NCBI GenBank assembly: GCA_035389045.1
Contig: DAOORA010000010.1
Location: 1-64,000, forward strand
Direction: 5' to 3'
Source of the DNA: Bacteroidales bacterium
GTDB lineage: Bacteria > Bacteroidota > Bacteroidia > Bacteroidales > CAIWKO01
DNA length: 64,000 nucleotides
Under the pieces are notes generated by a model. It did no database searches, was not told where the DNA came from, and was given only the letters and a program-made list of their open reading frames with translations. This document shows positions 1 to 64,000 of this stretch, piece by piece. Position 1 is the first letter of the stretch, and the number at the start of each line of letters is the position of its first letter. The position numbers and the translations under genes were made by a program.

Positions 1-63
1 GCTAAAAAATCCATCATAAATCTTATGTAACATAAAATCAAAACAGTTTCTAAGAAAATGAAT

Positions 64-792
64 TTATTTTTGGATCCCGGCAGCTTTCCACTTTCCAAAA
101 TTCAGGTTTATACCTGTGGAAAACATAAATGGCTGGTACTGTATATCAAAATAGGTATCCAAAGGAACGGAAAACCCTATCTGTACAAAATATTTCACCC
201 ATTTATAACCGGCCCTGGCCGTAAGCGCCGGCTCCCAGAAAAAAGCCCGCGTATGATAAAAAGTTCTGTTGGAGTTATAAATATCATTAAACGATAAGTA
301 AGATATGCGTGTAGCCAGGTTTACATCTGCATAGTCGGTGCCAATGCCAACCGATGGTTGCATAAAAAACCTGTTGTAATTACCTTCGGATGTTCCTCCG
401 AAAGATCTAAACCAGCGATTGGTCGTAGAGGAAGTTCCCAAACCGCCGCCACCGTATACGTCAAACCTTCCGATTCCACCAAATGTGGTATGATATCCGG
501 CGCCAATTTCGCCAAATAAATGCTTATGGTTGGAGGTGATATCTGCATCCTCCGCATTAGCAGAACTATTGTAAAAACTACCATCAACCATGATCCCCCA
601 GTTTTTGCCCGGAGAAAAAGCAGCTTCAATATCAAGACCTGAAGAGCCTACTAAAACAGATCCGTTAAACTCGTTTTTTTCTGTCAGCATAGGTGCATGC
701 ACGGCGTTCGGAACATATAAAATCCGGCACGAATACAGACTGGTTATTAATAGCAAAATCGTCACACGAATAAATAACCGGTTTCTTTTCAT
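64..792 (-). CDS. Outer-membrane beta-barrel-like lipoprotein, function unknown
   Basis: Signal peptide with lipobox (LYSC), alternating aromatic beta-strands, C-terminal GINLNF-type strand. Confidence 0.6.
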   Translation of the reverse strand: MKRNRLFIRVTILLLITSLYSCRILYVPNAVHAPMLTEKNEFNGSVLVGSSGLDIEAAFSPGKNWGIMVDGSFYNSSANAEDADITSNHKHLFGEIGAGYHTTFGGIGRFDVYGGGGLGTSSTTNRWFRSFGGTSEGNYNRFFMQPSVGIGTDYADVNLATRISYLSFNDIYNSNRTFYHTRAFFWEPALTARAGYKWVKYFVQIGFSVPLDTYFDIQYQPFMFSTGINLNFGKWKAAGIQK

Positions 793-824
793 TGTAATGG
801 TTATTGACTAATAAATAGTATTTT

Positions 825-1691
825 TTAAAATATGATCATCTTTGAAAACCTGTTCCAGTTCACAATAAAAGCGCCGGGCATTTCTTTGATCATTTTCCGG
901 AGGATATTTTCTGCTGCAAAGTGTTTCCTGTATTTGCCTATGACGAGGTGATACCGCATGTTGACAGAAAAGTCGTAAAAAACAAACACTTCCAGCTTGT
1001 AGCGGCCTTTAAAATAACGTATAGCAGTCCTGCAAAAATCAGGATTTTTAAATGAAGCAACATGAATACTATACCAGTTTAAACCATTACATTCCGTAAA
1101 ATCTCCATACACACATCTGTAGCCCGGCAATTCAGGGGTGGAGCTCTTGCTTTTCGGTTTAAGGTTTGTGGTTGATCCATACCGGGAGTGTCCGGTACTG
1201 ATTTCAGGCTGCATAACAGGTTTTATAACGGCCGGACTTACAGAGTCAAAACTTTGGCTAAGCAGCACATCAGGTTTCCGGACAACAATGCATTTATCGG
1301 GCCTGTTCACCGGTAAAACGCTTTTTCTTATTACCGGTATGTAATAATCAGGAATATGCAGAAGCTGTCCTTGTTCGGGTTTTGAATAATATCCTTTTTT
1401 ATAACCTCTGGATGTTGGTGCAACATATTGATTGTATGTTTCATATTGATTATGATTTTCATACTGATTACTGGCAGGCACGGACGAGGCCGGGGCGTTG
1501 TTTGTTGGTGCACTGACCTGCTGATAAGTTGCCGGCGCATGTCCCATAGTTATACTGGTTTTCTGAGCATCGCCAGCCGGACAGGAGGTGTGTGATGAAT
1601 AGGTGTTACTGACACTTTTCTGAATATTCGACTGTGCTGCAACAAAATAACCAATAGAAAACAAAACTATAAAATGTATTAATTTTTTCAT
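825..1691 (-). CDS. Secreted protein with C-terminal SPOR (peptidoglycan-binding) domain
   Basis: Signal peptide, low-complexity S/P/T linker, C-terminal YSIHVASF...YHLVIGKY...GAFIV SPOR pattern. Confidence 0.7.
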   Translation of the reverse strand: MKKLIHFIVLFSIGYFVAAQSNIQKSVSNTYSSHTSCPAGDAQKTSITMGHAPATYQQVSAPTNNAPASSVPASNQYENHNQYETYNQYVAPTSRGYKKGYYSKPEQGQLLHIPDYYIPVIRKSVLPVNRPDKCIVVRKPDVLLSQSFDSVSPAVIKPVMQPEISTGHSRYGSTTNLKPKSKSSTPELPGYRCVYGDFTECNGLNWYSIHVASFKNPDFCRTAIRYFKGRYKLEVFVFYDFSVNMRYHLVIGKYRKHFAAENILRKMIKEMPGAFIVNWNRFSKMIIF

Positions 1692-1767
1692 TTTCAGGGA
1701 TTTTCTAATTTTTTAGAGGCAGTACAAATTGCCACAAAAATTGAGCCATTGGATAAGTACTTTATTA

Positions 1768-3165
1768 TTAATCATATCTGTATAAAATAAATACATTTAC
1801 CCTTCCGTCAACCGAAAACTCTACTATTTTCCCGATCCCGGGAATTTGTTCAATAGATGAAGTTGTAGTACCTGAAGTGTGCAGCGCAAACCAATCATCC
1901 CATATGATCAGGTCGCCCCTGCAAAGTTCATCAAGATTTCCGGTTTTTAATTCTAAATGTTTGGTTTTATCAAAATAGTCAATGCCAAACGTTTCCGAAA
2001 AATATGGGTAGGAATAATACAGTTTACCGATTGTTCGGAAATTACTCGTAACAAACTTTGTCACTTCCCGTGCACATTTTTGACTTTCGTCCAGAGACAG
2101 GTCTTTTTTGAAATTTAATGCTGCCGGATTCTTTGTAAATGGGAACAGACAGATAAAAATTACAATAAGCAGTTGAATGACAGATTTTAAGTTTCTGTGG
2201 ATACTTTTTTGCTCCGTAATAAAGTTGAATCCTTGAAGAGAAATAATAGCTATCAGCGGTAGGATGCCGATCAGCACGCGTTTCAGTCCCATCGAGTTAA
2301 AAATACCCAAAGCCCAGAAAAGACTGTGTGCAAAAATAAAAGTTACAGCACAACCCATTACCAACAGGGTGTTTTCTGAGATCATTTTTTCTTTTTTTCT
2401 GATCCAAAGAGAAATATAACTTACTATCCCCAACCAGAAAAGTATATAGACAGGCACGCCCGCCACATACATCAATTGAGTCACAAAATGTAATGCATTG
2501 CCGCTTCCGTAGGCACTCGATAATCTCGTATAAGGTATTTTACTGAAAACCCATAAAAAATCATGATGAATGAAAAATCCGGCTATGGAATACAACACAT
2601 GCCCGCACAAAAGAAATAACAGGCATTTCCATTTTTTTCTGACAACAAAATACAATGCAAAAATTACCAGTATCATCAATCCCTCAGAACGTACAAAGGG
2701 CATGAAGGAAATGACAATGGCAGCAGACAGTGGCTTTTGCTTCAATACCAAGTAAATACCAGTGATCAGGAAAAGTGCAAACAGAGGTTCGGTCAGTCCT
2801 GAGAACGTCTGTGCATATGCATAAGGTGCAAAGATCATCAACAAAGCAACTACCTCAGCATTTTTGATTTTCAATAAATTACAGGACAGATACGTAATAT
2901 ATAGTGCAGTGGCAGTTACCACCAGGTTAAACAACTTCATCCCGTTGAAACCAAATTGTGCAAAGGGCGAGCTTAAGAGCACAAACACTGGTTTTGCCCA
3001 ATGATCGAAAAAATTTCCGGGATGCTGAAGCGCATACCTTGCAAATAAATAATGCAGCATACTGTCACCGGCATCACCTGTACCATCGTAATACCAAATC
3101 GTCAGTATGCCACAGGCCAGGTATAATAACAAAATGATATATATTAGATACTTCTTTATCTGCAT
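1768..3165 (-). CDS. Polytopic membrane protein, probable GT-C fold glycosyltransferase
   Basis: 465 aa with many TM segments, an acidic first loop (DAGDS) and LTEPLF / VRSEG motifs typical of GT-C enzymes. Confidence 0.6.
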   Translation of the reverse strand: MQIKKYLIYIILLLYLACGILTIWYYDGTGDAGDSMLHYLFARYALQHPGNFFDHWAKPVFVLLSSPFAQFGFNGMKLFNLVVTATALYITYLSCNLLKIKNAEVVALLMIFAPYAYAQTFSGLTEPLFALFLITGIYLVLKQKPLSAAIVISFMPFVRSEGLMILVIFALYFVVRKKWKCLLFLLCGHVLYSIAGFFIHHDFLWVFSKIPYTRLSSAYGSGNALHFVTQLMYVAGVPVYILFWLGIVSYISLWIRKKEKMISENTLLVMGCAVTFIFAHSLFWALGIFNSMGLKRVLIGILPLIAIISLQGFNFITEQKSIHRNLKSVIQLLIVIFICLFPFTKNPAALNFKKDLSLDESQKCAREVTKFVTSNFRTIGKLYYSYPYFSETFGIDYFDKTKHLELKTGNLDELCRGDLIIWDDWFALHTSGTTTSSIEQIPGIGKIVEFSVDGRVNVFILYRYD

Positions 3166-3192
3166 ACTGTCTGATTCAGCGATTTTTCGTTC

Positions 3193-3678
3193 TTAGAGCC
3201 ATGATTTTTTATCATATAAGATCTGATCGATGCAAATGGTCAGGGCAATGATAAAAGCATCGTTTTCACCTGTGGATATTTCTACACCATAAGTATCAGC
3301 AAAGGCAAACCATGTTTTAGAAACACATGCCACAACCGTGTCTGCCCTCACAATGGTGAACTCATGCGACAGGACATCTCCGGCGATAAAATAAGGTGTT
3401 CCATTTTGATCAATCTCAATTCTGGCCTTAAGAAATGCCAGTTTTTTCCTGAGTACCGCAAATAATTGATCACCCTTATATATTTCGTATACTGGAAGGA
3501 TTTTAAACAACTTCTGTTCAATGTAAAACAATGAGTTACCATGAACATCTTCCAGATATAGTTTTCTTCCCAGCGTAAAATACTTTGAAGTCACGAAGAA
3601 TTTATCATTTTCATATTCATCCTTTATCGTAAAACGATCAGCTAACGACCAAACTTTTTGTTTGATGATATACCGCAT
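3193..3678 (-). CDS. LURP-one-related / tubby-C-like protein
   Basis: IKQKVWSLADRFTIKD start and VSKTWF..DTYGVEI motif. Confidence 0.85.
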   Translation of the reverse strand: MRYIIKQKVWSLADRFTIKDEYENDKFFVTSKYFTLGRKLYLEDVHGNSLFYIEQKLFKILPVYEIYKGDQLFAVLRKKLAFLKARIEIDQNGTPYFIAGDVLSHEFTIVRADTVVACVSKTWFAFADTYGVEISTGENDAFIIALTICIDQILYDKKSWL

Positions 3679-3804
3679 TTTTTTGTACTTTTATAATGCA
3701 AAGATATGGTATTATATTCTTTCTTCCGAACTCATGCATGGCTGGACTGTTTTTAATAAAAAAAATGTTGATACCAGGATCAGGGTTTCATAAAAAGCAA
3801 AAAA

Positions 3805-4242
3805 ATGAAAAAAATTACCACACTCATATTCGTAATTCTTCTCAGCCATACAGGCAACAGGCTGAATGCCCAGGAAGATGAACAATATCAAAAAAAAGAC
3901 TCCATAATTACGTATAGTGAACTGAGTACGGATGAAGCGCGCCAGGCATGGAACGACATGACCGACCAATGGCTGTCGTGTTGTTTTTATGATTGCCTCA
4001 AGCAGAGCAATATCAAACTCAGTTGTGCCCGATGCTCAAAAGTTCTGCTCACTGTGGATCTGCAGATAGACAGCAGCGGCTTGATCAGCCAGTACAGAAT
4101 CATCAGGGAGAATCGTTGCGGCAGCCCCTTTACGGAAAAACTCAGGCAGTGTTTTCTTGAGTTCTTTATTAATGCCATATTTCCTGAAAACCTAAGACAC
4201 ATAGTGTTCGAAATTAATATAGGCAATGGATTAAAATGCTAA
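3805..4242 (+). CDS. Secreted Cys-rich hypothetical protein
   Basis: MKK signal peptide, 8 Cys; the central VDLQIDSSGLI segment is reminiscent of a TonB C-terminal fold. Confidence 0.55.
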   Translation: MKKITTLIFVILLSHTGNRLNAQEDEQYQKKDSIITYSELSTDEARQAWNDMTDQWLSCCFYDCLKQSNIKLSCARCSKVLLTVDLQIDSSGLISQYRIIRENRCGSPFTEKLRQCFLEFFINAIFPENLRHIVFEINIGNGLKC

Positions 4243-4338
4243 TTTTACGCTGAAATTGTTCATGCCCGTTAATGCAGCATTTTCTGCTTACTATGCTGGA
4301 TTAATGTATTTCCGGGTAATCTGATAGAAAAAATTAGT

Positions 4339-4833
4339 ATGACGCGCATTGGCCTGCTATCCGACACGCATTGTTTTCTTCATGACAAGATATTTGAATT
4401 CTTTGCATCCTGCGACCAGCTATGGCATGCCGGCGATATCGGCAACATGGAAACCGCCGACCGTCTTGAAAAATTTAAGCCCCTGATTGCCGTCTATGGC
4501 AATATCGACGGACAGGAACTCCGGCTCCGTTTCCCCGTCAGACAACTGATCAGGGTGGAACAGCAACGTATATTTATCACTCATATCGGTGGTACACCCG
4601 GCAGGTATCATGAAGATGCCAAAAGAATAATAGAAAATACGGGGCCCGGCATTTTTGTTTGCGGCCATTCCCACATCTGCAAAATACAATACGATCATAA
4701 ACATAAACTAATGTACCTTAACCCCGGCGCTGCAGGCAAATACGGTTTTCATCTGAAGATCACCCTGCTGCGCTTTGTGATTGAGGGCGGCACTATTAAA
4801 GATATGGAAATCCTTGAATTGGAAAAGCACTGA
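4339..4833 (+). CDS. Metallophosphoesterase, YfcE/MJ0936 family
   Basis: SDTH, HAGD, GNID, GHSH and NPG motifs. Confidence 0.9.
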   Translation: MTRIGLLSDTHCFLHDKIFEFFASCDQLWHAGDIGNMETADRLEKFKPLIAVYGNIDGQELRLRFPVRQLIRVEQQRIFITHIGGTPGRYHEDAKRIIENTGPGIFVCGHSHICKIQYDHKHKLMYLNPGAAGKYGFHLKITLLRFVIEGGTIKDMEILELEKH

Positions 4834-4906
4834 TTTTTTGCGCCACATCAGACATTAAAGGAAATTATATCTGCAGAAAAGGCGAATATATTTTATTGAG
4901 TGCCTG

Positions 4907-5350
4907 TTAGCGGAGCCGGTCGGAAGAATTAACCATCTTTTCATCCTTCCTGATAGCACGGTAGGCAAGGACAATCAACACCAGAGGAATCAGAGCAATA
5001 TACATACCGGTCTGGTAGGCGGCCACAGTTCCCAGTTTTTTTGCCACAAAGTCAGCTGAATAAAATACAGCGGCGATAAATCCCATATGAACCAACAGCG
5101 TTACAGCAGTTATTCTTATCTGCAACAGACGTTTTTTGAACAGAAATATGGTTACAAGACATGTAATTGCCAATAATCCGTCAACAATCATCAGAGGAAA
5201 GGTGCTGTTGCTTTTGGCATTTGTGATTTCCAGCAATGAAAAAGAACTCACGGTATCCTGATGAACAAATTCGGCTATTGGAAAGAAAAACAATAAGACA
5301 TAAGCCACAACGGCAAGCAGCAGGTAAAGACTTTGAATGCGCTGTATCAT
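4907..5350 (-). CDS. DUF4293 family membrane protein
   Basis: MIQRIQSLYL start, IFLFKKRLLQ, AIRKDEKMV..SDRLR end; four TM segments. Confidence 0.9.
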   Translation of the reverse strand: MIQRIQSLYLLLAVVAYVLLFFFPIAEFVHQDTVSSFSLLEITNAKSNSTFPLMIVDGLLAITCLVTIFLFKKRLLQIRITAVTLLVHMGFIAAVFYSADFVAKKLGTVAAYQTGMYIALIPLVLIVLAYRAIRKDEKMVNSSDRLR

Positions 5351-5497
5351 AGTTTTTTTTACAAAAATACTCTTTTCGGTAATTTTGCCGGGAGAAAATT
5401 CCCATTTTTTTTAATAAGCTTGAAAAAAATCTGTATTAATTGTTTATTTTTACACAAACAATTAGCATTTTTGTACTAAAATTTAAAAACTGAGTTT

Positions 5498-6511
5498 TTG
5501 AGAAAAATTTTTATCCTCATAATTTTTTCCATGATTGCTGCTGAGGTGCTCAGCCAGGATGTTCATTATTCTCAGTATTATGCGGCGCCGCTCCAGCTTA
5601 ATCCGGCCAATGCCGGCCTGATAAAGGGCCGGTTCCGTGTGGGCATCAACTCAAAGAGCCAGTGGAGTTCAGTTACCAAGCCTTATCAGAATATTGCAGC
5701 ATATTTTGATATGCAGGCTGTGCGGCGCAAATACCGCAAAGATGCCCTGGGTGCCGGTATCGTATTCAATGCCGACATCGCCGGCGATTCAAAATACTCA
5801 ATAATTAATTCAGGACTGGCCATATCCTACATCAAATCCCTCTCTTACCAGAACAATAATTTTATTGCTGTCGGCGTGATGCCCGGCATCATTCAACAAA
5901 GCATTGACTATACTGCACTCTATTACGACAACCAATATAATGGTAACTATTATGATCCGGATATCGATCACGGGGAAGAGTACGGGAGACGAAGTTTTAT
6001 CAATTTCGACCTTGCCGCCGGAGCACATTGGGTATATCAGCATACTAAAAACAGCTCTTATTATGCCGGCTATTCGGCTTTCCACCTCACACGGCCCAGG
6101 GTGAGTTATATGAATGATGACAACATCAGGCTGGGTATTAAACACACGCTTTACGGAGGTTCCCGGTTCACTGTAGGACAGGATCTGGATATGATCCCGA
6201 GCATCATGGCATCCTTTCAGCAACCCTATTCGGAAATAGTGTTTGGTACGTTGCTGAAGTATAACCGGAGCAAACATTTTCTCGACCAGACCTCTATAAA
6301 TCTGGGCGTATTCGGACGTGTTTCGGATGCCCTGATCGTGGTGGCAGGATTTGATTATAAAAATATCAATTTCGGCGTCAGTTACGACATCAATTTATCA
6401 CGGTTGAAACCTGCCAGCCATGTCAGAGGCGGATTTGAGTTTTCAATAAGCTACTGTTACGATAAGAACAAATACAAACGAATCAGAGAGATCCCATGTC
6501 CAATTTTTTGA
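5498..6511 (+). CDS. PorP/SprF family type IX secretion system membrane protein
   Basis: QDVHYSQYY.APLQLNPANAG N-terminus and GVSYDINLS..GGFEFSISY C-terminus. Confidence 0.9.
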   Translation: MRKIFILIIFSMIAAEVLSQDVHYSQYYAAPLQLNPANAGLIKGRFRVGINSKSQWSSVTKPYQNIAAYFDMQAVRRKYRKDALGAGIVFNADIAGDSKYSIINSGLAISYIKSLSYQNNNFIAVGVMPGIIQQSIDYTALYYDNQYNGNYYDPDIDHGEEYGRRSFINFDLAAGAHWVYQHTKNSSYYAGYSAFHLTRPRVSYMNDDNIRLGIKHTLYGGSRFTVGQDLDMIPSIMASFQQPYSEIVFGTLLKYNRSKHFLDQTSINLGVFGRVSDALIVVAGFDYKNINFGVSYDINLSRLKPASHVRGGFEFSISYCYDKNKYKRIREIPCPIF

Positions 6512-6516
6512 TAAAT

Positions 6517-8853
6517 ATGAAACTCTGGAATTTACATATAATATTTCTCATTTTATTTGGTGGGTTATTCCTGTTTCAGGCTGAAACTACCCGTTCGCAA
6601 AACTATGAAGAAAGCATCAGCATCGGCGACGAAGCTTTTAAAGAAGGAGATTATTATTCGGCTTCCACCTTTTATAACAATGCACTGTGGCATGATTCCT
6701 CCGATTTAAAACTTGCATACAAATGTGCCGAAGCCAACCGTTTTTTCAATAATTATCAGCAGGCACGGCGGTGGTACAATTATGTCTTTAATGCCGACTC
6801 AAAAAAAGAACTGCCCCTGTCGCAGTTTTATCTTGGACTGATGGAGAAATCGCTGGGCAATTATACCGAGGCACTACTACAATTCAGGGCTTATTATAAT
6901 GAAAATATAAATAAAGCCGATGAATTTTTCATCGAAAAAGCCCGTAACGAAATTATTGCCTGTCAGGATGCCCCGAAGATCATTGCAGATAAAAAAAATG
7001 TAGTTATTCAACATCTTGCCGAAACCTCGGTAAACACGGAATTTTCAGAATTCAACGCCGTTCAGCTCAGCGATACCGCATTGGTTTTTTCAGCCCTTAA
7101 ACCCGTTTCGCAGGGGAGTTTCGATGCCTATATTCCCAATGCATACATATCAAAGATATATATGGCCAGGGCTACTGTTTCGGGCTGGGACAAAGCCATC
7201 GAACTCGACGCTAAGATCAATGATAAAGCGACTCATAATGCTAATATCTGTTTTTCCAAAGACCATAAAAAGGTGTTTTTTACCCGTGCCAAAGCTGAAG
7301 ATAACAACAGCCTGAAAGCGGAAATTTATGTTTCGGAACTCACCGACGGTAAATGGCAAAAAGCGAAAAAACTTTCAGAAAAAATAAATCTGGAAGGTTA
7401 CACCTCCACACATCCCTGTTTCGTGGAAACCAGCGATTATAACATGCTGTACTTCGTTTCCAACCGCCCGGGAGGTATAGGCGGACTCGACATCTGGTAC
7501 TGCCTTGTCAAAGACGGCGTGTTTCAGGATCCTGTCAACCTTGGCAGTCTGATTAACACTCCCGGCGATGAGATCACACCTTTTTACTTTGACAGCACGC
7601 AGATGCTTTATTTCAGTTCCGACTACCACAAAGGGCTCGGAGGTTTTGATGTTTTTTATTCACAGGGACACTTCAATACCTGGTCGCTGCCGCTCAACAT
7701 CGGATATCCGATAAACAGCAGTTGCAACGACACCTATTTCACGGTGACAGAAGTAGATAACGATGGCTATTTCACATCTAACCGCCCGGGCTCGCTATCC
7801 ATCAAAAGCGAAACATGCTGCTATGACATCTATTCCTATGAATGGCAGGATACGGTCAAACCCAAACCGGTGGTAATCGTTCCGGTGGACATACCCAAAG
7901 ATACTGTCATCATTGAAGAACCCATTAAACCCACACTTCCGCTCACCCTGTACTTTCATAATGATGAACCGGATCCCCGGTCGAATGATACAACTACAAA
8001 ACAAAACTACCAGGACCTGCTGAACAGCTACTATGCCATGAAAGGCAACTATACCGAAGAATATTCCGGGGGGCTGTCAGGCCATGAGAAGTCCAAAGCC
8101 GAAAAGGATATCCATGATTTCTTCGAAAATTATGTTGCCAAAGGGTTTACGCAACTTGAACTTTTTGCCAAAATGCTGCAAAACGACCTGTCGCGCGGCA
8201 ACAGCATCAAAATCAAGATCAAGGGTTTCTGCAGCCCGCTGCACACCTCGAACTACAATTACAGGCTTTCCAAAAGACGCATAGCTTCCGTAGTCAATTT
8301 TCTGAAGGAATACCAAAGCGGCGCATTGCTTGAATATCTCAACGGTACCGCACGTAATGGCGCCAAACTTACCATCATCCGCGATCCGCTGGGTAAATCA
8401 ACCGCCAGCCTGCTGGTGAGTGACAACCCCAATGACCAGCGCAATTCTGTTTACAGCCGTGCCGCTGCTTTTGAACGTAAAGTTCAGATTATTCTCTATG
8501 AAAGTGATCACCAGGGTTTGCCAGCAGCCGGAAATTTTCCGGATATTCTTTTTACTGAAAAAGTTTTTGATTTCGGTTCTGTTACACAAGGCAGCGAAAC
8601 CGCTATCACAATAAAGTTTAAGAACACGGGCAAAGCCCCGCTGACCATTGCGGGCATCGAAACCAGCTGCAGTTGCATCACCGCCGACAGGCCCATAGAA
8701 GCCCTTGCCCCCGGAAAGGAAGGGTCGATGAAACTATCATTCAATACCAGCGAAGATGCGGGAAAATACAAAGAAACCATCACCATTTACACCAATACAC
8801 CCAAAGCAAAATACATTATCCCGGTTCATGCCGTCCTGCTGCCGAAAAACTGA
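6517..8853 (+). CDS. PorE-like protein: TPR + PD40/WD40 propeller + OmpA-like domain + C-terminal DUF1573 Ig-like domain
   Basis: TPR helices, YFVSNRPGGIGGLDIW and LYFSSDYH.GLGGFDVF PD40 repeats, NYRLSKRR OmpA-like motif, FDFG...SCSC DUF1573; directly follows porP. ATG 6517 chosen as start. Confidence 0.8.
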   Translation: MKLWNLHIIFLILFGGLFLFQAETTRSQNYEESISIGDEAFKEGDYYSASTFYNNALWHDSSDLKLAYKCAEANRFFNNYQQARRWYNYVFNADSKKELPLSQFYLGLMEKSLGNYTEALLQFRAYYNENINKADEFFIEKARNEIIACQDAPKIIADKKNVVIQHLAETSVNTEFSEFNAVQLSDTALVFSALKPVSQGSFDAYIPNAYISKIYMARATVSGWDKAIELDAKINDKATHNANICFSKDHKKVFFTRAKAEDNNSLKAEIYVSELTDGKWQKAKKLSEKINLEGYTSTHPCFVETSDYNMLYFVSNRPGGIGGLDIWYCLVKDGVFQDPVNLGSLINTPGDEITPFYFDSTQMLYFSSDYHKGLGGFDVFYSQGHFNTWSLPLNIGYPINSSCNDTYFTVTEVDNDGYFTSNRPGSLSIKSETCCYDIYSYEWQDTVKPKPVVIVPVDIPKDTVIIEEPIKPTLPLTLYFHNDEPDPRSNDTTTKQNYQDLLNSYYAMKGNYTEEYSGGLSGHEKSKAEKDIHDFFENYVAKGFTQLELFAKMLQNDLSRGNSIKIKIKGFCSPLHTSNYNYRLSKRRIASVVNFLKEYQSGALLEYLNGTARNGAKLTIIRDPLGKSTASLLVSDNPNDQRNSVYSRAAAFERKVQIILYESDHQGLPAAGNFPDILFTEKVFDFGSVTQGSETAITIKFKNTGKAPLTIAGIETSCSCITADRPIEALAPGKEGSMKLSFNTSEDAGKYKETITIYTNTPKAKYIIPVHAVLLPKN

Positions 8854-9601
8854 TCTGCTGTACTTTCTTTTTACCATCGTGATGCTGCCAGCCATGTTGG
8901 GAGTTTCATGCCATTCACCTGAAAATAAATATGAGTTAAACGCTCCAAATTCCTCGCACAACAAGCCTTCGGAGGATACTACGGAAGGCATTTCGGCCAT
9001 TGAACTGGAGATGATCCATATGGGGCTTACAGATATTCAGAATGCGGACACCAACATTCAGGTTGATATCAGGTATTCCACAACGGATAATTTTCTGAAA
9101 ACCGACATCTACGGTGAATACGATAAAGCATACTTGCAGGCGGAGGTGGCTGACAAATTAAAAATAGCACAGGCCGGTCTTGCTGAATTGCAGCCCGGCT
9201 ACAGCCTTGTCGTTTTTGATGCTGCCCGTCCGTTAATTTTCCAGAAGATGATCTGGGATTCCCTGAAGCTGCCGGTATGGGAAAAGGGAAAATTTGCCTC
9301 TAATCCGGCCAGAGGATCCTTACATAATTTCGGCGCCGCCGTTGATCTGAGCATCCTTGATGAGGAGGGCAAAGAATTAGACATGGGAACACCCTACGAC
9401 TTTATGGGCGCTTTGGCCTATCCGGTCATGGAAACAAAATTTCTTGCCGATGGCAGCCTCACTCAACAACAGGTCGACAACAGAAAACTGCTGAGACAGG
9501 TGATGCATAAGGCAGGATTTTTCAATATACAGACGGAATGGTGGCACTTTAATTCGTGCACACGGGCTGAGGCCTGGATTAAGTATAAGATAATTGAATA
9601 A
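8828..9601 (+). CDS. ddpX: D-alanyl-D-alanine dipeptidase (peptidase M15D, VanX-like), probable lipoprotein
   Basis: SLHNFGAAVD and EWWHF zinc motifs, LDMGTPYD. Start uncertain (8756/8828/8882). Confidence 0.85.
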   Translation: MPSCCRKTDLLYFLFTIVMLPAMLGVSCHSPENKYELNAPNSSHNKPSEDTTEGISAIELEMIHMGLTDIQNADTNIQVDIRYSTTDNFLKTDIYGEYDKAYLQAEVADKLKIAQAGLAELQPGYSLVVFDAARPLIFQKMIWDSLKLPVWEKGKFASNPARGSLHNFGAAVDLSILDEEGKELDMGTPYDFMGALAYPVMETKFLADGSLTQQQVDNRKLLRQVMHKAGFFNIQTEWWHFNSCTRAEAWIKYKIIE

Positions 9602-9672
9602 TACCCATATATTCTCTGTTATGGTCAATATGGGCATTAGCACTTTGAACTCACAAAGCTGCTCTGTCGGTA

Positions 9673-10890
9673 TTATTTACTTTGCTTCAATTCAAAAACA
9701 GCGCCTTTGACTGATTTTCCTCCATCTGAATAATATACCATCAGGAATTTTGTTTCTGAAATACTCACAATGGAAGGATATCCACATTCGTCTTCTCCGT
9801 AGTCCTCCACTATTTGCGGATCCGACCAGCTCCGCCCCTGGTCATAGGAAACCATAAAAGCGGTGTATTCCCTCGTATATTCCTGATTCAACATCCTGAA
9901 AGCAGAAATTAGGCATCCCTCACATTTATAAAGGAAGGGGGCATGACCGATCACGGGTAATTCCGTCCATCCCGACCATGTATGCCCGCCATCGCCCGAG
10001 CGGGACTGCATCATTGGCCCGGCCAGGTAGGGGCTTCCGGTTGCAGTGCGTATGTGCATGAGCATCGTACTGTCATCCAATGCCAGCAGGCAGGGCTCCT
10101 GTAAATAAACGTCTTTCTTTTCACCGGGATGTATCATGTGCTGAACAAATGTTTTTCCCTTATCGGCACTTATAAAGAGTGAAATACGCGATGCCGGTGA
10201 GGTGAATACCGTGTCTCTGCGTAACAGGGGATATCCCCCGTAGGCGGGGATGATCCATTTGTTACCATAGATGATCATTTTGCTTGATGCTGCTTCAACT
10301 TTTATTTCTTTGCCGGACATGGTTTGCCATATGCTCCCTTCAGTTATTGCCTCGGTAATATTCATTTCGCCCGGATCAAGCTGAATGGCTTTCACTATTT
10401 TCAGCGCCGGGAACCGGCAACATCCAAAAAACAAATGATGAACATTCGGAGTTTTATTTTTTATTCCTTTTCTATATTTAAAAAAAACCAGGCCAACGGT
10501 AGAATCGGGCAATACCGTGATGGAGGGATCGCGGTCGTCATAAACCGAATCATCGTAAAAAACCTGCGGCTCTGTCCAGGAGTATCCATCCCTGCTCAGC
10601 TGGCACATTATCCTTCCTGTAGAATCCACATGTCCTGCCCCTTCACGATACACCAGCAGAAAACGTCCGTCGGGAAGCTGGGCCACATCCGGAAAAGCAA
10701 GATGTTTATCCGTAACAGTCCGGATGACAAAAGAGTCAATTTTTATGATCCGTTCATTATGCTTTGTATTTTCTTCATGTACACTATTATCTCGTTTAGA
10801 AATGGATATTGGCGCCGTCTGGTAGATTTGACCGGTACAGCACGAAAAAATAATGACGGATAAAACCAAAAAGCACCAAAATATCTTCAT
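9673..10890 (-). CDS. BNR/Asp-box repeat sialidase-like beta-propeller lipoprotein
   Basis: Asp boxes SRDGYSW, SADKGKTF, SGDGGHTW and SYDQGRSW; AFP and GYPS motifs. Confidence 0.8.
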   Translation of the reverse strand: MKIFWCFLVLSVIIFSCCTGQIYQTAPISISKRDNSVHEENTKHNERIIKIDSFVIRTVTDKHLAFPDVAQLPDGRFLLVYREGAGHVDSTGRIMCQLSRDGYSWTEPQVFYDDSVYDDRDPSITVLPDSTVGLVFFKYRKGIKNKTPNVHHLFFGCCRFPALKIVKAIQLDPGEMNITEAITEGSIWQTMSGKEIKVEAASSKMIIYGNKWIIPAYGGYPLLRRDTVFTSPASRISLFISADKGKTFVQHMIHPGEKKDVYLQEPCLLALDDSTMLMHIRTATGSPYLAGPMMQSRSGDGGHTWSGWTELPVIGHAPFLYKCEGCLISAFRMLNQEYTREYTAFMVSYDQGRSWSDPQIVEDYGEDECGYPSIVSISETKFLMVYYSDGGKSVKGAVFELKQSK

Positions 10891-11400
10891 GAATACGGAT
10901 TGTTAGTTGTTTTTACTTTTGAAAACCATTTCTCTTTCAACGGCAAATATAAGGAATTATATGCCGGTACTCAAGTGTATAATCTGTTAAGGCTCTGTAC
11001 CGGCTAAAATATAGGTATATTCTGGTATCATACCTATATGCAATAAATTGTCAACTACATCGCCCGCTCGCTTCAGCATCTGTCTGTATTTTTATTTTCT
11101 GGCCTTATTTTCATAAAAATCCCGATCCGCATCCCTTTTCCTTTGTATTTCTGCCGGAAAGAGCAAGCCGGATATGGTCCTGCTCTTTATAAGATAATTA
11201 TTTATCATCGGGATTTTTAAATAAGCAAAAAAAATGTTAAATTTGCATATAATTATAAAATATGGATAATTGTGGAATCGTATATATATTAATAATGATT
11301 GGGAAATATGATATTACAAGTTTTTCCCTTTATTCTGTTTTGTCTGATCCGTTAAACCCCGTCTATTCATAATCTTGCAAACCTCTTGAACTAAGTTTTC

Positions 11401-14400
11401 GTGAAGTTCGGTACAAAAAAGAAAAATAAAAACAAGGCACAGGTTTTTCAGACCTCGCACAAAACCCGTTGGAACAGTTTTCTTTGGATCACCGGGCTTT
11501 TGGGGGCAATGGTTTTAATTTGCATATTCGTTCTCGGTATTTCACTTGTTCAACCCTCACTTACAGATTTTGAAGATGAAACAGACCATGCCGCACTTAA
11601 GAGGTTTGCCCGGCAGGATTCATTTCATGAAACTGTAAAAGAACCTGCCGGTACGATATATCGGACACCACGGACCAAGCCCGGAAAAAGAAAGCGGCTA
11701 TGTGCTCCTGCCGGAGACAGGATTAGAGCGGGATTCTACGTGAACTGGGATAAAAGTTCTTTTACCACACTGGAGGATTTTGGCGGATCGCTGAACATGA
11801 TCTTTCCTGAGTGGTTCTTTGTTCACCAGGGAAAGGATACGGCGTACCGGCAGATCGACACCGCGGCGCTCCGCCTTATGCGCGATTTCAACCTGGAAAT
11901 TGTGCCGGTACTGAGTAATTTCTCACAGGGCTTTAATCCTGAAAACGTGAGAGATGTGTTGAATTCACCTGTGAAAAGAAAAAAATTTATTTATAACCTC
12001 GTCCGGATAATGGATCAGTATAATTTCTTTGGGATCAATATTGACTTTGAAGAAATGACACCCTCCGATAATGGACCCCTCATCAATTTTTACAGGGAAT
12101 TGCATGATACATTTGCCGAAAAAAAGTATATCATTGTATGTGATATTTCTCCAAAAAACCTTGATCCTGAGTTTATTAATGAAGTCAAGGATTATTGTGA
12201 TTATTTTGTGCTTATGGCTTACGACCAGCATTATTCCTTAGGCTCGCCGGGGCCTGTGTCAGCCTATCCCTGGACAGAACACCTGCTCGACACCATCGGG
12301 GAATGTTGCGGCCTGCAGAAGTTCATCCTCGGATTTGCCGGTTATGGTTATGACTGGACAGAGGGCATATCTGGCAAAAGTATCTCTTATATACAGGCGA
12401 TAACGCTGGCCTCGCAGTATAACACTGAAATCAACTTCGATTGTTATTCATATAATCTTAATTTTCAATATCTTGACGACAGCAACCGGATTCATACGGT
12501 ATGGCTTCCCGATGCTGCTTCAAATTTCAATACGATCAGACTGGCCGAAGACTATGGTTTGGCCGGTGCAGCACTATGGCGTTTAGGAGTTGAAGATATG
12601 CGGCTATGGGAATTTTATGAGAACAGCCTGTGTTACGACAGCATCAGTCGCCATCCGTTAACGTTGAAAGTCACCGATGCCTCGGAGGTTCAGGATAATA
12701 TCAATTATAACGGTCAGGGCGATGTTTGGGATATCAAAAGTGTTCCCGGCAAAGGGGAAATAACGTTTACCTGCGACCGTAACAAGCTCCTGATTACCGG
12801 GGAAGTGTATAAAAAACTTCCGGCCACCTGTGTGGTAGACAGAAAGGGCTATGATCCCCGGAAATTGGTGATCACCTTCGATGATGGTCCCGATCCCGAT
12901 TATACGCCCAAAATCCTGGAGATATTACGAAGTAAAAATGTCCCTGCTGTGTTTTTCATTATCGGTGAAAATGCTCAGAAATATTTACCCTTAGTGAAAC
13001 GCATCTATGATGAAGGCCACGAAATCGGCAACCATACATTCACACATCCGAATGTCAATAAGGTCAGTAACTCAAGGTTTGAACTGGAATTAAATGCCAC
13101 CCGGCGCCTGATCGAAAGTGTGACCGGACATTCTACCATTATATTCCGGACTCCGTTCAACACGACCTATAATGCTGTGAGTTATAATGATATCATGGCG
13201 GTGAAATGGGCTGAGGACTTACATTATTTCTGTGTCACCGAATCGGTGGGGGCATACGACTGGAAGCCGGGGTTTACTAAAGACAGCATTATCAGGAGCA
13301 TCAACAGGGAAATAAGCAGGGGGTCGGTCATGATCTTTCACGATGCAGGCGGAAACCGTAAGGCCACCGTGGATGCGCTTCCCGAGATCATTGATTATTT
13401 CAGGGCTGAGGGCTATGAGTTCGTATCGCTGGCCCAGCTGATGCAAAAAGATAAAAGCTACCTGATGCCTGAAGTCAAAGCACCGGCAGACAAATACCTG
13501 GCGAAAACAAATTGGATCAGTTTCATGGGAATGTATCTTTTCAGGAAGGTTATATTTGCATTTTTTTTATTTATAGTCGCAATTTCAACCCTGCGTTGTA
13601 TATTCATAATGATCCTCGCATTTATTGATAAAAAGAAACACAATCGTAAGGTATTCCCAGAAATCCCCGAAACTGAATTACCTAAGGTCAGCATTATTGT
13701 TCCCGCTTACAATGAACAAACGGGTATCATCAGAAACCTCAGCAACCTGCGGAAAACCACCTATCCTGATTTTGAAATCATTCTGGTGGACGATGGTTCA
13801 CAGGATAACACCTACGAACTGGTCTGTAATGAATTTAAGGACGACCCGCATTTCCACACTTACCGGAAAGAAAACGGTGGCAAAGCCTCTGCCTTGAATT
13901 TCGGTGTTGAACGATCGTCCGGAACGATACTGGTGTGCATAGATGCCGACACCCAGTTGTTGCCATCCGCCATAGGTTTTCTGGTGAGGCATTTCGCCGA
14001 TCCCCGTGTTGGCGCTGTGGCGGGAAATGTCAAGATAGGCAATGAAATAAATCTGTTGTCGCACTGGCAGAGTATAGAGTATATCACAACCCAGAATTTT
14101 GACCGGAGGGCCTTCAACCTGCTGAACTGCATCACCGTAGTCCCCGGGGCTATCGGCGCCTTCCGGAAACAGGCTGTTATCGACTGCGGCTATTACGCCA
14201 CCAATACCATGGCCGAAGATTGCGACATCACCATACAGATGATCCGTAAAGGTTATAAAGTTGTTTCGGATTCTGCGGCCATCGCTTACACAGAAGCCCC
14301 GCTGACAGCCAATATGTTGCAACGGCAGCGGTTGCGCTGGAATTACGGTATACTCCAGAGTTTCTGGAAGCACCGCCAATGCCTGATGAATCCAAAGTAT

Positions 14401-14748
14401 AAAGCATTGGGGTTAGTGGCTCTGCCCAACATGGCGGTATTTCAGATCTTTATGCCGCTTATTGCTCCGCTGGCCGATGTGGTGCTGTTGATATCTTTTA
14501 TTTTCGGAAACTTTGGTACGGTACTCCTGTATTACCTGATATTTGTTGTTTTTGAATTTATTGCAGGAGTGGTGGCTTTTTCATTTGAAAAAGAGAAATT
14601 TTTAAAACTCATTTATCTTTTCCCACAGAAATTTTATTACCGTCAACTCATGTATTTTGTAGCCATAAAATCATTGTTCAGGGCTGTCAGGGGCGGTATG
14701 TACTCATGGGGGCATATCAGTCGTAAAGGTATTGAGGAAGTTGCCTGA
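11401..14748 (+). CDS. Fusion of GH18-like hydrolase + polysaccharide deacetylase (CE4) + GT2 synthase
   Basis: GINIDFE and LMAYDQH (GH18); TFDDGP and HEIGNHTFTH (NodB); DDGS, GGKA, DAD, ED and QRLRW (processive GT2); flanking TM helices. Confidence 0.9.
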   Translation: MKFGTKKKNKNKAQVFQTSHKTRWNSFLWITGLLGAMVLICIFVLGISLVQPSLTDFEDETDHAALKRFARQDSFHETVKEPAGTIYRTPRTKPGKRKRLCAPAGDRIRAGFYVNWDKSSFTTLEDFGGSLNMIFPEWFFVHQGKDTAYRQIDTAALRLMRDFNLEIVPVLSNFSQGFNPENVRDVLNSPVKRKKFIYNLVRIMDQYNFFGINIDFEEMTPSDNGPLINFYRELHDTFAEKKYIIVCDISPKNLDPEFINEVKDYCDYFVLMAYDQHYSLGSPGPVSAYPWTEHLLDTIGECCGLQKFILGFAGYGYDWTEGISGKSISYIQAITLASQYNTEINFDCYSYNLNFQYLDDSNRIHTVWLPDAASNFNTIRLAEDYGLAGAALWRLGVEDMRLWEFYENSLCYDSISRHPLTLKVTDASEVQDNINYNGQGDVWDIKSVPGKGEITFTCDRNKLLITGEVYKKLPATCVVDRKGYDPRKLVITFDDGPDPDYTPKILEILRSKNVPAVFFIIGENAQKYLPLVKRIYDEGHEIGNHTFTHPNVNKVSNSRFELELNATRRLIESVTGHSTIIFRTPFNTTYNAVSYNDIMAVKWAEDLHYFCVTESVGAYDWKPGFTKDSIIRSINREISRGSVMIFHDAGGNRKATVDALPEIIDYFRAEGYEFVSLAQLMQKDKSYLMPEVKAPADKYLAKTNWISFMGMYLFRKVIFAFFLFIVAISTLRCIFIMILAFIDKKKHNRKVFPEIPETELPKVSIIVPAYNEQTGIIRNLSNLRKTTYPDFEIILVDDGSQDNTYELVCNEFKDDPHFHTYRKENGGKASALNFGVERSSGTILVCIDADTQLLPSAIGFLVRHFADPRVGAVAGNVKIGNEINLLSHWQSIEYITTQNFDRRAFNLLNCITVVPGAIGAFRKQAVIDCGYYATNTMAEDCDITIQMIRKGYKVVSDSAAIAYTEAPLTANMLQRQRLRWNYGILQSFWKHRQCLMNPKYKALGLVALPNMAVFQIFMPLIAPLADVVLLISFIFGNFGTVLLYYLIFVVFEFIAGVVAFSFEKEKFLKLIYLFPQKFYYRQLMYFVAIKSLFRAVRGGMYSWGHISRKGIEEVA

Positions 14749-14883
14749 TGGAGATTTTCGCTAACAGGATGTTTTTCCTTAAAGGACTGTTTATAACACG
14801 CCTAAGATCAGTCCTTCTTATTGCACCTGAAAATCTTTGTTGCAGGACATAGTTACAAATACAAACATGCCCTGCAAGGGTTA

Positions 14884-15591
14884 TTAGTACCAGTTCCGGT
14901 GATCGGTGACCAGTTTGGCGGATTTGTATTTTCCTTTGAAGAAATTCAGCCGGAACGCTTTTACCGCAATGGGTATTTCTTCTCCCTTGTTGGATTTCAT
15001 AACGAGATCCTTTGAGTTTTTCAGGGAAAAGTCAATTTTGCCTTTTGCCAGTTCCGTTAACTCGAGTCCAAGGTTCACATCAACATCTGTATCCGTTTTT
15101 ATATGGGCTTCAAAGTTTTTGGCATACAGTATCCCACTGATCAGTATTAAATTATTCTGATTTGCCTGGTCAATAATTTCCGGGTTGGAACTGACAAAAC
15201 CACCATCTTTTTGATAGAAATAATTGCTGAAATCGGCATGGGGATATTCGGTCAGTTGCGCATCATTGAAAGCAATACTCACATTTTTGCCGCCTTTGAT
15301 TTTTACGTTTAACCCTAAATTGCCGAGGTTGAGTTTGCTCAACAATTCTTCTAAGGCAGTGATACCAATACCTATATCGTAATCTCTCTTTGCTGAATAA
15401 TCTACAAACAAAGCAGGCGCCACATACTTTTTCAGCACATACGGGCTTGCATACAGGTCAGGCAGCATCTGGAAAAAAGTGATCCTGTTGTTGTCTTTTT
15501 TATTCCAGACGGATAGCAGTAACTGATTGCGTACGGGGCCATCTATATAATCAAGCCCCTGATCTTTAAGAATCTTATTTAAATTTGCCAT
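14884..15591 (-). CDS. Bacterial gasdermin-like protein (putative pore former)
   Basis: Segments LKDQGLDYIDGP.RN..LLSVW, NLILISGILYAKNFEAHI and DLVMKS..IPIAVKAFRLNF resemble recalled conserved blocks of bacterial gasdermins; 235 aa, beta-rich. Recognised by eye only. Confidence 0.65.
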   Translation of the reverse strand: MANLNKILKDQGLDYIDGPVRNQLLLSVWNKKDNNRITFFQMLPDLYASPYVLKKYVAPALFVDYSAKRDYDIGIGITALEELLSKLNLGNLGLNVKIKGGKNVSIAFNDAQLTEYPHADFSNYFYQKDGGFVSSNPEIIDQANQNNLILISGILYAKNFEAHIKTDTDVDVNLGLELTELAKGKIDFSLKNSKDLVMKSNKGEEIPIAVKAFRLNFFKGKYKSAKLVTDHRNWY

Positions 15592-15608
15592 GTTTAAAAT
15601 ATTTAGTA

Positions 15609-15616
15609 CAAATATA
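15609..15616 (-). promoter_or_regulatory. Bacteroidota -7 promoter box of the gasdermin-like gene
   Basis: TATATTTG on the minus strand matches TAnnTTTG and lies 17 nt upstream of the ATG. Confidence 0.5.
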
Positions 15617-15821
15617 AAGGCTTTTTTTAGTTAAATCAAGTTAAATTTACCGGTTGCGGGATATTCAAATGAATTTGTTTTCAATAAACATTTAGATTTA
15701 AAGAATATAAAAATTGCTGACCTGGCGGATATAGTACATACCGGAATGGTCACTTAACAGAGGCCAATTTCCTTATGACTTAAAAAGCACAATGATTAGT
15801 TACACGCAAGTTCTCATATCC

Positions 15822-16616
15822 CTATCGCGAGTATACATGAACACTGTTCATGGCTGAGGGAAGGTAATTGATGCCGAACCAGCAGATCAGCAGCACAATA
15901 AATGAAATGGCCAGTATCCAGAGCGAAAATTTTACATGCCGGTTCTTGTCGATTCTGAAATGAAGGTAGAGGAGGTACACCAGCCATGTTAATAAGGCCC
16001 ATGTTTCTTTGGGATCCCATGTCCAATAGCTTCCCCATGCTACTTTTGCCCACAAGGCACCGAATAATAAGCCAAAGGTCAGAAAGGCAAAACCTGAATA
16101 AACAATAGTATCGGCCAACTGCAAGGTCTTTTCGCAAGGCCTTGATCTAAAGGAAAGATAAAGTCCTTTGACCGCTGTCACCGAGGCGGCAGCCATAAAC
16201 GCATAACTGATCATATACACAATGACGTGCGGTATGAACCACGGGCTTTGCAGGGCAGGCATCAGGGTCTTGTCGAAATTATCGGGATGGAGGTAATTCA
16301 GAAAAAGAAAAAGTACCGCCATCAGCAGGCCGTATACGAGCATCCATTTATAACGCCAGATAAAATAAATGACGATGCTTATTACGGACAGAAATATGGA
16401 ATACCACATCCGTGTTTCGCCAAGCGTCCTGAAGACAGGCCTTTCGAGCGCGATCCACAATCCGGCAATGTATACGGCCAGCGCCAGTATCCCCGCAACG
16501 ATCAACGCTAAAGCAAGCTTTTCGGCGCTTTTTTTCTTTGGGATCATCAACAGCAGCCCTGCCAGCCATAAACCACAACTAAGAAACATGAAAAACGGAT
16601 AATTGGTCCAGTTCAT
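15822..16616 (-). CDS. ccsA: Cytochrome c biogenesis protein CcsA (system II)
   Basis: WWD-type motif WAKVAWGSYWTWDPKETW, LQSPWFIPHV and C-terminal SVHVY. Start taken at MNWTNY. Confidence 0.92.
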   Translation of the reverse strand: MNWTNYPFFMFLSCGLWLAGLLLMIPKKKSAEKLALALIVAGILALAVYIAGLWIALERPVFRTLGETRMWYSIFLSVISIVIYFIWRYKWMLVYGLLMAVLFLFLNYLHPDNFDKTLMPALQSPWFIPHVIVYMISYAFMAAASVTAVKGLYLSFRSRPCEKTLQLADTIVYSGFAFLTFGLLFGALWAKVAWGSYWTWDPKETWALLTWLVYLLYLHFRIDKNRHVKFSLWILAISFIVLLICWFGINYLPSAMNSVHVYSR

Positions 16617-16627
16617 TTTATAAATTT

Positions 16628-17878
16628 TTATTCCGTTGTTCTTTTGGGTCTGCCGCACCATAGCAAATATAAGGCACCGGCCATGATCATAAAAATCCCG
16701 GTGTAAACTACCGGCAGCCAGGGATCCCTGACCAGCTGCAGCACGCTTCTTCTCGACCATTTTCCCATCTGCTGGTCATATCCGGCCTGATAAACAGTCC
16801 AGCCTTTGTATTTGGCAGGTTTGTTCACTTCCACCACGAAATCCCGGGATTCATTCATCGTGCTGTACGCTCTGACGAGAGAGACGAACCTCCTGGGCTT
16901 GCTTACCGTCATAGCGATAGCTTCACCATTCTGTAAATCAAGAACCTGGGGGTATATGTATGGACTGCCGGAACTCACCCAGCCGGTGTATGTCTTACCA
17001 CTATCTTTGTGGCTGACATTGATAAAAACTGCCGGCGCGCTCCCATACGACGCCGTAGGGACAAAACCTGCCGAATCCTGGTATGCGTTTTCAATATAAT
17101 TCTCTATCCCGACTATCCAGCCGCCCATCATACCTTTGTTGCCCTTTTTTACCGTAAGGAGGTTTTTGGCCGGAATTTTCAGACTACCGTCGGAGGCATT
17201 GATCAATCCAAGTTCCGGAGGATATTCATCCATACTGAATTTCAACAGTTTAAGCCCTATGTTCACATCAAAGGTACGTCCCTGGTCATCAGAAGCAATA
17301 AAAACCGTTTTATTCTCCTGGAGCACCATATTCAGCTTTATGGAATCCGTAGCGCCCAGTGAAGCGGCAACAATAACAATCCATAAGCCGAAATGATTCA
17401 GAATGAAAGCCGCATTTTTAAGAGAGAAAGGCCATAGCCTTCTGATAATGGTGAGGCTGAGGACAAGCAACAGGTTGAAGCTGCAGAGCAAAAAAGGCCA
17501 GCTTCGGGTGATATGATCAAGGCCGGATTTGGTCAGAAAGGAATCTGCATTTACATTATTCTGCGGGATGATACCCATGAGCAACAGCAGCAATGCAAAG
17601 ACCCCGACGGCAGAAATAGCTGCATATGTGCTTGATAACCATTTTTTTAAGGGATGTTTTACCAGTAAGTGAAAAGCAACAATATAAGCTATGAACAGAA
17701 GTAATATCAAAATATTTGAAGGCCAGCCCGGCATCGAAAATCCTTTACCACCGCTGAGGAGTTCAATGATAAAGCCCGAAAGCAACAGCCCGGCGGATAT
17801 TAAAATACTTTCCCGGAATTTCCATGGAAATTGCCCGAATTTTCTTTCAGGAGTGATATTTTCATTCGCTTCATTCAC
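16628..17878 (-). CDS. ccsB: Cytochrome c biogenesis protein CcsB/ResB-like
   Basis: N-terminal TM helices with FILNHFGLW, periplasmic domain, VNKP..YQAGYD..DPWLPVVYTG end; adjacent to ccsA. Confidence 0.85.
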   Translation of the reverse strand: MNEANENITPERKFGQFPWKFRESILISAGLLLSGFIIELLSGGKGFSMPGWPSNILILLLFIAYIVAFHLLVKHPLKKWLSSTYAAISAVGVFALLLLLMGIIPQNNVNADSFLTKSGLDHITRSWPFLLCSFNLLLVLSLTIIRRLWPFSLKNAAFILNHFGLWIVIVAASLGATDSIKLNMVLQENKTVFIASDDQGRTFDVNIGLKLLKFSMDEYPPELGLINASDGSLKIPAKNLLTVKKGNKGMMGGWIVGIENYIENAYQDSAGFVPTASYGSAPAVFINVSHKDSGKTYTGWVSSGSPYIYPQVLDLQNGEAIAMTVSKPRRFVSLVRAYSTMNESRDFVVEVNKPAKYKGWTVYQAGYDQQMGKWSRRSVLQLVRDPWLPVVYTGIFMIMAGALYLLWCGRPKRTTE

Positions 17879-17989
17879 TGCAATCAGGTATCAGACAATC
17901 AAATACATATTAAATATAATTATTTATTCTTATGAGCATAATTCTATGTTTCATTCTTTTAAACCTGGTCAATCTTGTGTCTTCCGGAA

Positions 17990-18136
17990 GAGGATGACTC
18001 AAAAGCCATTTTTCACTGATTTATTGCTCTGTGGTTCTCTGTGACATCTCTGTGAACTTCTGTGTAATAGCACAATAGAGATTACACAGACACTGAGAAA
18101 ACACGCAGCCACACAGGTAGCTTTTGAGACAGTCTC
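17990..18136. mobile_element. MITE-like element (~147 bp) with terminal inverted repeats and an internal CTCTGTG array
   Basis: gaggatgactcaaaagc (17990-18006) and gcttttgagacagtctc (18120-18136) are inverted at 14/17; internal hairpin tctgtgtaat/attacacaga; four (c/t)tctgtg units. Confidence 0.5.
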
Positions 18137-18470
18137 ATTTACCGGATACCCGATAGTCCCAACCGTATCGCAATGCGGTGATGAAGCCAGGCATCCTTTG
18201 GATACATTGAACATACCGGGCTTCAGACCGGAATGAAACGGACCGGTTTAAAAAGTGAAATTACTCAATTTTCATAATCCGGTAAGGAAGTAATGAAAAA
18301 TTTTAAGAGGATAGCGATTGTTATCCGGATTATTGGTTTTAAATGAACATTAATAATTGATCTGATTATCAAAACGTAAGGAAAAGAATTTATCGTTCGT
18401 ATGTAAAAAAATCTTAATTATTGAAAAAGGTATTATTTTTGTTGTTCCTTATCACAAAATTTTAAAAAAT

Positions 18471-19004
18471 ATGAAAAACCTGGTGAAAAAAATATCTTTA
18501 ACGTGTGCGATCACATTGATCTGTTTATCAACTTTTAGCTATCGTGCATCAGCACAGTTTTTTACAGGAGGAGATTTTAATATAACCTTCCTCAATGGCG
18601 TTAATATTGACATAGCTCCGATAGCCGGATATAAGTATAAAAATTTCAGCGCTGGAATTTCGCCGGTTATACTATATACCGCGGCTTCCCCTACCAGCGG
18701 GCTTACCGGGCAGTTTTCCTATGGAGGCAGAATATTTGCTGAGTTTGCTATCTATAAAGGAATTTTTGCCCATGCCGAATGCCAGGCTACCAATGCAGGT
18801 TATATCCATAATAATGTAGGCGATCTGATCAAGGGAAAATGGATCATTGGCGCCCCGATAGGTGTGGGTTATGAACATGAAATCTCTGGCGGACTGTGGA
18901 TCAAGACCATGATACTGTACGATCCTTTCCTTGACATAAATATCGGGGCTGATTCACCGCAAAAAAATCCTTCGATACGCGGTGGATTGACCTATGTGCT
19001 GTAA
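18471..19004 (+). CDS. Small outer-membrane beta-barrel protein
   Basis: Signal peptide, IAPIAGYKY strands, terminal IRGGLTYVL. Confidence 0.65.
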   Translation: MKNLVKKISLTCAITLICLSTFSYRASAQFFTGGDFNITFLNGVNIDIAPIAGYKYKNFSAGISPVILYTAASPTSGLTGQFSYGGRIFAEFAIYKGIFAHAECQATNAGYIHNNVGDLIKGKWIIGAPIGVGYEHEISGGLWIKTMILYDPFLDINIGADSPQKNPSIRGGLTYVL

Positions 19005-19190
19005 AAATCTGTACCAGATCGTCTTTGTTCTCATTTCCTCAGAATCTGCCTCACATCCTACCGAAACTGAGGGTAGATCGGGTAATCATAAGTGAATTGT
19101 AAAACAAATAGCTATTTGTATTATTGTTTCGAATGATTCTGTCTGATATTCACAGGCTTTACCAGATATTCTTTAAAAAAATAAAAAAGT

Positions 19191-19245
19191 TTCGACTATA
19201 ATCGAATATTTCTTATAAAACACAAAAATTTCGACTGTAATCGAA
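19191..19245. promoter_or_regulatory. Tandem palindromic operator-like sites TTCGA-N6-TCGAA
   Basis: ttcgactataatcgaa at 19191-19206 and ttcgactgtaatcgaa at 19230-19245. Confidence 0.5.
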
Positions 19246-19293
19246 TCTTTTTAGAACTCAAGACATTTTTGGTATTTTAATTCGTACACCAGC

Positions 19294-19664
19294 GCTGAGG
19301 CGATAGGGAAGTATGAGAGGATTGAATAGGATTGTGTTTTTTTAGTGAGAGTTTCACTTGCTTATCGGATTTGCAGCTGAAGTGAAAGCTTTTAGTGAAT
19401 CTCTCACCTGCACATCGCGGGGCTGAGGCGATAGGAAAGTATGAGAGGATTGAATAGGTTTTGTTTTTAGTGAGATTTTCACTTGCTTATCGGATTTGCA
19501 GCTGAAGTGAAAGCTTTTTGTGAAGCTCTCACCTGCACATCGCGGGGCTGAGGCGATAGGGAAGTATGAGAGGATTGAATAGGATTGTGTTTTTTGGTGA
19601 GAGTTTCACTTTCTTATTGGGTTTGCATCTATAGTTGAAGCTCTTAGTGAAGCTCTTACCTGCA
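19294..19664. repeat. Three tandem copies of a ~126-bp repeat (left array)
   Basis: Units start at 19294, 19422 and 19547 with gctgaggcgatagg(g/a)aagtatgagaggattgaatagg; the third copy diverges at its 3' end. Confidence 0.95.
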
Positions 19665-19670
19665 TTTAAT

Positions 19671-20282
19671 TTAAAGATTTTGAAGCTCTTTGCTTATTTG
19701 CTTTTTAACCTTAGACCAAGTGACTTTTGTATCAAAAACCAGTGGCTCCGGGTTGTTTTCGGCATCTTTAAAGTACGATATGCTTCTTATTACATGAAAC
19801 AATGTCTGATGCTGATATTTTTCTTTATAAAACTCCAGTAAGGATGTTAGTTTGAATTGCTTTAATAAAAAATACAAATCAAAAAAATCTTTCTTATTGC
19901 CTCTGCCGGTAATTGCATCAATTTTCATTGCGGCAATGTCAATAATATCAAACAATCTGAAATCATCAACTTCAATTAATGGCCGGATAGGTGGATATTT
20001 AAACCGGATAAAATCAACTTTGATATTGTTGATATTACAAATCAATGTATTGGGCATTTTCAGCAATACAAGAATCTCGTAATCGTTTAGCAACTTTGAT
20101 AATAACACATCGGAATCGAAATCCTTACCCGTAAACATATCCAGATCAATCGATCTTCTATGCCCTATTTGAAATGCCAGTGCAGTTCCACCGGCCAGAA
20201 CAAAATCCGCCAGGTAGTTTTTTTGCATAAAACTCTTTAACAGTTCCAGTGTGACTGGTTCAATTGATTCAGTGTGTAACAT
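19671..20282 (-). CDS. Nucleotidyltransferase, AbiEii/AbiGii toxin family
   Basis: LAGGTALA..IGHRRSIDLD, AMKIDAI.GRG.KKDFFDLY. Confidence 0.9.
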   Translation of the reverse strand: MLHTESIEPVTLELLKSFMQKNYLADFVLAGGTALAFQIGHRRSIDLDMFTGKDFDSDVLLSKLLNDYEILVLLKMPNTLICNINNIKVDFIRFKYPPIRPLIEVDDFRLFDIIDIAAMKIDAITGRGNKKDFFDLYFLLKQFKLTSLLEFYKEKYQHQTLFHVIRSISYFKDAENNPEPLVFDTKVTWSKVKKQISKELQNL

Positions 20283-20521
20283 CTGAAATCCTCGGGTTTA
20301 ATCTTAAAATAGATACTGCAAAAGCTCAGGGTTCTCTCATCAAGATATCGTAACTTTTTTATGATTTGTTTTAACCTCGGTTTTCCATAAAAATCCCTGA
20401 TAGCAAAAAAATCTTCCAGAGTTCCTGATTCCAGAACTCTTTGCACAATAAAAGAAGCATGCTTTTTATAATCTATGCTATTAACATCTACATCCCAGAA
20501 TAAGTTATCTGAAATTTTCAT
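20237..20521 (-). CDS. DUF6922 family protein (putative antitoxin partner)
   Basis: LFWDVD...FIVQRVLESG..EDF...FYG; overlaps the start of the nucleotidyltransferase gene. Confidence 0.8.
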   Translation of the reverse strand: MKISDNLFWDVDVNSIDYKKHASFIVQRVLESGTLEDFFAIRDFYGKPRLKQIIKKLRYLDERTLSFCSIYFKIKPEDFRCYTLNQLNQSHWNC

Positions 20522-20689
20522 AAAACAAATTTAATGATTTTGTGGATTACCTGTTAAAAAGAAAAAAATTCTTTTTCTGAATCTGGTACCGCAAAAGTTG
20601 GACAACCCGAACTGTTAAGGCAGGTGATGATAAAAGCAGGATTTTTCAATCTCCAGACCGAGAGGTGGCGTTTTAATACGTGAGCCGGG

Positions 20690-20927
20690 GCTGAGGCGAT
20701 AGGGAAGTATGAGAGGATTGAATAGGTTTGTGTTTTTAGTGAGAGTTTCACTTGCTTATCGGATTTGCAGCTGAAGTGAAAGCTTTTAGTGAAGCTCTCA
20801 CTTGCACATCGCGGGGCTGAGGCGATAGGGAAGTATGAGAGGATTGAATAGGTGTTTTTAGTGAGAGTTTCACTTGCTTATCGGACATGCATTTTAAGTT
20901 CAGGTCGTTAGTGAAATTCTCACTTGC
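20690..20927. repeat. Two tandem copies of the same ~126-bp repeat (right array)
   Basis: Units start at 20690 and 20816 in the same orientation as the left array; the last copy diverges at its 3' end. Confidence 0.95.
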
Positions 20928-20937
20928 CAGAAAAAAA

Positions 20938-22851
20938 CTAGTCGTGGAACCTCCAGCTGATGCCAAACCGGAACAGCCGGTCCTGCATGGGATAATGAGG
21001 AACGGTGAAATAATTATAACCGATAAGGCCGCTCAAGAAATTGGATAATTTCAAAAACACCCTCATCCGTTTTACCTTCAGGTTGATAAACACATCGGCA
21101 TTGAGGTAATTTCCTGTCTTATTAGTGTTCTGAAGGACAAAAGCGCCCAGTTCCGGATGATAACTATCGGCGTAATATGTCGTGTTATATAATAAGTCAA
21201 TCCCTATCTGCGCCAGCAAAGCCTTTTTGAACATGGGGGTGGTGAACATATACGACTGCATAGCCATAAGCTGGGGTTTACGGATCAATCCCGGCTTATC
21301 GGTATACTGATACACTACCTTATTATCAATACGGAACTTGCCGATCACAAAATCCTTATAAATATAGGCCAACAGAACATTTATAGTTCTGCTGGTATAC
21401 TGCCTCGGACGGGCATCAGCGCCCATATATACATAGTTGTAAAGATTATAATAATCAAGCCCGGCGCTTAAATTCCGGTAGGTGTAGTTAAGTCCTGCAC
21501 AGAGGGTGGACTGTTTCGCAAAGTCATAATCCCACTGGTAATATTTTGAATAAAAATGTTCGTAAAACCATGCAGGTTCGGACTTATTGTACCTTGCCTT
21601 AAGCTGCAAGGCGCCATAATATTTTTCATGAAAAATGAATTGCTGGACTGCCGAGGCATGGAGCGCAAAATCGTTTTTGTTGTAATCCATAAAAACATAC
21701 TCACCCGACAGGTTCATTTTCAGGGTTTTGTAAGGCTCTATACTTATGCCCAGCGAGGGGATCAGGTTGGAGATATAATGACTTTCGTTTAACTGCCGTA
21801 CACGTATATAGGCATGTTTTACCCCGACAAAATAACGCAGCCTCCGCATTGCACTGTCCGGTTTTTGTTCTGAGTTCGTCCATGCCAGGGTATTTTCCAG
21901 CTTATAAAACCAGGTGGAATCGTTCAGCGTGGTAGTATCGTCGGGCAAGAGGGGATAATAAGCAAGGTTGGGTGTTTCGTCGGTGAATTTAAAGCGCTGC
22001 CGGCTGAAATCAAGGGTATGCACTAACCTGCCCAGGTTGAATTTTTTCAGGGGACGGAGGCTGTCTTTTTTGTTAAATTCATTTTCGCGCGACAAGGTAA
22101 CATAATGCTTCAGTACCACCGACGACTCACGCCAGTTGGTTTCAGCGGTTTTCAGGTTGATGTCGAAGGCGCCGGCATTATCGCCTTTGCGGTAATTGAT
22201 ATAAGCGGTATCGTCGGTCACTCCGCCGTTTTCCTGGGCTTTGATCCTGTTAAAAATATAGTTGACAAACACACCGTAGCGCTTGTTCCGGGTGGCATAC
22301 CATGTGAATAACGATAAGGCATGGTCGTTGGTTTTCTGCCGGAAATTGTCGCGTCCCGGCGAATTGACGATACGGTAATCCACCCCCATGAACACCTGGT
22401 TGTGCACATGATGATAGTGGGTGACTCGGAAGGTCTGCTCACGTTTCATCCCCAGCGTCCAGAACAGGTTGGTATACGGCAGTAGCGAAAAGTAATTTAT
22501 ATGCTGCGATGTATTGAACCTGTATGCGTCAAAAGATTTCAGGCCGTACGAGAAACCACAGGCCGGGGACGTTTCAAACATCATATCTGCTGAAGCCAGT
22601 CCCACATTGCCGAGGTTGGCATTAAACACATATGATGTGCTTAGCGGGTCGTAGTTCTGGAAGCCAAAGATACTGGTGTCAATTGGTGCAGCAGAGTTCT
22701 GCGGGGCTGCGGTGGTATCAATTTTATTTATGCTGAAGCTGACAACTTTAATGGAGTCTTTGCGGGTAAGAAGCGTATCGCTGCTCTGGCTTATGGCGAA
22801 AAAAGGCAAGATGGTGAGCACGGCATATATGAGAAAAGGTAAGCGCTTCAT
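20938..22851 (-). CDS. Putative porin (Bacteroidota Porin_10-like outer-membrane protein)
   Basis: Signal peptide, LGNVG, PYTNL motifs, C-terminal PHYPMQDRLFRFGISWRFHD. Confidence 0.85.
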   Translation of the reverse strand: MKRLPFLIYAVLTILPFFAISQSSDTLLTRKDSIKVVSFSINKIDTTAAPQNSAAPIDTSIFGFQNYDPLSTSYVFNANLGNVGLASADMMFETSPACGFSYGLKSFDAYRFNTSQHINYFSLLPYTNLFWTLGMKREQTFRVTHYHHVHNQVFMGVDYRIVNSPGRDNFRQKTNDHALSLFTWYATRNKRYGVFVNYIFNRIKAQENGGVTDDTAYINYRKGDNAGAFDINLKTAETNWRESSVVLKHYVTLSRENEFNKKDSLRPLKKFNLGRLVHTLDFSRQRFKFTDETPNLAYYPLLPDDTTTLNDSTWFYKLENTLAWTNSEQKPDSAMRRLRYFVGVKHAYIRVRQLNESHYISNLIPSLGISIEPYKTLKMNLSGEYVFMDYNKNDFALHASAVQQFIFHEKYYGALQLKARYNKSEPAWFYEHFYSKYYQWDYDFAKQSTLCAGLNYTYRNLSAGLDYYNLYNYVYMGADARPRQYTSRTINVLLAYIYKDFVIGKFRIDNKVVYQYTDKPGLIRKPQLMAMQSYMFTTPMFKKALLAQIGIDLLYNTTYYADSYHPELGAFVLQNTNKTGNYLNADVFINLKVKRMRVFLKLSNFLSGLIGYNYFTVPHYPMQDRLFRFGISWRFHD

Positions 22852-23020
22852 TTCGGTTTTTTGACAAGGGCAAAGGTATTAAAAATTTCGTCGGTACAGG
22901 CGTGCCGGATGGCCTTAATAAAAACATCAGGATGGTGATGGCTTTGAAGAAAAAGAATTACCTAACCTTAGAATATGGTTTTTTGAGGGTTGCCCTGTGA
23001 GTGAATGAATTGAAAAACAA

Positions 23021-23155
23021 GTATAACGTCTGCAAGCATATAATGAAGCTGTATTCGTGAATCGTAATCTATCACCCGAGCTAAAACCGCACAAGCGAGA
23101 AACGACAATATACCTGAGCCATGCCCGCTTTTTTTTAAATGCTTGTTGTTAGCGT
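23021..23155 (-). repeat. attC-like recombination site (solo)
   Basis: Minus strand reads GCTAAC-aa-CAAGCAT ... ATGCTTG-cagac-GTTATAC: complementary AAC/GTT cores and perfectly complementary 7-bp inner boxes about 130 bp apart. Confidence 0.5.
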
Positions 23156-23679
23156 TTCACTGTTTTCGATTATTTCTACTGTTATGTCAATCATGAATTG
23201 ACGGATAGATACGTTTTATTTTTATTCTTGAGTACCCTCTGAAAAGCTCCGTTTTTCTTATCCTGGGACTTTTTGCCCTTTATCCCAAAGGGAAGTCGCA
23301 GAAAATCATGTTTTTCGGAGTGGGCTCAATGTTGAATTGCTTGACCAGAAAATTAAACTCTCTTGATAGAATGAAAACCAGCCGGTAAGAATAATGCCTG
23401 GCACTATGGAGAGGTGGGTAAAAACTTGAAAGGCATGGATACGTTTATTAACTTTGGGAGTTGTTGTAATGGAACGTACTATTATTCCGCCGCTTGTGCC
23501 TGGCAGCACATCGATTAAAAGTATAAAACACGTCAATGCAGACCCCAATAATTGTTGAGACTGTTTCAAACATAGCCTTTTCTGAAAATCATCATTGCCC
23601 ACACCTGAAAGGTGTGCTGATTTTCAGCAACTTCTACCATTTGGGGGGGGGGAGAGGGCAACGAAAATCATTTAAATCA

Positions 23680-23715
23680 CTTTGTGCCACTTTGTGCACC
23701 CCTTTGTGCTTTGTG
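23680..23715. repeat. Array of four CTTTGTG heptamers
   Basis: ctttgtg at 23680, 23690, 23702 and 23709. Confidence 0.75.
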
Positions 23716-24083
23716 GTAAGTCAAGTAATTGAACCACTACGTTCTCTGCTGCGATCACAAAAAAAGATAATTCAAAACAAAATATTTTTGCGACACCCAC
23801 AAGCAGCTAATTGAATCAGTCTGCAATAATTATTACACATGAAAACCACTTCTTTTTATGATACGTCTGGCTCTAATAAAATATTTTCATGAATAATCTG
23901 TCACCCGGTTTTAAGAACAATAAAAAAAATGTTAAAAAAGTTGACAAATGTTTTTTGCCGGTTTATATTTGTTTAAATAATATCATTACTAAAATAATAT
24001 ATAAACTCATAAATTATAAAGATATGATAATGAGCAGATTAAGAATTTTCATCAAAAGGTTCGTCTTTCGTTTTTCCGGCATA

Positions 24084-25166
24084 ATGAAAAAGGGGATTGC
24101 TATGTTGTGTTTTATTGCATCCTTACCTCTTCTGGCCCAGCAACCCAGCCTTCCCGCAAATTATCTGGTCAAATCTCTGAATGATGCAGCCTTTACTTAT
24201 GGGATAAGCCAGTTTTTTGATAACGGTGATTTTATCGGGCTGGGCACCAGTACACCTAAGTCAAAATTACATATCCATTCTGATGAGATGAGAATGTCGG
24301 ATAATATTGTTGTCAATGAACACGGCAGTACTAAAAGTTTACCATCAATCCCGCTTTCACAATATTATGCCATTACCACCTTTCAGATCACCAATCACGC
24401 AACGGATTCGCTGGCCACAGATGGATTACTTATGGGAGTGAAGGATAAAAATGCTATTTTTACATTACAGGAAGATGGCGATATGTATTTTATCCTCGAT
24501 GACCATACTATTATGTCCCTACTAAATGCAGGCAAAGTTGGAATTAACGGCAGTGTCGGCATAGGGACAAATAATCCTTTGTCGGATCTGCATGTAACCG
24601 GCAACGGTATTTTTTCCGAAACAGCTAATGCCATTATTTCTTCAGCATTTATCAGGGGAAACAATACTTTTTCCTCATCGGCAAATCCTGATTATACATG
24701 GTTTAACAATGACATGACCGGAATGTTTCACCCGGCTGCAGATGTCATTGCATTTACCAACGGTGGAACAGAATCTATGCGGATTGATAAAACCAACGTA
24801 GGCATAGGCACCGTTACGCCTCATCCCGACTTCCGCTTATCAGTGAACGGGAAGATCAGGGCGAAAGAAATAGTGGTTGAAACCAACTGGTCTGATTTTG
24901 TTTTTGAAAAAGATTATAAATTGATGCCGCTACCTGAGGTGGAAAAATATATAAATGAACACCATCATCTTCCGGGCGTGCCATCAGCTGCAGAGGTAGA
25001 GAAAAACGGTGTGGCGCTGGGCAATTCACAGGCCGTGCTGTTGCAGAAAATTGAGGAGTTGACGGTTTATATTATTGAGATGAACAAACAACTGGAATTG
25101 GTGAAAGCACAAAACGTCAGTTTACAAAACGAGATTAATGAATTAAAAAACTTGAAACAGAAATGA
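24084..25166 (+). CDS. Secreted tail-fibre-like protein with GIGT repeats and C-terminal coiled coil
   Basis: Repeated (V)GIGTxxP motifs, LSVNGKIRAKEI, WSDFVF, HLPGVPSAAEV, LLQKIEELTVYII. Start at MKKGIAML (ORF open from 23889). Confidence 0.75.
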   Translation: MKKGIAMLCFIASLPLLAQQPSLPANYLVKSLNDAAFTYGISQFFDNGDFIGLGTSTPKSKLHIHSDEMRMSDNIVVNEHGSTKSLPSIPLSQYYAITTFQITNHATDSLATDGLLMGVKDKNAIFTLQEDGDMYFILDDHTIMSLLNAGKVGINGSVGIGTNNPLSDLHVTGNGIFSETANAIISSAFIRGNNTFSSSANPDYTWFNNDMTGMFHPAADVIAFTNGGTESMRIDKTNVGIGTVTPHPDFRLSVNGKIRAKEIVVETNWSDFVFEKDYKLMPLPEVEKYINEHHHLPGVPSAAEVEKNGVALGNSQAVLLQKIEELTVYIIEMNKQLELVKAQNVSLQNEINELKNLKQK

Positions 25167-25603
25167 AAAAAATATTGTTGATTTTTATTGTAATTGCAGC
25201 ATTGGTAAGTAGCTGTAAAAAAGAACGGACATTTAATAGATTATTGGGCAGACATATACTTACAGAATATACTGTTAATGGAATAGATTCATTGCAATCA
25301 TATAAAGACTCATTGGGAACAGAATTCTATTTTTTTTATGATGATCTTTATGAACGCTATAAAGCACACATATTAGGATATAGCGACGTTTATGACGATC
25401 ATTTAATTATCTGGCATTGGTCATTTCATAATAATTATAATAATTTGGTAGTATTTGAGACTTATTCATTTACAAGCGGCATTGGGCCTATTGGAGGGAA
25501 CAAAACCCCAGACTGGGAAATTATTAAAATAAAAAATGATATTGTAAAACTTAAAACCAACTATAACAATAAAGAGTATGTATTATGTCTTATCAATAAA
25601 TAA
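25163..25603 (+). CDS. Hypothetical lipoprotein (lipocalin-like)
   Basis: Lipobox VSSC-KK; AT-rich; ATGA overlap with the upstream gene. Confidence 0.65.
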   Translation: MKKILLIFIVIAALVSSCKKERTFNRLLGRHILTEYTVNGIDSLQSYKDSLGTEFYFFYDDLYERYKAHILGYSDVYDDHLIIWHWSFHNNYNNLVVFETYSFTSGIGPIGGNKTPDWEIIKIKNDIVKLKTNYNNKEYVLCLINK

Positions 25604-28181
25604 AACTAATATAGACAATAAATTAAAAAAAATCAATTCAGCATTTATATTAGTTTTTTTTATATTTAATGCATTTATGGCTTTTCCACAGATTTCAACC
25701 GATATGGTTAAGTATTGGTATTATAGAAATCGTTTAAATAATTATTTTGTAATCCCTGGAGAGCAACATGGCGAAAGCCAAATAATTTGCATCAGAAATA
25801 TTATCCCGTATGAGTGGTCATACGGTAACCAAAAAAATGTTGATTATGGACAACATGGTAAATATACAGGATTATATATTGGGGTTTTAGCAACAGAATA
25901 TTATTTATTAAACAGAAATGGGCAATATTATGATGCAAATAGAACAAAACAGGAACTATTTTATGCATTAAATGCTATCAAAATTTACTGGGATGAGTAT
26001 GCTGAGAGTTATTTTGGATATTCAAATCAATTTAATGGCTTTTTTACCAGAGGAAGCGTCCCCTGCGATTTTCTATATCCTGAAACTAATATTGACAATA
26101 ATCCCACATATCATCCAAATGCATTCACAGTTACAGGACTATCTCATGTCAGTTTATTGAATAAGGATCTGACGTCAAATGATATTTGGCATGACGCCCC
26201 AATATATAAGTTTGGAAATTCACAAACAGGAATATTTTTGCCTCGTGGACATCCAGGGTATGCTGATCATAGAACCTCAGATTATTGTAAATATCATCCT
26301 TATGCATCAGCGGTACCGACAAATAACTATAATAATGACGGCAGTAATACCAATCATCCAGAATGTTTCCATCATGATACCCAACAACATCCTGAAAGTA
26401 TGAGTCAGGATGAGGCCATTTGGATTATGCTTGGTTGTGAATTAACAACAAAATTAGTAGGAGGAAGTTTAGGGGAAATGGCATTAGAAATGAAAACAAA
26501 AATACTTAACCAATTAACAAATATAGAACAGGAGTATTGCTGCTCCCATTTTCAAATATATGAACCTAACAATTATGCAATTTGTATGAATCAAGGTGGA
26601 AACACCTGGAATTATGGCAAACCACTATGTAAATTATATTTTTCAACTCCAAACCCATTTAATACTTATTCAGAATCTGATGTTTCAGAAATCCTGCAAT
26701 ATGAACAAAGTATTATGTGGACACTTGCATCAATAGTTCCAACTGGTGATTGGGATTTAACATGTTCATTAGCAGCTATGACAGATTCATGGAATAATAC
26801 TGGTGCACGAATCAAAGCCATATCGGATAACACCAAAACACATACGTTTTTTACATTGCTTTGGGAAGTATTACAAAATAAGAAAAGGCCAGGAAATATA
26901 CAAAAAGAAATAATGATTGAAACAATCGACCAAATGAATTCCTCTCCTTGCGAAGGTACATATTGTTACCGTTCAGATTATGATTCTGAGGGTCATTGGC
27001 AATTAGGAGGTATCCATCCCGATGGAGGTTGGGCATCAACATATAGATGGTGTAAAGAAATAAAAGAACAAGATCATGGAAGCGCATGGACAGGTAATTA
27101 TAATGGTACTGATTATATGCTTTTATATAATTTATACCATATAGTAAACTACGCAAAATGTCCTTGTTATGTGAATTATATTGACAGGAATATAGTAGGA
27201 CATATTCCTGTTTCCAGCCATTCCGATGAAACAGGCACGGGGGCTCCGATCTATTATGACTATTACGGAACAAATGATACTCCTCTCAGATTTATCGCCT
27301 TTAATACGATCAGTTCAACACAAAGGATCAATGCCTATAACCATGTTATTGATTACATTTTACATCCAGATACAGATTATGAAGAAATAGTTTATACATC
27401 GGTAGCAGCCAATGTCACGTACAAAGCCGGTGAAACTATTCATCTCAAGCCGGGCTTCCGTGTTGAAGAAGGATCATATTTTCATGCCTATATTGGAGAT
27501 ATTGATTGTTCAGAGTACGGAAATTCAAAACCATCAGATGAAAACGATTATCCCCACAACATGTACACCCCCTACTTCGATTCCCTGATCTCGTCGCCCA
27601 AAACGCCCTACGACCTCGAGGTTGAAGATTCCACCGGTGACAACGATTTTCTGGCGCTGGAATGTCCCGTCGACACACTGAGATTCAAAGGCATTAACGG
27701 AGATACCATTGATGAATTGTACACTTATTACTGGGATTTTGGTAACGGAATAACGTCCACTGAGGTTGACCCTGTGGTTTATTACCAGCCCGGAACCTAT
27801 AATTTCACTCTCATACTCACCGATACCAACGGAGTGGCAGATACCATGAAAATTGTTCTCGAAGTACCAGATTGCGGCACACAGACCGGGACACAGGAGC
27901 AGACAACCTCGTCGTCAGCTTCTGACGCTGCCATCAGCATCGTACCAAATCCTAATAACGGCGAGATGTGGCTTTTATCAAAGGGTACTCACGAAGAGGG
28001 CTGCCGCCTGGTTATATACGATATCACCGGTAGAGCGGTTTATAGAAAACCAATTCCGCTGTTAACGGGTAAAATACAGATAAGCGCCTCCGGCCTGCTT
28101 AACGGGGTTTATTTATACACGGTAATTTCAGAACATGGAAATCTTATTGCCAAAGACAAACTGGTGATAATAAACAAATAG
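25578..28181 (+). CDS. T9SS cargo: large unknown N-terminal domain + coathanger-stack-like segment + PKD domain + type A sorting domain
   Basis: KYWYYRNRL N-terminus, YKAGETIHLKPGF, YYWDFGNG..PGTYNFTL (PKD), IVPNPNNG..IYDITGR..GVYLY..KLVI (CTD). Confidence 0.8.
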   Translation: MYYVLSINKTNIDNKLKKINSAFILVFFIFNAFMAFPQISTDMVKYWYYRNRLNNYFVIPGEQHGESQIICIRNIIPYEWSYGNQKNVDYGQHGKYTGLYIGVLATEYYLLNRNGQYYDANRTKQELFYALNAIKIYWDEYAESYFGYSNQFNGFFTRGSVPCDFLYPETNIDNNPTYHPNAFTVTGLSHVSLLNKDLTSNDIWHDAPIYKFGNSQTGIFLPRGHPGYADHRTSDYCKYHPYASAVPTNNYNNDGSNTNHPECFHHDTQQHPESMSQDEAIWIMLGCELTTKLVGGSLGEMALEMKTKILNQLTNIEQEYCCSHFQIYEPNNYAICMNQGGNTWNYGKPLCKLYFSTPNPFNTYSESDVSEILQYEQSIMWTLASIVPTGDWDLTCSLAAMTDSWNNTGARIKAISDNTKTHTFFTLLWEVLQNKKRPGNIQKEIMIETIDQMNSSPCEGTYCYRSDYDSEGHWQLGGIHPDGGWASTYRWCKEIKEQDHGSAWTGNYNGTDYMLLYNLYHIVNYAKCPCYVNYIDRNIVGHIPVSSHSDETGTGAPIYYDYYGTNDTPLRFIAFNTISSTQRINAYNHVIDYILHPDTDYEEIVYTSVAANVTYKAGETIHLKPGFRVEEGSYFHAYIGDIDCSEYGNSKPSDENDYPHNMYTPYFDSLISSPKTPYDLEVEDSTGDNDFLALECPVDTLRFKGINGDTIDELYTYYWDFGNGITSTEVDPVVYYQPGTYNFTLILTDTNGVADTMKIVLEVPDCGTQTGTQEQTTSSSASDAAISIVPNPNNGEMWLLSKGTHEEGCRLVIYDITGRAVYRKPIPLLTGKIQISASGLLNGVYLYTVISEHGNLIAKDKLVIINK

Positions 28182-28453
28182 GTCTTTCTATTTTGTCAGC
28201 AAGAAAAAACCTTAAGAATAAAACAGGTAGCCTTGCGATTATTCCGGTCATATGGGCACATTTCCAGGCACACATTCCCTCCTTAACCAGCGATAGCAAA
28301 AACGTTAGAATCCTGATGGGATAATTAATACCTCATGTCAATTAATGCAATTCTGAGGCTGCTGTCGAGGGAATAAGATGATTCCTGAAGTGATGAACCG
28401 ATAATAGTAATCCCTTTCGGCTTGTGCTAAGCAGGTTGCACTTGTGCTAAAGT

Positions 28454-29347
28454 TTATTTCACGATGAATTTAATAGTGGCCGTGCGGTCATCCGCATCGG
28501 ACAATCTGGCCAGGTATATGCCCGACACGAAATCGTCTGAATTTAAGTGTATTACGCTTTTTTCGGAGATATCTGTATATCGTATTACATTACCCAACAG
28601 ATTGTATATGGTCATGTGCCGAAAACCTGTTCCTGCGGATGTCAGGTCGAGAACACTGTTTGATGCCAGTGGTTGCGGGTATATAGTTATTTCCTGAAAC
28701 CGGTTCTCTGTGTTGTCATTGCAAATGTCTGAAACAGTAAAACAATTGGGGAACATGGGATTCAGATAGACTAACTGTCCATCCTGCCTGAAACAGCTTA
28801 CATCCCATTTTGTAAAGACTTTTGTGGGAATGTCGGTAACAGGTGATAATAATTGACTTACAGAACCTATTCCTTCGATGTAAGTTTCCCATAAGACATG
28901 GAACCTTTTGCGGTAATTTGTTCCGACCAGCACCGAGTCAACGGACCATACAGGGCATTTACCCCAAATGCCGTAAATAATGGAGTCCCCCGTGTTTTTT
29001 GAGAAATCGTAAAGCTGAATTTCCTGCGGAAAATATTCCATTCTCCAGAAATCCCATCCGGTATAAAATACCCTTTTGGAGGAATCTTCCCTCAGGCAGC
29101 CCATGTATAGCGAATTGGAACTCACTAAAGTGTCAAACAACTGATATACTTTTGAGTACTGCCGGGAACCGATCACCGTATCTCCGACCAACCCATAACT
29201 GAAAAAGTATGCCGCAGGATTAACCTGGTCGTTGAATTGAAAATACTGATTCCAGACCGCGTTTGAATCGGGGAAAGGAAAGTATTGCTGCCCGCTGATC
29301 ACGGTCATCTGTGCCAGAGTAGTAAGAATTATTAATAGTTTTTTCAT
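28454..29347 (-). CDS. T9SS type A sorting domain-containing protein
   Basis: Signal peptide, YFPFPDSNAVW, GDTVI, LYDFS, IEGIGS; CTD IYPQP..IYNLLG..SGIY..KFIVK. Confidence 0.85.
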   Translation of the reverse strand: MKKLLIILTTLAQMTVISGQQYFPFPDSNAVWNQYFQFNDQVNPAAYFFSYGLVGDTVIGSRQYSKVYQLFDTLVSSNSLYMGCLREDSSKRVFYTGWDFWRMEYFPQEIQLYDFSKNTGDSIIYGIWGKCPVWSVDSVLVGTNYRKRFHVLWETYIEGIGSVSQLLSPVTDIPTKVFTKWDVSCFRQDGQLVYLNPMFPNCFTVSDICNDNTENRFQEITIYPQPLASNSVLDLTSAGTGFRHMTIYNLLGNVIRYTDISEKSVIHLNSDDFVSGIYLARLSDADDRTATIKFIVK

Positions 29348-29380
29348 GTGCAGGAATTTATTTGTCTGATACAGATTGAT

Positions 29381-30055
29381 CTATCCTTTTTCACTGATGT
29401 ACATTAAAACATCTTTTTTTAAAATTTTTAATTCTTTTCCCTTGAATTCTATGATTTTATTATTGCTGAAATCGGAAAGCACCCGGCTGACGCTTTCGCG
29501 TGAGGTGCCTACCAGGTCGCCCAGTTCGTTTCGGGTGAGTGGAAAAATGAAATGAGTGCCATCAAAAATTTTTTCAGACATACACAGCAATGTTTCAGCT
29601 ACCAGGCCGGGTATCTGTTTTTGCGACTGGCTGGTATAACGCTGGTAGTCATTCAGTTCATTCTGACATAATTCGATGATGATCTCATAGGCAAATTTCC
29701 CATTATTGTAAATAAAAGCACGGAAAAGGTTGATATCAATGAAGCACACGGAAGCCTCGGTAATGGCTGATGCCGAAAACTGGTTGATTTTATCTCCGAG
29801 ACTGGTAGGGAGTCCTAAATAAGAAGGCGCTTTTACGATACGCAATATTTTTTCGCGTACAGGCCCGTGCATGTGGATCTTTGCTATACCGCTTTTCAGA
29901 AAGGCAACATTGAGAGATAAGGCGCCCTGACGGAAAATATTATCGCCCTTTTTGAAATGAACCTCAACGCTGTTCTTCTCCATCACTTCCATCTGCTCGG
30001 GAGGCAGGCTGCTGGCAGCTGCGCACTTTATTGTGCATTGATTGCATTTATCCAT
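29381..30055 (-). CDS. Crp/Fnr family transcriptional regulator with N-terminal Cys cluster
   Basis: CNQCTIKC N-terminus, cNMP-binding-like domain, HTH LTRNELGDLVGTSRESVSR. Start at MDKC. Confidence 0.9.
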   Translation of the reverse strand: MDKCNQCTIKCAAASSLPPEQMEVMEKNSVEVHFKKGDNIFRQGALSLNVAFLKSGIAKIHMHGPVREKILRIVKAPSYLGLPTSLGDKINQFSASAITEASVCFIDINLFRAFIYNNGKFAYEIIIELCQNELNDYQRYTSQSQKQIPGLVAETLLCMSEKIFDGTHFIFPLTRNELGDLVGTSRESVSRVLSDFSNNKIIEFKGKELKILKKDVLMYISEKG

Positions 30056-30097
30056 ATCGTATTTTTTGATTCTAAAAGTAAGAAATAAAAATGACAA

Positions 30098-30117
30098 AAT
30101 GTGATTTAAATCACATT
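30098..30117. promoter_or_regulatory. Perfect CRP-type box (TGTGA-N6-TCACA)
   Basis: 20-bp perfect palindrome aatgtgatttaaatcacatt between the divergent crp/fnr and dsrE genes. Confidence 0.85.
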
Positions 30118-30169
30118 ATTTGTTGCAATACCTCACATGAAGTTTTGTTCAATGTATGTATAACATGTT

Positions 30170-30177
30170 TAATTTTG
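30170..30177 (+). promoter_or_regulatory. Bacteroidota -7 promoter box of the dsrE-hdr operon
   Basis: TAATTTTG matches TAnnTTTG; an upstream TTTG lies at 30144-30147. Confidence 0.55.
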
Positions 30178-30202
30178 CCGTAAATAATAAAAAAACAAAA
30201 CT

Positions 30203-30748
30203 ATGAGCAATGAACTAGAAAATCAGATTCTTGAGTTGCAGAAAAAGATCGGCAAAATAGAAAAAGGAACAAAGGATCAGCTTTCGATGGTTGTATTTTC
30301 AGGTGACCTGGATAAGATTCTGGCAGCCATGATTATCTCTACAGGTGCGGCTGCATATGATATGAAAGTGAAACTCTTTTTTACGTTCTGGGCCACTGCT
30401 GCATTGCGAGACCCCAAAAAATCAGTTTCCGGCAAAAACTTTATGGCTAAAATGTTTGGCATGATGCTGCCCAAAGGTATGAACAAAATAAAATTATCAA
30501 AAATGCACATGATGGGTATGGGAACAAGCATGATAAAAGGACTGATGAAAAAGAAAAAAGTGGCCTCCCTGCCTGAGATGTTTAAAACCGCGGGCGATCT
30601 GGGTGTGGAAATAAACATTTGCGAGATGTCCATGGATCTGATGGGATTTAAACGCGAGGAAATGATCGATTATCCCCACATGAATGTCTGTGGTGTGGCT
30701 ACATTTTTGGCGGATGCACAGGAAAGTAAAGTTCAGTTATTTATTTAA
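30203..30748 (+). CDS. DsrE/DsrF/DrsH-like (DsrE2-type) sulfur carrier
   Basis: VFSGDLDK, LFFTFW, ICEMSMDLMG, GVATFL..LFI. Confidence 0.9.
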   Translation: MSNELENQILELQKKIGKIEKGTKDQLSMVVFSGDLDKILAAMIISTGAAAYDMKVKLFFTFWATAALRDPKKSVSGKNFMAKMFGMMLPKGMNKIKLSKMHMMGMGTSMIKGLMKKKKVASLPEMFKTAGDLGVEINICEMSMDLMGFKREEMIDYPHMNVCGVATFLADAQESKVQLFI

Positions 30749-30759
30749 ACAGGCATTTT

Positions 30760-31247
30760 TTTTAACCGCAAAGGACGCTAAGATTTACCGCAAAGGACGC
30801 GAAGGAAGAAATGACAGAGAACGAGCTATCAAATAAAGTTATTGGGCTTGCAATTGATGTTCATAATGCATTGGGCCCGGGTCTTCTTGAAAGCGCTTAT
30901 AAAGAATGTTTATTTTATTCAATTAAACAAAATGGATTATTTGTCATAAAAGAAAAGGCGATGCCTTTGGTATTTAATGAGGTGAAACTTGATTGTGGTT
31001 ACAGAATAGATCTGCTTGTTGAAAATAAATTAGTTATCGAAATCAAAAGTGTTGAAGCTATAAATGATATTCATTTGGCTCAAACCTTGACTTATCTGAA
31101 ACTTGGCGATTTTAAGCTCGGTCTGCTAATTAATTTTAATGTACTAAAACTAAAAGATGGTATCAAAAGGGTGGTAAATAATTTGTAAATTCTTTGCGCT
31201 CTTTGCGTAAAATCTTTGCGAAGCGCAAAGCGCCTTTGCGGTTAAAA
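30760..31247 (+). mobile_element. Inverted-repeat-bounded GxxExxY cassette 1
   Basis: Perfect 15-bp outer IR ttttaaccgcaaagg (30760-30774) / cctttgcggttaaaa (31233-31247), extending inward as ~50-bp imperfect arms built of CGCAAAG units. Mobility is inferred. Confidence 0.6.
30811..31188 (+). CDS. GxxExxY protein (PD-(D/E)XK nuclease-like fold)
   Basis: LGPGLLESAY, RIDLLVE.KLVIEIKSV, QTLTYLKL, GLLINFN. Confidence 0.92.
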   Translation: MTENELSNKVIGLAIDVHNALGPGLLESAYKECLFYSIKQNGLFVIKEKAMPLVFNEVKLDCGYRIDLLVENKLVIEIKSVEAINDIHLAQTLTYLKLGDFKLGLLINFNVLKLKDGIKRVVNNL

Positions 31248-31281
31248 GGAAATAATTATAAACCAATAAAAAATAAAAATC

Positions 31282-31533
31282 ATGACAACAGAAGAATTAA
31301 AAAACATTACAGCAAATCAGGTTGTGGACGCACGCGGAACTGCATGCCCGGGCCCATTATTGGCAGCAAAAAAAGCAATCGGCGAGATTGAATCAGGAGA
31401 AATTATGGAGATTTTATCTTCAGACGAAGGTACCAAACACGACATTCCCAGATGGTGCGAAAAAATGGAACATGAATTTCTGGGAATACTTGAAGAAGAC
31501 AGCTATTCAAGATTGTTCTTGAAAAAGGCATAA
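31282..31533 (+). CDS. tusA: TusA/SirA family sulfurtransferase
   Basis: VDARGTACPGP motif, DIPRWC. Confidence 0.9.
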   Translation: MTTEELKNITANQVVDARGTACPGPLLAAKKAIGEIESGEIMEILSSDEGTKHDIPRWCEKMEHEFLGILEEDSYSRLFLKKA

Positions 31534-31546
31534 CAGTTCGCCATCG

Positions 31547-31621
31547 CTAACAGCCTAACAACCTAACAACCTAACAGTCTAACAGTCTAATAGCCTAATA
31601 CCCTAATAGCCTAATAGCCTA
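31547..31621. repeat. 8-bp tandem repeat CTAA(C/T)ANN, nine units
   Basis: ctaacagc ctaacaac ctaacaac ctaacagt ctaacagt ctaatagc ctaatacc ctaatagc ctaatagc cta. Confidence 0.9.
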
Positions 31622-31700
31622 TTATTTCCTATCAGTAGTTTACTTCATTATTAAGGTGCCGGCGGTGTTCTTGTATTAATTTATCATATATATTATTAGT

Positions 31701-32129
31701 ATGTCAAACGAAACTTACAAACCGAAAATCCTGGTGTTCTCAACGGATAAAATCTCTGACCCGGGCATCGACCAGGCGGGCCTGCGCAAAATACATTATT
31801 CCCCTTCGGTGTATGTGATCAGTATGCCTTGTTCTTCGGGTATCAAGCCAAAATGGATCATGCATGCCCTGGAAAAAGGTTTTGATGGCGTATTTATCGC
31901 TGCCGACGGGCACGAATGTTCTTACAGCCCTAAATGTGCCGAGCATACCAATAGGATCATCACCGAAGCCCAGGAAATGATGAAAACCAAAAACATCAGT
32001 CCCAAGCGTATCCGTATGGCCGCTATCTGTTCGGTATGTGCTGAGCCATTCTCGAACCACATGGACACGTTTAGTCGAATTTTGGCCGAACTGGGAGATA
32101 TCAACTCTGAAATTAACAAAGCTCAATAA
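31701..32129 (+). CDS. mvhD: MvhD/FlpD-like hydrogenase iron-sulfur subunit (variant ligand set)
   Basis: PKILVF, MPCSSGI, GFDGVFI, ECSY, RIRM..ICSVC; adjacent to hdrA-like genes. Confidence 0.8.
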   Translation: MSNETYKPKILVFSTDKISDPGIDQAGLRKIHYSPSVYVISMPCSSGIKPKWIMHALEKGFDGVFIAADGHECSYSPKCAEHTNRIITEAQEMMKTKNISPKRIRMAAICSVCAEPFSNHMDTFSRILAELGDINSEINKAQ

Positions 32130-32156
32130 TTGAATTAAACATTGATTTCGATTCAT

Positions 32157-34901
32157 ATGTCAGAAAAAAATAAAAAATTTGACACACTGGTAATAGGCGG
32201 AGGTATCGCGGGGCAAGAGGCAGCGTTGAGTCTTGCCGATATGAACCACCAGGTGCTGCTGGTAGAAAAAGGCCTTTCTATCGGTGGTAAGATGATACAG
32301 CTTAGCAAGGTGTTTCCAACACTTGATTGTGCTGCCTGCATCACCACCCCAAAAATGTCGGAAACGGCCCGCCATCCGAATATTACGCTGATGCTCAACA
32401 GCGAAATTGAGGGCATCACCAAATCGGGAAACGATTTTCTGGTTGATATTGTAAAAAATCCCCGTTATGTCATTCCCGAAGCCTGCACCGGCTGCCAGGA
32501 ATGTGAGGTGGTATGTCCCGAAATCCGTAATGATGAATATAATTGCAATCTTGCCGGACGCAAAGTGGCTTATATCCCTTTCAGCCTTGCAAATCCCCGG
32601 ATCGCCACCATCGAACGCAAGGACACTTCTGCACCCTGTATCAACGAATGTCCGGGCGGTGTAAAACCGTACGGGTACATCACACTGGCAAGAAACGGGC
32701 AGTACGAAGAAGCCATGAAACTGCACCTCGAAGATATTCCTATCCCGGGCAGTCTCGGGAGGGCTTGCTACTCGCCTTGTCAGAATGCCTGTACGCGCTC
32801 AGGCCTCGACCAATCTGTGGATATAAGAAAAATAAAAAGATTTTTTACTGATTATTACTACGAAAAATTTCCCGAGGCTCCGGTTCAGAATATTGAAATA
32901 AAAAGCGGGAAAAAAATTGCGGTTATTGGCTCCGGCCCGGCAGGACTGACAGCCGCTTATCATCTCGCATTGAAAGGCCATACGGTCAAGATATTTGAAT
33001 CCGCTTCACAGGCTGGAGGCATGTTAAAACTCACTTTGCCCGAATACCGTTTACCTAAAGATGTTGTTGACAGGGACATTAAAAATATTACCTCACTGGG
33101 TGTTGAAATAGAACTCAATAAAAAAATTACGAATATCGAAGAACTGAAACATCAGGGGTTTGACGTAGTCTTTGTTTCGGTTGGTACCCACGAAACCACA
33201 AAGCTTCATGTGGAAGGTTCCAAACTGGAAGGTATCGTTTCCTGTCTCGATTTCCTGCGTGATGCCAACATTGGGAAAAAAGAAGATCTGAACGGTAAAA
33301 AAGTAATGATCATTGGCGGCGGCAACACGGCTATCGATGCTGCCCGTACATCGCTCAGGCTGGGAGCAGCCAGGGTTATCGTGGTATACCGCCGCAGTCG
33401 CGAAGAGATGCCCTGCTTTGCACCGGAAATCAGAGAAGCGGAAGAAGAAGGTGTTGAAATTTTAATTCTACGTAATCCGATAAAATTTATTGGCGAAAAC
33501 AATAGGGTAACCAAAGCCCAACTGATAAAAATGAGGCTTTCCACTCCCGATGAAAGTGGCCGGAAAATTCCGGTTCCCATAGAAGGATCTGAATATCTTG
33601 AAGATGTCGATTTTGTTGTGGAGGCTATCGGGCTTCAGCCATCCACTTCAGTATTTGCCAGGGAGTTGGAACTCAATAAAAACGGAACGATCAAAACAAA
33701 TAAAATAACGTTACAGACAAAAACACCCGCTGTTTTTGCAGGCGGTGACAGCGTCAGTGGTTCCTCCACAATTATTGAAGCCGCCGGTCAGGGTAAAAGA
33801 GCCGCTTTTTATATCGATAGGTTTTTAAACAACCAAAGTTTAGATGTTGAATTTGGAGATAAACTTCCTGCTATTGATAAAACGAAGGTGCTGGAAAACT
33901 ATAAAGGCAGCAAAATACCTTCGGTGCATGGAGGGATGCGGGCGCCAAAAGAACGGGCAAAAGATTTTGAAGAAGTTGAACTGACATATACCGAGCAGGA
34001 ACTCATGGACAGTACGCAGCGCTGCCTCGATTGCAGCAACTGCCGCGAATGTCATCAGTGCCTGAACATTTGCCCGGCAAATGCCATCGACTTTTCACAG
34101 AAAAAAGAAGTTCATACTATTAGTGCAAAATCTGTTATCGTAACTACCGGTTATAAATTATTCCCTCCCGAAGGAAAACCCGATTTTGGGTATGGAAAAT
34201 ATCCCAACGTGATCGATTCCATGCAAATGGACAGATTGATAGCCCCGACAAGGCCTTTTAACAATGTGCTGCGCCCGGGCGATGGAAAAACTCCTGATAA
34301 TATCGCCTATATATTATGCACGGGATCAAGGGATTCCGCTATTGAAAACCGTGCGTGCAGCATTGAATGCGGCAACAACCCGATATGTTCTCAGATTTGC
34401 TGCATGTATTCTATTAAACAGGCACAGTTGCTCATGGGTGCGCTGCCCATGGCGGACATTACGATCTATTACATTGATATCAGGGCTTTTGGCAAGGGTT
34501 ATGAGGAATTCTTCCAGCAGTCAAAGTCCATGGGGGTGAATTTTGTGAAAGGAAAAGTAGCAAAAGTTACCGGGAAAGACGATAAGAGCGGCGATTTGAT
34601 ACTTCGTTATGAAGATATTACCACAGGGATGCTGAAAGAAGCAAAACACGACCTGGTAGTGTTGTCCGTTGGCGTTCTTCCGAATAAGGAGATTCCTCAA
34701 ATGTTTAAAAACGAGGCGCTTCTACTGGACGACTTCAATTTTGTGAAACAGGTTGATGAATTGGTAAGTCCCTCATTGACAAGCATTGAAGGAGTTTTTG
34801 TGGCTGGTGCTGCTTCCGGGCCTAAAGACATTCCTGATTCGATATTATCTGCCGGTTGCGCTGCTACCGAGGTGGCGGGTTACTTAGCAAAGCCAAAATA
34901 A
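32157..34901 (+). CDS. hdrA: HdrA-like flavoprotein with inserted GltD/NfnB-like NAD(P)H oxidoreductase module (HdrL-like)
   Basis: GGGIAG, KVFPTLDCAAC, CTGCQEC..CP, GRACYSPCQNAC, GSGPAG, GGGNTAID, CSQICCMY, GPKDIPDS. Confidence 0.88.
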   Translation: MSEKNKKFDTLVIGGGIAGQEAALSLADMNHQVLLVEKGLSIGGKMIQLSKVFPTLDCAACITTPKMSETARHPNITLMLNSEIEGITKSGNDFLVDIVKNPRYVIPEACTGCQECEVVCPEIRNDEYNCNLAGRKVAYIPFSLANPRIATIERKDTSAPCINECPGGVKPYGYITLARNGQYEEAMKLHLEDIPIPGSLGRACYSPCQNACTRSGLDQSVDIRKIKRFFTDYYYEKFPEAPVQNIEIKSGKKIAVIGSGPAGLTAAYHLALKGHTVKIFESASQAGGMLKLTLPEYRLPKDVVDRDIKNITSLGVEIELNKKITNIEELKHQGFDVVFVSVGTHETTKLHVEGSKLEGIVSCLDFLRDANIGKKEDLNGKKVMIIGGGNTAIDAARTSLRLGAARVIVVYRRSREEMPCFAPEIREAEEEGVEILILRNPIKFIGENNRVTKAQLIKMRLSTPDESGRKIPVPIEGSEYLEDVDFVVEAIGLQPSTSVFARELELNKNGTIKTNKITLQTKTPAVFAGGDSVSGSSTIIEAAGQGKRAAFYIDRFLNNQSLDVEFGDKLPAIDKTKVLENYKGSKIPSVHGGMRAPKERAKDFEEVELTYTEQELMDSTQRCLDCSNCRECHQCLNICPANAIDFSQKKEVHTISAKSVIVTTGYKLFPPEGKPDFGYGKYPNVIDSMQMDRLIAPTRPFNNVLRPGDGKTPDNIAYILCTGSRDSAIENRACSIECGNNPICSQICCMYSIKQAQLLMGALPMADITIYYIDIRAFGKGYEEFFQQSKSMGVNFVKGKVAKVTGKDDKSGDLILRYEDITTGMLKEAKHDLVVLSVGVLPNKEIPQMFKNEALLLDDFNFVKQVDELVSPSLTSIEGVFVAGAASGPKDIPDSILSAGCAATEVAGYLAKPK

Positions 34902-34960
34902 TCTTAAGAATCAATTGAAACAATTATATTAAAGAAACTAATTTATTAATAGAAATATTA

Positions 34961-35411
34961 TCTCGCAAAGACGCAAAGGCGCAAAGATAAGAGAACATAA
35001 ATTATGACAGAAAACGAATTGTCAAAAATTATTGTAAACACTGCTTTCCGGATTCATAATAAACTTGGTCCGGGTTTACTAGAATCAGTTTATGAAGAAA
35101 TAATGTATTATGAATTGAGTAAACAGGGGTTGAATGTTGAACGACAAAAAGGAATACCTGTAATTTGGGATGAGCTGAGAATGGAAATTGGTTTTAGAGC
35201 AGATTTAATTATCGAAAGAAAAGTAATCATTGAATTAAAATCAGTAGAAGCAATTGCTCCGGTTCATCCGAAACAATTGCTGACTTATTTAAAGTTAACT
35301 GGTCTTAAACTGGGATTACTAATTAATTTCAATGAGCCTTTAATAAAAAATGGATTTACCAGAATTGTTAACAATTTATAATGAAATTTGCGACTTAGCG
35401 TCTTTGCGAGA
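34961..35411 (+). mobile_element. Inverted-repeat-bounded GxxExxY cassette 2
   Basis: tctcgcaaagacgcaaaggcgcaaa (34961-34985) and tttgcgacttagcgtctttgcgaga (35387-35411) are inverted at 23/25. Mobility is inferred. Confidence 0.6.
35004..35381 (+). CDS. GxxExxY protein (PD-(D/E)XK nuclease-like fold), second paralog
   Basis: LGPGLLESVY, RADLIIE.KVIIELKSV, QLLTYLKL, GLLINFN. Confidence 0.92.
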   Translation: MTENELSKIIVNTAFRIHNKLGPGLLESVYEEIMYYELSKQGLNVERQKGIPVIWDELRMEIGFRADLIIERKVIIELKSVEAIAPVHPKQLLTYLKLTGLKLGLLINFNEPLIKNGFTRIVNNL

Positions 35412-35463
35412 ACAATAAAACATAGTGTCTTCGTGCCTTCGTGGCTAAATAAATAATAAAATT

Positions 35464-37665
35464 ATGAAAGAAAGAATAGGCGTTTATATTTGTCATTGCG
35501 GGGGAAACATCTCTGATTATGTGGATGTGGAAGAATTGAGCAAATTGCTGAAAGACGAGAACGGGGTGGTCATTTCCAAAGATGTGATGTTTGCTTGTGC
35601 CGACTCAAACCAGAAAGACATGGTGAAGGATATACAGGATTATAATCTGGATGCCATTGTCGTCGCCTCCTGTTCCCCCAAGCTCCATCTCCATACTTTT
35701 AAGGGCGTTGCCAACCGGGCAGGGCTGAATCCTTCGAATTATGTCCAGGTAAATGTGCGCGAACAATGTTCTTGGCCACATTCCGACCAACCCCGTGAGG
35801 CCACCGTAAAAGCCCTGGGGCTTATCAAAGCCGGTATCAGGCGGGTGGAACAGTCGGAATCACTTGAAAATATTGATATTACCGTGAAGAAATCAGCTTT
35901 GGTTGTAGGAGCGGGAGTAGCAGGAATGAAAGCTGCCATAGATCTGGCGCAAATGGGGATAGAGGTGTATCTTCTTGAAAAAGAATACTTTGTTGGAGGA
36001 CATATCACTCATAATGATAAGCTGTTTATGAGCGGACAAAACGGGAAAGAGATCGTTGCAAAGCTTTATGAGCAAATGAAATCCTATTCCAATATCACGC
36101 TTTTTACTGGAGCTGAAATCGAAAAAGTATCCGGAAGCCTTGGCAATTTTACCATTGATATAAGCATACGCCCACGATATTTCAAGGTTAAAAAAGATAC
36201 GGCTCCTCTGCTTCAGGCAATGCAGGACTGTGATGTGATGGTGCCCGATACGTTCAATTATGGCTTAAGCCAGCGCAAAGCTATTTATAAAAATTACGAC
36301 GGGGCTTTGCCCGATATTCCTGTGGTAGATGCCCAAGCACTGAAAGACCACCCTGATTTTGTTCAGAAACATGCTGCCTGTATTGATCTCAATCAGCAGC
36401 CGGAATCAATTTCACTGACTGCGGGCGCCGTGCTTGTTTCGACAGGTTTCGACCATTACAAACCCAAGGAAAATGAGTTTGGTTATGGGGTTATACCACA
36501 GGTAGTTACCATTCATGAGTTCAACCGTATGATGGAGCAAAGTCCTGAAAGGCTGATATATAACAATAAGGAAATCACCAAAGTAGCTTTCATCTACTGT
36601 GTAGGAATGCGCCAGAAAAAAGGCGAAAATAAGTATTGTTCAAGAACATGCTGTACGTCAACTATTCAGACTTCCATCCAGCTAAAAGAAAAATATAAAG
36701 ACATCACTGCTTTTCATCTTTACAGGGATATCAGGACTTACGGGAAACAGGAGCTGCTTTATGAGAAATCGTCGAAGCAGGGTGATATTTATATTCGTTA
36801 CGATGAAAAGGAACCTCCGGTAGTGGAAGGTAACGGGAAGACAGCTTTGATAAAGGTAAAGGATTACCTGACCTCAAAAACTGAACTCGAAATTGATGCC
36901 GATCTGGTGGTTTTGGTCACAGGAATGGTATCGCGTGAAGACAGCCAGCATATCTCTGAAAAATTTAAAATTCCTATTGGTAGTGATAAGTTTTTCAATG
37001 AGATACACCCAAAACTCAAGCCGGTTGAAACGGTTATCAAAGGCGTTTATATTGGTGGTTCCTGCCAGGGACCCAAAAATATTTCAGAATCAGTTCAATC
37101 CTCGCTTTCAGCCGCAGCAAAGATAAATGCATTACTGAAAAGCGGAACCATTTCTCTCGATCCGATCGTTGCCCGGGTGAATACAGATGCCTGCTTATGG
37201 TGCGGCAAATGCGCCGAAGTGTGTGAATATACGGCTATAAGGGAGATTGAACAGAATGGCAAGCATGTTGCCTTTGTTAACAAAGCTATTTGTACTGGCT
37301 GTGGAATCTGCGCTCCTGTTTGCCCGGTGAATGCCATTGAAATAGCTCAGTATACCGATGCCGAAATTGAAGGGATGATTGACGGGTTTATGGAGCAGGC
37401 AGTAATTCCGGAAAGGTCAGAAACAACTGAGGAAAAGTCAGAAGAAACCGGCGTACTGATGATGAAGGAGTTTCCGCAGATATGGAAAACGATACTTGCG
37501 TCAATTGATGGCGGTAAAAAAACCATTCCTCAGATTGCAGAAGAACTTAACATTAACAAAGATATTGTCACATACCATATGATGACAATGAATAAATACA
37601 GTGTTGTGATGGCCGATGGCATGGACGAAAAAGAAGCATATTATTATTATAAAAGAAAATACTAA
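35464..37665 (+). CDS. hdrA: Heterodisulfide reductase subunit A / QmoB-like flavoprotein
   Basis: IGVYICHCGGNI, VNVREQCSW, GAGVAG, YCSRTCC, GSCQGPK, two C-terminal CxxCxxCxxxC ferredoxin motifs and a winged-helix-like tail. Confidence 0.9.
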   Translation: MKERIGVYICHCGGNISDYVDVEELSKLLKDENGVVISKDVMFACADSNQKDMVKDIQDYNLDAIVVASCSPKLHLHTFKGVANRAGLNPSNYVQVNVREQCSWPHSDQPREATVKALGLIKAGIRRVEQSESLENIDITVKKSALVVGAGVAGMKAAIDLAQMGIEVYLLEKEYFVGGHITHNDKLFMSGQNGKEIVAKLYEQMKSYSNITLFTGAEIEKVSGSLGNFTIDISIRPRYFKVKKDTAPLLQAMQDCDVMVPDTFNYGLSQRKAIYKNYDGALPDIPVVDAQALKDHPDFVQKHAACIDLNQQPESISLTAGAVLVSTGFDHYKPKENEFGYGVIPQVVTIHEFNRMMEQSPERLIYNNKEITKVAFIYCVGMRQKKGENKYCSRTCCTSTIQTSIQLKEKYKDITAFHLYRDIRTYGKQELLYEKSSKQGDIYIRYDEKEPPVVEGNGKTALIKVKDYLTSKTELEIDADLVVLVTGMVSREDSQHISEKFKIPIGSDKFFNEIHPKLKPVETVIKGVYIGGSCQGPKNISESVQSSLSAAAKINALLKSGTISLDPIVARVNTDACLWCGKCAEVCEYTAIREIEQNGKHVAFVNKAICTGCGICAPVCPVNAIEIAQYTDAEIEGMIDGFMEQAVIPERSETTEEKSEETGVLMMKEFPQIWKTILASIDGGKKTIPQIAEELNINKDIVTYHMMTMNKYSVVMADGMDEKEAYYYYKRKY

Positions 37666-37668
37666 GAA

Positions 37669-38760
37669 ATGGCAAGAGTAAATCCCGATTTTGTAAAAAG
37701 TATCCGTAAATACGGAGCGGACGATTTTAGTGCATGTTACAGTTGCGGAACCTGCACAGCCATTTGTTCGCTTACCGATAAGGACAATTCATTCCCAAGG
37801 AAGATGATCCGGCATACTATGCTGGGGCTTGAAAGCGAGCTAAAATCATCTGTAGATCCCTGGTTGTGCTATTATTGCGGTGACTGTTCAACGAACTGCC
37901 CGCGTCAGGCCGATCCCGGTAATCTGATGATGGCTGTGCGGAGGTACCTGATCTCAAAATACGATTGGACAGGGCTGTCGGGGCTATTGTACCGCAACCT
38001 GGCAGGATATATCATTGCTTTTTTAATAGTTATCGCAGGCATTCTTGGTTTGTTTGTTTCTGGCGGTTTCAGCCAGGAAGAATGGATGGAATATGGCCAT
38101 TTGTTTGAAATGTTTGCTATCGGCGGGGTATTCCTGATAATTTTTGTTCCAAACCTGTTGCGTATGTGGTATATGATAGTTTGGAAAAAGACAAAAAAAT
38201 TCGACATCAAAACCTATTTTGTTTCTCTAAAAGAACTGTTTGTCCATATGTTTACCCAAAAAAGGTCCTTGTCGTGTGATGAAAAAAAACCTGATAAACT
38301 ATGGTGGTTTGAGCATTTCATTCTCGTTATAGGTTATCTCACATTGTTATTTACCACTGTTTTTCTCGATTGGTTTGGCTCACAAAGTCTTTTTGTTATA
38401 GTTTTAGGTTATCTGGTCAGTGCAATTATTTTCATAGTAACATTTGATTTTGTTATCCGCAGGATACGCAAACGCAGCCAGAAAAGCTCTTTTTCACATC
38501 CGTCCGACTGGTTTTTTGTTATCTGGCTTTTTATGATGGGGTTCAGCGCTTTTCTGGTGCGCCTGTTTATTGATACCGGCATTCTCGAAAACCATTTCTG
38601 GATGTACCTTTTTCATATTACCGTGCTGGTTCAGTGGGCGCTGATAATCGTTCCCTTTGGCAAATGGACACATTTTCTGTACCGTTCTTTTGCCATGTAT
38701 TTTTCAAATATCCTTGTTTCTCAAACAACAATAAATCAAAAAAATAATAAACTTAAATAA
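37669..38760 (+). CDS. HdrC-like dicluster domain fused to a cytochrome-b-like membrane domain (QmoC-like)
   Basis: CYSCGTCTAIC and WLCYYCGDCSTNCP, then ~6 TM helices with His (EHFILV, FHITVL, PFGKWTH). Confidence 0.82.
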   Translation: MARVNPDFVKSIRKYGADDFSACYSCGTCTAICSLTDKDNSFPRKMIRHTMLGLESELKSSVDPWLCYYCGDCSTNCPRQADPGNLMMAVRRYLISKYDWTGLSGLLYRNLAGYIIAFLIVIAGILGLFVSGGFSQEEWMEYGHLFEMFAIGGVFLIIFVPNLLRMWYMIVWKKTKKFDIKTYFVSLKELFVHMFTQKRSLSCDEKKPDKLWWFEHFILVIGYLTLLFTTVFLDWFGSQSLFVIVLGYLVSAIIFIVTFDFVIRRIRKRSQKSSFSHPSDWFFVIWLFMMGFSAFLVRLFIDTGILENHFWMYLFHITVLVQWALIIVPFGKWTHFLYRSFAMYFSNILVSQTTINQKNNKLK

Positions 38761-38768
38761 TTATAAAA

Positions 38769-39164
38769 ATGGAAATTATAGTAACTTTCGACGGAAACAA
38801 AAAAGTAAACGCCCATGTACGTAACCATATCGTAAAAACCGACCAGCCTGTAAATGGCGGAGGAGACGACACAGCAGTGTCACCTTATGAATTATTTTTA
38901 GCTTCATTGGCAACCTGTGCCGGCATTTATGTTAAGGGCTTTTGCGACAACAGGAACATTCCTGCCGAAAACATTACCCTGACACAAAGCCACGAATTCA
39001 ACGAAAAAGGCTTGCTGAACAAAGTGGAATTATGCATTAACGTGCCAAAAGACTTCCCTGAAAAGTATGTGGATTCACTTATTCATGTGGCAAGCCTATG
39101 CAAAGTAAAACAACAGTTGATGTCAGCTCCCGAACTGTCAGTTAAATCAAAAATCATCGAATAA
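38769..39164 (+). CDS. OsmC family protein
   Basis: TDQP..GGG...SPYELFLASLATCAG, CKVK. Confidence 0.88.
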   Translation: MEIIVTFDGNKKVNAHVRNHIVKTDQPVNGGGDDTAVSPYELFLASLATCAGIYVKGFCDNRNIPAENITLTQSHEFNEKGLLNKVELCINVPKDFPEKYVDSLIHVASLCKVKQQLMSAPELSVKSKIIE

Positions 39165-39195
39165 CCCTAACAGTCTAACAGCCTAAACCCATAAC

Positions 39196-39510
39196 ATGCT
39201 AACATTCCTAAAAAACTTGTTTTCCCCGAAACCCGCTGCCGATTTTGCTGCATTGATTAAACAGGGCGCAACCATTATCGACGTCAGGTCAAAAGGAGAA
39301 TTTCAGGCCGGACATTTGAAAGGCTCCATCAACCTACCGTTGAAAAATCTGTCCGATAATCTTTCAAAAATAAAAAAAGACAAGCCGGTGATTACCTGTT
39401 GTGCTTCGGGTGCACGCAGCGGGGTGGCGAAAAACGTGCTGAAAGCTCAGGGATATGAAGCCTTCAACGGCGGACCATGGGAGAGCCTGAAAAAATATTG
39501 CAACCGATAG
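39196..39510 (+). CDS. Rhodanese-like domain protein
   Basis: IIDVRS..EF..GHLKGSINLP, CCASGARS active-site loop. Confidence 0.9.
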   Translation: MLTFLKNLFSPKPAADFAALIKQGATIIDVRSKGEFQAGHLKGSINLPLKNLSDNLSKIKKDKPVITCCASGARSGVAKNVLKAQGYEAFNGGPWESLKKYCNR

Positions 39511-39512
39511 GT

Positions 39513-40325
39513 TTACTGTATTGAGCTGATGCTGAAAACATCAAAACCATTTTCTTTGGCCAACTGCATAGCTGCCTGATTCTGCATGATATAAGTGCCT
39601 TGTACGTTAAAATCCCATACATGGGGAGTTTCGAACCAACTCTCCACATTCATCACCAGTTCAATGGTGCGCGTTTCATTTTTGGCAAGACTGAAGGATG
39701 AACCGGGCAAATCAACAGTAAAATAGTTTTGTACAAAACCAATTATTGAATCAATGCTGGTACCTGTTCCTGAGTAAATCTGTCCAATGCCAAGGTGAAA
39801 CTCGTAGGGCATGGTTTGTGATACGCCGTCACTCCACTTGCCGTTGAGTTTAAGATAGTGATAGCCGCCTCCGAGAAATTCGGGCCAGAACATATTGTTT
39901 TCCGGTGGGTTTACAAACATAAAAGACTGGTTTTTGGCTTGCGAAATGCCAAAAGTAAACGAAATGGAGTTGTAGGTTCCGGCGGGTATCGAATCCAGCA
40001 CATTCCAGGTACAGGTCGAAGGCAGGTCGGTGTCAACATAATGTATGTCGTCCCAGGCTTTTATCATAAAGTTGCTTCCGTCAGCGTTGTGCAGCGTGAC
40101 ATCAGAAATAAAATACTGTATTTCGTTCACCATGTAATGGTTGCCGGCGGCATTGACGTATTTTAAAGTATCCACCTCAACAGACTGGCCGTCAACTTTG
40201 TGGGCAAACTTCAACACAATTTTTCCTGTATTTTTATCTTCCGGTATTGGTTTTTCTTTTTTACATGCTGAAAATAAAACCACAATAATAAATAAGGCCA
40301 CAGGGATTAAAAATGTTTTTTTCAT
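39513..40325 (-). CDS. mbnP: MbnP family copper-binding lipoprotein
   Basis: Lipobox FSAC, QYFISDV, PAGTY..ISFTFGI, MFW..GGYHYLKLNG, FHLG; clustered with MbnH and a TonB receptor. Confidence 0.8.
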   Translation of the reverse strand: MKKTFLIPVALFIIVVLFSACKKEKPIPEDKNTGKIVLKFAHKVDGQSVEVDTLKYVNAAGNHYMVNEIQYFISDVTLHNADGSNFMIKAWDDIHYVDTDLPSTCTWNVLDSIPAGTYNSISFTFGISQAKNQSFMFVNPPENNMFWPEFLGGGYHYLKLNGKWSDGVSQTMPYEFHLGIGQIYSGTGTSIDSIIGFVQNYFTVDLPGSSFSLAKNETRTIELVMNVESWFETPHVWDFNVQGTYIMQNQAAMQLAKENGFDVFSISSIQ

Positions 40326-40340
40326 GCGTATTATTTGATT

Positions 40341-40706
40341 TTAATAGGGTATAGTTCCCGAAACGGTTAACGGTTTTGTATTGTCATCCGTGCGGGAGGC
40401 TTCTTTGTAAACTCTATCATCCACAAAGATAGTCGCTTTGACGAACGATAAGGTGGCCGTGTCCCTGACCGAAATATAAACAATATCGCCGGCATCAGCC
40501 CAATATGTTTTGATAATTTTCTTTTCACTGGCGCTCTGGGTTGGAATATATTCGGTTTGCAGGGTTCCTGTTTCGTCAAGATAGGAAGCGGTGAATCCCT
40601 GCTGTGAGTTGGTCACATAATAGGTTACCTTGTGGGCATTTTTCTTTTCACATCCCGAAAGAATTATCAGGGTAACAAGGCTTATGAGGATGAAAATATT
40701 TTTCAT
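40341..40706 (-). CDS. Hypothetical lipoprotein (Ig-like)
   Basis: Lipobox LSGC, VTYYVT beta-rich body; inside the operon. Confidence 0.65.
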   Translation of the reverse strand: MKNIFILISLVTLIILSGCEKKNAHKVTYYVTNSQQGFTASYLDETGTLQTEYIPTQSASEKKIIKTYWADAGDIVYISVRDTATLSFVKATIFVDDRVYKEASRTDDNTKPLTVSGTIPY

Positions 40707-40718
40707 GGTTTATAAGTG

Positions 40719-42869
40719 TTAAATGTTGAAACATAAATTGATATAAAACACGCGTCCAGGTTCATACAACTTGGTTGGCAAGCCTAACATCTTGCGGTTC
40801 AGGTGTTCGTAATACGCCTTGTCGAACAGGTTATTCACCCCTCCACTGACACGTATATGGTCATTATATGTATAGCTGATGCCCATGTCAAACAGTGCGA
40901 AGCCTGGCGTAGATGGCTCGTAAAAGGCCTTCGACACATACCCTTGGTCCAGTACGATACGGGCACCTATTTTGGGGATGAGTTTTTTCTTAAAAAACTT
41001 ATAACTAATATTTATGTTGGCTTCCAGCGGAGGTATCTCGGATATGGCGTCTTTTTTCAGGACTTCTTCTCCCACCACCTGCTGGCTGATTACCCGGGTA
41101 GGGTCGAGGATTTGTTTGGTTACATCATAAATGGTGGCATGAGTATAGGCTACCGTCACATGTGCACCCAGTTTGTATGTTTCGGGCAGAGTATAACCAA
41201 ACTCAAAGCCCGTGAAAGAGGCATGTCCGGCATTATAAAACTCTTTAACTCCCAAAACGTTCATACTCAGTGGCTTTTGTAATGATGGCGGGATCAGCCG
41301 GCCGGTAATGTAATTCTGTACCAGCGAATAAAAAACATTAAATTCTGCTGCTCCATATTTTTCGTGTTGGAATTTTAGTGACAGGTCTGCTTCATTGTTA
41401 TTTTCCGGTTTGAGTTTGGGATTGCCGAAATAGTCATAATTATCATAACCTACAGGCAGTAAAATGATGAAGCGTTCAACCATATTCGGACTGCGTGTGC
41501 CGCGGCCTATGCATAATCCCAGGGAAAAGTGCCTGCCCAGTTGTTTGGTAGCGCCCACATTGAAGCTGAAGTTGACAAAGCTGCTTTTGGTGTCTTCATT
41601 GGATAACAGTACCGGAGTTATTCCGCCTGATGGCATGCCAAGAACTTCTATTTTCTCTGAATTGGCCGAGTTTATATCCAGTCGTACCGCACCTATCAGG
41701 TCGAAGGTGCCTAATGCAGTTTTAAATTCGCTGATGATCCCGATATTTTGTATGCGGGCTTTATTCCACAATGCTTCAATTTTTTGAGGGATCTTGCCGT
41801 TTACGGGAGGTTGCATTATCAACGTCTTGGTGCGGTCGCCGTCTTTAGTAATATATTGATAATCAGCTCCAAAAAACAAAAAATACTGATCTTTGAATTT
41901 CAGGTTTACGCCCGTGCGCATACCCAGGGTATTAGCATCAACATCCGAAACAGCAACCATATTGGTGTCGGCATTGGCCCTGGATTTGTTATCCATGATG
42001 TGATTTACCATGGCATAGTTCGCTTTGAAGTAAGCCCCGCTGAATATTCCCTGATGTTGGCTTGTGCTATAGGTCAGGCCCATGATGTTTGAATTATCTT
42101 CACGTTCGTCCATGGGCAGGGCAGGAAAATAAACGTTTTTATGCAGTGTTCCCTGGTAGAAAAGGCTGAAATTGTGTTTTTCAGCAGGGGAGAAGCCAAC
42201 TTTTCCGCTGTAACTGTATTTCAGAAATGAGGATTTATAGATGTTGTCGTTTCCGTCGTCGTAATTTCCGTATTGCATGCGGTTTCCGGTGAGCAGAAAA
42301 TTGATTTTTTTTGTGCCGCCTGTAACCGCCAGGTGTTCTTTGTTGCCGTTCCAGTTTGATTCATAGCCTGTGGATATCCGGGAGTGGATCTCGAAATTTT
42401 CACCGAATTTAGGCTGGTAGGTCGATAAGTTTATTACCCCGCCAAACGACGGACCATAACGTAAGGCATAAGGTCCTTTGATGATTTCTATTTGTTCCAC
42501 ATCATCAATATCGATATGCGAAGTGGTGGGATCCATGCGGTTAGGACAGCCTCCTTCAATTTCTATGGCTCCGTTTATCAGTGTCATTAGCTGGCTGTAT
42601 TTAAAGCCGCGCACCACCGGGTCGATGTTTGCCCCGCCCTTTCGCAACCCGGATACGTTAGGGATATTGCGTAAAGCATCACCCACATCGCGCAGCATAT
42701 TTTCTTCCATTTCGGATTTTACAACAACATTCCTGATAAAAGGGATTCGCTTTGTCGCGTATTCGGTAATTTCAACAGTTTCAAGGAATATCGTGTCCCT
42801 GGTTTCCTGCGCTACAGCAAAGGATGCCATTGTGATAAACAGAATAAAAAAGACAGATCGGATTTTCAT
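40719..42869 (-). CDS. TonB-dependent receptor, OprC/NosA-like copper transporter
   Basis: Plug DPVVRG, GGCPNRMDP (CxxxM copper motif), KGPYALRYG, NNLFDKAYYEHL, EPGRVF. Confidence 0.88.
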   Translation of the reverse strand: MKIRSVFFILFITMASFAVAQETRDTIFLETVEITEYATKRIPFIRNVVVKSEMEENMLRDVGDALRNIPNVSGLRKGGANIDPVVRGFKYSQLMTLINGAIEIEGGCPNRMDPTTSHIDIDDVEQIEIIKGPYALRYGPSFGGVINLSTYQPKFGENFEIHSRISTGYESNWNGNKEHLAVTGGTKKINFLLTGNRMQYGNYDDGNDNIYKSSFLKYSYSGKVGFSPAEKHNFSLFYQGTLHKNVYFPALPMDEREDNSNIMGLTYSTSQHQGIFSGAYFKANYAMVNHIMDNKSRANADTNMVAVSDVDANTLGMRTGVNLKFKDQYFLFFGADYQYITKDGDRTKTLIMQPPVNGKIPQKIEALWNKARIQNIGIISEFKTALGTFDLIGAVRLDINSANSEKIEVLGMPSGGITPVLLSNEDTKSSFVNFSFNVGATKQLGRHFSLGLCIGRGTRSPNMVERFIILLPVGYDNYDYFGNPKLKPENNNEADLSLKFQHEKYGAAEFNVFYSLVQNYITGRLIPPSLQKPLSMNVLGVKEFYNAGHASFTGFEFGYTLPETYKLGAHVTVAYTHATIYDVTKQILDPTRVISQQVVGEEVLKKDAISEIPPLEANINISYKFFKKKLIPKIGARIVLDQGYVSKAFYEPSTPGFALFDMGISYTYNDHIRVSGGVNNLFDKAYYEHLNRKMLGLPTKLYEPGRVFYINLCFNI

Positions 42870-42906
42870 GAAATATAGTTTTTGGTTCGTAATTTATTGT
42901 TTAATA

Positions 42907-44085
42907 TTATTGTGGCAGGCTGGCCGGAGGTCCGTAGTCCGGATTGGTCAGCAGGGTTTCATCGGTCAATGTCAGGAGAAAAGCTTTCAGGTCTGCTTTT
43001 TCCTGAACGGTCAGTTGTGCACCGTTTTCACCTATATGGTGCATCAGCGGGTTGATATTAGGTGACCATATCAGGTGATGGCTGTAAAATTCAATAACTT
43101 CATCCAGGGTGGCATACCGTCCGTCGTGCATATAGGGGCCTGTCAGCTCAATGTTGCGAAGGGTAGGCGCTTTGTATGCCCCATGGTCCATGGGATCGCC
43201 CGTCACCGAATACCTGTCGCGCGGATCGTCAAAAACAGAATCGCCGCCATTGTTGTAAAAAAGATTGGTGGTAAACAGCGGATTGCCATCCCCGCCGTGG
43301 CAGTGAAAACAATCGGCGCCTTCTTCGGTAACAAAAAGCACAAAACCATTGAGTTCCGATGGCGTCAGCGATCCATCACCCCTGAGCCACCGGTCACATT
43401 TTGAATTATAGGAAACGATGCTGCGGATAAACTGTGATACGGCTTTTGCCATACGTTCAAAAGTTATTTCTTCGGTGCCAAAGGCTTTTTTAAAGAGTGG
43501 CTTATATCCCGGGATGCTGCTAATCAAAGCTTTGGATTTATTGGTGTCATTAAACATTTCGTGAGCAGCATGCACACCCATCCAGCACAGGTCTTCGAGG
43601 CGCCTTCTTGATGTATTTGGGTTGCTGGAATGTATGATGCCGTTCCATAAATATCCGTTTGAATTATATACAAGGTTGAAAAGCGGCAACATAACATGAG
43701 GAGTGGGGACTCCTGTTATGCCATGGGTGAAGCCTCCCGGATAATCAGGATGGTTTATGCCACATTCAAAAGCATTTTCCTGAAGGTGACATGTTGCACA
43801 AGTCATCAGTGAGTCTGGATGAGACCGCCCTCCAAAACGGCCGTCATAAAAAAGGTAGCGGCCCAGTTCAACACCTTCCACCGTCATGGGGTTGTCGGCA
43901 GGAATATTCATGGTGGTGGGAAAGTACCATGGCCGGGTGATGGTGTATGGTGCAGGGTTATATCCTTCATCTTTAGGTTCGGGGAGCGGGTCGGTTTTTT
44001 TACAGGAAAACATTAAAAAATAAACGGACAACAAAAAAATTGCAGTTAATATGATCCAAATCTTATTTTGTATGAAATTTTTCAT
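42907..44085 (-). CDS. mbnH: MbnH-like di-heme cytochrome c peroxidase family lipoprotein
   Basis: PADNPMT..GVELGRYLFYD, heme motifs CATCH and CFHCH, KAPTLRNIELTGPYMHDG. Confidence 0.85.
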   Translation of the reverse strand: MKNFIQNKIWIILTAIFLLSVYFLMFSCKKTDPLPEPKDEGYNPAPYTITRPWYFPTTMNIPADNPMTVEGVELGRYLFYDGRFGGRSHPDSLMTCATCHLQENAFECGINHPDYPGGFTHGITGVPTPHVMLPLFNLVYNSNGYLWNGIIHSSNPNTSRRRLEDLCWMGVHAAHEMFNDTNKSKALISSIPGYKPLFKKAFGTEEITFERMAKAVSQFIRSIVSYNSKCDRWLRGDGSLTPSELNGFVLFVTEEGADCFHCHGGDGNPLFTTNLFYNNGGDSVFDDPRDRYSVTGDPMDHGAYKAPTLRNIELTGPYMHDGRYATLDEVIEFYSHHLIWSPNINPLMHHIGENGAQLTVQEKADLKAFLLTLTDETLLTNPDYGPPASLPQ

Positions 44086-44235
44086 TTTTATCACCTATGA
44101 AAAACTTTTCAATCTTTTTCCTGAATACAAAATTAATAAAATAAGCTTATTAAACAAAAGGCTTTGAGGAAAAGCATTTTGTTATCACGGAAAACGAATT
44201 GAATTGCCGGATTGTAAGGTTTGGGGTGTTTTTAG

Positions 44236-46053
44236 TTAATACCTTACTGTAATTTGCTGCTCATTCACGGCATCAAATATTATGAAGTTTGTGTGATCTT
44301 TTTCAACAATTCTGGCCCTGCCTGTCCGTGCTTCTGCTGAAGAAGGCTTTTTAACGGCAGCCACAGCCATATTTTTGAGGCTTATACCATCGGGAGCCTT
44401 GACTGTTATCGTGGCCGTTTCGCCATTATCATTTATGAAAAACCGGGTTTGTCCGAGTTTTTCCCAGTAATCTGCCACGGATTCAATGGTGGTGATCCAG
44501 GTGTTGTCCAATTTTACTTTGCTCACTAAGCGAATCAAAGGAACCATGGTGGAATCGTTATAGCCGACATACATGGGGTGTCCCAGGTAAACCATCAGGC
44601 CGTTGTAAGGCTTTATGGCATATTCCCAGGTGTTCATCAGGTACTGCTCATAAAGTTTAGAATCTTTTTCAATGTTATCTTCAGAATAGTTGCCGGCAAG
44701 AACCTTTTTGTAGAAAAAATAATCGTCATTTAATATAGGTGATATCTCAAGCATACCGGTATACTTGTATAGTCCGTTTGCTGAAATGCAGATGTTGTAA
44801 GGGAAAACGCAGCCATAAATAGTTTCCAGGTTATCAACCCCTATGCTTGAATCGAAGCGGTATTTCCGCCCCGATAAACACTCAAATCCGGGGTAGCTGC
44901 TTTTGGTAAAAGGAAATCTGAAACCGGAAAAACCTCTGTTCCAGAAAATCTCATTGGAAATGACATTTTTGTTTATCTCATAATACTGTGCCGTTTGATG
45001 GTTGAGTTTCGTAAAACCGTTGGATTGTAATGAATACTCGGTTAAGAAATTCCTGACGTTGCTGTCGGGTTGTTCGTTAACAAATATTGTCGGAATGATA
45101 TTTTCATTATTAAAAAAGCCGGTTACTCTTTTGTATTCACTTACGTTGCCCGACGAATTCAGTGTAGCGCAGAATGCATACCTGTGTGCATCAGGCCATA
45201 TATTTAAACGAAAAGAACAATGGTTGATCCTGTAAAATGCGGCCAATACATATTGATAAAACTCCCGTATCTGTGCGGCTCCCCAGTATCCGCCTGCGTT
45301 GGCCGGATGAAGCAGGTATGAGGTCGGCAGTAAAAAAGTCATGCCTTTGTAATATCTGTTCTGCATTAGTGCCGGGATGCTGTCATCAGCGCTGATCCAG
45401 TTTGCAAGCACGTTCAGGCTGTCTGAAACTATGGTATCCGTTACGAGTATCCAGATATCTTCTTTAAACTCAGGAATAAAATTTCCTTTCAGGTCTTCCG
45501 ATATATATCCGTCACTTCGGTAACCTTTCATATCCTTTTCTACCAGCGACACTCCGAAACATTCGCCCAGCGCCCAGTTGCCCGGTGTTATCATCCCGTA
45601 TAAACTGGTCCTGTCGGTAGCATCCGGAAAGTTTCGGCCTATATTATCGCCAGCCACCAGCACCCCGCCGTTTTTTACCCAGTCGCGTATGGTTTTCAGT
45701 TCATCATCAGACATATAGGTCAGTGAATATTTCCGGTCGGCATCATGGTAACCTGCAGCTGTGGATAATATCATAATATTGTACTGGCTGAGTTCTTTGG
45801 GATTCAATAATATATCCCTTGATTTCATTGTGACAAAGGCGCCGAGCTGATTGAAAGTCTGCGCTGCTATAATCACTCCTTCGGGAAGGACACCATTGCC
45901 GGCATTGGAGCCTGTGGTGACGATCAGCACCCGTGGCAGCATATAACCTTCCTCTGTTGTTTGGTGCGCTTCCTTTTGTGCCTGTCTGTCCCGGCAGGAT
46001 GACAGTATGGTGATGGAAATGAGGAAGAATAAAATAAATCTTAATATTTTCAT
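44236..46053 (-). CDS. Lipoprotein with GATase-like domain and degenerate polysaccharide-deacetylase-like domain
   Basis: Lipobox LSSC, WVKNGGVLV, IWPDAH, GFRFP, FDSS, LGHP, WITT; canonical DD metal ligands not evident. Confidence 0.55.
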   Translation of the reverse strand: MKILRFILFFLISITILSSCRDRQAQKEAHQTTEEGYMLPRVLIVTTGSNAGNGVLPEGVIIAAQTFNQLGAFVTMKSRDILLNPKELSQYNIMILSTAAGYHDADRKYSLTYMSDDELKTIRDWVKNGGVLVAGDNIGRNFPDATDRTSLYGMITPGNWALGECFGVSLVEKDMKGYRSDGYISEDLKGNFIPEFKEDIWILVTDTIVSDSLNVLANWISADDSIPALMQNRYYKGMTFLLPTSYLLHPANAGGYWGAAQIREFYQYVLAAFYRINHCSFRLNIWPDAHRYAFCATLNSSGNVSEYKRVTGFFNNENIIPTIFVNEQPDSNVRNFLTEYSLQSNGFTKLNHQTAQYYEINKNVISNEIFWNRGFSGFRFPFTKSSYPGFECLSGRKYRFDSSIGVDNLETIYGCVFPYNICISANGLYKYTGMLEISPILNDDYFFYKKVLAGNYSEDNIEKDSKLYEQYLMNTWEYAIKPYNGLMVYLGHPMYVGYNDSTMVPLIRLVSKVKLDNTWITTIESVADYWEKLGQTRFFINDNGETATITVKAPDGISLKNMAVAAVKKPSSAEARTGRARIVEKDHTNFIIFDAVNEQQITVRY

Positions 46054-49000
46054 TAATCTAAAATTTCAATGGTTACATCCTGATTCGGATATACGTTAAA
46101 AAATAACTTATTTTCTCTGGCGTTGTAAATACCATCGGAGGCACAGTTGGTTATCCTGAATTTCTTATAGGGTGTCGAGGCCTGTATGGTCATGGGATGA
46201 TTGTAAATATCCGGGTCTAAATTTACTTCAGCACGCAGAAATATGGTGTTTTTATTAAGGGTGGTTTTTATCACGGCTTTGGTTCTTTCTATGATGTATT
46301 TTCCTATAGCAGAAACCGGTGCGATCCAGTACCCTGAATTTCTGACTATTCGTATTTGTTTTACGAAATCTTCAGGCGTGACCGTATAGGTATTGACCAC
46401 ATGGTGGGCCTCATACAATTTATATTCTTTGGCCACCTTGGGAAAAATATGATGATATAATAGCACCGTCCATAAACCTTTGTTTTGGTTAACAATGGAA
46501 TCCAGTTCAGCTATGCCGGGTTCCTGTGAATTTAAAAAAACTATGCTGTTCAGGTTCATTAAGTTAGCAACATTATTAGGTACCGATGTTTCGTTACCGG
46601 TCCTGCCAAAAAGAAAACCGGCATTTTGCGCTGCCTTTATAACTTTTGGCGGCGAATTAGAATACGTATAATGTATGACGGGGATTTTAATGCCAAGCTT
46701 TGCTTCGAGGCTTTTTTTGGCATCCTGAAATTCCTTAGTGATCTGCTCCAGGGACAACAGCTCATATCTGATATGTTCGTTTCCATGGAAAGAAATTTCG
46801 TGGCCTTCGTAAATGATATCATGAACCTGCCTGAATCCGAGCCTTTTAATAGAGAAACTGCCTTCTTCGGCGATAAGCGAAGGTATTTCGCTCAGCCAGG
46901 CCCTGACCAGTCCAAAGTTTGCCTTTATATTGTATTTGCCCAGCACAGGCAATGCATACTCATACTGGTTGTAATCGGCATCATCAAATGTAATGGAAAT
47001 AGCTCCGGGCATGTTATTATAATAATCACAAACCGAGAATGTAGTGGGGGAATCTGAATTCATCCCGTCTGTATCTGCCGGAACCTCCATTTTGGCGAAT
47101 AACACGGCCAAAGTATCGTAGAGTGGTTTTAACCGGACTGTATATGCCGGCATTTCCCATTTTTTCCAATGGAAATGGTTGGGCTTTAACGTAGGTTCTT
47201 TGTCGGTTAAGTTGCCTTTTTTATCTGTGGTATAGTAAAAAATATTAAATCCGGATGTTTCCGAACTTTCGATGGCCCCGGTATTATCAACATCGTCGAG
47301 TACAGATCGTGAAGAGGGGTCGCTGACATGGAGCAAAAGCCAGGGCAGACGCAGTTCGATCACCCCGGTTTTTTTATCCATATACCAGTCGGCATTGGAT
47401 TGTGCCGCTATACTGCTGTTGCCGTAATGCAGGATGCCCTGGTTAAAACACACGGAATCGATTTTTTCTCCTGTAATAGTTTCTTTGCCTCTGTTGGCAA
47501 GCAGGAGCTGTTCAACGAACAGGCCGTTGTTGTTGTTCTTTGACGCATAAACGGGGACGATGTTTTTTACCACATCCGTGTATAAGGAATATTGATCGTC
47601 AACCAGAATATTCGCATTGGCAGCAGATTCGATTTTTAACAGAAACTCAATACCATAATCAATTTCCTTACTGATGTAAGGAAGCCGGTGATCACCTTTT
47701 TTCTTGTCGTAGGTATCAAAAGCGATGTAAAGATTCTGACGGTCAAGGTTTGTTTCTGGCAGGCGCAGGGCGAGATAGAAATAAGAAGCATCGGCATCCG
47801 CCCGGATGAATTTTTTATTCCCCTGAGGAATATCTTTCCAGTCGTTGAGTTTTCCGTCAATGGTCTTTGTGCGGCTTTCAACAGCCAGTATTCCATAATT
47901 CTGTTCTGGATTTTCCATGTTATGCCAAAGTTTGCGGCGTTCGGCAGGCTGCTGAAAATCCATGACCAGCCAGTTGTGTTTGTACCACTCATCAATCCAT
48001 TCAAAGTAAAGGCCTCCGGCACATTTCGACTCGTGAATATCGGTAGCCAGCACAGCGGATAATTCCGCCTGGGCAAGTTCGCTGTGCCCGCCCTGATGAT
48101 ACCCCAGGGTGCTGAAGTGACTATTGCCCCTGCTTGACGGAAGTCCGTACTCGGCGATCAGCAGTGGGATACCTGCGTTCCTGCTTTTCAGATCGTGTAA
48201 ATAACCCAGAAAATTATCATCCTGGCCACGGCTGTTTTTGGTATTCCTGTATTTTTCTTCCAGGTAGATATAGTCGGGATAATAGGGATAAACATGATAT
48301 GAAGCGAAGATGCCCGGTACGAACCAGTCTGTGGTGTTGAATTTTGTAAAATCGATGCTGACAAGGTCGTTATCGTATTCCCTGATCTTTTCATTGTCGA
48401 TAAACTCTGAGTTATGATACATTGGGTCCAGGGGAAGCCAGTTGACAAAGGACATGGGATGCTGCATCAGGTATGTTTGTGTTTCATAATGCACGGTATA
48501 GTCCATCATTTTGGCCAGCCAGACTTCCATAGCCGAACCTTCGTTTATGGTGATGAAGTTTCCGGTATATTTTGTGGCGGTTTTATTCATATTATCGGTG
48601 AACATGACGGATTTGGGTTCCCATTCCCTGCCGATCAGGTACCCGATCAGATAATCAGAAACGCTGACTGCATAGGTTCCGCCGGCATGTCCGGGTCGGG
48701 GTTTGATATAGGCGTTGCCGTTCACCACATCCACAGCTTTTCTGATTTCCTTCTGGAATGTTTTTGTAAAGTCTGCATCAAAATAATTCCTGTTGCGGGG
48801 CTCTTCAGCCCAGACACCCTGCAGCAGGTAAAGGCATCTGTTTTGGTGGTTGAAGTTATAATAAGCCAATGCGGCATAGAACTCCGGGGGCAGGATGGTG
48901 TATATACGAATAACGTTGGAATTCATCTCACCGATCATCCTGAACCATTCCAGGTAATCGTTAAAAGTCATTGAAAACTCCACCGGAAAATAACCCGGCA

Positions 49001-49301
49001 TAGCAACCCCGATGTTTACACCTTTCAGGTATATGTTGTTCCAGATGTTTTTCTTACTCCCGTCAATTATTGCAGGCTGCCGGATCTTAAAATAATCACC
49101 GGATGCCATTGAATAATAATTTACCCTGTTGCAGATATCGGCCAGTTCTTCTTTTGACAGCAGTTCAACAGGCTGTTCTGTATCAACCTCAGGCACAGCC
49201 GATTCTTTTTTGTTCCGTAAATTCTCCACCCTCAGCATCTGATACACCAGGAAGCCAAGAATTACGATCAGAGCAAGTATTATTAAGTACTTTGCTTTCA
49301 T
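46053..49301 (-). CDS. Clan GH-A-like TIM-barrel glycoside hydrolase fused to a C-terminal CE4 deacetylase
   Basis: LKGVNIG, NVIRIYT, IGREWEP, YHVYPYYP, IAEYGLP; C-terminal ISITFDD and HEISFHGNEH. Confidence 0.72.
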   Translation of the reverse strand: MKAKYLIILALIVILGFLVYQMLRVENLRNKKESAVPEVDTEQPVELLSKEELADICNRVNYYSMASGDYFKIRQPAIIDGSKKNIWNNIYLKGVNIGVAMPGYFPVEFSMTFNDYLEWFRMIGEMNSNVIRIYTILPPEFYAALAYYNFNHQNRCLYLLQGVWAEEPRNRNYFDADFTKTFQKEIRKAVDVVNGNAYIKPRPGHAGGTYAVSVSDYLIGYLIGREWEPKSVMFTDNMNKTATKYTGNFITINEGSAMEVWLAKMMDYTVHYETQTYLMQHPMSFVNWLPLDPMYHNSEFIDNEKIREYDNDLVSIDFTKFNTTDWFVPGIFASYHVYPYYPDYIYLEEKYRNTKNSRGQDDNFLGYLHDLKSRNAGIPLLIAEYGLPSSRGNSHFSTLGYHQGGHSELAQAELSAVLATDIHESKCAGGLYFEWIDEWYKHNWLVMDFQQPAERRKLWHNMENPEQNYGILAVESRTKTIDGKLNDWKDIPQGNKKFIRADADASYFYLALRLPETNLDRQNLYIAFDTYDKKKGDHRLPYISKEIDYGIEFLLKIESAANANILVDDQYSLYTDVVKNIVPVYASKNNNNGLFVEQLLLANRGKETITGEKIDSVCFNQGILHYGNSSIAAQSNADWYMDKKTGVIELRLPWLLLHVSDPSSRSVLDDVDNTGAIESSETSGFNIFYYTTDKKGNLTDKEPTLKPNHFHWKKWEMPAYTVRLKPLYDTLAVLFAKMEVPADTDGMNSDSPTTFSVCDYYNNMPGAISITFDDADYNQYEYALPVLGKYNIKANFGLVRAWLSEIPSLIAEEGSFSIKRLGFRQVHDIIYEGHEISFHGNEHIRYELLSLEQITKEFQDAKKSLEAKLGIKIPVIHYTYSNSPPKVIKAAQNAGFLFGRTGNETSVPNNVANLMNLNSIVFLNSQEPGIAELDSIVNQNKGLWTVLLYHHIFPKVAKEYKLYEAHHVVNTYTVTPEDFVKQIRIVRNSGYWIAPVSAIGKYIIERTKAVIKTTLNKNTIFLRAEVNLDPDIYNHPMTIQASTPYKKFRITNCASDGIYNARENKLFFNVYPNQDVTIEILD

Positions 49302-50845
49302 CAGAAAGATTGTTTTACAGAGAATTGCAGATTCATGTTTTGATAATATTTGTTGTAAAAGTAACTGCCTCCGATCGAAAAACTGGTTTTTTTCCAGTCA
49401 TATCCGAGTTCAAGGGAACCGTTATACTGCCCGGTTTTATTGTTATCCATCCCGTAAGAGAATTCAAAATAATTATAAAATCCTTTATATTTATAAAATT
49501 CAGATATCATGGCTCCTGCAACCATCCTGTTGGAAGGTGAGTAGTACAAGGGTGAAACATATTCATAATCCATATGTTGTAAAAATGCGCCCAGCGTAAT
49601 TTTGGGGTTGGAGAGTAATTCGCTGAATTCATATTTAAGTTCGATATTGTACCGGATACCTGTATTATCCCGTTTTTCTATGGTATCCCGCTCCTCAGTC
49701 ACGAATACGCTGTTGTCCCTGATGATGCCGAATCTGTATGTGCCGCCCAGAATGATGCCGCGATAGGAGAGGATAAGGGTGTTTTGAGCAAAATTATGTC
49801 CAACCTTGTTCCAATAATAGAAATAATCGTAAGCTGCCGTGAGATAATTCCTGATTTTGAATTTTTTAATGGAATAAGCAAAACTCCATGTAGCGCCGTA
49901 CGAAGTCAACCTGGAATCATTAATGCTTGCACCTGCATACACGCTGATCCTGTGCGAATTCAGGATAAAGACGGGATTGATCAGCGTATTGTCGTACCAG
50001 CGGCGGACATCATCGAGGTACAGGTTATCCCTTTGCGAATAATCCCAAAGTGTCATTACCGATAACGAAAAGTGGTTAGTGATACGTTTCTGTAAACCAT
50101 ATTTTTGGATGAAGGCGGAAATTTTATAGGATGGTTTATCTGCTATTGCTGACGGCTCCTCTTCGGTAAGATACATCAACGTTGCGGACAGGGTATAGGC
50201 AAGTTCGTTTTTTACTTTTTCGTATATAGTTTTTATTTCCGGGTTTCCGGGATCAAGCGACAGCGCTTTCTTATAGTATTTCATGGCCGTAGCCGGCTTG
50301 TCCTGCCAGTAATACATCTTTCCGAGCCCGGCCCAGGCTTCGGCAACGGTGCTGTCTATTTTCAGAACCTCCTTATAGGCATATTTTGCAGAATCAAGTT
50401 CATCATTGACTATATAAAGAAAGGCAAGGTCGGAAAAAACCGTCGGATCCTGCCGGTTTACAGCAAGTGACTTTTTTAAGCAGTCCTTCGCCTTGCCGTA
50501 TTCTTCTTTCTTCGTATATGATCTTGCCATGCCATTCAGTACATCTGTATTGCCGGGCGATTTCTCTAGCAGTTCCTGAAAGACTTTGACAGAATGATCA
50601 TATTCTTTAAGTCTGTATAAGTTGTTGGCTATAGCATATTTTGCATCATAATTATCTTTGTCCATCAGTAAGACTTTTTGATAATACTGATTCGATAAGG
50701 TGTAGTTGCCCGATGAATACGCCTCCTGTCCTTTGTCGACCAGATATCTCACCGATGTGGTGTCGCCTGCCTCCTGCCCGGACAGTGGGGCAAAAGAGCA
50801 TGTCAATGCAAGAAATAAAAGTGTTAGAAGCCCGGTGTTTTTCAT
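49301..50845 (-). CDS. TPR repeat + outer-membrane beta-barrel protein (PgaA/YaiO-like exporter)
   Basis: Signal peptide, ~5 TPRs, aromatic beta-strands with YYSP, terminal QFSVKQSF. Confidence 0.65.
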   Translation of the reverse strand: MKNTGLLTLLFLALTCSFAPLSGQEAGDTTSVRYLVDKGQEAYSSGNYTLSNQYYQKVLLMDKDNYDAKYAIANNLYRLKEYDHSVKVFQELLEKSPGNTDVLNGMARSYTKKEEYGKAKDCLKKSLAVNRQDPTVFSDLAFLYIVNDELDSAKYAYKEVLKIDSTVAEAWAGLGKMYYWQDKPATAMKYYKKALSLDPGNPEIKTIYEKVKNELAYTLSATLMYLTEEEPSAIADKPSYKISAFIQKYGLQKRITNHFSLSVMTLWDYSQRDNLYLDDVRRWYDNTLINPVFILNSHRISVYAGASINDSRLTSYGATWSFAYSIKKFKIRNYLTAAYDYFYYWNKVGHNFAQNTLILSYRGIILGGTYRFGIIRDNSVFVTEERDTIEKRDNTGIRYNIELKYEFSELLSNPKITLGAFLQHMDYEYVSPLYYSPSNRMVAGAMISEFYKYKGFYNYFEFSYGMDNNKTGQYNGSLELGYDWKKTSFSIGGSYFYNKYYQNMNLQFSVKQSF

Positions 50846-50847
50846 GC

Positions 50848-52362
50848 TCAGTTTTTCAATGTTTTAATTCCTTTACGGTCGAATTTGTTCCAGTTGCTTT
50901 TCCTTTGTAGAATGTAGGTGATGCCTTTTAATTGTGCAAACATCTTAAAAAATTCGTAGCTTACACTGCCAATGATGCTGGTGACCAGTAGTAAGAGCCA
51001 GTCACCAAAGGTGTTGTATCTCAGGGTTTTTCTGTCGATGGTATGGCTGTTCCTGCTTTTTGATTCCAGTACTACGGAAATGATGCTCATGATGATGGTG
51101 GTGATCAGCAGGACGCTGACAAGCAGTAATAATATCCATTGAGCGTTGATGTCTTTCACTGCGGAGAGTATGATTAAAAACACCAGGCTGAACAGTTTGA
51201 TGAACGGGGCCAGAAATTCAAAGATAAAATAATAGGGAAGCGCCAGTAAGCCGGTGGCTCCGTATGACGGTTCAAACATTATTCTTCGGTGAAGTTTCAA
51301 TGATTCTCCCAGCCCCTGATGCCAGCGAGCCCTTTGTTTGAACAGGCTTCTATGATTGTCAGGAACTTCGGTCCAGCATACCGGATAAGGTAAATAGGTT
51401 ACCTTTCCTTTGATTTTTTTTTCGCGGTAGTACCTCCAGAGCCTGATCACGATCTCCATGTCTTCGCATACGGTCTTGTTGTTTGCGCCTACAGTCCTGA
51501 CAATGTAGGGATGATCGTTGGCTGAAGTGAGCAAACCGCCCACATGGAGCAGGTCTTCTTTTCGATACAGGGAAAACGCGCCTGACATGATAAGCAGCAT
51601 ATTCATTTTGCTTAAACTGAGGCGGGCGATCATGAATGATTTCAGGTATTCGACGATTTGCCATAACACCCAGATGTTGCCGGGCATTTTCATATTGGTA
51701 ATTTTCCCGTTTGCAATGGCCAGGCCGTTGGATGCCGCTAAAAATCCCCCTGCAACAAAAACCTTACTGTTGTTGATCATGGGTTGAAGTACCATTTTCA
51801 TGGCCTGGTCGTCAAGGATGGAATCCGCGTCGATGGTGCAGATATATTTTTTTGTTGAAAGATTAAGCCCGGCGTTGACGGAGTCGGCCTTACCCCCGTT
51901 TTCCTTGTCTATCAGTATGATTTTGTTGCTGTCGTCCCGGTAAACTTTTTTAATGGCGCCTGTTTTGATTTGCCCGTAACACTCAGGAGTGATTTCATTA
52001 AATGAAAAGGAGCCCAGCATGGTTTTAAGTGTCGCATCTTTGGATCCGTCGTTTACGACGATGATCTCAAAATCTTCGTAATCGATACCGGCGAGCATTT
52101 TTATGCAGGAGGCAATGGAAACATCTTCGTTATAGGCAGGAACAATAATGGATACAGAATGTCCGCTGTAATCTGTTCCGAAATTTTTTTTGATGTTAAT
52201 TCTTTGATGAAGGATCAGTGCGAACACAAATAAAAAAATATCAATAAGAAAATAACTGGTGAAATATATAATCATCAGTTTTTCTATCACTCTGACAACG
52301 TACCCCCCCATGCCCGACAGGTCAATACCTGATACTATGATACCTGCTATTTCATTTGTCAT
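50848..52362 (-). CDS. Processive GT2 glycosyltransferase (IcaA/PgaC-like synthase)
   Basis: VPAYNE, NDGS, NGGKAD, DADS, SGAF, EDME, QRARW; TM helices on both sides. Confidence 0.88.
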   Translation of the reverse strand: MTNEIAGIIVSGIDLSGMGGYVVRVIEKLMIIYFTSYFLIDIFLFVFALILHQRINIKKNFGTDYSGHSVSIIVPAYNEDVSIASCIKMLAGIDYEDFEIIVVNDGSKDATLKTMLGSFSFNEITPECYGQIKTGAIKKVYRDDSNKIILIDKENGGKADSVNAGLNLSTKKYICTIDADSILDDQAMKMVLQPMINNSKVFVAGGFLAASNGLAIANGKITNMKMPGNIWVLWQIVEYLKSFMIARLSLSKMNMLLIMSGAFSLYRKEDLLHVGGLLTSANDHPYIVRTVGANNKTVCEDMEIVIRLWRYYREKKIKGKVTYLPYPVCWTEVPDNHRSLFKQRARWHQGLGESLKLHRRIMFEPSYGATGLLALPYYFIFEFLAPFIKLFSLVFLIILSAVKDINAQWILLLLVSVLLITTIIMSIISVVLESKSRNSHTIDRKTLRYNTFGDWLLLLVTSIIGSVSYEFFKMFAQLKGITYILQRKSNWNKFDRKGIKTLKN

Positions 52363-52444
52363 GATTTTTTAATTCGTCAGAGGAGATATGTGTTGTTTGC
52401 ATTTTTTCAATATCCTTGTAATTTCGGGCGTAAACGCATGTGGT

Positions 52445-53062
52445 TCAGTTTCGTTCAGCGTTCAGCAAAAATACCGGGTATTCCTTTAATATGTCGTTAC
52501 CGGTGGCCCGTTTTATGGTGTAACATATGCTGTGGGTAATTTCCGTAAAATGGTGATTTGCAAGTATTTTGGCGAGTTCAGCTACATCAAATCCGTAGTG
52601 CCCTTTGAAGCTTTGATCATGAAATGTCCCGTCTTCGGGGCAAAGGTCGGCGACAGCGAGGTATCCGCCCCTTTTCAGCAAGCGGTAAAAACGATCAAAT
52701 ATTATATTAATATCCTCAATGTGATGAAGTGTCATCTGGGTATAGATTACATCAAATTTTTCGGTGTTCCAATCATTTTTTTCGAGATCAAAAAGCAGGG
52801 TTTTCATGTTTGCTGCACCGCTTGCTGAAATTTTTTCATCAGTCACTTTTATCATTTCCGGCGAGCTGTCAATTAATACAATTTCATTGAAATGATCTTT
52901 CAGCAGAAAGCTGAGTATCCCGGTACCCGCTCCGTATTCCATCGCCCTCATATGCTGCATTACAGGTAAATGTTCTGTAATTCCTTTTGCAATAAACGCC
53001 GAACGTTCCGCATGCATGGAATTCTGGTCCCATTCTTTCGCTTTCAGATCAAATTCATTCAT
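52445..53062 (-). CDS. Class I SAM-dependent methyltransferase
   Basis: EYGAGTG, DSSPEM, MTLHHI, LKRGG. Confidence 0.9.
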   Translation of the reverse strand: MNEFDLKAKEWDQNSMHAERSAFIAKGITEHLPVMQHMRAMEYGAGTGILSFLLKDHFNEIVLIDSSPEMIKVTDEKISASGAANMKTLLFDLEKNDWNTEKFDVIYTQMTLHHIEDINIIFDRFYRLLKRGGYLAVADLCPEDGTFHDQSFKGHYGFDVAELAKILANHHFTEITHSICYTIKRATGNDILKEYPVFLLNAERN

Positions 53063-53091
53063 ACTAAAAAAAATAACGTTGCAAATATAAT

Positions 53092-53153
53092 AAACAAAAG
53101 GTCACCAGGCAAGTTATCGGTTTGACATGATAAGGCGAGGCGACCTTTTGTTT
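53092..53153 (-). terminator. Possible terminator hairpin after the ferredoxin gene
   Basis: aaacaaaaggtc / gaccttttgttt inverted repeat, T-tract on the minus strand; long loop. Confidence 0.45.
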
Positions 53154-53335
53154 TATTTCATTTCTACAGCACCCATACCGCAAAACCGGGTGCATTTTCC
53201 GCAATGGGTGCATTTCGATTCGTTAATAACCGGCAGTCCCGATCCTTCCTGTGAGATGGCTTGAGCCGGGCAAACCATCAGCAAGGGGCATCGGTGATTC
53301 TGTGGACATTTTGCTTTATTAACAGTTATGGGCAT
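53153..53335 (-). CDS. Small 4Fe-4S ferredoxin-like protein
   Basis: CPQNHRCP..VCP and CTHCGKCTRFC. Confidence 0.85.
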   Translation of the reverse strand: MPITVNKAKCPQNHRCPLLMVCPAQAISQEGSGLPVINESKCTHCGKCTRFCGMGAVEMK

Positions 53336-53486
53336 GATGAGTTCTCCTTACTTTTTTGATTATTGAATTATTGGTTATCGTTTAAAACCAATACATTAGT
53401 GAATCAAGGGTTAAATTCTATGTGTCACGAAGACTATAAGGCACTAAGAGACACTAAGCTGGAATAATAGTAAAAAGAGGTGTTTT

Positions 53487-53891
53487 TCATTTGCCCGTCA
53501 CGGTTTTCACTATCTCCGCCGATTCCTGAGAAGCTCCGCGGACTGCATCTATGACTGACGGAGGCAGGCCTGAAGCCATAGCTTCCATATTCAATAATGC
53601 CGTATAGGTTTTGCCGTCGTCTTTTTCGTATACCGAAATCCGGCAGGGCATCATCACAGATACTATTCTTTCGTCATTTTTCTCAAGCATCTTTCCGGAA
53701 TATTCCGGTTTGCAGATTTCTACCACCCGCACCGGTCTTACTTCTTTACCTGCCCTGGCAAGGGATTGCTGCAGATCGTGGATAGCGGGGTTTTGCCAGC
53801 CCCGTTGTGTTGCTTCGGCAACAATTTTTTCGACGGTGGCACTCACGTCGAAAGGGCTGGGCTGTTCAATAAATATTTTATTCTGGTTCAT
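53487..53891 (-). CDS. DUF302 domain protein
   Basis: HDLQ, VEICKP, MMPCRISVYE. Start at MNQNKIF. Confidence 0.88.
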   Translation of the reverse strand: MNQNKIFIEQPSPFDVSATVEKIVAEATQRGWQNPAIHDLQQSLARAGKEVRPVRVVEICKPEYSGKMLEKNDERIVSVMMPCRISVYEKDDGKTYTALLNMEAMASGLPPSVIDAVRGASQESAEIVKTVTGK

Positions 53892-54138
53892 GGTCTGAAG
53901 TTTTTTTGTTTTTTTTAAATGTGTCACCGATCAGGTACCCTAAAAGGGCTCCCCATAAAACACTCATAAAGGGATTGGAGGTTATGGCGCAGGCGCCCGA
54001 AGAACAGCCAACGAACAGGTAGTACAAATAACCTCCGGCGCCGCCTATGATCGTTCCGATGATAGCGCCCGGCGATTTTTTAATCAGCCGGAGCAGCTTC
54101 TGCTTTAATGGCTCTTTTACTTCGTTGATGTTTTCCAT
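53878..54138 (-). CDS. DUF6132 family small membrane protein
   Basis: GGYLYYLFVGCSSGACAITSNP. Confidence 0.85.
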   Translation of the reverse strand: MENINEVKEPLKQKLLRLIKKSPGAIIGTIIGGAGGYLYYLFVGCSSGACAITSNPFMSVLWGALLGYLIGDTFKKNKKTSDHEPE

Positions 54139-54139
54139 A

Positions 54140-54502
54140 TCAGTTTTGCTTTTTTGGCAGGAGTACCTCGTTGATCACCTGTATGAAGGTTTGTTTCGGC
54201 AGTGCGCCCATAGTCATCTGAGGTGGTCCCTGCATCGGAACAAAGAGTATGGAAGGTATGCTCTGAATGCCAAAAGCGCCGGCAAGTTCCTGTTCCTGTT
54301 CCGTATCAATTTTGAAAATATCTATCTGGTCTTTGTATTCGTTCGAAAGTTCTTCGAGCACCGGAGCCACCATCCTGCATGGGCCGCACCAGTCGGCATA
54401 GAAGTCAATGATGCAGGGTTTGCTTCCTTCAAATTTCCATTCTGTGTTGATCTCGTAATTGAAAACTTTTTGTTTGAAAGTTTCAGCTGTTAAATGTTCC
54501 AT
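54140..54502 (-). CDS. trxA: Thioredoxin (WCGPC)
   Basis: DFYADWCGPC, IQSIPS. Confidence 0.92.
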   Translation of the reverse strand: MEHLTAETFKQKVFNYEINTEWKFEGSKPCIIDFYADWCGPCRMVAPVLEELSNEYKDQIDIFKIDTEQEQELAGAFGIQSIPSILFVPMQGPPQMTMGALPKQTFIQVINEVLLPKKQN

Positions 54503-54568
54503 TTTTTTGATTTTTATAATTATTAATTATTTGAAATATCTTTATTTTTAAACCGAGACACTGTATTC

Positions 54569-55039
54569 TCACAAAAACTTATTTATCTCAGCAATGATCA
54601 CTTCTTTGGACGTAACACCGATAAATGTTTTCACTACTTTGCCGTCTTTAAATAAAATCATGGTCGGAATGCTTTGAATAAAGTATCTGTCCCTGATTTT
54701 CGGGTTCTGGTCTATATCCAGCTTGCCAATCAGTGCTTTTCCATTCATTTCGGTGCTGACCTGGTCGAGTATGGGGGCCTGTATACGGCACGGCATACAC
54801 CATGTAGCCCAGAAATCCACCAGTGTTAGCCCTTTATTGATCTTTTCGTCAAATGATTTGTCGTTTAAAATGATCACTCCGCCATTATTTTCTGAGCCTG
54901 TGGCCACTGTATTCAGCTTGTTGATTCTTGTGACTTTTTTGTTCGATGCATTTCCTGTTTCGCAGGTATAGGCTGTTACCACTGCGGCTATCAGCGTTGC
55001 CACTATAAAAGCCCAGGTGTATTTTTTTAATGTTTTCAT
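54569..55039 (-). CDS. Thioredoxin with N-terminal signal/anchor (WCMPC)
   Basis: Hydrophobic N-terminus, DFWATWCMPC, SIPT. Confidence 0.88.
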   Translation of the reverse strand: MKTLKKYTWAFIVATLIAAVVTAYTCETGNASNKKVTRINKLNTVATGSENNGGVIILNDKSFDEKINKGLTLVDFWATWCMPCRIQAPILDQVSTEMNGKALIGKLDIDQNPKIRDRYFIQSIPTMILFKDGKVVKTFIGVTSKEVIIAEINKFL

Positions 55040-55073
55040 ATTCTTTGTATTTGTTTATGGTTTAGAGCGTTTT

Positions 55074-55409
55074 TTATTTATAAAACATCCGGTCGAAGGC
55101 ATTCAGCAGTGTTTGCTTTTGCTGAACACCCACAAACTGTTTTACCATTTTACCGTTTCTGAAGAGCATCATGGTAGGGATGCTGCTGATACCGTAACGC
55201 GAAGCGATGGCACGGAATTTTTCCACATTAAGTTTTGCAATGGTAATCTTGTCTTTCATTTCCGATGCTACTTCTTCGAGTATGGGCGCCTGTATGCGGC
55301 AGGGAACGCACCAGTCAGCCCAGAAGTCCACCAGCGCTGCTTTTTCTTTGATCACGTTATCGAAATTCTCTGCCGTGAGGTTAATGACATTTTTCTTTTT
55401 AAAAAACAT
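55074..55409 (-). CDS. Thioredoxin (WCVPC)
   Basis: DFWADWCVPC, SIPT. Confidence 0.88.
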   Translation of the reverse strand: MFFKKKNVINLTAENFDNVIKEKAALVDFWADWCVPCRIQAPILEEVASEMKDKITIAKLNVEKFRAIASRYGISSIPTMMLFRNGKMVKQFVGVQQKQTLLNAFDRMFYK

Positions 55410-55441
55410 TGTGCTTATTTTTTTAATTTCGATACCGTTTA

Positions 55442-55457
55442 TTCAACTGTCGTGCCA
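55442..55457 (-). promoter_or_regulatory. Sigma54 (-24/-12) promoter of the thioredoxin operon
   Basis: Minus strand TGGCACGACAGTTGAA: perfect -24 box, correct spacing, TTGA at -12; divergent from a sigma54 activator. Confidence 0.75.
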
Positions 55458-55554
55458 GTTTTTTTAAATAGGTAAAATACAGTTGATTATACACGATTTG
55501 GGATAGAACTTTGAAGAAAAGAAGTTTATTTTTAGTTAACCAAAGATTAATTTC

Positions 55555-55580
55555 ATTAACTTTGCATTAATTAAGTTAAT
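55555..55580. promoter_or_regulatory. Candidate upstream activator site
   Basis: ATTAACTT-N10-AAGTTAAT perfect inverted repeat about 100 bp upstream of the sigma54 box. Confidence 0.45.
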
Positions 55581-55595
55581 AAATTTTTACGACGT

Positions 55596-56996
55596 ATGAA
55601 AAATCAGACCTGGTTACCCTTGATGACCGAATCACCCTGCGGTATGGTAATAGCCGACCGTGACCTTACGATCACGTTCTGGAACCGTGAGATGCTGCGG
55701 CTCACAGGAATTGACGCCGATACGGCAGCGGGGGAAAAGCTCTCCCTGCTGAAGTTTTACGATATCCGTCACTCGGACAAAAAGCCTCTGGATTTCAAGC
55801 AATGCCTTGTGGGAGAAAAAGCCAATATTGCCAAAACGGTATTTCTCGAAGGGAGAGATGACAAACAAACGCTGGTATTTATCAACGCAAAATTCATTAA
55901 TACCGGGGCATCGCAGGAATTGTTCATTCTGATCACTGATATTTCAAGAGAGATCGCCTGCAGCACGGTATCGGCCGCACCGCTTATTGTCCAGGAGAAA
56001 GAACCGTTACAGAAAATTGTGGGCCATGATGAAAAAATATATGAGTTGTACCGTATGATTGAATTAGCGGCCGATTCGATGGCCATTGTAAATATTTACG
56101 GCGAAAGCGGTACGGGCAAAGAGCTTATTGCAAACGCCATACACCAGTTGTCTCCGCGAAAGAACAAACCTTTTATCAAGGTGAATTGTTCAGCCCTGAC
56201 CGAAACCCTGCTGGAAAGCGAGTTGTTCGGTCATGTAAAGGGTTCTTTTACAGGTGCTTATAAGGACAAGGCCGGGAGATTTGAAGCCGCTGGCGGAGGC
56301 ACGGTATTTCTGGACGAAATAGGGGAGATCAGCCAGATGATACAGGTAAAACTGCTGCGCGTGATCCAGGAAAAAACCATAGAACGTGTCGGAGATAATA
56401 AACCAGTTAAGGTGGACATGCGGATCATCACGGCTACCAATAAGAACCTCAGGGAATTGGTAAACAAAGGCTTGTTCAGGGAAGACCTGTTTTACAGGCT
56501 GAATGTTTTTCCGATTTTTACCACACCTTTGCGTAATCGTATGAATGATATCCCGCTGCTGGTTGAATATTTTATTTCGAGATTTAACAAATATACGGGT
56601 AAGCACATACAGGGGCTGACCGAAAATGCATACCGCGTAATTATGGATTACTGCTGGCCCGGCAATGTGCGTGAACTCGAAAACAGCATTGAACACGCCT
56701 TTGTGGTTTGCAACAAAAAGCTGATTGATGTGTTTGACCTTCCGCAAGAGCTCAGGGTGTCCTCGGTACGCCGTGAGCTTTGCGTAAAAATGAATCCGCC
56801 TGATTCTGCACCCGCTAACATTGTTCCTGAAAATGTTACTCTGACCGGTCAGGACTCTTTCAGATACATTACCAGAGAACAGTTGCAGCATGCCCTTGCC
56901 CGGAACAAATTCAGCAGAAAGAATACCGCAAAGCAACTTGGCGTCAGCACTGTGGCATTATGGAAAAAAATGAAGAAATTCGGGATGGGAGGGTAG
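55596..56996 (+). CDS. PAS-domain sigma54-dependent enhancer-binding protein
   Basis: N-terminal PAS, GESGTGKE, ESELFGH, GSFTGA, FLDEIGE, FREDLFYRL, WPGNVREL, C-terminal HTH. Confidence 0.93.
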   Translation: MKNQTWLPLMTESPCGMVIADRDLTITFWNREMLRLTGIDADTAAGEKLSLLKFYDIRHSDKKPLDFKQCLVGEKANIAKTVFLEGRDDKQTLVFINAKFINTGASQELFILITDISREIACSTVSAAPLIVQEKEPLQKIVGHDEKIYELYRMIELAADSMAIVNIYGESGTGKELIANAIHQLSPRKNKPFIKVNCSALTETLLESELFGHVKGSFTGAYKDKAGRFEAAGGGTVFLDEIGEISQMIQVKLLRVIQEKTIERVGDNKPVKVDMRIITATNKNLRELVNKGLFREDLFYRLNVFPIFTTPLRNRMNDIPLLVEYFISRFNKYTGKHIQGLTENAYRVIMDYCWPGNVRELENSIEHAFVVCNKKLIDVFDLPQELRVSSVRRELCVKMNPPDSAPANIVPENVTLTGQDSFRYITREQLQHALARNKFSRKNTAKQLGVSTVALWKKMKKFGMGG

Positions 56997-57255
56997 TCAC
57001 CGGATGGCGGTTTCTATGCAAGGGTTGCTTAAACGGATGTTTTGGTGCAAATGCAAATGGTTTTATTTGCAAAGAAACATCAATTTCTTGCCCGTATGGA
57101 CTGTAGGGCTGGGCTGTTCACAACGGTGGAACATGACACTGGAGCGGGCCTTCTATAACCATGTATATCGGGGTATAGTGGCACTACGATAAACATAATG
57201 TAACTGTGAGAGGTTTTCGCTCCGTCTGATATGTCACATTGGATAGCTAAGGCTG

Positions 57256-58155
57256 CTACTCAATTGGCGACATCTGTTTGGTCCACCATGAGAAGTTATC
57301 CGAAATAATGATTTCGTTTTTCTCCAGATGATGTGTAGTCTTCATTGGAATGTTTCTGAATTCTAAATGGTATTTATCGGCCAATGCTCTGATTTCTTCT
57401 GTGTCATCATATGTCAGCATAAACCTGCCCTGAATTTTTGAACTCAGATAAAACAATTTTTCGTGGTCTATGTTAAAATAGTTGTAAAGTCGTTTTCCGG
57501 CTAATGTGTAAGGAGGGTCAATAAAAAAATATGCTTTTTTATTGTTTTTGTTCTCTTCAATTACGTTGAAAGCGTCTGCCTGTTTAAACTTAATTTTATG
57601 TCTTATATAGTTTATAGCTTTAATCCTGTTTGCAAGGGTTTTGGCATACCATCTTGATGCAATGCCCTTTCCATTTTCTCCGTGTTTCAGCATCCCGGAA
57701 CCCTTAGCGATAATTCCACCATGAAAAACTCTGTTTTTAAGAATTGTGCAAAAGGCCAGGTCCTTTGTTTCCTTGTCTGGGTTGCTTAATTCCTTATTTA
57801 CATTTTCGTGTGAAAGTTCAAAACTCAGAATTTTATCAACCAGCCATTCATTTTTTTCATTAAGGATTACTTCCCAGACAGCGGCAATTTCTTCGTCTAA
57901 TTCGACCATTGTGATCTGGTTTGCAAGATTTTCAAAAGCTGCGGTTAAGCTAACAATCCCTCCTCCTGCAAATGGTTCAATTAATTCTTCGACAAATTTA
58001 TCTTGTCTTAACCATTCCCTTACGGTTGGTATTAACCAGGTTTTTCCACCGGGATAACGAAATGGACTTCTTTGCGGGACAGAAGCTACATTGACAACAC
58101 CGGGCCTTTGTCTTTGAATCGGTGACTTTTCAAATATGGATAATTGTTCACCCAT
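57256..58155 (-). CDS. DNA amino-methyltransferase, D12/Dam-like class
   Basis: SPFRYPGGK, EPFAGGG, DPPY. Confidence 0.9.
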   Translation of the reverse strand: MGEQLSIFEKSPIQRQRPGVVNVASVPQRSPFRYPGGKTWLIPTVREWLRQDKFVEELIEPFAGGGIVSLTAAFENLANQITMVELDEEIAAVWEVILNEKNEWLVDKILSFELSHENVNKELSNPDKETKDLAFCTILKNRVFHGGIIAKGSGMLKHGENGKGIASRWYAKTLANRIKAINYIRHKIKFKQADAFNVIEENKNNKKAYFFIDPPYTLAGKRLYNYFNIDHEKLFYLSSKIQGRFMLTYDDTEEIRALADKYHLEFRNIPMKTTHHLEKNEIIISDNFSWWTKQMSPIE

Positions 58156-58156
58156 T

Positions 58157-59044
58157 TTAACAGTTAATCAGGTCAGTTAAACTTGGAGTATCAGGAGAAT
58201 TTCCTTCCAGTCTGTCGTCGAGCCTGTCTTGAAGAATATAAATGAAGTCATTAATATTTCCTGGCTCGGGAGTTGTCACTCTAAATAAAGCTGCTTCAAA
58301 TTCTGTGTATACAGTTTCAGCCAGATTCAGGTTATACTGTTTGGTTGTTTTATCAAGAACCAAGTCATACAAAAACCAAGCGATGTCAGCTTTTTCCTTA
58401 CTTACGGTCGGCATTTTCGGTAATGTGTCAAAGAAAGATTTTTGCAATGCAACAGTTTGTTTCTTTTTCCAGGTCTGAAAAATCCCTCCTTTGTACAACA
58501 TTTGTGGAATCAGCCGTTTTCTTGAAGAAGAAAGGTAGTCGGGCTTTGGGGAATTATAGCCGGTTGTCCAATTAAATTTACTGGACGGTTTGTTCATGTA
58601 TATGTCAAATGGGTTTCGCAGATTGCCTGAAATGTAAACACCTTGTACTTCAAGTGACGCAAAATCGGTCAGGTGTCCTTTGTCATTGTAAGCAACCAAT
58701 ACGAAGTCAATGTTGCCGGCAGATTGGCCGTTTTTATCGAGTAGTTTAATCTCTGACAAGGAAGTCCACTTAGACTTTTCGTCAAATGCAAACTTTGCAG
58801 CATTTTCAATTATTAGCCAGTCTTCACGAAATCTTGTCGGACAAGTAATTACCGGGTTATTGTTGTGAAAAACACTGCAAACGCCCAAGGGGTCGTTTGC
58901 TTTGTCTTTGGTGCAATTGGGAACTTTGTTGTTAAAAGGACATAGCTTCTTGTCCCGGTAACGCTTCGCTTTTGCTGTTTCATTTATGATAGGGAAACCA
59001 AAAACTTCCGCTAAAGGGTTATTATTTTTACCGTCTGTCGCCAT
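58157..59044 (-). CDS. NotI family restriction endonuclease
   Basis: EVFG, four-Cys iron site (CPF..CTK..VCS..CPTRF), NIDFVL, LEVQGVY, PDYLSSSRKRLIPQ. Confidence 0.85.
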   Translation of the reverse strand: MATDGKNNNPLAEVFGFPIINETAKAKRYRDKKLCPFNNKVPNCTKDKANDPLGVCSVFHNNNPVITCPTRFREDWLIIENAAKFAFDEKSKWTSLSEIKLLDKNGQSAGNIDFVLVAYNDKGHLTDFASLEVQGVYISGNLRNPFDIYMNKPSSKFNWTTGYNSPKPDYLSSSRKRLIPQMLYKGGIFQTWKKKQTVALQKSFFDTLPKMPTVSKEKADIAWFLYDLVLDKTTKQYNLNLAETVYTEFEAALFRVTTPEPGNINDFIYILQDRLDDRLEGNSPDTPSLTDLINC

Positions 59045-59241
59045 GAGACAAATTTATAGAAAATTTCTATCGGCCGATAGTTTTTGTTTATTTTTTAATG
59101 ATGGCCGGCTGTCTTTGTATAGTTGGCACTATCGGTATAGGCGACCCGATTCAGCAGAACTTGACTCATATATGCATTTGTGAGAGAGGCACTCCGGAGG
59201 GTATATTTATTCACCAGCTGTCTAACCGATTAAAAGCTAAT

Positions 59242-60810
59242 TTATTGTTTTATAATTTTAAATGTCTGTTTGAAGTTTTCGCAAATGCTTATTAAATACA
59301 AACCATTTGTAAGACCTGAAATATCAATTTCAGAGTTTTCATTCATCAGCTGTCCTGTAAGAATTATCTGTCCATAAATATCTTTGATGTTATAAAATGT
59401 CCCGGTCGTGTTTCGATTTAGCCGAATGTTTATCATGGTTGTTGCCGGATTGGGATAAATTGAAATATTTTCATGAATTTTTGTGTTATCAATGTCCGTA
59501 ATGATGTTGCCTAATTTAACCACCCAATAATCATCACTTCCTAAATGATTTCCGGAAACATCTCCATCATTGGAAGCAGAAAAGCCGGCAAAGACACATC
59601 CCCCATCGGAGGTTTGACGCACAGACCATGCCTGCTCCCAGCCTGTGCCCCCGAAAGATCGTTGCCATTGCAATGTTCCAGCGCTGTCCAGTTTCACCAG
59701 CCAGCAATCCCATGAGCCATGATTACCTGTCACATCACCATCATTGGAGTTTGAATATCCGGCAACAATATAACCGCCGTCACTTGTCTGCTGCACAGAA
59801 TACGCTTCATCATCACTGGAGCCGCCGAAAGATTTTTCCCATTCTATGTTGAGTGCCACGCTCAGCTTAACAACCCAGTAATCTTCCCCTCCGTGATTAC
59901 CAGAAATATTGTTATCCGTCGGCCCATTGGTTCCGGCAACGACGAACCCGCCATCTGCCGTCTGCTGAGCAGAAAACGCATAATTATCACTGGAATCTCC
60001 CAGACAGAAGGACCATTGTATGTTCCCTGTGCTGTATAGTTTTACAAGCCAACAATCGCTGGTTATATAATAGTTGCCCATATTATTTTGAGGAACATTA
60101 CCATTATTATCTGAAAACGTCGAGGCGGCCAGAATATATCCCCCGTCGGATGTTTGCTGAATTGACCAGCCATATTCAGAGTCATTACCACCAAGTGCCT
60201 TTTGCCACTGCAGGGTCCCAAGGCTGTCGAGTTTCGTTACCCATGCGTCTGTACTTCCATGGTTGCCAGTCACGTCACCATCCGTTGAGTAGGAGTAACC
60301 GGCTATAATATATCCCTTGTCCGACGTTTGCCTGACAGATCGCGCCTCGTCATAACTTGATCCGCCCAACGCTTTTTGCCACTGGAGCGTTCCCAGATCG
60401 TCGAGTTTCACCACCCAGAAATCATAACCATGGTTACCTGTCACATCCAATCCGTTAGTTTCGCTTTCTCCTGCAACAATGTAACCCCCGTCTATGGTCT
60501 GTTGAACAGAATAAGCATTGTCTGCGCCAAGGCCTCCAAAAGTTTTTTGCCATTCTATCGTTCCCAGGTTGTTCAGCTTTACTACCCAATATTTGTTGGT
60601 ATAGGATACTCCTGTTAAATCACCGTCAGTTGAGCGGGCATTTCCAGCAACAATATATCCTCCGTCAGAAGTTTGTTGAACTGAATATGCACGGTCTTGA
60701 TTGGATCCTCCCAACGATTTTTGCCATTGTATGGGAGGTTGAGCACTAACTGAAAGACATGGAATGAGCAAAAATAAAAATGAAATAATTTGCAGATAAG
60801 ACTTTCTCAT
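59242..60810 (-). CDS. T9SS cargo with ~7 beta-propeller-like repeats
   Basis: Repeats WQKxxGG..AYSVQQTSDGGYIVAG..DGDVTGNHG..WVVKL; CTD IYPNP..NGLY..FKIIKQ. Confidence 0.88.
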   Translation of the reverse strand: MRKSYLQIISFLFLLIPCLSVSAQPPIQWQKSLGGSNQDRAYSVQQTSDGGYIVAGNARSTDGDLTGVSYTNKYWVVKLNNLGTIEWQKTFGGLGADNAYSVQQTIDGGYIVAGESETNGLDVTGNHGYDFWVVKLDDLGTLQWQKALGGSSYDEARSVRQTSDKGYIIAGYSYSTDGDVTGNHGSTDAWVTKLDSLGTLQWQKALGGNDSEYGWSIQQTSDGGYILAASTFSDNNGNVPQNNMGNYYITSDCWLVKLYSTGNIQWSFCLGDSSDNYAFSAQQTADGGFVVAGTNGPTDNNISGNHGGEDYWVVKLSVALNIEWEKSFGGSSDDEAYSVQQTSDGGYIVAGYSNSNDGDVTGNHGSWDCWLVKLDSAGTLQWQRSFGGTGWEQAWSVRQTSDGGCVFAGFSASNDGDVSGNHLGSDDYWVVKLGNIITDIDNTKIHENISIYPNPATTMINIRLNRNTTGTFYNIKDIYGQIILTGQLMNENSEIDISGLTNGLYLISICENFKQTFKIIKQ

Positions 60811-60863
60811 GGTTGTAATCTTTATATTTTGACATCAAAAAATTCAAAATTCAAAACACTTGC

Positions 60864-62666
60864 TTAATGTATCAACTTCAGGATCAGGCAACCGGATTCA
60901 TTTATGCCTGAAAAGTCTAACTTGACCGAGTACATTCCTGATGGCAGATATTTAGATGAGAATACCGTTGAATGCCTGCCGCGGACCTGGGTTTCATTGA
61001 TTAATTCAAATAAAATTCCTCCGATTACGTTATATATCCTGAGTTTTACTTTTCCGTCTTCCGGGATGCTATAGGTTAGGGTAGCTTCATCGCTGACCGG
61101 GTTGGGATAGGCGGCAAATTCAAATCCGTCCTCATGTATGGTGCCCTGCACAAAGACCCTGGGCATCATGAGACGGGCGTCTTGATTTTCTTCGCCATAG
61201 CGGTTACCCACAATACCTGTGCCCGCAAGCACAAAATCAAGTTCACCGGGAGGCATATCTTTTACCGGGCGAAAACCCAGCCTGATCATTTCGTCGCCGG
61301 CAGCCACATCAAAATAGCTGGTCGTGGCGTATACCACCCTGATCACTCCGTCTTCGTCGGTCACCAGCAGGTCATTGTCGTTAGCTATGATCTCCTCCAG
61401 GGTAGGGTTGATCTTCACTGCCTTGTTTTTGCCGCCGGCTTTCGGCATGGAGGCGCTGACCAGCCTGAATTCATCCGCGAGATAACTCAATTCAAGGCCC
61501 ATGGCAGAGAACTCATCCATTTTGGAGCTGATGCACAACGGCACTTCAAAATAGGTCCGGTCGCCGGTGGTGATATATTCATCCGAAACGGCGATAATAT
61601 TTTCAGGTATGAATTTAGCCATACTCCAGTTCACTAATGAATCACGGTACCTGGAGCTGGAAGCGTTGTAGTCGCCGTAACATATTGTTTTCAGCGCTAT
61701 GTTAAGGTCTGCGCCGGCAACAATGACAAGGGTATCCAATGCCACCCAGTTACCTTTGGGGAAGTTCCGGGTTACATTGTACGGTGCGCCGATCTTGGCT
61801 TTAATTCTGGAGATATCGATGGCATTGATAGCCGTGCTGTTATCCACATCACCGGCTTTCTTATATTTTGCCGAAAAACATCTTGACGGGTCCGCAACGG
61901 AATCGGCGCCAATGAAATATTTCAGCAACGTAATGTCTATGGCATCGATGCCGTTGCCCCACTGCATAGAATCAACGGTATATTTGTCGTACGACAGCAT
62001 ATAGATCCCATCCGTAACATGATCGAACTGGAAATTTCCGGAAGCATCACTGGTATCCCTTGCCAGTTCATCGTTTGCCGGGAAGTTTTTAAGGATTACG
62101 ATCACCTGGCCGATAGTGTATATATCGGAATCATAAGAAGGAAAATTACCATAAGTGCCTGACAAGGCTTTGCCTGCATAACGTGTTTTTCCGGATATGA
62201 TAAATTCCGTACCTGTAAGTACCACTATTGTTCCTCCTGATGTAGTCGTTCCGCATGATCCGTAAGCTATCACCTCGTAATCAAATGTACCGGATACCAC
62301 CGGAATACCGTTTATGGTAATGATACCTGAAGCCCAGGTAAATACTACACCGGCAGGTAAACCGGTAACTAAAGCCGCAGTGGCTCCTGTGACCGAATAT
62401 GTAGTGGTAGTGACGGGCGTATTGATCAATACCGTTTGTGTGCCTCCGGGGGTAGGTGTGATCTGTGCCGGCACTGCAAATGCTTCCGGACTTATCTGTG
62501 CATATCCGCCCACCTGGTAACCACCGGCAGGACTACAACAGCCTGATTTCTGGCCAAGGGCATCAATACTCAAAACAGCAATAAAAATTAGTGTGCAGAA
62601 TAGTTCTGCAAATCTTTGAATATTCATATTCAGGGATTTAACATGTACAAATTTTGATTTTTTCAT
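60864..62666 (-). CDS. T9SS cargo with Ig-like, dockerin-like and cohesin-like segments
   Basis: GLPAGV Ig repeat; duplicated IDAIDI..LK / GDVDNSTAINAIDI..IK; FEVPL..MGLELSY..GVIRVVY; CTD AYPNP..LPSGMY. Start likely 62666 or 62627. Confidence 0.72.
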   Translation of the reverse strand: MKKSKFVHVKSLNMNIQRFAELFCTLIFIAVLSIDALGQKSGCCSPAGGYQVGGYAQISPEAFAVPAQITPTPGGTQTVLINTPVTTTTYSVTGATAALVTGLPAGVVFTWASGIITINGIPVVSGTFDYEVIAYGSCGTTTSGGTIVVLTGTEFIISGKTRYAGKALSGTYGNFPSYDSDIYTIGQVIVILKNFPANDELARDTSDASGNFQFDHVTDGIYMLSYDKYTVDSMQWGNGIDAIDITLLKYFIGADSVADPSRCFSAKYKKAGDVDNSTAINAIDISRIKAKIGAPYNVTRNFPKGNWVALDTLVIVAGADLNIALKTICYGDYNASSSRYRDSLVNWSMAKFIPENIIAVSDEYITTGDRTYFEVPLCISSKMDEFSAMGLELSYLADEFRLVSASMPKAGGKNKAVKINPTLEEIIANDNDLLVTDEDGVIRVVYATTSYFDVAAGDEMIRLGFRPVKDMPPGELDFVLAGTGIVGNRYGEENQDARLMMPRVFVQGTIHEDGFEFAAYPNPVSDEATLTYSIPEDGKVKLRIYNVIGGILFELINETQVRGRHSTVFSSKYLPSGMYSVKLDFSGINESGCLILKLIH

Positions 62667-62683
62667 GGCATATTTTTTTAAAC

Positions 62684-64000
62684 TCATGGAGTTACACACT
62701 TTCCTTTTTTTGTATCGTCCTTCCATGCGCCGTTCACGCATTTCTGGCGTTCCCAAATTGTTCGTTTCCCTTTTACTTTTTTCTTTGTTGTTTTTGTAGT
62801 CACCACCTGTACCCATCTTGTTTCACCCTCTGCGTTTTCTTGTTCTTGGTAAGAGGTAGAACTCTCAGTTATGTTCTTTGTTACATAACAATCTTCTTTA
62901 TATGTCCGTATCGGATTAATCTGGTTTTCCACACAACTTGGTGCCGGCTCATACACAAGGTCTATCACAGCTACAGTAAGGGCTACGCCCGCAACCACCA
63001 CTCCGGCAATAACCCAGAACAGATCGCCATTGGGATCCACCCTGATTATCGGGTTATTACCAACATAACCATAACCGTTTCCGATATTTATTTCATCAAG
63101 CCATATACCTACGGGATCCCGTTGCAGAAATCTTCCCCATAAAGGGTTATATGTTCGCGCTCTATAATAATAGTACCCGGTTTCCGCGTCGTATTCCCTG
63201 CCGGTAAACATATAAGTATTGCCAATCGCCGTGGCACTTCTTGGCACATAAGAGGCGTCATATATTGAGATGTTGCCGTAACCATCATATTCATACCGTT
63301 CTGTAACGCTTCCGGTAACATCGGTAACGGCCGACACAGAGCCCAGCACATTCTGATGGTAAAAATAATCGGTACCGCTGCGTCTCATGTGCAGGATATC
63401 ATCCAGTTGTGTTCCGTAGACATAGGTGGCCTGCACCACATCGGTGGCATTGCGTTCTTCAATGACCTTTTTTTTGTCGAAGTAATAGTTGACCGTTCCT
63501 CCGGGAGTCACTTTACGGATTCTTCTTCCCAGGGCGTCGTATGTATAAGTGGCTGTTGCTCCGCCATCTACAGTGAGCAGGCGGTTCTCAAAATCGTAGG
63601 TAAAGGTGTGTGTGCCGTCGGCAAGGGTATTTCCGTCGGCATCGTAGGTCGGATTGATAATGGTGCCAGAGTTTATGGCTGTGTATTCGTTCAGTGAATT
63701 TACTGTATATGTTGTGTTTATACCGTCTTTCACCGTAGTAGTCCTGTTCAGCACTCCGTCGTAATTATATTGGGTTTGGGTAAGCGGTGATGGGATGTTT
63801 CCGCCTGCCAGGGTTCCTTCTTTATAGGTGATCAGCCAATTATCCGGATTGTAAATATATTGTTCGGAGTTAGCCGGATGATGCGACTTTTGGGCTGTGA
63901 GTATATTACCTTCATTATCAATGGTATAATTGAACCCTGCGATATTGGGTGGAAGGGTGCCGCTTGAGTTATGTGTCAATGCTGTCATCTGGTCATTATT
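62684..64000 (-). CDS. RHS/YD-repeat protein, C-terminal part (5' end outside the window)
   Basis: YD repeats, FTGREYDAETGYYYYRARTY, GRFLQRDP, YVGNNPI.RVDPNG core end. Confidence 0.92.
   Translation of the reverse strand, partial: NNDQMTALTHNSSGTLPPNIAGFNYTIDNEGNILTAQKSHHPANSEQYIYNPDNWLITYKEGTLAGGNIPSPLTQTQYNYDGVLNRTTTVKDGINTTYTVNSLNEYTAINSGTIINPTYDADGNTLADGTHTFTYDFENRLLTVDGGATATYTYDALGRRIRKVTPGGTVNYYFDKKKVIEERNATDVVQATYVYGTQLDDILHMRRSGTDYFYHQNVLGSVSAVTDVTGSVTERYEYDGYGNISIYDASYVPRSATAIGNTYMFTGREYDAETGYYYYRARTYNPLWGRFLQRDPVGIWLDEINIGNGYGYVGNNPIIRVDPNGDLFWVIAGVVVAGVALTVAVIDLVYEPAPSCVENQINPIRTYKEDCYVTKNITESSTSYQEQENAEGETRWVQVVTTKTTKKKVKGKRTIWERQKCVNGAWKDDTKKGKCVTP

Follow-up and report, generated by a model that had tools for sequence, protein, structure and literature searches.

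A short gasdermin gene of the Bacteroidota that encodes the pore-forming domain only and has no linked protease

The window, the whole 64,000-nucleotide stretch of DNA from a Bacteroidales bacterium that was analysed, contains a gene whose product is a true bacterial gasdermin (bGSDM) by profile and fold. The gene was shown to belong to a distinct, diverse Bacteroidota clade that comprises the pore-forming domain only. The best reading is a protein that would be activated without removal of a peptide, and a cleavage-independent single-gene gasdermin is the best explanation of the results, held with middling confidence for a mechanism that we infer. The gene and the neighbours referred to below are as follows.

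8756-9601: M15 D-Ala-D-Ala dipeptidase, the sole peptidase among the 18 ORFs scanned (3805-30097).
11401-14748, plus strand: fusion of GH18, polysaccharide deacetylase and GT2, 1115 aa, the convergent neighbour.
14884..15591, minus strand: coding sequence of the short-clade bacterial gasdermin (P0001), 235 aa with an ATG start, stop codon counted in; identified by ORF call, sequence profiles, and a model with fold match.
15822-16760, minus strand: ccsA, upstream of the gasdermin gene on the same strand across a 230-bp gap.

Calls of the ORF and its flanking genes agreed with the earlier note in placing a stand-alone 235-aa ORF between the GT2 fusion and ccsA. Translation likewise agreed in the absence of cysteine from all 235 residues and in the 17 residues that remain to the C-terminus after the AVKAFRLNFF strand (VKAFRLNFF in that note) closes at residue 218. 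A scan of 3805-30097, which took in 18 ORFs with a length of 130 aa or more, detected no protease of the gasdermin-associated type. The source genome (G000, 96.3% complete) yielded a single gasdermin match. The GC content of the gene is 0.400 and that of the window 0.419, a difference that is not distinctive, and an origin from foreign DNA on this ground was rejected. AbiEii is located approximately 4 kb from the gasdermin gene.

The protein matched the PADLOC bGSDM profile (PDLC02986) with E 2e-20, and PF26164 (Bact_GSDM) was precomputed for 10/10 homologs as well as for the identical cluster. A Pfam-A scan returned no family at E <= 1 and is uninformative since the library copy lacked PF26164. 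The NCBIfam equivalog prok_gasdermin (NF051890) gave 89.1 bits against a cut-off of 100, which two clade-mates exceeded with 139.8 and 134.2 bits. Searching the PDB with the single sequence by phmmer returned only 4dsd at chance level (E 0.043). A profile of 64 family sequences matched 7n51 and 8sl0 with E 1e-16, 7n52 and 9v2s with 2e-6 and 7n50 with 0.024, the values of 1e-16 and 2e-6 being those for the Vitiosangium and Runella bGSDM structures. The AF2 model (pLDDT 91.1, pTM 0.86; an earlier 10-sequence model with pLDDT 56.8 was discarded) contains the core of twisted beta-sheet and the proto-finger helices of the gasdermin N-terminal domain. Ranks 1-6 of the Foldseek search with this model were occupied by the bGSDM crystals 7n51, 7n52 and 7n50 (E 1.6e-12 and TM 0.70 for 7n51), and VIA comparison with the three bGSDM structures gave Z 18.1, 15.0 and 13.3 over 228, 220 and 216 aligned residues. 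Since AF2 tends to model gasdermin pore domains of any kind in the resting fold, the model is no proof of a stable resting state. The gasdermin homology advanced in the earlier note is borne out by PADLOC, the NCBIfam clade-mates, the family profile and the AF2 fold, and the AlphaFold and Foldseek comparison with bGSDM structures that it proposed returned a match in place of the lack of one that it had named as refuting. Pore formation, toxicity and anti-phage activity of the clade are all putative properties, from homology.

The gene, which had been described as an orphan, belongs to a whole clade that shares its architecture. This short clade forms 84 clusters at 50% identity, and the Atlas cluster counts ~130 of its members. 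Its proteins are ~233 aa long, with 55 of the 57 representatives of at least 220 aa falling at 223-244 aa and the two longer ones carrying the added length at the N-terminal side. The dN/dS ratio was 0.04-0.14 in 8/10 pairs of relatives, the other two pairs being saturated, and this purifying selection indicates that the gene is more than a chance ORF. In a quick, unrooted tree a single branch of length ~2 (SH-aLRT 100) separated the short clade from the protease-linked clade. A profile search of a set of 5.8 billion proteins gave 13 matches, all within the clade. Cysteine was absent from the first six residues in 64/64 short-clade members, and 45/64 are free of cysteine throughout. The self-palmitoylated Cys (position 3-4) of canonical bGSDMs, the loss of which is reported in PMC10153256 to lower pore formation, is thus missing here; it is not universal, since it is also missing from the Gillisia-type Bacteroidota clade. 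Indeed, an N-terminal Cys was found in 0/33 members of the protease-linked Bacteroidota sister clade, the Gillisia bGSDM among them, and the absence of Cys is therefore not the distinctive feature that it had been taken for.

As described in 10.1101/2021.06.07.447441, published bGSDMs are protease-gated: a dedicated protease takes off an inhibitory peptide of ~20 aa, the cleavage sites are within a loop of ~12 aa, L260, F253 and F264 are latch residues, and the Runella, Bradyrhizobium and Vitiosangium proteins minus the C-terminal peptide cause growth arrest and are toxic in E. coli. The bGSDMs of Runella zeae, Vitiosangium, Bradyrhizobium and Gillisia (7n52, 7n51, 7n50, 8sl0, 9v2s) have the same fold as the short-clade protein and a homologous core that extends from the N-terminus as far as the last hairpin. 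The difference lies beyond this core, where canonical bGSDMs have the cleavage loop of ~12 aa and an inhibitory peptide of 16-30 aa that are both missing from the short-clade protein. Its C-terminal end is divided as follows.

14887..14910, minus strand: C-terminal stub, residues 228-235 (VTDHRNWY), by the motif [VIL]-[TS]-D-x-[RK]-x-hydrophobic-F.
14911..14976, minus strand: last beta-hairpin of the pore-forming core, residues 206-227 (IPIAVKAFRLNFF / KYKSAKL), by secondary structure of the model, conservation and alignment.

Residues 206-227 contain the most conserved strand of the family (P207, A209, K211, A212, R214), and the family profile aligned this hairpin to Vitiosangium 213-226. Neither an inhibitory peptide (~16-30 or more aa) nor a protease-accessible loop was found in the 8 residues past the last core strand; the stub is in place of both. 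Of the 17 residues that the earlier note had counted past the strand, ~9 form part of the last core hairpin and are no tail, and what stands is the strongly conserved 8-residue stub. The proposal that the protein ends near the end of a cleaved or truncated canonical bGSDM is upheld by the profile and by further comparisons. VIA paired model residue 229 with residue 233 of the active-state Vitiosangium chain, the construct of which ends at 237. The hhalign comparison with the protease-linked clade (prob 99.6, 220 columns) ended at 224/228, leaving 11 residues in the short clade versus 36. Past the conserved Lys there are 22-30 residues in 64/64 short members (24 here) versus 48-52 in 33/33 canonical ones. 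In the MAFFT alignment the terminal R...F of the short clade falls on the conserved R-F ahead of the CTD of the canonical clade. The end point agrees within a few residues with that of engineered CTD-less bGSDMs, namely Runella 1-247 and Vitiosangium 1-237, the latter being the active construct from which the 29-aa CTD was removed (PMC10153256). The engineered forms, most with the palmitoyl-Cys, are constitutively toxic in E. coli, whereas the short clade is natural, selected and evidently tolerated.

Few parts of the protein are as conserved as the stub, with D230 in 57/64 members, F at position 235 in 55/62 (entropy ranks 15 and 14 of 235) and R or K at 232 in 46/63, and it was modelled with pLDDT ~88. 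In the resting bGSDM structures the ranges aligned by VIA pair model residue 235 with 263 of 7n51, 254 of 7n50 and 260 of 7n52, the far end of the inhibitory peptides and near the published latch residues given above, which suggests that the stub may sit in a portion of the canonical latch site. These properties are consistent with proteolysis in trans, in which the 8 residues may, from the model, act as a minimal removable latch that is clipped by a protease encoded elsewhere, for example after R/K232 or D230. The enzyme would be trypsin-like, a metacaspase or CHAT protease, or a carboxypeptidase, and the cut would free the terminal aromatic plug and release the pore domain; from its conservation, R/K232 could serve as P1 for an enzyme of the trypsin or metacaspase type. 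The published sites are within a loop that the short-clade protein lacks, however, and the MAFFT alignment of R...F suggests that the stub motif may be simply the end of the core domain.

The distribution of proteases also bears on this explanation. On other contigs the source genome encodes a single Peptidase_C14 and three CHAT proteins, which would supply candidates. Among the immediate neighbours scanned at the 8 short-clade loci with flanks (the window and 7 more), however, none was a protease or a PADLOC match, versus a PADLOC 'chat' protease of 549-606 aa directly upstream at 16/16 loci of the protease-linked sister clade. Thus the absence of a protease neighbour stated in the earlier note holds for the 18 ORFs around the gene and for the other short-clade loci in the survey of homolog neighbourhoods that it had suggested. 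With the dedicated CHAT protease as query, an ortholog was detected in G087 (E 1.5e-75) and none in G000, G115 or G123, three genomes that carry short-clade genes; neither Peptidase_C14 nor CHAT was found in G115, which is 100% complete. Proteolysis in trans is considered improbable on this balance. Johnson et al. list 7/50 bGSDMs without an adjacent protease, which may or may not belong to the short clade, and the accessible parts of the literature searched, a 2024 review included, did not describe any clade of short bGSDMs without a protease.

Several features of the region around the gene concern its expression.

14651..14883, minus strand: possible 3' UTR past the stop codon that ends near 14651 and that metatranscriptome contigs connect to the gene.
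15609-15616, minus strand: TATATTTG, a promoter-like box of the Bacteroidota type TAnnTTTG, 17 nt before the ATG.
15639-15611: sigma-70-like match that overlaps the TATATTTG box.

The TAnnTTTG box that the earlier note had assigned to the gene is present at this distance from the ATG; the motif occurs in the window at chance level, with 77 found versus 69 +/- 8 expected and at least 77 in 16/100 shuffles, and its presence alone is therefore no proof of a promoter. Within 14300-16300, RNA contigs from three activated-sludge libraries covered only 14651-15567, that is, the gasdermin gene and its 3' flank, and left ccsA and the body of the GT2 fusion uncovered. In two of the RNA runs the contigs that continue into the gasdermin gene have their ends at 14651 and 14652; since they carry no strand, the 3' UTR is a weak hint. 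The contigs are also of low depth, and carry-over of DNA is possible. The coverage points weakly to expression of the gasdermin gene that is tolerated. A split gene or a separately encoded tail peptide was rejected, since no minus-strand ORF of at least 20 aa lies between 14613 and 14884. In two relatives (L017 and L021) the next gene begins 42-57 nt past the gasdermin stop.

The length, equal to that of the toxic truncated forms, and the isolation of the gene, which has a promoter-like box to itself and lacks a partner, are what would be expected of a lysin gated by expression. Such a protein would be constitutively pore-competent and harmless only because its transcription or translation is tightly controlled; it would fire in part of the population or upon stress, for programmed lysis, for release of eDNA or vesicles, or in holin-like use by a mobile element. 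The patchy spread agrees with this, the short form having been found in 2 of 400 sampled Bacteroidota genomes besides the source genome (and the protease-linked form in 1). The RNA contigs argue weakly to the contrary, since coverage of the gene in three runs with its neighbours uncovered is more readily reconciled with steady transcription in a living population than with silence. In addition, none of 46 pattern matches in viral contigs was confirmed as a relative and a fold search of the viral set BFVD gave no match at E <= 0.001, results on which a viral origin was rejected. The conservation of the C-terminal stub and of the N-terminal face suggests instead a regulated resting state. Gating by expression is judged unlikely.

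The neighbourhoods of the short clade consist mostly of housekeeping genes (ccsA/resB, pheT, pyruvate kinase, SOD, dapD). Defence-like neighbours were present only at some loci, namely type I R-M at L002 and L013 and, at the distance given above, the AbiEii of the window; the neighbourhoods are weak backing for a role in defence. All-against-all BLAST of ORFs of at least 50 aa from 14 loci revealed no neighbour protein shared between independent loci and yielded only gasdermins, antisense shadow ORFs and the synteny of the close relatives L005 and L017, by which a conserved partner of another kind was ruled out. A divergently oriented alpha/beta-hydrolase was observed at two related loci, with an adjoining GDSL lipase at one. 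The prevalence of housekeeping neighbours, the hydrolases, the absent palmitoyl-Cys and the equivalog score under the cut-off would each suit a protein with the gasdermin fold that is no longer, or never was, capable of lethal pore formation and has some other membrane or lipid role; lacking acyl anchor and activation step, it might bind membranes reversibly. Yet the hydrolases are not kept across independent loci, the hhalign comparison shows conservation with canonical bGSDMs along the whole pore-forming core, and the patchy accessory spread is typical of defence and toxin genes. A function other than killing is accordingly thought quite unlikely.

Activation independent of cleavage, the preferred reading, has likenesses among eukaryotic gasdermins. 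TrichoGSDM of Trichoplax (8jyv/8jyw) and RCD-1 of Neurospora (8jyy/8jyz) are described in PMC13475620 as the pore domain alone, as in the short-clade protein; the same source describes TrichoGSDM as held in a disulfide-linked dimer, unlike the protein studied here with its lack of Cys. Their folds were matched by VIA with Z 10.6-10.7 for TrichoGSDM and 7.2-7.4 for RCD-1, the sequences being more distant than those of bGSDMs. RCD-1 acts through paired variants that work together, and the source genome differs in its single gasdermin copy. Pyroptolysins, gasdermin-CDC chimeras described in 10.64898/2026.10.05.756811, also have a bacterial gasdermin-like N-terminal domain and no linked caspase-like protease as activator. 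They differ in a C-terminal beta-sandwich of the CDC type and in being sterol-dependent toxins on other cells, whereas the short-clade protein has no extra domain; its N-terminus, judged by eye, is unlike a signal peptide. Canonical bGSDM operons contain an adjacent protease gene of the caspase-like (C14/CHAT), trypsin-like or subtilase type, and the 8 short-clade loci scanned are without one.

According to the preferred reading of a single-gene gasdermin that needs no cleavage, the gene's own promoter would drive synthesis of a soluble monomer that adopts the gasdermin fold of the resting state. This state would be held by intrinsic features, possibly the packing of the terminal aromatic residue of the stub on the conserved N-terminal beta1-beta2 face, and possibly the absent acyl anchor, by which entry into the membrane would be made harder. 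The trigger, for which a phage or mobile-element protein, a membrane change or sheer dose are candidates, would be non-proteolytic and would lead to insertion into the inner membrane, oligomerisation and a beta-barrel pore by which the cell would be killed or permeabilised. The gene would then serve as a single-gene module for abortive infection or regulated lysis, a bacterial counterpart of the cleavage-independent gasdermins of eukaryotes. More tentatively, and with less confidence than in the general reading, the clade may be the first bacterial gasdermin lineage without proteolysis, a one-gene sensor and effector in which the aromatic stub would take the place of inhibitory peptide and palmitoyl plug alike and be displaced directly by a phage or membrane cue.

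Current defence-system finders require a protease neighbour, and to the extent that they do so short-clade gasdermins would be missed. Cleavage-independent activation is given for animals and fungi only in an October 2026 preprint from a gasdermin laboratory; if the preferred reading is true, it would be ancient and present in bacteria too, beyond these two groups. The clade is conserved and selected, its members are born "pre-cleaved" without a protease partner, and their hosts tolerate them. This raises the question of how a lone gasdermin pore domain is held silent inside a bacterium and what sets it off, and an answer would inform the evolution of gasdermin regulation.

The gasdermin-like gene described in the earlier note as stand-alone was found exactly as claimed with respect to position and length, on the minus strand and with an ATG start, and both flanking genes that it had named, a GT2 fusion and ccsA, were identified. 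The features of the region are as follows.

11401-14748 (+), fusion of GH18, polysaccharide-deacetylase and GT2, single ORF of 1115 aa, downstream of the gasdermin gene and convergent with it
14884..15591 (-), short-clade gasdermin ORF, ATG start, 235 aa
17 nt 5' of the gasdermin ATG (-), TATATTTG box of the TAnnTTTG type, motif match
15822-16760 (-), ccsA, upstream of the gasdermin gene on the same strand
16628-17878 (-), ResB-like gene, precedes ccsA
19671-20282 (-), AbiEii-type nucleotidyltransferase toxin (Pfam E 6e-14; several PADLOC AbiEii models)
20237-20521 (-), 94-aa ORF, overlaps the start of the AbiEii toxin ORF

The TAnnTTTG box that the earlier note had assigned to the gene is present; however, since this motif is no commoner in the window (77 occurrences) than in shuffles (69 ± 8), the TATATTTG box is compatible with a promoter of the gasdermin's own, a role that the motif does not prove. 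The 1115-aa fusion, which combines GH18 (chitinase-like), deacetylase and GT2 domains with membrane-spanning stretches, resembles a single-protein system for synthesising and modifying exopolysaccharide. The longest ccsA ORF shares 133 nt with the end of the ResB-like ORF, and the true start of ccsA probably lies further downstream because the Pfam match begins only at residue 118. The AbiEii toxin gene is ~4 kb from the gasdermin gene, and the overlapping 94-aa ORF may encode its antitoxin partner.

The window protein was matched by the PADLOC model for bacterial gasdermins (bGSDMs) with an E value of 2e-20 and scored 89.1 bits with the NCBIfam prok_gasdermin equivalog, just below the cut-off of 100. 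PF26164, named Bact_GSDM in the protein atlas, is precomputed on its database cluster and on all 10 close homologs. A profile built from 64 sequences of the short clade, the ~233-aa pore-domain-only bGSDMs that include the window protein, matched the solved structures from Vitiosangium (7n51/8sl0, E 1e-16), Runella (7n52/9v2s, E 2e-6) and Bradyrhizobium (7n50, E 0.024). An AlphaFold2 model from 10 sequences was poor and was set aside; the model based on the 64-sequence alignment was confident (pLDDT 91.1, pTM 0.86). Ranks 1-6 of the Foldseek search against the PDB were taken by three resting-state bGSDM crystal structures (7n51, E 1.6e-12, TM 0.70), followed at lower ranks by bGSDM pores, TrichoGSDM and mammalian gasdermins, and VIA-align gave Z scores of 18.1 (7n51), 15.0 (7n52) and 13.3 (7n50). 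Since sequence and fold evidence both support it, the homology claimed in the earlier note is established and the window protein is a member of Bact_GSDM.

When 1.84 billion representatives were searched exhaustively with phmmer, 84 clusters were returned at E <= 0.001 (66 of these at <= 1e-10), and none of the canonical 260-270-aa gasdermins was reached. The representatives were at least 220 aa long in 57 of the 84 clusters, 55 of the 57 measuring 223-244 aa; the other 27 were shorter fragments. In the two long representatives (262 and 263 aa) the match reaches their own C-termini, and the extra length is therefore N-terminal or internal. The canonical clade, a protease-linked Bacteroidota sister clade gathered from one genome match (G087, P0095, 264 aa), takes in the published Gillisia limnaea gene. 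When 64 short and 33 canonical sequences were placed in a quick, unrooted ML tree, one branch (SH-aLRT 100, length about 2) separated the groups, and profile-profile comparison of the two gave a probability of 99.6 across 220 columns. Short-clade members with organism titles came from Bacteroidales, Flavobacterium and Roseivirgaceae; among 400 evenly sampled Bacteroidota genomes, 2 had a short-clade gene and 1 a canonical gene, and the window's own genome (G000) encodes one gasdermin only. Since dN/dS was 0.04-0.14 for close pairs (8 of 10 pairs computed, 2 saturated), the short clade is a real gene family under selection. Another Bacteroidota genome contains a weak prok_gasdermin match (G179:C1:878878-879438, L038; 28.3 bits, E 2.8e-6) in a 311-aa open frame, which may encode a more distant gasdermin-like protein.

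Residue 218 is the last of the AVKAFRLNFF strand of the window protein, and 17 residues come after it. In the AlphaFold2 model the final beta-hairpin comprises residues 206-218 and 221-227, after which only the 8 residues VTDHRNWY (the stub) follow. Residues 3..229 of the model aligned by VIA-align with residues 10..233 of 8sl0, the chain of which is the Vitiosangium 1-237 construct with the 29-aa C-terminal inhibitory peptide (CTD) removed (PMC10153256); the Vitiosangium equivalents of the final hairpin are kept in this active pore form. Thus, the claim that the protein ends near the end of the cleaved form stood, but the 17 residues are not all tail. The hhalign alignment of short with canonical clade ended at 224/228, with 11 versus 36 residues left over. 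MAFFT placed the short-clade terminal aromatic on the canonical invariant F234, beyond which canonical proteins run 30 residues further. The residues past the conserved Lys of the A-V-K-A strand numbered 22-30 (mode 24, 42/64) in the short clade versus 48-52 (33/33) in the canonical clade, ranges without overlap, and the window protein matched the 257-position PADLOC profile only as far as position 226. Since all four comparisons show the shortfall, the short clade lacks both the cleavage loop (roughly 12 aa) and the inhibitory peptide (roughly 20 aa) reported by Johnson et al. for canonical bGSDMs, in which truncation of the peptide led to growth arrest (10.1101/2021.06.07.447441). The tail is not encoded separately: no minus-strand ORF of at least 20 aa was found downstream of the window gasdermin, and the gene after the gasdermin begins within 42-57 nt of it in two relatives.

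The stub is conserved and not junk. D230 was present in 57/64 sequences (conservation rank 15 of 235 positions), the terminal residue was F in 55/62 plus 4 Y (rank 14 of 235), R or K occupied position 232 in 46/63, and an aromatic stood within the last two residues of 55/57 full-length representatives. The stub may be a conserved edge of the core domain, because MAFFT puts its R...F on the R-F preceding the canonical CTD. It may also fold back as a minimal latch: the VIA-align ranges on resting structures end at residues 263 (7n51), 254 (7n50) and 260 (7n52), adjoining the published latch residues L260, F253 and F264 (10.1101/2021.06.07.447441), a hint and no more since the ranges give first and last aligned residues only.

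The absence of cysteine from the window protein, also claimed in the earlier note, is real, although not a mark of this gasdermin. No short-clade sequence (0/64) has a Cys within the first six residues and 45/64 have none at all; the corresponding counts for the canonical Bacteroidota clade are 0/33 and 30/33, and the Gillisia protein was already noted by Johnson et al. to lack an N-terminal Cys. Cysteine-lessness is therefore a Bacteroidota trait.

The claim that no protease gene is adjacent held for the window, where the sole peptidase among 18 ORFs of at least 130 aa scanned (3805-30097) was an M15 D-Ala-D-Ala dipeptidase and none was of the gasdermin-associated sort. Immediate neighbours in usable flanks of the window and seven further short-clade loci (L002 with its near-copy L013, L003, L005, L006, L017, L020 and L021) also gave no protease or PADLOC match. 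They comprised ccsA; an unknown 361-aa protein and a type I R-M system; SIMPL/DUF541 and pirin; alpha/beta-hydrolases and an AAA_14/DUF4143 ATPase; a GDSL lipase and an ABC transporter; a META-domain protein and dapD; and several unknowns. All-against-all BLAST of ORFs of at least 50 aa from 14 loci revealed no partner shared between independent loci, the matches being gasdermins, their antisense shadow ORFs and synteny of the close relatives L005/L017 only. In a 61%-identical relative (L002:2854-6533 / L013:2906-6585) the 361-aa protein, without Pfam or PADLOC match, precedes the gasdermin, which is followed by a type I R-M methylase/specificity pair. An alpha/beta-hydrolase gene is divergent beside the gasdermin in the closely related loci L005 (3-590, -) and L017 (5012-5812, -), and a GDSL lipase gene lies beside it in L020 (6979-7698, +); these adjacencies are probably lineage synteny or chance.

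As a positive control, a 549-606-aa ORF was found directly upstream on the same strand in 16/16 canonical loci with upstream DNA, a 17th being left out because it starts too close to the contig end, and all 16 matched PADLOC 'chat' (E 2.4e-6 to 5.8e-114). In all 16 of these loci (within L039-L055) the CHAT-type protease gene ends 5-40 nt before the gasdermin start (e.g. L055:3299-4993, Gillisia limnaea). Most of these proteases lacked any Pfam match at 1e-4, as shown for L022, and scored only weakly with 'chat'; they are therefore divergent. As to a cognate protease elsewhere in the genome, also raised in the earlier note, one canonical-clade protease used as query detected the ortholog adjacent to the gasdermin of G087 (E 1.5e-75) and none in G000, G115 or G123, three genomes with short-clade genes. 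Generic Peptidase_C14 and CHAT genes numbered 1 and 3 elsewhere in G000 and 1 and 1 in G123. Those of G000, three large CHAT-domain ORFs (open frames of 988-1247 aa, a tandem pair among them on C18) and a single Peptidase_C14 gene, all lie on contigs other than the window's (C18 45317-46315 and 48758-49753; C2 24314-25267; C3 10638-11285). Since G115, which is 100% complete, lacks both families, a caspase-like partner universal to the short clade is unlikely; a trans-acting protease of another type is possible, and it seems improbable overall that an unlinked protease trims the stub.

A canonical bGSDM of comparable length is constitutively lethal (10.1101/2021.06.07.447441), and a palmitoyl group promotes bGSDM insertion (PMC10153256). 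The short clade must, we infer, have some other restraint. Non-proteolytic release would be the most likely mode, with roughly an even chance of being correct; the intrinsic restraints would be the conserved stub, a conserved N-terminal face and the missing acyl anchor. A constitutively active lysin held by expression gating alone is an unlikely alternative. Parts of the 14300-16300 stretch are present in three activated-sludge RNA libraries, the contigs of which cover 14651-15567 only; this corresponds to the gasdermin gene plus some 230 nt past its stop, and the ccsA and GT2 parts of the stretch are uncovered. In two different runs a contig stops, at 14651 and 14652 respectively, within the 3' end of the convergent GT2 gene, where the transcript may terminate while overlapping the GT2 gene in antisense. 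This coverage, from contigs without strand or level, at a depth of about 5 and with DNA carry-over possible, is weakly suggestive of a separately transcribed, expressed gasdermin gene.

Family membership, patchy distribution and the presence of R-M or AbiEii genes close to some of the loci make a role in defence plausible; since most neighbourhoods are housekeeping, its probability is put somewhat below an even chance at best. A non-lethal role is considered decidedly unlikely. Compared with the characterised bGSDM system, the window protein lacks the inhibitory peptide, adjacent protease and palmitoyl-Cys. Its architecture is similar to that of the cleavage-independent eukaryotic TrichoGSDM and RCD-1 (PMC13475620), but it has neither a Cys for a disulfide dimer nor a second gasdermin copy. 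No description of a short, protease-less bacterial clade was found in the literature searched. An October 2026 preprint describes cleavage-independent mechanisms as known in animals and fungi. Johnson et al. list 7/50 bGSDMs without an adjacent protease, some of which may already be short-clade members, though none is discussed as such in the text consulted. Overall, what the earlier note observed of the window gasdermin was confirmed and its interpretation was supported in the testable parts: the short clade is a conserved, selected gasdermin pore domain without CTD, acyl-Cys, protease or partner, and the activation mode proposed for it would be readily testable.
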